A stretch of DNA of 64,000 nt from Octopus vulgaris (Eukaryota): NCBI GenBank assembly GCA_951406725.2, contig OX597842.1:12214001-12278000 (forward strand). Reading direction: 5' to 3'. This document shows positions 1 through 64,000 of the stretch, in pieces; the first letter of the stretch is position 1; the number at the start of each line of letters is the position of its first letter. The translations under genes and the position numbers were made by a program. The notes beneath the pieces are model-generated. The model saw nothing but the letters and a program-made list of their open reading frames with translations, did no database searches and was not told the origin of the DNA.

Positions 1-207
1 CTACTCAACCAGAAGAAAATTCTAACTGGGCCCAACCTGCAAGGTCATGTGCTGTTTATCTTGATATGAGATCACCATGTCGCGCACATATGGTTGTGAT
101 GCATGTGTCTGGTGTACCTTTATCAGACGGGTAGTCATGATGGGTATACTGGGCTTCGTATATTTTACCCCAGTGTCACTTTGATGGCATGCTCTGCTCT
201 CTCACTC

Positions 208-250
<43 letters not shown>
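1..250 (+). mobile_element. 3' UTR/terminus of a non-LTR retrotransposon ending in an (AAT)n tail
   Basis: Unique sequence ends abruptly at ...ctctcactc followed by (AAT)14, the same terminal architecture as the Dong copies at 46.1 and 48.4 kb; no coding part is visible. Confidence 0.45.
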
Positions 251-251
<1 letters not shown>

Positions 252-291
252 TATAATGGTATATATATATAAATTTATATATGTATATATA

Positions 292-485
292 CTTTATTTA
301 AAAGCAGCAGAAATTTAACAAAAGCTGTTACTCGGAGTTTCACATTCCAGTTCGTTGGGAACGTGAAACTCCGAGTAACAGCTTTTGTTAAATTTCTGCT
401 GCTTTTATATAAAGCATATTACTCTAGCTCTGGTATTTGAGTACTCTTTTTTCCACCTTCTTTCACATTTATGTGTTTACTCGGT
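292..485. mobile_element. Fold-back PLE pLTR-like insertion in (TA)n
   Basis: 52-bp inverted arms 292-343 and 363-414 (1 mismatch) with a one-sided extension to ~485; contains the HHR 3' half GAAACT-CCG-AGTA-ACAG; a second copy in opposite orientation lies at 25597-25775. Confidence 0.7.
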
Positions 486-1513
486 ATATATTTATATGAA
501 TTTATATATGCATATATGTATATAAATATGTTTTTATATATATATACATGAATATGCATGTATATATATGCGTGTGTGTACATATATATGTATATATGGA
601 CATATACATATATATATATATACATATATATATATACATATATATATATGTATGTATATATGTGTATATATATATATGTATATATATGTATGTGTATGTA
701 TATATATATATATATTCACACACACACACACACACTCATTAAGTCTATATAGATATCCGTGTTATTACACACTTCGTGTCTCAAAACGAAAACTCTCTCT
801 ATTAATTACTCTATTAAAGTAATTAAGACGTAAATCATGAGATTACACGTAATTACAGTAAAGTAAGCTGCATCTGAGTTTAGTGCAGAGCTTAAAAATT
901 TCTAAACACGTCACTTCCGTTTAAAATGTAAGAAAAAAAAAGCGCAAAGTTAACTTTGAATGGTTCTCTTGTCCGCCATCTTAGCATGCCTTTGTAAACT
1001 CGTAAAAACATTTTTCATTTAATATTGTAATTATGCATGCATGTATGTATGTATGTATGTATGTATGTATGTATGTATGTATGTATGTATTTATGTATGT
1101 ATGTATGTATGTATGTATGTATGTATGTATTTATGTATGTATGTATGTATGTATGTATGTATTTATGTATGTATTTATGTATGTATGTATGTATGTATGT
1201 ATGTATGTATGTATGTATTTATGTATGTATGTATGTATGTATGTATGTATGTATGTATGTATTTATGTATGTATGTATGTATGTATGCATGTATGTATGT
1301 ATGTATGTAAGTATGCATGCATGTATGCATGTAAGTATCTATATATATATGTGAGTTTTGTGTATACATACACACATATATATATATATATATGTATATA
1401 TGTACACACATATGCATATATATATACATATATATATATATAATTATATATATAATAATCTCTCTCCCTCTGTCTGTCTGTCTCCCTGTCTCTCTCTCTA
1501 TATATATAAATAC

Positions 1514-1567
<54 letters not shown>

Positions 1568-2094
1568 GTATACACACACACATTTACATAGAATTATGTA
1601 TGTTATATTTTAAACTTTTACATAGAATTACGTATGTTATATTTTACAAGTTAATGTTTGAGTGTATATATATATATATATATACACACTCAAACATGTA
1701 TGTATGTGTTTATGTATATTAATATATTATTTTATGAATGTGTATATTTATAAGCCTGAATTATAATTATATTTGACTGCATATGTGAGTGTGTGTTTGA
1801 GAGTAGGTATGAACATGTCTTATAATACTATATACCTACGCACATATATATATGTGTGTGTATATATATGCATCTACATGTATATATATATATATATATG
1901 AGGTATAAGGAAAGGAAAAATTGTGAGTGTAGACGAACCAATATACATTCGCTCTGTATATGTATGTATATGTGTGCTTACATATGTATATATATATATA
2001 TATATACAAACTCTCTTGCTAACGTATGTGTACATACATACAAGAAAAATGCATCTATGCGAGCGCACACACATACACATACACACATGTATCT

Positions 2095-2125
<31 letters not shown>

Positions 2126-2139
2126 CCAATATATATACC

Positions 2140-2207
<68 letters not shown>

Positions 2208-2530
2208 TAAATCCATACATATATGTATATGTATATATACACCTATATACATATATATATATATACCAGATACACACACAGACACACAAACACACAAACA
2301 CACACACACACACATAAACACATATATATATATATATATCAATATCTGTATGTTCATGTATATTCATATATGTATGTATATAAGAATACATGTACACATG
2401 TTCACAAAACCACGCAGACAACCCACATCGCGACACCCACTGCACACTCACATACTCTCTCTCTCTATCCTTCACACACACATACTATGACACACACACA
2501 CACACATGCGTACACACACGAACGCACATA
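486..2530. repeat. Compound (TA)n/(TATG)n/(CA)n microsatellite field
   Basis: Directly visible; includes a ~280-bp (ATGT)n tract at 1033-1310. Confidence 0.95.
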
Positions 2531-2989
2531 AACACACGCGAACGCAGTTTTTCACCATGGTTTCTCAGTCGTAAAACCTAATTGTATTTCAGTTACCACA
2601 ATCCAATTTTTTTGTTGACAACTTACGTAGACATTTAGTACTGAGATTAAATCTATGCAGCATGAGGCAGAAGAGGCGAAGTATAGGTTGCATGCAAAAA
2701 AAAAGCTAAAATAAAGAAACGGAAAACGAAATCAATGACTCGAAAAAAAAAATTTTATGCAGGAATGCAACAAACATATGTTTACTGCAAAGGTTGCTAA
2801 GCAACGAAAATTACTCGTAGGTAGGGGATGGGTAGTGGTAGTAGTAGTGGTTAGTATTGTGGTAATAGATGTAGTTAGTGATGGTAGAGGTTATAATGGT
2901 TAGTATTGGGGGTGGGGAGGCCAGGTTGGTTAATAGAAGCAGTGGATGGAAGAGGTTGTGAGGGGCCGTGGGAGGAATAACTGGTTTTG

Positions 2990-3735
2990 GGGGTATAGGA
3001 GGTAATGTTGGTGGTGGTGGTGGTGGTGGTGGTGGTAGTTGTGGTGACGGTGGTGGGGTTGATGGTTGTGGTGGTGGTTGTGGTGGTGGTTGTGGTGGTG
3101 TTGGTAGTTGTGGTGGTGGTGGTTATGGTGGTAGTTGTGGTGATGGTGGTAGTTGTGGTGGTGGTGGTTATGGTGGTAGTTGTGGTGATGGTGGTAGTTG
3201 TGGTGGTGGTGGCTATGGTGGTAGTTGTGGTGATGGTGGTAGTTGTGGTGATGGTGGTGATGGTGGTGGTGGTGGTGGTGGATGGTGATGGTGGTAGTTG
3301 TGGTGATGGTGGTGGTAATGGTGGTGGTGGCGAGTGTGGTGGTTGTGGTGGTAGTGGTGATTGTGGTGTTGGTGGTGGTGATGGTGGTGGCGGTGGTGGT
3401 GTGTTGTGATGGTAGTGGTGATTGTGGTGGTGGTGGTGATGGTGGTGGCGGTGGTGGTGGTTGTGGTGATGATGGAGGTGGTGGTGGTGGTGATTGTGGT
3501 GATGATGTTAGTGATGGTGGCGGTGATTGTGGTGGTTGTAGTGGTGGTGGTGGTAGTGGTTGTGGTGGCGGTGGTGGTAGTGGTAGTGGTAGTGATACTG
3601 GTGGAGTTTGTGGTGGTGGGACTGGTTATGGGGTTTGGTGCTGCTGGTGTAGGTGATGGTGGTGGTTGTAGTGCTGGTGCTGGGGGTATAGCGGTGGTGG
3701 TTGTACTTGGTAATGCTGGAGGTTATAGTGGTTAG
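2990..3735. repeat. Degenerate (GGT)n repeat with a 45-bp higher-order unit
   Basis: GGT-based array; the unit ggtagttgtggtggtggtggttatggtggtagttgtggtgatggt occurs three times at ~3103-3237. Confidence 0.85.
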
Positions 3736-3779
3736 TATAGGGGGAAGCTATGTAAATTAGTGTAACCCCTATTGTGACA

Positions 3780-4345
3780 TAGGGGTTAAGATATTCGTCT
3801 CACGGTTGTTAGCTAGTGAGTTCGATTCCCGGCGGAGCACCGTGTCCTTGAGCAAGACACTTTATTTCTCGTTGCTCCAATCCACTCATTTGTCAAAAGC
3901 GAGTGGTACCTGTGATTAAAAAGGGTCCAGCCTTCTCACATTCGATGTCACGCCGTTCCTCCTTGAGAACTACGTTAACGGTACACGTGTCTCTGGAGTA
4001 CTCAGCCATTTGCACGTTAGTTTCACGAGCAGGCTGTTCCGTCGGTTGGATCAACTGGAACCCTCGTCGTCGTAACCGACGGAGGACCAGTTTACATTTG
4101 GGAAGTCACGTGGCTTACGGTTTGAGATATTCAGCTCACGATCTTATGGGCGTGAGTTCGAATCCCAGGGGTGTGTTGTGTCCTTGAGCAAGACACTTTA
4201 TTTCACGTTGCTCCAGTCCACTCAGCTGGCAAAAAACATGAGTTATACCAGTAATTCAACAGGGGCCAGCCTTGTTAAATTCTGTGTGACGCTGAATCTT
4301 CCTGAAAACTCCGCTTGTCTGCGAAGTACTCAGTCACTTGCATTT
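3780..4345 (+). mobile_element. Two old tRNA-derived SINE copies related to families C/D
   Basis: B-box GTTCGATTCCC / GTTCGAATCCC, then GTGTCCTTGAGCAAGACACTTTATTTC core, then a 3' part similar to family C; a third copy lies at ~5005-5220. Confidence 0.7.
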
Positions 4346-4370
4346 TCATATCATAATTACACTATTCCTA

Positions 4371-4958
4371 TTTCTATTTCTTTACTACCCACAAGGGGCT
4401 AAGCACAGAGGGGACAAACAAGGACGGACAAACGGATTAAGTCAATTATATCGACCCCAGTGCGTAACTGGTACTTATTTAATCGACCCCGAAAGGATGA
4501 CAGGCAAAGTCGACCTCGGCGGAATTTGAACTCAGAACACGAAGACAGACGAAATACCTATTTCTTTACTACCCAGAAGGGGCTAAACACACAGACAAAC
4601 AAGGACAGAGAAACGGGTTAAGTCAATTATATCGATCCCAGTGCGTAACTGGTACTTAATTTTCCGACCACGAAAGGATGAAAGGCAAATTCGACCTCGG
4701 CGGAATTTGAACTCAGAACGTAACGGCAGACGAAATACCTATTTCTTTATTACCCACAGGGGGCTAAACACAGAGAGGACAAACAAGGACAGACAAACGG
4801 ATCAAGTCGATTATATCGACCTAAGTGTGTGACTGGTACTTAATTTATCGGCCCCGAAAAGATGAAAGACAAAGTCGGCCTCGGCGGAATTTGAACTCAG
4901 AACATGAAGACAGACGAAATACCGCTAAGCATTTTGCCTGGCTTGCTAACGTTTCTGC
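4371..4958 (-). mobile_element. SINE family B tandem trimer
   Basis: Three ~180-bp units, junctions at ~4555 and ~4736, single tRNA-like head at 4916-4958; core GCCTTTCATCCTTTCGGGGTCGATAAA resembles the Meta-SINE domain. Confidence 0.9.
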
Positions 4959-5378
4959 TAAGTGGAACACTCCTCGTCGTAACTGAAAGAGGACCAGTTT
5001 GCATTTGTGAAGCTACGTAGTTTAGAGGTTCGCATATTCAGCTCACAATCATAAGGACATGATTTCGATTCCCAGCAGAGTGACGTTTCCTTGCTCCATT
5101 CCACTCACCTGGCAAAAATAAATTGTACCTGTAATTCAAACGGGGCCGGCCTTGCCACACTCTGTGTCACGCTGAATCTCCCCGAGAAACACATTAAGGG
5201 TTGCGCAGGTCTGTGGAGTTAGATTAGTTAGTATTAGTACTAGACGTTGGGATCCCGAATGGCCTCCTCAGATAGCTGTGAAGGTCATAAGGTTGCGCGT
5301 GTTACATATGCCGAAGGGGCTACAAGAGGGATATCGCTCTTGGCCGGGTTACACCGACTCGGAGCCCGCCTTGATTGT

Positions 5379-5765
5379 AAAGCAAGCATGGGCGATGGTG
5401 GAGTACACGGACACAAGCGATGATGAGGAGGAAAATTGACAAGAGTTTGAAAAACCTCAGTTTTATAATGTGTAAGAAGCTCAGCGCCTCAGATGTTATA
5501 ATGCGGAGAAGCGAAAGAGAAGAGAGAAATAAACATCTGGCTAACGAACATCATGCAACTACAGATTTCCTGGGAACTGTCTTCTAGAGGGAAACATCCT
5601 GGCCAAGTCTATTGTATAAAGTGCGAAGACTGAATCTAGAACATTTTAAAGCAAGCATGGGAGATGGTGGAGTACACGGACACAAGCGATGATGAGGCGA
5701 AAAATTGACAAGAGGTTGAAAAGCCTCAGTGTTATAATGTGGAAGAGGATCAGTGCCTCATTTGT
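5379..5765 (+). pseudogene. Decayed, internally duplicated PLE GIY-YIG linker fragment
   Basis: 5379-5490 is repeated at 5648-5760; 5495-5642 is repeated at 7776-7923 and reads SCNYRFPGNCLLEGNILAKSIV. Confidence 0.6.
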
Positions 5766-5781
5766 AAATGGACTAGTGTTG

Positions 5782-5821
<40 letters not shown>

Positions 5822-5920
5822 AAACACAACATTCATATACATGTCTCAATACAAGTTCTTGTTTGTACATACAGACACATACACATACACATACACAAAC
5901 ACATACACGCACGCACACAA

Positions 5921-5953
<33 letters not shown>

Positions 5954-5959
5954 CATGCA

Positions 5960-6029
5960 TATAGATAGAGATAGATAGATAAATAGTTAGATAGATATAT
6001 ATATTGATATATAGAAAGAATAGATAGAC

Positions 6030-6122
<93 letters not shown>

Positions 6123-6151
6123 AATAGAAACAGAGAGTTCGTTAGATAGAC

Positions 6152-6198
<47 letters not shown>

Positions 6199-6245
6199 CA
6201 GATAAATAGATAGATAAATAGAAACAGAGAGTTCGTTAGATAGAC

Positions 6246-6324
<79 letters not shown>

Positions 6325-6420
6325 TAGATAAATAGATAGACAGACAGATGGATGGATGGATTGATGGACATACATACATGCATAAATACATACATACATA
6401 CTTACATACATAGAAATATA
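5960..6420. repeat. (GATA)n array with a duplicated spacer
   Basis: aatagaaacagagagttcgttagatagacag occurs twice within GATA repeats. Confidence 0.9.
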
Positions 6421-6927
6421 CACTCAAATTCACTGAATAGCTGCAACCGTGTTTGTAAGGGAAGAATTGTGCCTCCCCGCCACATTATTCTAGATTCTGT
6501 TCCACCGCGTGGTTGCAATTGTAAGTATTCTCTAATATAGCGTCAGGCCAACTAAGTCATTGTGAGAGGATTTTGTAGATGGAAACAGAGAAATCCGTAG
6601 TACTTCGATATATATATATAAGTAATTTTAGAGACAGAACCACCTTCAACTCAATCAACATTGAAAGATTTTATACCCGACCACTACATAAAATCTTAAA
6701 AATTAAATCTACTAACTATATCTATACTGAATTCTGTATTTTCCGTTTATAAGACTACACGTGTTTCATGAAAGTACGTCGGTATTGATTAGATACGCGG
6801 TATCTAGTTTCAATTCTTAATCGGGTCGACATGCTCCCAATCTCTCAACATTTTTCAATACCCTTAACTCTTATATACTTCCATGATGCTCTATATTTTC
6901 AATAAAATCTTACTTAACATGTACTAA

Positions 6928-6990
6928 TGGGAATCGAACTGACGACCTTGCGACCGTGAGTCGAATGCCCTAACCATTAAGCCACGCGCC
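6928..6990 (-). mobile_element. Isolated tRNA-derived SINE head
   Basis: Minus strand reads GGCGCGTGGCTTAATGGTTAGG...AGTTCGATTCCC (A and B boxes). Confidence 0.65.
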
Positions 6991-7063
6991 TTGTGTATAT
7001 ATATATATATATGCGAGTATGTCTATATATATTATATTACATACATACACATATATATATGTG

Positions 7064-7095
<32 letters not shown>

Positions 7096-7096
7096 C

Positions 7097-7155
<59 letters not shown>

Positions 7156-7261
7156 CAACAATTGAGGGTAAAATTAATTAGTTATTAATCAATTTCACCA
7201 AGTATTCAGTATGTTATTAATCAATTTCACCAAGTGAATACTTGGTGAAATTGATTAATAA

Positions 7262-7307
<46 letters not shown>

Positions 7308-7384
7308 AATAAATGAAAGAATGGAGTCAAACAAAAATTTCGATAGTCATCGAAAGTTTTGTTTGTCTTGTTGTCGAGAGAGGC

Positions 7385-7480
7385 TCCCTTTCTTTCCTGA
7401 TGAGAAGATTGCATAATGCACCCTTTATTCCTTTGGAATGAAAACATGTTGTCTTCGAAACATATGTCGAGAGTAAAGGA
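7385..7480 (+). ncRNA. Type I hammerhead ribozyme motif, canonical core, in a PLE pLTR-like element
   Basis: CTGATGA at 7397-7403; stem II GAAGATTGCAT/ATGTTGTCTTC; GAAA at 7457-7460; palindromic stem III ACATATGT; GUC site at 7468; stem I cctttctttc/gagagtaaagg. Confidence 0.85.
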
Positions 7481-7829
7481 ATTTTGTTAACATCTTCGTT
7501 CGACTCTATTCTTTCATTTATTCATATATAACACAAATTTCTGCACATCTACCCAGAGTTTCTACCCTTGGACAGGTCGCTTCAACCGTTTTTCTGACGT
7601 GAATTTGCTACCCAGGTTTCGGTTAAACGATTTTTCCATGCTGACGATAAACATAGGATAATTCATTCACCTATTTAAATAAATATATATATATATATAT
7701 ACATATATACGCACGTGTGTGTGTCTTTAAATGCTGGTAATTTATGCTGCAAGAATTTCTGGTGTTATATCAGAAGTTATAATGCAGCGAAGCGAAGTAG
7801 AAGAGAGATCCAAACATCTGGCTAACGAA

Positions 7830-8230
7830 GATCATGCAACTGTAGATATCGTGGGAACTGTCTCCTAGAGGGAAACAACCTGGCAAAGACAATTGTGTAA
7901 AGTTGAAAGACTAAATCTAGAACGTGCATCGGGGCAACGGAATTCGCATGCAAAATCTATTATTACAAGCACAAGCATTCATTTGTCAGCCTCGATAGAA
8001 ACTGTGCAATGACTTTTGTCTCAGTTTATCTAGCTCTTGCGTGAGACAATTCCTCCTGATCTCAGAACTATTTCGTCTATTGTACATAGAGCTCAGACAT
8101 ACAGGAACTGGAGGGTCAAATTAAAGATACAGTGTGACCTTTGTCTCAGAAAATAACTGAGAATTTTGGCTCACGGTAATCAGAGTTTGAACAAAAGAGT
8201 AGAATTTTTAACGCCTTATATACACGCAGT
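7830..8230 (+). pseudogene. Decayed PLE GIY-YIG endonuclease, Naiad-like clade
   Basis: Manual translation with stops and one frameshift: SCNCRYRGNCLLEG...TIV*...TCIGATEFACKIYYYKHKHSF...LSQFI*...QCDLCLRK*LRIL...SLNKRVE. Confidence 0.8.
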
Positions 8231-8459
8231 GAATACCTTTTATACAAACACAAACCTTGAATTTCGTTAGAATGTATTAAAAGACACATATTATAATCGC
8301 ATTTCTCGAAATCGTGCTTGCGGAATACACAGCCAGACGCACAAATATTAAATGATTAACTCGTTCAGTTGATCCATCGACCGAAATACCCATAGTTAAA
8401 TGACCTCCATTTGCAGTCCTGGCTTTATCTCTACGAGTGTATATTCACGTGTATGCCTT

Positions 8460-8460
8460 C

Positions 8461-8513
<53 letters not shown>

Positions 8514-8988
8514 TTGTGTGTACGTTTATGCAGAGATGAGAGCCGGCATGCGCGAGACCTGTGTACGTGGGTGCGTGTGTGGTTATATATCTGCGTGGGT
8601 GGCCATATATCTGCTTCGTGTATCTTTGTGTGTAGGTGTGTGTATATATATCTATATGTATGCGTATATATATATATATGTATATATATGCGTATCTAAA
8701 TATATGGATATATATACACGCTCATATATATATGTATATATATGTATATCTGCATACGTATATATGTATGTATGTATATATATATATATATATATACGCG
8801 TGTGACAGGATGAATATTCCGTGGGTGTATAGGTGCGCATGAAGAGATGTCCCTCCTCTGTATATGAATTTGTTCGTGCATATACATCGATGCATACATA
8901 TATATATATATATATGCATGTGTGTATGCATATACATATATATGTAATTATATATATATATATATATATGCATATATATATATATAGA

Positions 8989-9029
<41 letters not shown>

Positions 9030-9297
9030 ATATATATGTATATATACACACGTACCTCTACATATAGGTACTCAGATACATAAACAGAATAATGTGCATC
9101 TCTTTCTTTAGTGTGTCATCTCTCTCGCTCTCTTTATATATATATATATATACACATACATACTTACATACATATATATATATATTTGTATATACACTCA
9201 CGCATTTATATGCAGTTATGATAACGAACGAACGTACATATATATATATATATGTATATATGTATATATATATATGTATATATGTGGGTGTATACGT

Positions 9298-9387
<90 letters not shown>

Positions 9388-9489
9388 TGTATTTATGTGT
9401 GTGTGTCTCTGGGTCTGTGTGTTTATATAAATATATACTGTGCCTTTCCATACAGACACACACTCATATTCCAGCACAAAGACTCTGAA

Positions 9490-9548
<59 letters not shown>

Positions 9549-9784
9549 TACACACACACACACTCCTTTGAATGCACTGCCTCAGAGATAAAGGATGGCA
9601 GAAAAGAATATCAAAAAACAAAAAAAAAACAAAAAATGAAAAGAAAAAAAGTATAAATTAACAAGAAACTAACAGACCAATAGACGCAATAATAAAACCG
9701 AACGATTCAAAGACACCGAAAACAACGAATTCCATACACACATACACGTGCTCATATATATAAAGTATATATATATATATACAT

Positions 9785-9821
<37 letters not shown>

Positions 9822-9834
9822 TATACACACATGC

Positions 9835-9876
<42 letters not shown>

Positions 9877-9963
9877 GGACATGGACATATATATACATAC
9901 ATGTACATATATATATATATGTATATATATATGTATATATATATGTATATATGTATATATATA

Positions 9964-10001
<38 letters not shown>

Positions 10002-10011
10002 TATATATACA

Positions 10012-10051
<40 letters not shown>

Positions 10052-10063
10052 TATATGTATATA

Positions 10064-10122
<59 letters not shown>

Positions 10123-10169
10123 ATATATGTATAAGGTACATAAAAATAAAATTATCTCCCCAGACAACA

Positions 10170-10206
<37 letters not shown>

Positions 10207-10240
10207 AGTGGATAGATAAATAGACAGATAGATAGATGGT
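8460..10240. repeat. (TG)n/(TA)n/(CA)n microsatellite field
   Basis: Directly visible. Confidence 0.95.
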
Positions 10241-10439
10241 TCGCAATGGAGCCTCCTCTATACCAAAGCGAGAGCTGTGTACTGGAGTGGTAATTCGAAA
10301 AGCCACACCGAACTTCCTGTGAACATGACAATAGAAGCAAAAAGCCTGCAGATATCAGCTCGGCTTTTATATAATTGTGTCACAACACACTTTCATCCAC
10401 GAAGATCCAATAACATTTCTTTTCTTTCTCTTCCACCCA

Positions 10440-11445
<1,006 letters not shown>

Positions 11446-11776
11446 CACAAATACAATAATGCCAATGCTACTGCAAAAGCAACAGTGGTTGTGATGGTAT
11501 GGCGGTGGTGGTGGTTGTTGTTATGGTGGTGGAGATGGTGGTGGCGGTGGCGGTAGCTGTAGTGGTGGTGGTGTTGGTGTCGATGGTGGCAGGCGTGCAC
11601 AGATGGCTGTGATGGTGGCGGCGAGAGGCAATGTCGCGGTGTTTTGGTTATGGGGGTCATGTTGTACTGTAGACGACGGGGATAACTATTACCACCACCA
11701 CCACCACCACCACCACCACCCACCACCACCACCACCACCACTAATTCCACTACTACTACAATTACTACTACTATAG

Positions 11777-12112
11777 GCGCAGGAGTGGCCGTGTGGTAAG
11801 TAGCTTCCTTACCAACCACATGGTTCTGGGTTCAGTCCCACTGCGTGGCATCTTCGGCAAGTGTCTTCTGCTATAGCCCCGGGCAGACCAAAGCCTTGTG
11901 AGTGGATTTGGTAGACGGAAACTGAAAGAAGCCCATCATATATATATATAGGCATAGGAGTGGCTGTGTGGTAAGTAGCTTCCTTACCAACCACATGGTT
12001 CCGGGTTCAGTCCCACTGCGTGGCATCTTCGGCAAGTGTCTTCTACTATAGTCTCGGGCCGACCAATGCCTTGTGAGTGGATTTGGTAGACGGAAACTGA
12101 AAGAAGCCCGTC

Positions 12113-12168
<56 letters not shown>

Positions 12169-12376
12169 TTGTATGTTTGTGTTTGTCCCCTAGCATTGCT
12201 TGACAACCGATGCTGGTGTGTTTGTGTCAGCGTCACTTAGCGGTTCGGCAAAGAGACCGATAGAATAAGTACTGGGCTTACAAAAGAATAAGTCCCGGGG
12301 TTGAGTTGCTCGATTAAAGGCGGTGCTCCAGCATGGCCGCAGTCAAGTGACTGAAACAAGTAAAAGAGTAAAGAGT
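11777..12376 (+). mobile_element. SINE family A: duplicated 5' half plus full copy
   Basis: Head GGCGCAGGAGTGGCCGTGTGGTAAG...GGTTCAGTCCC at 11777 and again at 11951; internal (TA)n(TG)n; tail GGCGGTGCTCCAGCATGGCCGCAGTCAAGTGACTGAAACAAG(TAAAAGAG)n. Confidence 0.9.
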
Positions 12377-12439
12377 ACTACCACCACCACCACCAACACC
12401 ACACCCAACATTACAGCCGTTAACACTGTTGTTAACAAG

Positions 12440-12632
12440 GGCATAAAATTTGGGAGAGGAGAAGGGGGCCAGTCGATTAGATCGAACCCAAAAACACAAC
12501 TGGTACTTAATTTATCTTCCCCGAAAGAATGAAAGTTTCACCTCGACGAAATTTGAAATCAGAATGGAAAGACAGACGAAACACCGCTAAGAGTTTCGCC
12601 CGGGGTGTTAACGTTTCTGCCAGCTCGCCGCC
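12440..12632 (-). mobile_element. Older SINE family B-related copy
   Basis: Reverse complement of GGCGAGCTGGCAGAAACGTTAAC...; diverged Meta-like core. Confidence 0.75.
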
Positions 12633-12751
12633 ATGTTAATACCGTTGCTAATATAGACATATGTGTGCATATCAATACATGTATATGAATATGTATGCAT
12701 ATATATATATATATATATATGCTTAAATATACTTGTATATATATATATATA

Positions 12752-12969
12752 CTCTTTTACTCTTTTACTAGTTTCAGTCATTTGACTGCGACCATGCTGG
12801 AGCACCGCCTTTAGTCGAGCAAATCGACCCCGGGACTTATTCTTTGTAAGCCTAGTACGTATTCTATCGGTCTCTTTTGCCGAACCGCTAAGTGACGGGG
12901 ACGCAAACACACCAGCATCGGTTGTCAAGCAATGCTAGGGGGCAAACACAGACACACAAACATACACAC

Positions 12970-13006
<37 letters not shown>

Positions 13007-13171
13007 TACGACAGGCTTCTTACAGTTTCAGTCTAACAAATCCACTCACAAGGCATTGGTCGGCCCGGGGCTATAGCAGAAGACACTTGCCCAAGATGCC
13101 ACGCAGCGGGACTGAACCCGGAACCGTGTGGTTGGTAAGCAAGCTACTTACCACACAGCCACTCCTGCGCC
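12752..13171 (-). mobile_element. SINE family A, full copy
   Basis: Reverse complement of the 11951-12376 element. Confidence 0.9.
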
Positions 13172-13284
13172 TATATATATATACATACATATATATATAT
13201 ATACATATATATATATACATACATATACATATTAAAACTTCTAATTTTATACTTTCCACATTTTCCTTCTATTTCTTCCTTTTC

Positions 13285-13323
13285 TTCTTATTATTATCAT
13301 CATTATTATTATTATTATTATCA

Positions 13324-13384
<61 letters not shown>

Positions 13385-13404
13385 CATTATTATTATTATT
13401 ATCA

Positions 13405-13435
<31 letters not shown>

Positions 13436-13458
13436 CATCATTATTATCATTATTATTA

Positions 13459-13492
<34 letters not shown>

Positions 13493-13518
13493 CATGATTA
13501 TTATTATTATTACTATTA

Positions 13519-13560
<42 letters not shown>

Positions 13561-13586
13561 TTAATAATAACATTATCAGCACTAAT

Positions 13587-13655
<69 letters not shown>

Positions 13656-13656
13656 C

Positions 13657-13690
<34 letters not shown>

Positions 13691-13890
13691 CAGCAACATG
13701 ACTTGTAGTAACTGTGGTTGTATCACAATTGTAGCATTTGTCATTGTTTAAGCTGGAATGATTTTCTATTATTGTTATTACAATTATTATTATTATTATT
13801 ATGGGTTGTTGTTGTTGCTGTTGCTGCTGTGGTTGCTGTTGTGGTTGCTGTTGTGGTTGTTGTTGTTGTTGTTGTTGTTTCTGCTGTTAC
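13285..13890. repeat. (ATT)n/(AGC)n/(AGT)n/(GTT)n trinucleotide field
   Basis: Directly visible. Confidence 0.95.
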
Positions 13891-14239
13891 CGTTGTTAAA
13901 ACCCAACAGCCAAAAATGGTTGCCGTCTGGCGAGATTTGAGTTATGCAGTATGGAAGCACTGAAGTGAAAGAAGTTGGTGTGGAAAATGTATGAATGCGT
14001 TGAAGTGCAAAAACCTATTTCACACCCTCACCACAACCACCACCACCACCAACACCTAAACCACTACCAACAGACTCAGCCCCACTGCACATGAAGAATA
14101 TTTCCCGCCATCTCTCTCGCGCTTTCTCATTGTCTCTTTCTCTCACTCCCTCTTTCTGTCTCACTATCTCTCTCTCTCTCTCTCAATCAATCAAAACTAC
14201 GAAATATACTGAAATACGCATTCTTGTGGACGAATGAGC

Positions 14240-14255
14240 ATCTCTCTCTCCCCCC

Positions 14256-14316
<61 letters not shown>

Positions 14317-14330
14317 AATCTGCCAACCTA

Positions 14331-14380
<50 letters not shown>

Positions 14381-14428
14381 CATTCATGTATGTATGTATG
14401 TATGTATATATGTATCTATCCATCCATC

Positions 14429-14459
<31 letters not shown>

Positions 14460-14460
14460 A

Positions 14461-14496
<36 letters not shown>

Positions 14497-14562
14497 CTCT
14501 CTGTCTCTCTCTCTTTATATATATACAGATATATCTATCTATCTATATATATATATATATAT

Positions 14563-14629
<67 letters not shown>

Positions 14630-14689
14630 TGCGTTTGTATGCATGTGTGTTAATGTATATCTATAAATACATATATACGTATATGCATG

Positions 14690-14720
<31 letters not shown>

Positions 14721-15292
14721 ACCTATATATATATATATATATAAGTATACATCCATGCGTCTGTGTAAATACATGTATATACGCATGAAAGCATGGTCAG
14801 ATTTTATGCATGACATTGCGGCCATGATGGAGCATTATCTTCAAAGATTTTTACTCCATAATACCTCGGAAAGGACTTATCTCTGTCTCTTACATAGTTT
14901 ATCGATCTTCGACTGATCGAATCTTATTAATTCGCGTACTTGACATGAATGGACACAATGTATCCTCCTCACCCACCCCTCACACGCACACACCCACCCC
15001 GTTGCAACTGTTTACGTCGGTTAATATAAACATGCACGTGATTCTATATATATATATATATATGTATATATATGCGTGTGTGTGTGTGTGCATTTGTATA
15101 TATATATATTTTTTTTTTTTGTACTTGTTTCAGTCATATATATATATGCGTCTATAAAAGGAGATATATGTATATATATACATGTATGTGTAAGTAAGTG
15201 TATACATACATATATAAATATGTATATATGTATATATGTATTATACACTTACATATATATTTCTTTTTGTGGTTGGAGATATATGTATATGT

Positions 15293-15336
<44 letters not shown>

Positions 15337-15515
15337 GTACATATGTCTATATCTATGTATGCACTTATATATATATATATATCTTTTGTGGTATATATAT
15401 ATTTTTATATATATACACAGTTATATATATAGCGATGTGTATGTGTATATATATATACATATATATATACATATGTATATATGTATGTATGCACTTATAT
15501 ATATATAAATATAAT

Positions 15516-15565
<50 letters not shown>

Positions 15566-15643
15566 TTGTATATATATATACATATATATATATACACAGT
15601 TAAATATATACAGGTATGTGTATGCACACACACGCATACACAA

Positions 15644-15692
<49 letters not shown>

Positions 15693-15695
15693 GCT
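14240..15695. repeat. (CTAT)n/(GATA)n/(TA)n microsatellite field
   Basis: Directly visible; CTAT tract 14270-14495 faces GATA tract 14563-14628. Confidence 0.9.
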
Positions 15696-16578
15696 AATAA
15701 TGTGGGATTATTCATCCAAGCAAATTACTAGGCTAACAGTGTTGTGTAGATTATTGAACAACTCCAGATATTCTTATGGCCAGGTCGAACGTTACGGTTC
15801 ATTGCAATTCTGTATTGTAAGTCCGTGGATGGGCTCCAGACAAACTGGTTTTTACACAGATTAATATGTAGAACAAGTTTAAAACTTCGTAAATGTTTCA
15901 TGTGCTTCGCGTTTAAGGTCCGAAAACAGCTCCTGGCTTCTGGCAGAAATGTTCCTACTGCGACGAAAACTAACAAGCAATTCCCGACGGTTAGACATGC
16001 CCAGAAAATGTCTACTTTACCCAGAAAGTCCAGGGGATGTTACACGAGAATCCTGGGGCGTCTGAAGGCGGTCACTGACAACCATCTCAATGTTTCCGCG
16101 CTAACGATTTACGTATGGTGCGCAAATGCACGAATTCATCAGGTATAAAACCTATCTTAGAAGAGAGTTGCTCATGTCTGATAAAACACAGGAGACCCAT
16201 GTGATACAGCTGAAGCTCTAACGGAACAAGCTCAAGTCCCGACAAGTCCGGACATGTTCTGATCCTTCTTAGATGAGAAGTTTTTCCAAGAAAAGGGGGA
16301 ATTACAGATGGCCCTTCACTAGCCCCAATGAAGTCCCCACTGTTATGTAAACCAAGTTCTTTTCATCTATGAAGGTTTTGATGGCTCTAAGCAATAAGGA
16401 CCTTGTTACACCTACTCAATTCTCCCCTCAAGGTTTTAGGGTCGTTGTGGCAACCTACATCCAGACAATGGAAGTCTAGGTCTGTGATGGTCAAACCTTG
16501 AATCGAGGAAATTACTGGAGGGCCGTACGTGTTTTAGCAAGACCCTACTTCCTTTCACACATCCTGCACAACCCAGCA

Positions 16579-17176
16579 TAGGATCGCGGTTTCGATTCCC
16601 AGACCGGGCGTTGTGAGTGTTTATTGAGCGAAAACACCTAAAAGCTCCACGAGGCTCCGGCAGGGGATGGTGGTGATCCCTGCTGTACTCTTTCACCACA
16701 ACTTTCTCTCATTCTTACTTCCTGTTTCTGTTGTACCTGTATTTCAAGGGGCCGGCCTTGTCACTCTCTGTGTCACGCTGAATATCACCGAGAACTACGT
16801 TAAGGGTACACGTGTCTGTGGAGTGGTCAGCCACTTACACGTTAATTTCATGAGCAGGCTGTTCCGTTGATTCGGATCAACCGGAACCCTCGTCGTCGTA
16901 ACCAACGGAGTGCTCCGGCAGTGGATGGTGGTGATCCCTGCTGTACTCTTTCACCACAACTTTCTCTCACTCTTACTTCCTGTTTCTGTTGTACCTGTAT
17001 TTCAAGGGGCCGGCCTTGTCACTCTCTGTGTCACGCTGAATATACCCGTGAACTACGTTAAGGGTGCACGTGTCTGTGGAGTGCTCAGCCACTTACTCGT
17101 TAATTTCACGAGCAGGCTGTTCCGTTGATTCGGATCAACCGGAACCCTCATCGTCGTAACCGACGGAGTGCTTCCA
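16579..17176 (+). mobile_element. SINE family C partial tandem dimer
   Basis: B-box GTTTCGATTCCCAGACC; body repeated, junction at ~16911 through GCTCC microhomology. Confidence 0.9.
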
Positions 17177-17533
17177 TCCATCCATCCATATTTGGGGTGT
17201 CGTTGCAGGGGGAACAAGAAATGATGCCCACAAAAACAATGATTCATCAAATCTGTTAAGGGGACCTTATGGCCATCATGAATGAAAATCCGCCAATCAA
17301 CGCATTTCGTCGTTTCAGAAGCGGTTTCGAGGCAGTAATTAAGAGGCAGTAATTAAGCAGTTTTATTAATTAACGTTTTGTTGCGTATGTAAGAATATGT
17401 GTACGAAATTCTATAAAGATATATAGATTTTCTAATAAATATTTTAACTTAACAATTGCAGCGTGGAAGGTGCTTGTAAGCCATTTAAGAAACACACAAA
17501 AACCGTTCGATTCACTTCAATATTTAAGTTTAA

Positions 17534-17584
17534 TTTGTCAAAATATTTTCGTCGCTTTAAGACCGCGACCTGTTCACTGACAAA
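17534..17584 (-). ncRNA. Hammerhead motif with G3:C8 core variant
   Basis: TTTGTCA-GTGAACA-G-GTCGC-ggtcttaaa-GCGAC-GAAA-ATATTT-TGACAAA. Confidence 0.75.
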
Positions 17585-17725
17585 AATCCGTGCTGCATCT
17601 GAAGAAAGTAACAGTTAGTTCGTCATAATTATGTATATATACATAAAGTAACAGTTAATTCGTCATATATATGTATACATACATATGACGAACTAACTGT
17701 TAGTTTCTCAGATGCAGCACGGATT

Positions 17726-17775
17726 TTTGTCAGTGAACAGGTTGCGGATTTTAGCGACGAAAATATTTTGACAAA
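17726..17775 (+). ncRNA. Hammerhead motif with G3:C8 core variant (second arm)
   Basis: TTTGTCA-GTGAACA-G-GTTGC-ggatttta-GCGAC-GAAA-ATATTT-TGACAAA; the stem II change is a tolerated U-G wobble. Confidence 0.75.
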
Positions 17776-18224
17776 TTAAACTTAAATGTTGATGTGAATC
17801 GAACGGCTTTTGTGTGTTTCTTAAATGGCTTACAAACACCTTCCACACTGCAATTGTTTTCGTTCTAGCACACGATCTCAGATCAAATCACTTGCTATGC
17901 AAGTATTTCTCCGTAATACTTTAATTTAACTTAGTCAAATATATTTATTAGAAATAAGTTTATTAGAAAAACCAATAATTTTTATTTTTTTGTTGCAGAA
18001 TTACGTTTTGCAAAAGAAAGTCGATTAAGAGTCGATTAAACGTCTCCCAGTATATCACTGGTACTCATTCGATCGTACTGACGTCTCAAAACGGAAATGC
18101 AAAGCAGCAAAATCTTTCTTCTGTGTTGTCACGATTGTTTTTTAAAATTCGGTTAGAATCGACTTCGTAACGTAGAGGGGTCAGAAGCTCCTCTTTCTCT
18201 TCTATTTCTTCAGATATGAACGGT

Positions 18225-19200
18225 GGAGGCACAATGGCCCAGTGGTTAGGGCAGCGGACACGCGGTCGTAGGATCGCGGGTTCGATTCCCAGACCGGGCA
18301 TTGTGAGTGTTTATTGAGCGAAAACACCTAAAGCTTCACGAGGCTCCTGCAGGGGATGGTGGTGAACCCTGCTGTACTCTTTAACCACAACTTTCTCGCA
18401 CTCTTACTTTCTGTTTCTCTTGTACCTGTATTTCAAAGGGCCAGCCTTTGTCACACTCTGTGTCACGCTGAATCTCCTCGAGAACTACGTTAAGGGTGCA
18501 CGTGTCTGTGGAGTGCTCAGCCACTTACACGTTAATTTCACGAGCAGACTGTTCCGTTGATCGGATCAACCGGAACCCTCGTCGTCGTAACCGACGGAGT
18601 GCTTCCATATTGAGGGAAAACACCTAAAGCTTCACGAGGCTCCTGCAGGGGATGGTGGTGAACCCTGCTGTACTCTTTCACCACAACTCCTCTCACACTT
18701 ACTTCCTGTTTCTGTTGTACCTGTATTTCAATGGGCCAGCCTTTGTCACACTCTGTGTCACGCTGAATCTCCTCGAGAACTACATTAAGGGTGCACGTGT
18801 CTGCGGAGTGCTCAGCCACTTACACGCTAATTTCACGAGCAGACTGTTCCGTTGATCGGATCAACCGGAACCCTCGTCGTCGTAACTGACGGAGTGCTTC
18901 CATATTGAGCGAAAACACCTAAAGCTTCACGAGGCTCCTGCAGGGGGTGGTGGTGAACCCTGCTGTACTCTTTCACCACAACTTTCTCTCACTCTTTCTT
19001 CCTGTTTCTGTTGTACCTGTATTTCAAAGGGCCGGCCTTGTCACTCTCTGTGTCACGCTGAATCTCCTCGAGAACTACGTTAAGGGTGCACGTGTCTGTG
19101 GAGTGCTCAGCCACTTGCATGTTACGTTAATTCCACGAGCAAGCTGTTCCGTTTATCGGATCATCTGGGACCTTCATCGTCGTAACCGACGGAGTGCTCC
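18225..19200 (+). mobile_element. SINE family C tandem trimer
   Basis: Full head GGAGGCACAATGGCCCAGTGGTTAGG...GGTTCGATTCCC; ~295-bp body repeated with junctions at ~18608 and ~18903. Confidence 0.9.
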
Positions 19201-19214
19201 TTTTTTTAGATATG

Positions 19215-19400
19215 AATGATCTATATCATCTGCGAAGTCCATGTCTGTGAAGGTTACTGCTGGTACTCTCCGTGATCTTTGCTGGCCAATGGTGAACGCA
19301 AGCTTTTCGTCACTGCTGTCCATTGCATAATCCAATGGAATTGCAAACAGGTAAGGGGCAAGCGTGTCTCCTTGTAGCACACCATCAAGTATTTGAAAGA
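19215..19400 (-). pseudogene. RTE-like LINE reverse transcriptase fragment
   Basis: GVLQGDTLAPYLF...LDYAM...DMDFADDI (RT motifs B' and C). Confidence 0.85.
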
Positions 19401-19725
19401 GTCCTGGAGGTTAGGATTGGCCGTAAGGGTGAAATAGCAGCAACATATGACGAGCGAATGCCATTATGGAAATTTGCCGAAAGTTAGCGAGAAGATCGGG
19501 TGAAGACAGCTGCGACTCTCTGGTCACTGCATGCTCCAGCCTGGACTGGAAGCGTCCGAATTAGTCGTGTGGAACTCACTTCACGGTGATGAAAGAAGAA
19601 GAAAACGTCATCACAATTACATCGATCGCAGACACTGACCGGGAATGTAGCCAGGACCTCCTGGTCAGTTCATCATATTAAATGTGGCGGATGGATTTTG
19701 TTTCTGCGGCCAGGGTTGGAACCCG

Positions 19726-19955
19726 GGCGAGCTGGCATAGTCGTTAGCACGCCGGGCGAAATTCTTAGCGGTATTTCGTCTGCCGCTACGTTCTGAGTTC
19801 AAATTCCGCCGAGGTCGACTTTGCCTTTCATCCTTTCGGGGTCGATTAAATAAGTACCAGTTACGCACTGGGTGTTTATGTAATCGACTCAATCCGTTTG
19901 TCTGTCCTTGTTTGTCCCCTCTGTGTTTAGCCTCTTGTGGGTAGTAAAGAAATAG
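19726..19955 (+). mobile_element. SINE family B monomer
   Basis: GGCGAGCTGGCATAGTCGTTAG...GAGTTCAAATTCC...Meta-like core...GTAAAGAAATAG. Confidence 0.9.
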
Positions 19956-20599
19956 ATAATGGCATATATCTCTTCTCCCTCATCACTGCTACTTGATCTC
20001 TCAGCTCATGTACATAGTTTTGTCATCGAGGATTTCTACCGGGAAACGAATCCCTTGGTTTCTTTATCATGATGTAGACTCACATCTTCCCGCGATACAA
20101 AATACTCCGTTCCTTTCCATCGGCTTTCACGTTACGTACAAACCAACGAACATCAGCATCAGTTCAATAGGAAATGAAATCCATTTTGCATTTCCGAATT
20201 CCTCATTACGGAACCTGGCAATAAGGATCAACCGCGTTCTGGATTCACGTTGCGAAATTATATCTCGCGTTACGTTGCCTTCCGTTACGGAGTTCCTCTT
20301 TACTGTATAATTTTCATCTTGCTTATTTCTCCGTAATTTTGACCTTTGTGACTTGGGGCCCCAGTGTATGAGGCGATCCCTTTTATCTCTACTCCTGTCA
20401 TCATCGGAACCGTTATTAGTGCAGTTACAAAAACCGTGACAGTGGCAGAGACAACGATAGCTATGGGCTTCGCCACAAGTCCCTGCTCTATCTATTGTTT
20501 CTGTTGCTTTTGTCTCCGGTTTTTGTGCTGCCGTTTCCCTTGTATTTTTAAAAATTTCATTATCATTATTTCCTCCACGACTGTGTAATTAATAAGCCA

Positions 20600-20700
20600 C
20601 GAAAAATTGAGAATTTTGACTCAAGGCAGTAGCAGTTTGAACAAAAGAACTGAACTGTTAGTGCCTTGTAAGCACGCATCTAAACATCTTTTGTGGAATA
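20600..20700 (+). pseudogene. C-terminal fragment of the Naiad-like GIY-YIG
   Basis: KLRILTQGSSSLNKRTELLVPCKH, homologous to 8155-8228. Confidence 0.65.
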
Positions 20701-21296
20701 CAAACTACCTAGAATTACATTCAGTTTCAGGGGAAAAAACGCTGTTTTTTCGGAATGTTTAATTAATGTTTTCCTTGGAATATGATATTTTTTATGTGTG
20801 GGCACGTGTGAGTGTGTGAATATGTGTCTATGTATACACTCAGATATAGTTCTATGTAGATGTGTGTGTGAGGGTTTGATGTGTACATGTATGCGCCTGC
20901 ACGGGCGCATGCAAAATAAACATTCACGTAATAATTAATTCTTTAAAAAAAAGCATTAATCAAAAGTGTTACTTAAAAGTATTAATTTAAAACCTAATCA
21001 AAATCACAATTTCATGACTTCGCTCCTTAATATTACTACGAGGACCAGAAATGAATTGCAGCCGTTTCCGTGCGTGTCGTACAAACTTTTTATTGAACAA
21101 AATAATACGATATCAAAAGAATTCTCTATACTTTCGTTTCGTATTTCAAAAGTATTCAAACAGACAGAATTTCAGAAATCCAGGTTCCTTTTGCCAGTTG
21201 ATGACCGGAAACGAGAAGCACTAAATACTGGGAAGTTATGGGGGGGGGGGATCTTTATAATGTGTATATACATTCATTTATCTCACTCTGTCTCTG

Positions 21297-21355
<59 letters not shown>

Positions 21356-21504
21356 ACATTGTATTGTTCCCTCTGTGTTCGGCCCTGCGTGGCTAATAAA
21401 GAAATCTATCAGTCTGACTATCTGTCTGTTTGTCTGCATGCTTATGTATGTATGTATGTATGTATGTATGTATGTATGTATGTATGTATGTATGTATGTA
21501 TGTA

Positions 21505-21548
<44 letters not shown>

Positions 21549-21673
21549 CCGAAATTGCGAAGATGATCCGGTTCTTGACTGATGATTGAGGGCTTCGAAT
21601 GTCCCGTCTGTGTTTTTTGTGTCGTCTTCTAAATGTTTCACGTTCTTGTCCCGTTTGTATATTTTTGGGCTTT

Positions 21674-21735
<62 letters not shown>

Positions 21736-21976
21736 TATATCCCGGTCATTTCCTCATATTAAACCGTTTATCCCGACATAACTTTTCTCTCTCCACTTTT
21801 GTTTCCTTTCTCTCCCCGTTTTTCCTCCTTTCATCCTTTTCCCTGGTGGGTCATAGGCTCGAAACGCCCTTAACATTTCCATTCTTCCAGAGCGACAAAC
21901 TAATACAAATGTTCCCTCATTTGGTTCATCATTTGTTTCCCGAACACGTGAACAATATGATTGTATGCATACATCT

Positions 21977-22212
21977 TTGAACGTCGGCGTAAATCCATGT
22001 TCAATGATCTCCTTAGATGCACCAAACGATGTCATTTGAAATTCAGACGTGTATTTTCTGATATTGTTCAGAGAATCGTTTGACTGGATGGAAGTGCCTT
22101 CCAGAAGATCCCTAAGAGGTTGAGAAGGAATGGGTAGTGTTGGCAATGTTACCTTACCGCCTGAGCAACACATGCCATTAGTTTCATTTGGAAATTTCAA
22201 AGCTTTGCACAA
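21977..22212 (-). pseudogene. Helitron RepHel N-terminal fragment
   Basis: CKALKFPNETNGMCCSGGKVTLP...NIRKY...FQMTSFG...GFTPTFK matches the Helitron Zn-finger / CCxxGKV / MTSFG region. Confidence 0.85.
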
Positions 22213-22214
22213 CA

Positions 22215-22377
22215 GGCGCAGGAGTGGCGGTGTGGTAAGTAGCTTGCTAACCAACCACATGGTTGCGGGATCAGTACCACTGCGTGGCATCTTGAGCAAG
22301 TGTCTTCTGCTATAGCCCCGGGCCGATCAATGCCTTGTGAGTGGATTTCGTAGACGGAAACTGAAAGAACCCCGTCG

Positions 22378-22410
<33 letters not shown>

Positions 22411-22628
22411 GTGTATGTGTGTGTGTCTGTGTTTGTCCCCCTAGCATTGCTTGACAACCGATGCTTGTGTGTTTACGTCCCCGTCACTTAGCGGTTCGGC
22501 AAAAGAGACCGATAGAATAAGTACTGGGCTTGCAAAGAATAAGTCCCGGGGTCGATTTGCACGACTAAAGGCGGTGCTCCAGCATGGCCGCAGTCAAATG
22601 ACTGAAACAAGTAAAAGAGTAAAAGTAA
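22215..22628 (+). mobile_element. SINE family A, full copy
   Basis: Same head, internal TA tract and tail as 11951-12376. Confidence 0.9.
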
Positions 22629-22859
22629 AAATATATATATATATAATCAAAATAAGCAACAAGAATATCTTCGGTAATTTGGTACGATCGTTTCACGCTA
22701 CATCATTTTATTAAACATTTTATTTTGATTATAATCACCCCATTGATTTATATGGATAACACCATACACAATTCTTGTGCATCTAACTTAAGTACCATAT
22801 TCATTTGAATCTAAATTTTGCTGAAAGTATATATATATATATATATATATATAAGTAAT

Positions 22860-23206
22860 AATATAGGGTGAAATTAATTAATTTGGAATAATCATTAATT
22901 TCACCAAGTAGATTTCGGCATGTAAAAGCCCCATTGGAGGAAAGTTTAAGTAATACTAAGTAATTAAGGGTTTAGCAACGATTTGCCTCACCACACACCG
23001 AGTTCAGAAATAGCAGTCAAAGAGTTGTGGCTATTCTTTCTAGTAAAAGGGAGATCTCAGTAAAACCACAGCACTTAGAAGGCAAACGACGCAGGCAAGA
23101 GAGAAAGAAATGACGAAAATGAGAAAAGCTACAACTCTTTGACTGCTATTTCTGAACTCGGTGTGTGGTGAGGCAAATCGTTGCTAAACCCTTAATTACT
23201 TAGTAT
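22860..23206. mobile_element. Fold-back element in (TA)n
   Basis: 80-bp inverted arms 22953-23032 and 23127-23206 with a one-sided extension; the end motif agggt.aaattaatta...aatttcaccaagta is shared with 7165-7263. Confidence 0.7.
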
Positions 23207-23215
23207 ATATACCTA

Positions 23216-23249
<34 letters not shown>

Positions 23250-23252
<3 letters not shown>

Positions 23253-23614
23253 GGAACGTCATTCTGCGAATATATCTGGTACTTCAATTTCCAGTAGACA
23301 CTGCCTTATAAATTTTAAGCCGAAGTGGTCAATCAGCGAGGGTTTGTCTCCTTGTAATTTTCTTCTTCCACAGAAGACAAGCATTTTCTGACAGTCTTTT
23401 GAAAATTTGAAGACTGCGTAATTATTGCAGGCATTTTTCTTTTAGTTTTTCTTGCAGAAATTGTCATCTACGAAATGTCTTCACAAATTCTATTTTCAGC
23501 ATAATGGCTTTGCAACCGCCTGAGAGACACTTTGGCATATTTCATAAATATTCTTAAATTACTCAGCAGCAACATCTCTCCCCCACCCTCTCTCTCTATC
23601 TATCTATCGATACA

Positions 23615-23672
<58 letters not shown>

Positions 23673-23731
23673 TATCTGTTTATCTATCTATCCATTTATC
23701 AATGCCAGATATATTCGCAGAAGGACGTTCC

Positions 23732-23734
<3 letters not shown>
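23250..23734. mobile_element. MITE-like segment with 30-bp terminal inverted repeats in (TA)n
   Basis: ttcggaacgtcattctgcgaatatatctgg / ccagatatattcgcagaaggacgttccgaa (1 mismatch). Confidence 0.6.
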
Positions 23735-23773
<39 letters not shown>

Positions 23774-23971
23774 TTTCAGCAAAATTTAGATTCAAATGAA
23801 TATGGTACTTAAGTTAGATGCACCAGAATTGTGTATGGTGTTATCCATATAAATCAATGGGGGTTATTATAATCAAAATAAAATGTTTAATAAAATGATG
23901 TAGCGTGAAACGATCGTACCAAATTACCGAAGATATTCTTGTTGCTTATTTTGATTTTTTATATATATTTT

Positions 23972-24207
23972 TTTACTCTTTTACTCTGTTACTTGTTTCA
24001 GTCATTTGACTGCGGCCATGCTGGAGCACCGCCTTTAGTCGAGCAAATCGACCCCGGGACTTATTCTTTGTAAGCCCAGTACTTATACTATCGGTCTCTT
24101 TTGCCGAACCGCTAAGTGACGGGGACGTAAACACACCAATATCGGTTGTCAAGCAATGCTAGGGGGACAAACATAGACACGCAAACACACACACACACAA
24201 ATATATA

Positions 24208-24266
<59 letters not shown>

Positions 24267-24426
24267 CATATATATGACAGGCTTCTTTCAGTTTCCGTCT
24301 ACCAAATCTACTCACAAGGCATTGGCTATAGTAGAAGACACTTGCCCAAGATGCCACGCAGTGGAACTGAACCCGGAACCATGTGGTTGGTTAGCAAGCT
24401 ACTTACCACACAGCCACTCCTGCACC
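23972..24426 (-). mobile_element. SINE family A, full copy
   Basis: Reverse complement of the family A consensus with a small internal deletion. Confidence 0.9.
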
Positions 24427-24684
24427 TGTATATACAATATATATATATGTATATATATGAGATTCAGTTGAATTAGGTACTTAAGTTGAAGCACCAAGTC
24501 AGTCCGATAACCCCTAAAATTATTCTTTGTAAGCTTGGTACCTGGTACTTATTGTACCGGTCTATTCCGCCGAACCGCTAGGTTACGCGGACGTAAACAC
24601 ACTAGCATTCGCTGTAAAGCGACGGTGGTGGGACGACAAATTCAGACACAAAGACACACACGCACACGTGCATATATATATATG

Positions 24685-24821
<137 letters not shown>

Positions 24822-25353
24822 AATGTGGAACGATGAAAATGAGTGCACAACAACGCGTTGGTAGATATAATTTGTTTATTTCTGAATTAAGGCTACCGTC
24901 GGTTTCATGTTATGAAAAGTAGTGTCTTAACAATTTTTTAAGCCGATGACATTTTCGAAAACACCCTCGTGTTGTTCTCGCTGGCTTATCAAAAATTCGC
25001 GCGAGCAAAACAATAAATCAAGAGACATTACTCCTGGGCGGTACCTTTTATCTGTTAGTCTCCCTTGGAAGTGTCGTCTGGAAAAATTATTTGCGTGGTC
25101 ATTTTCTTTACATTATTTTATTTTAGCTCTGGGCATGGTCTTCTTATACTTGTGTGCTGAGGCACATTCCTTCTCTGTGCTATGTGTGTTCACGCTTAGG
25201 AGAGGAGTGGGGGTTATCCGGGTGGATTTACCGTGGCAGATAGGACCCCTTCTTTCAAATATTTGAGTACAAGAATTGTTTTTGCTTAGGATGCTATCAC
25301 TCGATTGCATAATGTTATGTGTATATATGTATATATGTATATATCTATATTTA

Positions 25354-25414
<61 letters not shown>

Positions 25415-25460
25415 ATATATATATTGTTAAGACACTATCTATCTATCTATCTATCTATAA

Positions 25461-25596
<136 letters not shown>

Positions 25597-25773
25597 CGGA
25601 GTAAGCACATAAATGTGAATAAAGGTGGGAAAAAGAGTACTCAAATACCAGAGGTAGAGAAATATGCTTTATTTAAAAGCAGCAGAAATATAACAAAAGC
25701 TGTTACTCGGAGGAACGGGTACGTGAAACTCCGAGTAACAGCTTCTGTTATAATTCTGCTACGTTTAAATAAA

Positions 25774-25775
<2 letters not shown>
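25597..25775. mobile_element. Fold-back PLE pLTR-like insertion, same family as 292-485
   Basis: Inverted arms around GA-ACG-GGTA-CGT-GAAACT-CCG-AGTA-ACAGC. Confidence 0.7.
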
Positions 25776-25844
<69 letters not shown>

Positions 25845-25846
<2 letters not shown>

Positions 25847-26062
25847 GGGAAGCTTTATGAAAATAAACAAAAGACGAAGGCAGGTGGAGTACAAACAAAC
25901 AATTGTATTAGTATGGCGCTCAGGAATATAAATAAAACAAGTCTTTTACGTTTCGAGCCTACGCTCTTCAACATAAAGATACACAGAAAAGAAACACAGA
26001 AAGAAACACAGAAAGAAACAAGGAGAGAAAAAAACGCGTGCAGAAGCTAGCGAATCAACATA
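25845..26062 (-). mobile_element. Solo PLE pLTR with HHR-like motif (A6U family)
   Basis: Minus strand tcttt-ATGTTGA-A-GAGC-GTAG-GCTC-GAAA-CGTA-aaaga; downstream tcctgagcgcc motif shared with the Neptune pLTR at 36.9 kb. Confidence 0.7.
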
Positions 26063-26499
26063 TTTATATATATATATGCATACATACTTACATGCATGTC
26101 TATAGAGATAGACAGATGCGTAATAGACCGATAGATAAAAAATTAGTTTGATAGAAAGATAGGTAGATAGATAGATAGTCAGTAATGCTTATTTATTCAC
26201 ATCATTTTGGCTTAATCACGGATTGTCTCGTGGCTTCGAGATTTCAAAGTTGGAGTTGCATGTAATTAGAATGACATTGTAGGGTAGGTGTGAGAGGCAG
26301 GATCTGATACGTTCTGAACATAAGCCACGTAGAAAATTCGATCCAGATATCCCTGTTTTAAATAGCAGTGGGTTAAATGCTATTTTTATAAAGCCAAAAC
26401 CAATGTTAATTCTCAGAAATGATTCAGGGCAATTTCTTGCACTTTTACCTGCGTATATTTATATACATACCTTTCAAGTCACTGTGCCACAGCTTGAAA

Positions 26500-26558
26500 T
26501 ACACACACAACACACATATATGTATATCTATACATGTTTATATATATATACACACACA

Positions 26559-26609
<51 letters not shown>

Positions 26610-26699
26610 ATAAATGTATATATATATACATATATATATGTATATATATATATATATGTATATATATATGTATATATATGTATATATATATATATACAT

Positions 26700-26788
<89 letters not shown>

Positions 26789-26791
26789 TGC

Positions 26792-26838
<47 letters not shown>

Positions 26839-26916
26839 ACATATGTATGAGTAGAAAAAGTGAAAGATAAGCAAGTTCGTCTCTCTATATATACACATAT
26901 TTATACATGCCTGTAT

Positions 26917-26969
<53 letters not shown>

Positions 26970-27061
26970 ATAAATATATACGTGCATATACATATGTATT
27001 CATATCTGTTTATACATATGTAAATACACAAATATATATATATATATATGTATGTATATAT

Positions 27062-27151
<90 letters not shown>

Positions 27152-27160
27152 ATATATATA
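26500..27160. repeat. (TA)n microsatellite field
   Basis: Directly visible. Confidence 0.95.
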
Positions 27161-27299
27161 ACTTTAAAATATCTGAAAACAGGTATTCTTTAATGTATAT
27201 AAATGTCTTTTTTTTTTCGTCTTCGCTCCTATTTCTGTTGCCCCTCTGGCAAACGAAATTCTCGCCTACCTCCGACACACCGCCCTTACCAAAATCCTC

Positions 27300-28445
<1,146 letters not shown>

Positions 28446-54389: not shown

Positions 54390-54415
54390 CCACACGCATG
54401 CACACACACACACAC

Positions 54416-54458
<43 letters not shown>

Positions 54459-55265
54459 TCACACACACACACACATACACACGAACACACACACACAACA
54501 CACACACACAACACACACACACACACGAACACACACACACGAACACACACATATACATACATACACATACACACACACACACGAACACACACACGAACAC
54601 ACACATGCACACACACACACACGAACACACACACACACACACGAACACACACAAACACACACACACACAAACACACACACACACGAACACACACACACAC
54701 ACGAACACACACACATACACACACACACGAACACACACACACACACAGAGAAACATACGCAAACACACACACGAACGCTCAGAGAAAACACATACACACA
54801 ACGACAGACATACACACGCACATATACACACACATACACACACAGAGGCAAAAATACAGGCACACACAAACACACACGCATACACATACAGAAGGAAACA
54901 TACACACGCATACACACAAACACATGCGCACTGAATAACGCAGACAGACACGACATACATACACACAAAAACACACACACAAACACACAGACACAGGCTG
55001 ACATAAGGCAAACACACACATGCACACACACGCACGCGCGCACACACAAACACATACATATATACAGAGGCAAACATACACATGCACACACACACACAAA
55101 CACATAAACATACACACACAAACACACGCCCACACACAAAGACACATATACACAAAAACACACACACATACTCGCACGTACACGATCATACACACAACAC
55201 ACTTAGACACAAACACGCACGCATACACACACACAAACATACACAGACACACACATACACACACA
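54390..55265. repeat. Degenerate (CA)n array punctuated by CACGAACAC
   Basis: Directly visible. Confidence 0.9.
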
Positions 55266-55379
55266 TGTATATATAGAGAGAGAGAGAGAGAGGCGGAGGG
55301 AGGGCGGGAAGGACTTAGATATAACAATTTCTAAATTGAATACAATTCATATAAAAGCTTTCCTTCTCTTCATAGACAT

Positions 55380-55891
55380 AAGAAGAGAGAGAGAGGTGGA
55401 GAGAGAGAGAGAGAGAGGAGATGGGAGAGAGGGGAGGAATTAAGAGGAGGAGGTAAGAGGAGAGGTGGAGAGACAGAGAGGTGGAGAGAGAGACAGAGAG
55501 GTGGAGAGAGAGACAGAGAGGTGGAGAGAGAGAGAGAGAGGTGGAGAGACAGAGAGAGGTGGAGAGAGAGGAGGTGAGAGAGAGAGAGGGGGAGAGAGAG
55601 AGGAGGAGGTGAGAGAGGCAACCAGACAGAGGAAGATACAGAGAGAATATAGGAGAGAGTGAGGAGAGGGAGAGAGAGAGACAGAGGAAGATAAAGAGAA
55701 AATATAGGAGAGAGAGGGAGAGAGAGAGAGAGAGGAAGATAAAGAGAAAATATCGGAGAGAGAGAGGGAGAGAGAGAGAGAGGAAGATATAGAGAAAATA
55801 TAGGAGAGAGAGAGAGGGAGAGAGAGAGAGAGGAAGATACAGAGAAAATATAGGAGAGAGAGAGAGAGAGAAAGATATAGAGAAAATATAG

Positions 55892-55929
<38 letters not shown>

Positions 55930-55930
55930 C
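55380..55930. repeat. GA-rich minisatellites (~20-bp and ~50-bp units)
   Basis: gaggtggagagagagacaga repeats, then gaggaagata.agagaaaatataggagag repeats. Confidence 0.9.
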
Positions 55931-56493
55931 CTAATATATCAATTGAACACGACTGACATAAACCCACTCTTTGTCTCTTCATACGCATAAAGAGAAATAT
56001 GAGGGAGGGAGGGAGGGAGAGAGAGAGAGAAGGGGAAGAGAAGGGAGAGACAGAAAAGGAGGAAGACAAAGAGAAGCACTGAGAGAGAGAGAAAGAGAGA
56101 GAGAGAGACGGAGAGAGAACGGAGCAGGAAGTGACAGTGAGAGAACGAGAGACAGATTGAGTGAGTGAGGGGGGAGGGGAGAGGGAGGGAGGGGGCTATA
56201 AGTGGTGAATAAAAGGCAGGGAGAGGAGGGAGGGAAACAATACAAATATAACTGACATGAAGAGAAACATACTCTCACACACATAAGAAGAGACACATAC
56301 ACAGAAATAGGGGGAGAGAGTAAAACAGAGTGAGAGAGAGGAGAGGAAGAAAGAAAGACAATGAGAGAAACATTGAAAGAAGGGAAGCTGTCAAATAAGT
56401 CAGCATTGAACCATCGACGCCAAATAAGCGGCGCCAAAACTTGTCAACCAAAATCTGTCTATCTATCTATCTATCTATCTGTCTTTCTATCAG

Positions 56494-56576
<83 letters not shown>

Positions 56577-56593
56577 GTCTGTCTTTCTATCAG

Positions 56594-56655
<62 letters not shown>

Positions 56656-56656
56656 A

Positions 56657-56724
<68 letters not shown>

Positions 56725-56744
56725 GTCTTTCTATCAGTCTATCT

Positions 56745-56877
56745 ATTTTGATCGTTTTTTACAACGATCCTTTTTGATCGAAATTCTAACCCCACTCTTT
56801 TTCCTTCCCCAAAAGAAAAGCTCTACTTTGTATTTTGGCCCCTCTGTGTTCAGCCCTGTGTGGCCAATAAAGAAACC
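56745..56877 (+). mobile_element. 3' terminus of a Tx1/L1-like LINE in (CTAT)n
   Basis: Homologous to the 3' UTR at 57483-57600; ends ctctgtgttcagccctgtgtggccaataaagaaa. Confidence 0.6.
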
Positions 56878-56911
56878 TATCTATCTATCTCTATACACAC
56901 ACACACACACG

Positions 56912-56952
<41 letters not shown>

Positions 56953-57321
56953 ACACAAATAAGAAAATGGAGAAACAAATTCATCTCGTTCATCAACGGA
57001 TATTACAATTTTACATTATTTATTAATTATACAAATGAGAACATCAAAATCACACAAAACATTATATAAATCAATAGGTAATATAATAATAAAAATAATA
57101 CAAATACATATTTTAATAGTCATATTATAAATTATTAAAATTCATAAATCACTCCTTACAGCTGTTTCAGCCTATATATAGAGAGAGAAGGACGAGAGAA
57201 GGACGAGATGGACGCTTCATTTTTGCGCTGGTGCCGCATTATGTCGTACGCGAATGAGAGGATTTGCATCCCCAACGTAGAATTTTTGATGTAATACATG
57301 TCCTTGAGGTAGTAATTATGC

Positions 57322-57399
57322 GCGGCTGAAGAAAGCCATAGACACACATTATGCATTGTTATAAATCCGTCTAATAATGGCCCGAAACATATGCACCGC
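57322..57399 (+). ncRNA. Decayed type I hammerhead motif
   Basis: GCGG-CTGAAGA-..GCCAT...ATGGC..-GAAAC-ATAT-GCA-CCGC; U16.1 is changed to C and the base of stem II is mismatched. Confidence 0.6.
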
Positions 57400-57431
57400 T
57401 GAATCCTTGGCATCATGTTTTTATTTTGATT

Positions 57432-57482
<51 letters not shown>

Positions 57483-57484
<2 letters not shown>

Positions 57485-58005
57485 GTTTCTTTATTGGCCA
57501 CACAGGGCGGCACACAGATGGGACAAGTTACAAGGTAGAGCTTTTCTTTTGGGGGAGAAAAGAAAAAAAAGGTGGCGTAGGTTTTCGATCAAAAGGGATT
57601 GGAAAAGGGAAAAAAGAACAAAAAAAAGAAAAAACGAAAAAAAGGAAAAAGAAGAAAAAAAGAAAAAAGAAAAAAGAAAAAAAAGGGAAAAAAGAAAAGA
57701 AAAATGAAAAAAGAAGAAAAAAGAGGAAAAAAGGGGGGAGAGGAAAAAAAACGATCAATAGGGATCGTGTATCACAGTGTCATGATGTATGGTGTAAAGG
57801 GGAAAGCAAGTAAGGTTTATCCGTGGGAAGAAAAGCCTACGAAAAAGACCACGGTAACCTTGGTCAATATTGTTATATGTTACCACATTTGTTTGCAAGT
57901 GGGTAACCCTCTGTTTCAATTTCTGGGTTCATAGGATTATGCTCAAGGTGGCTTCGTCGTTCATACGTGCCATCCTTGCTACATTCACCCATCTTTTTTT
58001 AAAAC
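57483..58005 (-). mobile_element. 3' end of a Tx1/L1-like LINE (ORF2 C-terminus plus U-rich 3' UTR)
   Basis: FKKRWVNVARMARM...IIL* then a 3' UTR ending AATAAAGAAA; flanked by (GATA)n and (GA)n. The clade assignment is tentative. Confidence 0.55.
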
Positions 58006-58565
<560 letters not shown>

Positions 58566-59319
58566 TGGTGATTGTTTCATCTTCACATCTGATCGCTGTC
58601 TCCTTGTCCTTCGTCGTTGGCATTGATGACATTCTATCCATGACATCCCAGATGAGTACTCGTTCCCGCTGCACATCAACATGCTTTCGTTCTCAGGAGA
58701 CGGACGAAAATTGTAATTTAGTGTAGGCTTCCAACCGCTTAGGTCTGCGCACATCGCAACTCTTTAATCGCTGCAGGCGTTTCAGTGCTTGGAATGACAA
58801 ATGAAATCGCCCTGAATTGTAGTTTTAAGTATATTAAGCTCAATATGGACATCATCAATACTCGGCAAGAACACCAGAATTCGATTTTACCAAAGCAACA
58901 TACTTAGAAACCTCCGAATTTTGGAAAACAACCAAAAATATTGAAAAAAAATTGAAGGTGTTTCAAAATAAATTTTTAGGAAACATTTTGAAGGTCCACT
59001 GGCCGAATATGGTCTCGAATAGCCAATTACACACGAAAGCTAACGTCAAAATTCCATTAAAAATTGCCCATTTTCTGAAAGGTATGAGTGACGAAATCGG
59101 TCTCGTGTGAATTTTCCGTAACTCCTCACCTCACTCCCAGACCAATTCGTTTTTCACCATATATAATTAGAATCTACACAATCTGAAGCATATCTGTAGA
59201 AATTTTCTTTAAAAAATATCAATTTTTCTGAAAGTTATGAGGCAAAATGAAGCTCAACCGATCGAATATGATCTCGACACATTCAAGGCTAACTTGAAAC
59301 CAGTAAGAGGAACTTTTGA

Positions 59320-59890
59320 AGCAAGGAGATGGAAATGGCTGGGTCGAGTTTGTCTCTAGGAACCCAACTCGGATCTTTTCGGTTTGACCGGCAGTGTTTT
59401 TCTAGCGGTGTCATATGAAATTGTCACCCATAATTATGACCCTAGTATCGATCTATTGCATTTCAATCTCTTTTAGGGTTAGGGTTAGGGGGGGTTAAGA
59501 GTAATACGGCAGAGAATGTTTTCACCTCAATAGACGTCACTGATTGGTTGAAATTGCAGAAATTGAAGAAAAAACAACAACAAATATCTTACAAACTATA
59601 GAATTTTCTCAATAAAGCCAAGAGAAAAAGATGTTTTATAAACACATTCTACCAGTATACGAAGTTTAAAATTTTTTAGTTACCTAGAAATTGTGTTAAA
59701 AACTGCCGGTCAAACCGAAAAGATGCCCAAACTCAATTGTCAGGATTGCTTTGCAATGGGTTCTACAAGGGAAAAGATGACGAGGCCGACCAAAGGAAAC
59801 CTGGCGGAGATCAATAAAAGATCTTAAAAGCAGAAGGGTTAACAATGGAACGAGCTGTCAAGGACGCTTTCAGTGTTAGAAGGTGGAATG
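59320..59890 (+). pseudogene. RTE LINE ORF C-terminus interrupted by a MITE
   Basis: Removing 59371-59734 restores RRWKWLGRVCL*EPNSIVRIALQWVLQGKR*RGRPKETWRRSI. Confidence 0.8.
59371..59726. mobile_element. MITE with 25-bp TIRs, 8-bp TSD and internal (TTAGGG)3; Merlin-like
   Basis: ggatcttttcggtttgaccggcagt / actgccggtcaaaccgaaaagatgc; TSD cccaactc / ccaaactc. Confidence 0.8.
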
Positions 59891-60122
59891 AAGTTGCTGT
59901 ATATATTCATGTATGTTTGTACCCAAGTGATCACTTAGCACCCAATGTTGGTGTATTTACGTCCCCGAAATCTAGCGGTTCGGCAAAATAAATCAATAGA
60001 GTAAGTACTAGGCTTGCAAAAAGTAAGTCCTGGGGTTGATTTCTTCGACTAGAGGCGGTGCTCCAGCATCACCGCAGTCGAATGACTAAAACCTGTAGAA
60101 GTATGAAAAAGAATGTAAAAAA

Positions 60123-60160
<38 letters not shown>

Positions 60161-60430
60161 ACATATGTATATATATATTTGAGTAGTTGAATTAATTATC
60201 TTGTTATGGATAATTCGGTTAACCAATACCTGGGTAGCAAATTCACATCACTCTCTTCTCCTACTTCGTTTGAACCCTTGAACCTTTAGAACCTTCTAGA
60301 TTCTTCTACATCGAACCATTTTGACGTCACTCCTTATAAAGGAATTTTTTAAAGAGACACTCATTTTCGCTATGGGCTCCGTGTGAGCAGTCATCTAAAA
60401 GTTTTTTGTGCATCTTGATGTTGACATAAG

Positions 60431-60529
60431 TTCCTTGCTTTTCCTGATGAGAAAGCGGCATAATGTACTCCTTATTCCTTCGCAATCAGGAATATGCAGC
60501 CTTCGAAACATATGTCGAAACTAAAGGAA
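60431..60529 (+). ncRNA. Type I hammerhead ribozyme motif, same family as 7385-7480
   Basis: CTGATGA at 60444-60450; stem II GAAAGCGGCATA/TATGCAGCCTTC; GAAAC-ATAT-GTC (site 60516); stem I ttcctt..tttc/gaaa..aaggaa. Confidence 0.82.
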
Positions 60530-60569
60530 TTTTGTTAATTCGTCGTTCAACTCCATTCTTTTATATATT

Positions 60570-60646
<77 letters not shown>

Positions 60647-61029
60647 TATAAAATGAGATAGGGGTTGAAAATTCAACCCACCATGGGATAATATATATCC
60701 AATATACTGCTAGATAGGTACCCAACAAAATTAATACATAGGTATTACATGAGGTATGACTGTCCTCACTGCCGAAACAGCTGTCAGTTTTGATTTATTT
60801 GCATATTATATTTGAAATTTTTTACTTATATCTCTTTATCTTTTTACTTTTACTATTACTGTATATCTCATTTCATTTTATATATTGCCTTTACTCATAT
60901 GTAATGGTGTATTAAAGTATGGATTGAGTATCATCGGATAGTTGATGTTTTACTGATTTAAGTATGTTTCTCCATTCTCTAATTTTGTAGTATATATATG
61001 TATATATATATATATACATATACATAAAC

Positions 61030-61570
61030 ATAGTAAAAAGGGTAATAAAAAATAAATTATTATTACTAGTGGCCTAGCACAAAAGACGAATTAGTCATTA
61101 GACTATATATTATTCATATAGAAATACATTAAAAGGCTTCCAAATAAGGAAGCGCAGTGCTAGACACACAAAAAGGGGATAAATTCATGAAAGGAATGAA
61201 AATTAAAAGCATTTACCATCTCAGCTAAATCCCGGACCGAACGGTTTCTACCTATTTTTTAGCAAACACACAGAATATATTTGCCAGGCGAGGTTCTTCA
61301 GTGGGAAGCCTTCGTAATCCTGGACACACAGACTGTTAGAAGCACATTATAGATCTAACGGTTTGTATATCCTAACTTTTCAAACCTCTGCGCAGACGCA
61401 AATCATACCCGGCGAACAGAGAGGATGCCGGTAAAAAATTTACGAACAAATTTATCAAGCAATATTTATACATAATCAAATAGGGTAATTAAAAATACAT
61501 TATTATTACCAGTGACCCAACACAAAAGACGAATTAGTCATTAGACTATATATTTTTCGTATAGAAATAT
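61030..61570 (-). mobile_element. Partial-tandem PLE pLTR
   Basis: ~90-bp direct repeat at 61039-61126 and 61482-61569 (period ~443 bp) enclosing an HHR motif. Confidence 0.7.
61230..61306 (-). ncRNA. Type I hammerhead motif
   Basis: TCCCA-CTGAAGA-ACCT...AGGT-A-GAAACCG-TT-CGGTC-CGGGA. Confidence 0.65.
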
Positions 61571-61589
61571 AATATATATACATATATAT

Positions 61590-61928
61590 ACTCTCTTACT
61601 CTCTTACTTGTTTCAGTCATTTGACTGCGGCCATGCTGGAGCACCACATTTAGTCGAGCAAATCGACCCCGGGACTTATTCTTTATAAGCCCAGTACTTA
61701 TTCTATCGGTCTCTATTGCCGAACCGCTAAGTGACGGGGACGTAAACACACCAGCATCGGTTGTCAAGCAATGCTAGGGGGACAAACACAGACACACAAA
61801 CACACACACATACACACATATATATATATACATATATACGACAGGCTTCTTTCAGTTTCCGTCTACCAAATCCACTCACAAGGCATTGGTCGGCCCGGGG
61901 CTATAGCAGAAGACACTTGCCCAAGATG
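61590..61928 (-). mobile_element. SINE family A, 5'-truncated
   Basis: Reverse complement of consensus tail and body. Confidence 0.88.
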
Positions 61929-61939
61929 TATATACATAC

Positions 61940-62100
61940 ACATTTTCTCTCTCTGCTTATTTCTGTGTTCCTTTCTGTTGAAGAGCGCAGGTTCGAAACC
62001 TAAAATACTTTCTCATTTCACGAGCGTTAAGCTAACACATCTGTTTGTTGTTTACACACCGGTATTCGTCTCTTTTATTGTAAATTCCAACTATATACTA
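61940..62100 (+). mobile_element. Solo PLE pLTR with HHR-like motif (A6U family)
   Basis: cttt-CTGTTGA-A-GAGC-GCAG-GTTC-GAAA-CCTA-aaa at 61971-62005. Confidence 0.65.
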
Positions 62101-62199
62101 TAACTAGTCGATGAATTAAGTACCAGTTGCGCACTGTGGTCGATCTAATCGACTGGCCCCTTGCCCCCAAATTTCGGGCCTTGTGCCCAGGCTGAAAAA

Positions 62200-62795
62200 G
62201 AATAGTTACCATCTCTTTGTGTAGAATCGTGGTGCCGAAGAACTCATCACACATAACCATTTGCATGTGTCGCAACGGAGTTGTGAAAGCATTCCTGCAA
62301 TGGTCATTCAGTATTTCACTTATCCTCTCGGGGTCAGCAGTAGGTGAGGCCTGTTTCTCAAGCAGTGGCCGTATCTTGCACGGTCCTAAAGCAGACTCTT
62401 TTGCAAATCTATAGATTTTGGGGTTTGTCTTTATATTTCCTGCAGCCCTGGGTTCTTGCTCTGCCCTTAGCATTTCGTGTGTTTGAGTTCATTTTCAATC
62501 TCGAGCAATGATTGTTTGAGATGGAATCCTTTGCTAACCTTTAGTGGCCCCTTTAGAAGTTCTGGGGCTTTTCCTCGTCCTCTCATAGAATTCTTCTATC
62601 ACTGGGGATTAAGTTTTCCTGTTGGTTTCGAATACTCCCTGGAGCAAACTTACTGCATATGTCAGGCATGAATGACTCAAACAGTTGCAGCTTTATGTCA
62701 ATATCATCTGTAGAGAGACTGACAGACCGGTTTTGCTCCATGACCTCTTCCTCAATACCCTCCCAATCAGATTTATCAAAGTTTGGGCTGGAGAG
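62200..62795 (-). pseudogene. CR1-like LINE ORF2 fragment (between APE and RT)
   Basis: [10 protein letters not shown]..., NIKTNPKIYRFAK...IRPL...ISEILND...AFT. Confidence 0.65.
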
Positions 62796-62799
62796 TAAT

Positions 62800-63113
62800 C
62801 ATACACATACATATACACAGCCAAACACACACACAAACACAAACATATATATATATATAAATACACATATATACAACATATATACAACATATATATATAT
62901 ATAAATACACATACAAACACATACACACACATATATATATAAATATATACACATATAAAAAATGTATATATATATGTATATATGTATGTGTATATACATA
63001 TTTATGTGTGTATATATGTGTATATATATAAATATATATATACATGTATACACACACATATATATATATATACACTCACACACATATATATGGCCACACA
63101 AACACACAAGCAT

Positions 63114-63144
<31 letters not shown>

Positions 63145-63581
63145 CTTATGTGTGCGTATATATATATATATATATATACATGCATGTATGTATATATATA
63201 GGTATGTATGTGTGTATTTATATACATATACATATATATATATGTACACAGTACCAGACGTACGCATGCATGTATATATATGCTGTGTGTATATTATATA
63301 CGTGTATGGACGAGTGTATCTTGTGTACATACTCTCATTTATGAAAACTATCGATTTCAGATAAAAGTAAAAGCTCAACAAAACACGTCTAAATATTTCG
63401 CTTTTAATATTAATTTTACGTTGGCAAATTTAAAATATTGAATGTTACTTATATTAAGACGCTTAGAGTTAATGTAATACCACCACTCACACACACACAC
63501 ACACCCACACACACATATATATATACAAACAGACACAGAGTCACACACACAAACACACACGCTGTCGGATGTTTGTTTATG

Positions 63582-63633
<52 letters not shown>

Positions 63634-63700
63634 CACACACGCATATGCATACTCGCACGCGCAAACTCTTACACACACATATATATTTATATATATATCA

Positions 63701-63735
<35 letters not shown>

Positions 63736-63833
63736 CGTGTGTGTGTATGAGTGTGTATACATATCAATTTATTTGTACTGTTATCTTTTTCAAAGAAATT
63801 TTCATCTTTTTATATATAGACATATATATGTGT

Positions 63834-63905
<72 letters not shown>
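62800..63905. repeat. (TA)n/(CA)n microsatellite field
   Basis: Directly visible. Confidence 0.95.
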
Positions 63906-63906
<1 letters not shown>

Positions 63907-64000
63907 CACACTGTCTGGCGTCTACACACACACATATTCTTTTATTCTTTTTAATCATTTCAGCCATTTGAGTGCAGCCATGCTGGAGCACTGCCTTTAG

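Follow-up and report, generated by a model that had tools for sequence, protein, structure and literature searches.

A candidate hammerhead motif with a G3:C8 core in a very common Penelope-like element of Octopus vulgaris

What is the origin of a fold-back whose two arms each appear to encode a hammerhead motif with an altered core, and could such a motif still cleave? The question is raised by a 64-kb stretch of Octopus vulgaris DNA (hereafter, the window), in which nucleotides 17451-17625 and 17686-17858 form an inverted repeat of 175 and 173 nt with 93% identity. A preliminary description, made from the sequence alone, had proposed that each arm of this repeat carries a full type I hammerhead layout in which C3 and G8 are both replaced, G3 now facing C8. 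The layout was indeed recovered in both arms, and the locus can be described as follows.

17451..17625, minus strand: left arm, an inverted, 5'-truncated copy, without a tail, of the pLTR of a Penelope-like element (PLE), belonging to the subfamily with a 9-nt loop II
17534..17584, minus strand: left hammerhead-type motif, with G3 at 17577, C8 at 17572 and the predicted cut after U17 at 17541
17605..17685, strand-neutral: centre, made of a 40-bp tandem duplication and TA/CA-rich sequence
17686..17858, plus strand: right arm, a pLTR of the PLE called family A here, of the subfamily with an 8-nt loop II
17726..17775, plus strand: right hammerhead-type motif, with G3 at 17733, C8 at 17738 and the predicted cut between 17768 and 17769
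17726-17732 and 17769-17775, plus strand: stem I of the right motif, 7 bp
17733-17739, plus strand: core GUGAACA of the right motif, followed by an extra G at 17740
17741-17745 and 17754-17758, plus strand: stem II of the right motif, 5 bp
17759-17761, 17762-17767 and 17768, plus strand: GAA, the palindrome AAUAUU and U17 of the right motif
17825..17917, plus strand: start of the PLE ORF, 31 codons, inside the pLTR; the same stretch runs on into an RT-EN ORF in loci L152, L153 and L161
17859..17918, plus strand: tail, on the right arm only; this stretch separates the family's two favoured 3' ends

The left motif, read on the minus strand from 17584 to 17534, has the same layout as the right one. 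As had been noted at the outset, the two differ only in loop II (8 versus 9 nt) and at one C/U position in stem II; the U is private to the right arm of the window, and stem II is fully Watson-Crick in most copies. A type I descriptor, written after the motif was known and accepting any Watson-Crick pair at 3:8, has exactly two matches in the window, the two arm motifs, and none in 60 block-shuffled windows. Folding predicts the pairs of stem II with a probability of 0.99-1.0 and six of the seven pairs of stem I with 0.87-1.0, the outermost pair having a probability of 0.4; stem III is not formed in folds of the monomer.

All the core residues outside positions 3 and 8 are those of a hammerhead (U4 G5 A6, A9, G12 A13 A14 A15.1, U16.1 and H17). 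The motif departs from the CUGANGA consensus by having G3 and C8, which form a Watson-Crick 3:8 pair, and a search for CUGANGA would, as had been anticipated, miss this family. The 3:8 pair is known from the active conformation of the hammerhead only. Przybilski and Hammann are said to have found, in 2007, that any Watson-Crick pair at 3:8 is tolerated in some ribozymes. The motif also shows the hallmarks of the minimal hammerheads (min-HHRs) of PLEs, namely one additional residue separating position 9 from 10.1, a G10.1-C11.1 pair and a palindromic 15.1-16.1 segment. Both motifs are almost certainly homologs of hammerheads and, as far as sequence can tell, each represents the minimal type I hammerhead of a PLE, in which positions 3 and 8 have undergone a compensatory, probably derived, swap. 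Rfam, searched over the window region, did not match any hammerhead even with E values as high as 10; it was also silent on relatives that have a canonical C3:G8 core (loci L105 and L107, see below), so that the miss reflects the minimal layout and not the swap. The miRNA matches reported by Rfam were hairpin or microsatellite noise below the gathering score, and a miRNA precursor was rejected.

The arm repeat is present in high copy number: 2,500 candidates were retrieved, and the 40 that were scored are mostly 96-98% identical. Upstream of it come a microsatellite-rich UTR, then a GIY-YIG endonuclease (EN), then a reverse transcriptase (RT). Locus L070 has a stop-free frame of 1,025 residues with RT motifs and, at its C terminus, a GIY-YIG EN in a single ORF. 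Pfam recognized GIY-YIG with E values of 4.6e-4 and 2.1e-4 (20.9 and 21.9 bits, not reaching the curated cut-off of 22.6) and RVT_1 on a sister family with an E value of 1.4e-4 (22 bits, below the curated cut-off of 29.6); 122 homologs were found. In L152, L153 and L161 the pLTR repeat continues, in sense orientation, into the beginning of the ORF, at the equivalent of window position 17825; in L201 an inverted truncated copy precedes a pLTR-ORF-pLTR unit whose two motifs are identical, in direct orientation and spaced by 4,261 nt. The features of a C-terminal EN+ PLE were found together: an ORF coding for RT and then GIY-YIG, direct pLTRs, and an inverted 5'-truncated copy with an optional tail. 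Such pLTR, inverted truncated copy and tail structures have been described for PLEs (PMC8557442, PMC11167929).

In the fold-back, two terminal pieces of this very common PLE stand head to head, an ordinary architecture for such elements: a pLTR with its tail and an inverted 5'-truncated pLTR, in the usual arrangement of inverted copy and tail. The two arms belong to different loop II subfamilies. An adjacent inverted arm was found in 17 of 30 position-ordered loci, three pairs of which are the two arms of one insertion. In 247 of 275 copies the 3' end falls at one of two preferred sites (99 and 148 copies), which lie about 55-60 nt from each other; because copies end at these two sites, the right arm alone extends to about 17918. 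Direct reading showed (TA)n or AT-rich DNA in the flanks of most of the 30 loci, in keeping with a bias of insertion to such DNA. The centre, 17605-17685, is likely a remnant of the microsatellite-rich 3' UTR of the element, of a (TA)n target, or of both. About 16-20 nt are common to the AT-rich flanks of the fold-back, 17425-17450 and 17925-17970, where they run in opposite orientations; target DNA may have been duplicated there in inverted form. Further out, on both sides of the element (16579-17172 and 18229-19198), lies a repeat with a head that looks tRNA-like by eye, followed by tandem units of 258 and 295 bp; this repeat is likely a SINE, and ARAGORN called no tRNA in 15500-20500.

Among known elements, family A resembles the C-terminal EN+ PLEs Nematis and Neptune (Craig 2021, PMC8557442) in its single RT-GIY-YIG ORF with a CX3CXXC Zn-finger-like linker, in the two Cys between the equivalents of GIY and YIG, and in its inverted 5'-truncated copies, tail and (TA)n targets. 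It differs from them in a long, microsatellite-rich 3' UTR, of which about 1 kb precedes the motif, and in a tail of about 55-60 nt versus the 30-40 bp described (PMC8557442). By eye, its short linker looks like those shown for Nematis in Fig. S2 of PMC8557442; the tree mentioned below was built without reference sequences. Naiad was ruled out, the EN being C-terminal in family A. Nematis is a tentative label for family A, based on this comparison by eye and on sequence motifs. A non-LTR retrozyme, in which every unit of a non-coding tandem repeat has a type I hammerhead, was also ruled out, since the unit here belongs to a coding PLE and the copy in the window is inverted, not tandem. Loci L162 and L163 (G000:C28) consist of head-to-tail arrays of short family A pLTR units of about 170-190 bp, which would place several sense motifs on one transcript, as in retrozymes.

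How general is the G3:C8 core? In counts of exact 19-nt matches over the genome, G3:C8 was found in 6,459 of 7,054 matches (91.6%), the others having G3 with another residue at position 8 (386) or another residue at position 3 (209). Where the site was covered, 123 distinct copies picked by similarity had G3 in 108 of 108 cases and C8 in 110 of 110. No C3:G8 copy with the stem II of family A was found in the genome (none among the first 100 matches listed in the searches for another residue at position 3 and for G8). In these copies the changes shared by subfamilies fall in loop II or in the flanks, and both stems are kept. In contigs from four sequencing runs, the variants lie in loop II, in the flanks, at CpG sites and at stem positions where wobble pairing is kept, and none is listed at 1541-1561 of L003. 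Judging from these copies, G3:C8 is the compensatory state of the whole family, which bears out the proposal of a joint C3-to-G and G8-to-C change.

Searches for G8 together with G3 or C3 gave 223 matches, and all of the first 100 listed were mismatched G3·G8. As a control, a C-to-G change in stem I was seen in 13 of the first 100 listed of 134 matches, or about 17 in all; the approximately 223 G3·G8 copies thus represent a roughly 13-fold excess over the control transversion, part of which may stem from local arrays. G3 was changed to C in 7 of the first 100 listed of the 209 matches with another residue at position 3. Of the three possible changes of C8, the one in excess is that to the canonical G (for example in L186 and L236-L261). 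The G3·G8 copies are mostly of the old type (22/25 versus 14/25), amount to 3% of copies and are absent, in the sample, from the youngest group, that with an 8-nt loop II. They do not form one clade (10 changes, at least 3 of them forced in a rough bootstrap), and their divergence is 0.036 versus 0.034 for old-type G3:C8 copies (p = 0.49). Since they are no more diverged than old-type copies and not one clade, the reading of G3·G8 as an ancestral intermediate is no more than a possibility, next to that of a derived loss. In 3 of the 8 G3·G8 insertions in which both arms cover the site, G8 is present on both arms, which argues that mismatched templates have likely transposed.

The origin of the swap was approached by comparing nine 3' UTRs: those of family A, of its sister family B in the same genome, and of seven out of ten metagenome loci, the three omitted stopping short of the ORF end. 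The proteins of A and B are 55-57% identical, and that of B is 91% identical to an NCBI protein named Octopus vulgaris; no related locus was found in the genome-contig or viral-contig collections. A descriptor allowing 3:8 covariation, an approach already advocated in the preliminary description, was run on the window, where it found the two sites mentioned above, and on the nine 3' UTRs, six of which have one sense-strand site, none an antisense site, with 0 of 300 shuffles matching for each. The motif sits at the same place in these six relatives. When positions 3, 8 and 9 were left free, the same six sites were recovered, all with a Watson-Crick 3:8 pair: G:C in A, C:G in B, L105 and L107, and U:A in L106 and L108; the descriptors were fitted to known motifs, and a formal test of covariation would need more than six sequences. 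The stems of the six sites are unrelated; all six have G10.1:C11.1 and the extra G, and five have U17. Position 9 is a C in two relatives (B and L106). The identification of the motif as a PLE hammerhead, made at the outset, thus finds support both in the junction of the pLTR with an RT and GIY-YIG ORF and in these homologous motifs.

L109 and L110, whose 3' ends look incomplete or chimeric, have no site. L111 has no descriptor match, its core being further changed: at L111:2350-2395, a G5-to-A core is found with a very short stem II, a 7-bp stem I and a perfect palindrome. Other departures are U15.1:A16.1 at L105:4965-5025 and U3:A8 together with C9 at L106:2490-2545. Families A and B are sisters (support 100/99), and since B has C3:G8, the G3:C8 pair was likely derived on the lineage of family A, if these few sequences are a guide. 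Family B (L115:5377-6177; also L075-L104) is a second, young PLE whose frames, about 1,310 residues long, are intact; the hammerhead of this family has C3:G8, C9, a stem I of 3 bp plus a bulge and an imperfect palindrome, and comes in C17 and U17 subfamilies. A type I hammerhead with a canonical core and an 8-nt palindromic stem III was also seen in another repeat family (L037, about 445-490).

Much of this layout has been published. Min-HHRs were defined by the extra nucleotide between 9 and 10.1, G10.1-C11.1 and the palindromic stem III, and cleave weakly as dimers (Cervera and de la Pena 2014, PMC4209133). The motifs of family A are like them in their position in the pLTR and in each of these three features, as well as in their frequent U17 and in their occurrence as opposite-strand pairs, which were described there at distances of 100-700 bp. 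The UUU cleavage-site triplet had been called unusual in the preliminary description; the triplet is indeed UUU, but the adjective is not borne out: by our own count, U17 is present in 24 of 56 motifs in Fig. S3 of PMC4209133, among them a UUU triplet in Crassostrea gigas, and in five of the six motifs of the present clade. The same count gave C3 in 53 motifs, U3 in 3 and G3 in none. Family A differs from these min-HHRs in its G3:C8 pair, in its extra nucleotide, a G (1 of 56 in PMC4209133), and in its longer, 7-bp stem I. Natural U3:A8 covariants are also known, from Perreault 2011 (PMC3088659) and from the Cercyon PLE of S. mansoni (PMC4209133). Like family A, these are natural compensatory changes at 3:8, of the kind seen here in L106 and L108; they keep a pyrimidine at 3 and a purine at 8, whereas family A reverses this polarity and places a C at the general-acid nucleotide. 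Thus min-HHRs in pLTRs, opposite-strand pairs, frequent U17 and natural U3:A8 are all already in print.

The C3G/G8C double change itself has been engineered, with partial rescue of cleavage (reviewed in PMC8495972), including in the PAc hammerhead, which comes from a PLE and requires the PLE protein for cleavage (PMC11167929). The core pair is the same as in family A, but these are laboratory mutants, while family A has about 6,500 genomic copies, known from their sequence. We found no natural G3:C8 in the literature covered, although other hammerhead papers may list one; the parts consulted of PMC6765202, PMC6155905, PMC12192606 and bioRxiv 10.64898/2026.07.22.740005 contained nothing relevant. 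The family A motif is likely a naturally occurring version of what is otherwise a laboratory variant.

Does the motif cleave? The reading that we prefer, to which we give a probability of about 0.6, is that the locus is an insertion of a pLTR with an inverted truncated pLTR, each motif being a G3:C8 min-HHR that probably still cleaves weakly, as a dimer or helped by a protein. Taken by itself, the claim that the family A motif cleaves to a measurable extent seems to us rather probable. In a transcript of a tandem pLTR-ORF-pLTR, two sense motifs would pair through the 6-nt palindrome and so form stem III, and a cut after U17 would release a unit-length RNA of about 4.26 kb; the partner would come from tandem direct copies, as in L201, or act in trans. 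Cleavage would probably be slow or late, since most insertions were copied from RNA that was intact across the cut site. The copy in the window would be a passive product, its motifs facing outward on opposite strands and being predicted not to act together.

Several observations bear on how strong such cleavage could be. Among 146 incidental copies, from loci gathered around motif-bearing copies and hence a biased sample, there is no peak of 5' ends at the predicted cut site: 4 of 146 start within 3 nt of it, and 32 start about 55-60 nt upstream. A cluster of 5' ends of short copies matches 17706-17716 of the window; it may mark transcription start from a pLTR promoter or an RT stop, and either would account for the abundance of solo copies about 150-200 bp long. 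In the predicted folds, G3 pairs with residue 17 with a probability of 0.67 when it is U, 0.98 when it is C and 0 when it is A, and the G3·U17 pair extends stem I; an analogous C3-G17 trap has been discussed (PMC3884650). The energy model gives no gain on dimerization (-27.2 kcal/mol for the dimer fold versus -26.6 for two monomers). The excess of G3·G8 copies, the lack of 5' ends at the cut site and the G3·U17 pair provide some evidence for weak or dispensable cleavage.

These same three observations would be expected if the motif descended from a once-active hammerhead and no longer cleaved to any meaningful extent in family A, its fold being retained in the pLTR for a structural or protein-binding role, or simply through inertia in a small number of source elements. 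The other departures in relatives, C9 in two and U15.1:A16.1 in one, go in the same direction, as do the low in vitro activity of min-HHRs (PMC4209133) and the finding that hammerhead mutants had no effect on insertion in vitro (PMC11167929). The small share of G3·G8 copies and their absence from the youngest group sampled nevertheless speak against this reading. So do the retention in A of all the remaining core positions, although the stems wholly differ from those of B, and the fact that a pair known from the active conformation only is re-formed by the swap. We consider such a loss of cleavage unlikely.

The preliminary description had treated the motifs of the two arms as a pair, and one could imagine that they cooperate as a dimeric ribozyme encoded by the locus, both being intact with a common palindrome and fold-back copies being common. 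This is very improbable: the motifs are on opposite strands, so that one transcript cannot dimerize them, and an RNA spanning the whole fold-back is predicted to form a long hairpin in which each motif pairs with the opposite arm; the loop II types differ; and to cooperate, the motifs would have to be transcribed divergently from the centre and then pair in trans. That the locus is a MITE or fold-back DNA transposon, with the motif a chance look-alike in its terminal inverted repeats, as its long inverted repeat, high copy number and lack of an ORF in the window copy might suggest, can be dismissed, given the sense junction of the pLTR with the RT ORF, the variable truncation and inner ends among copies, the many solo copies and the homologous motifs at the same place in related PLEs.

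A bolder version of weak cleavage by a G3:C8 min-HHR, which we put forward only tentatively, would make family A an active natural G3:C8 hammerhead, the first core of reversed polarity fixed at thousands of copies, in a PLE clade that explores its core freely (C3:G8, U3:A8, G3:C8, C9, U15.1:A16.1). The excess of G3·G8 in older subfamilies might then be a fossil of a path from C3:G8 through G3·G8 to G3:C8, and U17 might have been kept because C17 would trap G3 in a Watson-Crick pair.

If the family A motif cleaves, as in the reading we prefer, G3:C8 would be a third natural state of the tertiary 3:8 pair of the hammerhead, and CUGANGA and UUGANAA descriptors would undercount PLE ribozymes. The clade offers a natural series for gauging how far the core can drift. 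Thousands of copies that span the cut site intact, together with mismatched cores that appear to have transposed, fit a cleavage that is late, weak or unneeded for insertion, and family A thereby bears on the question of what PLE hammerheads do.
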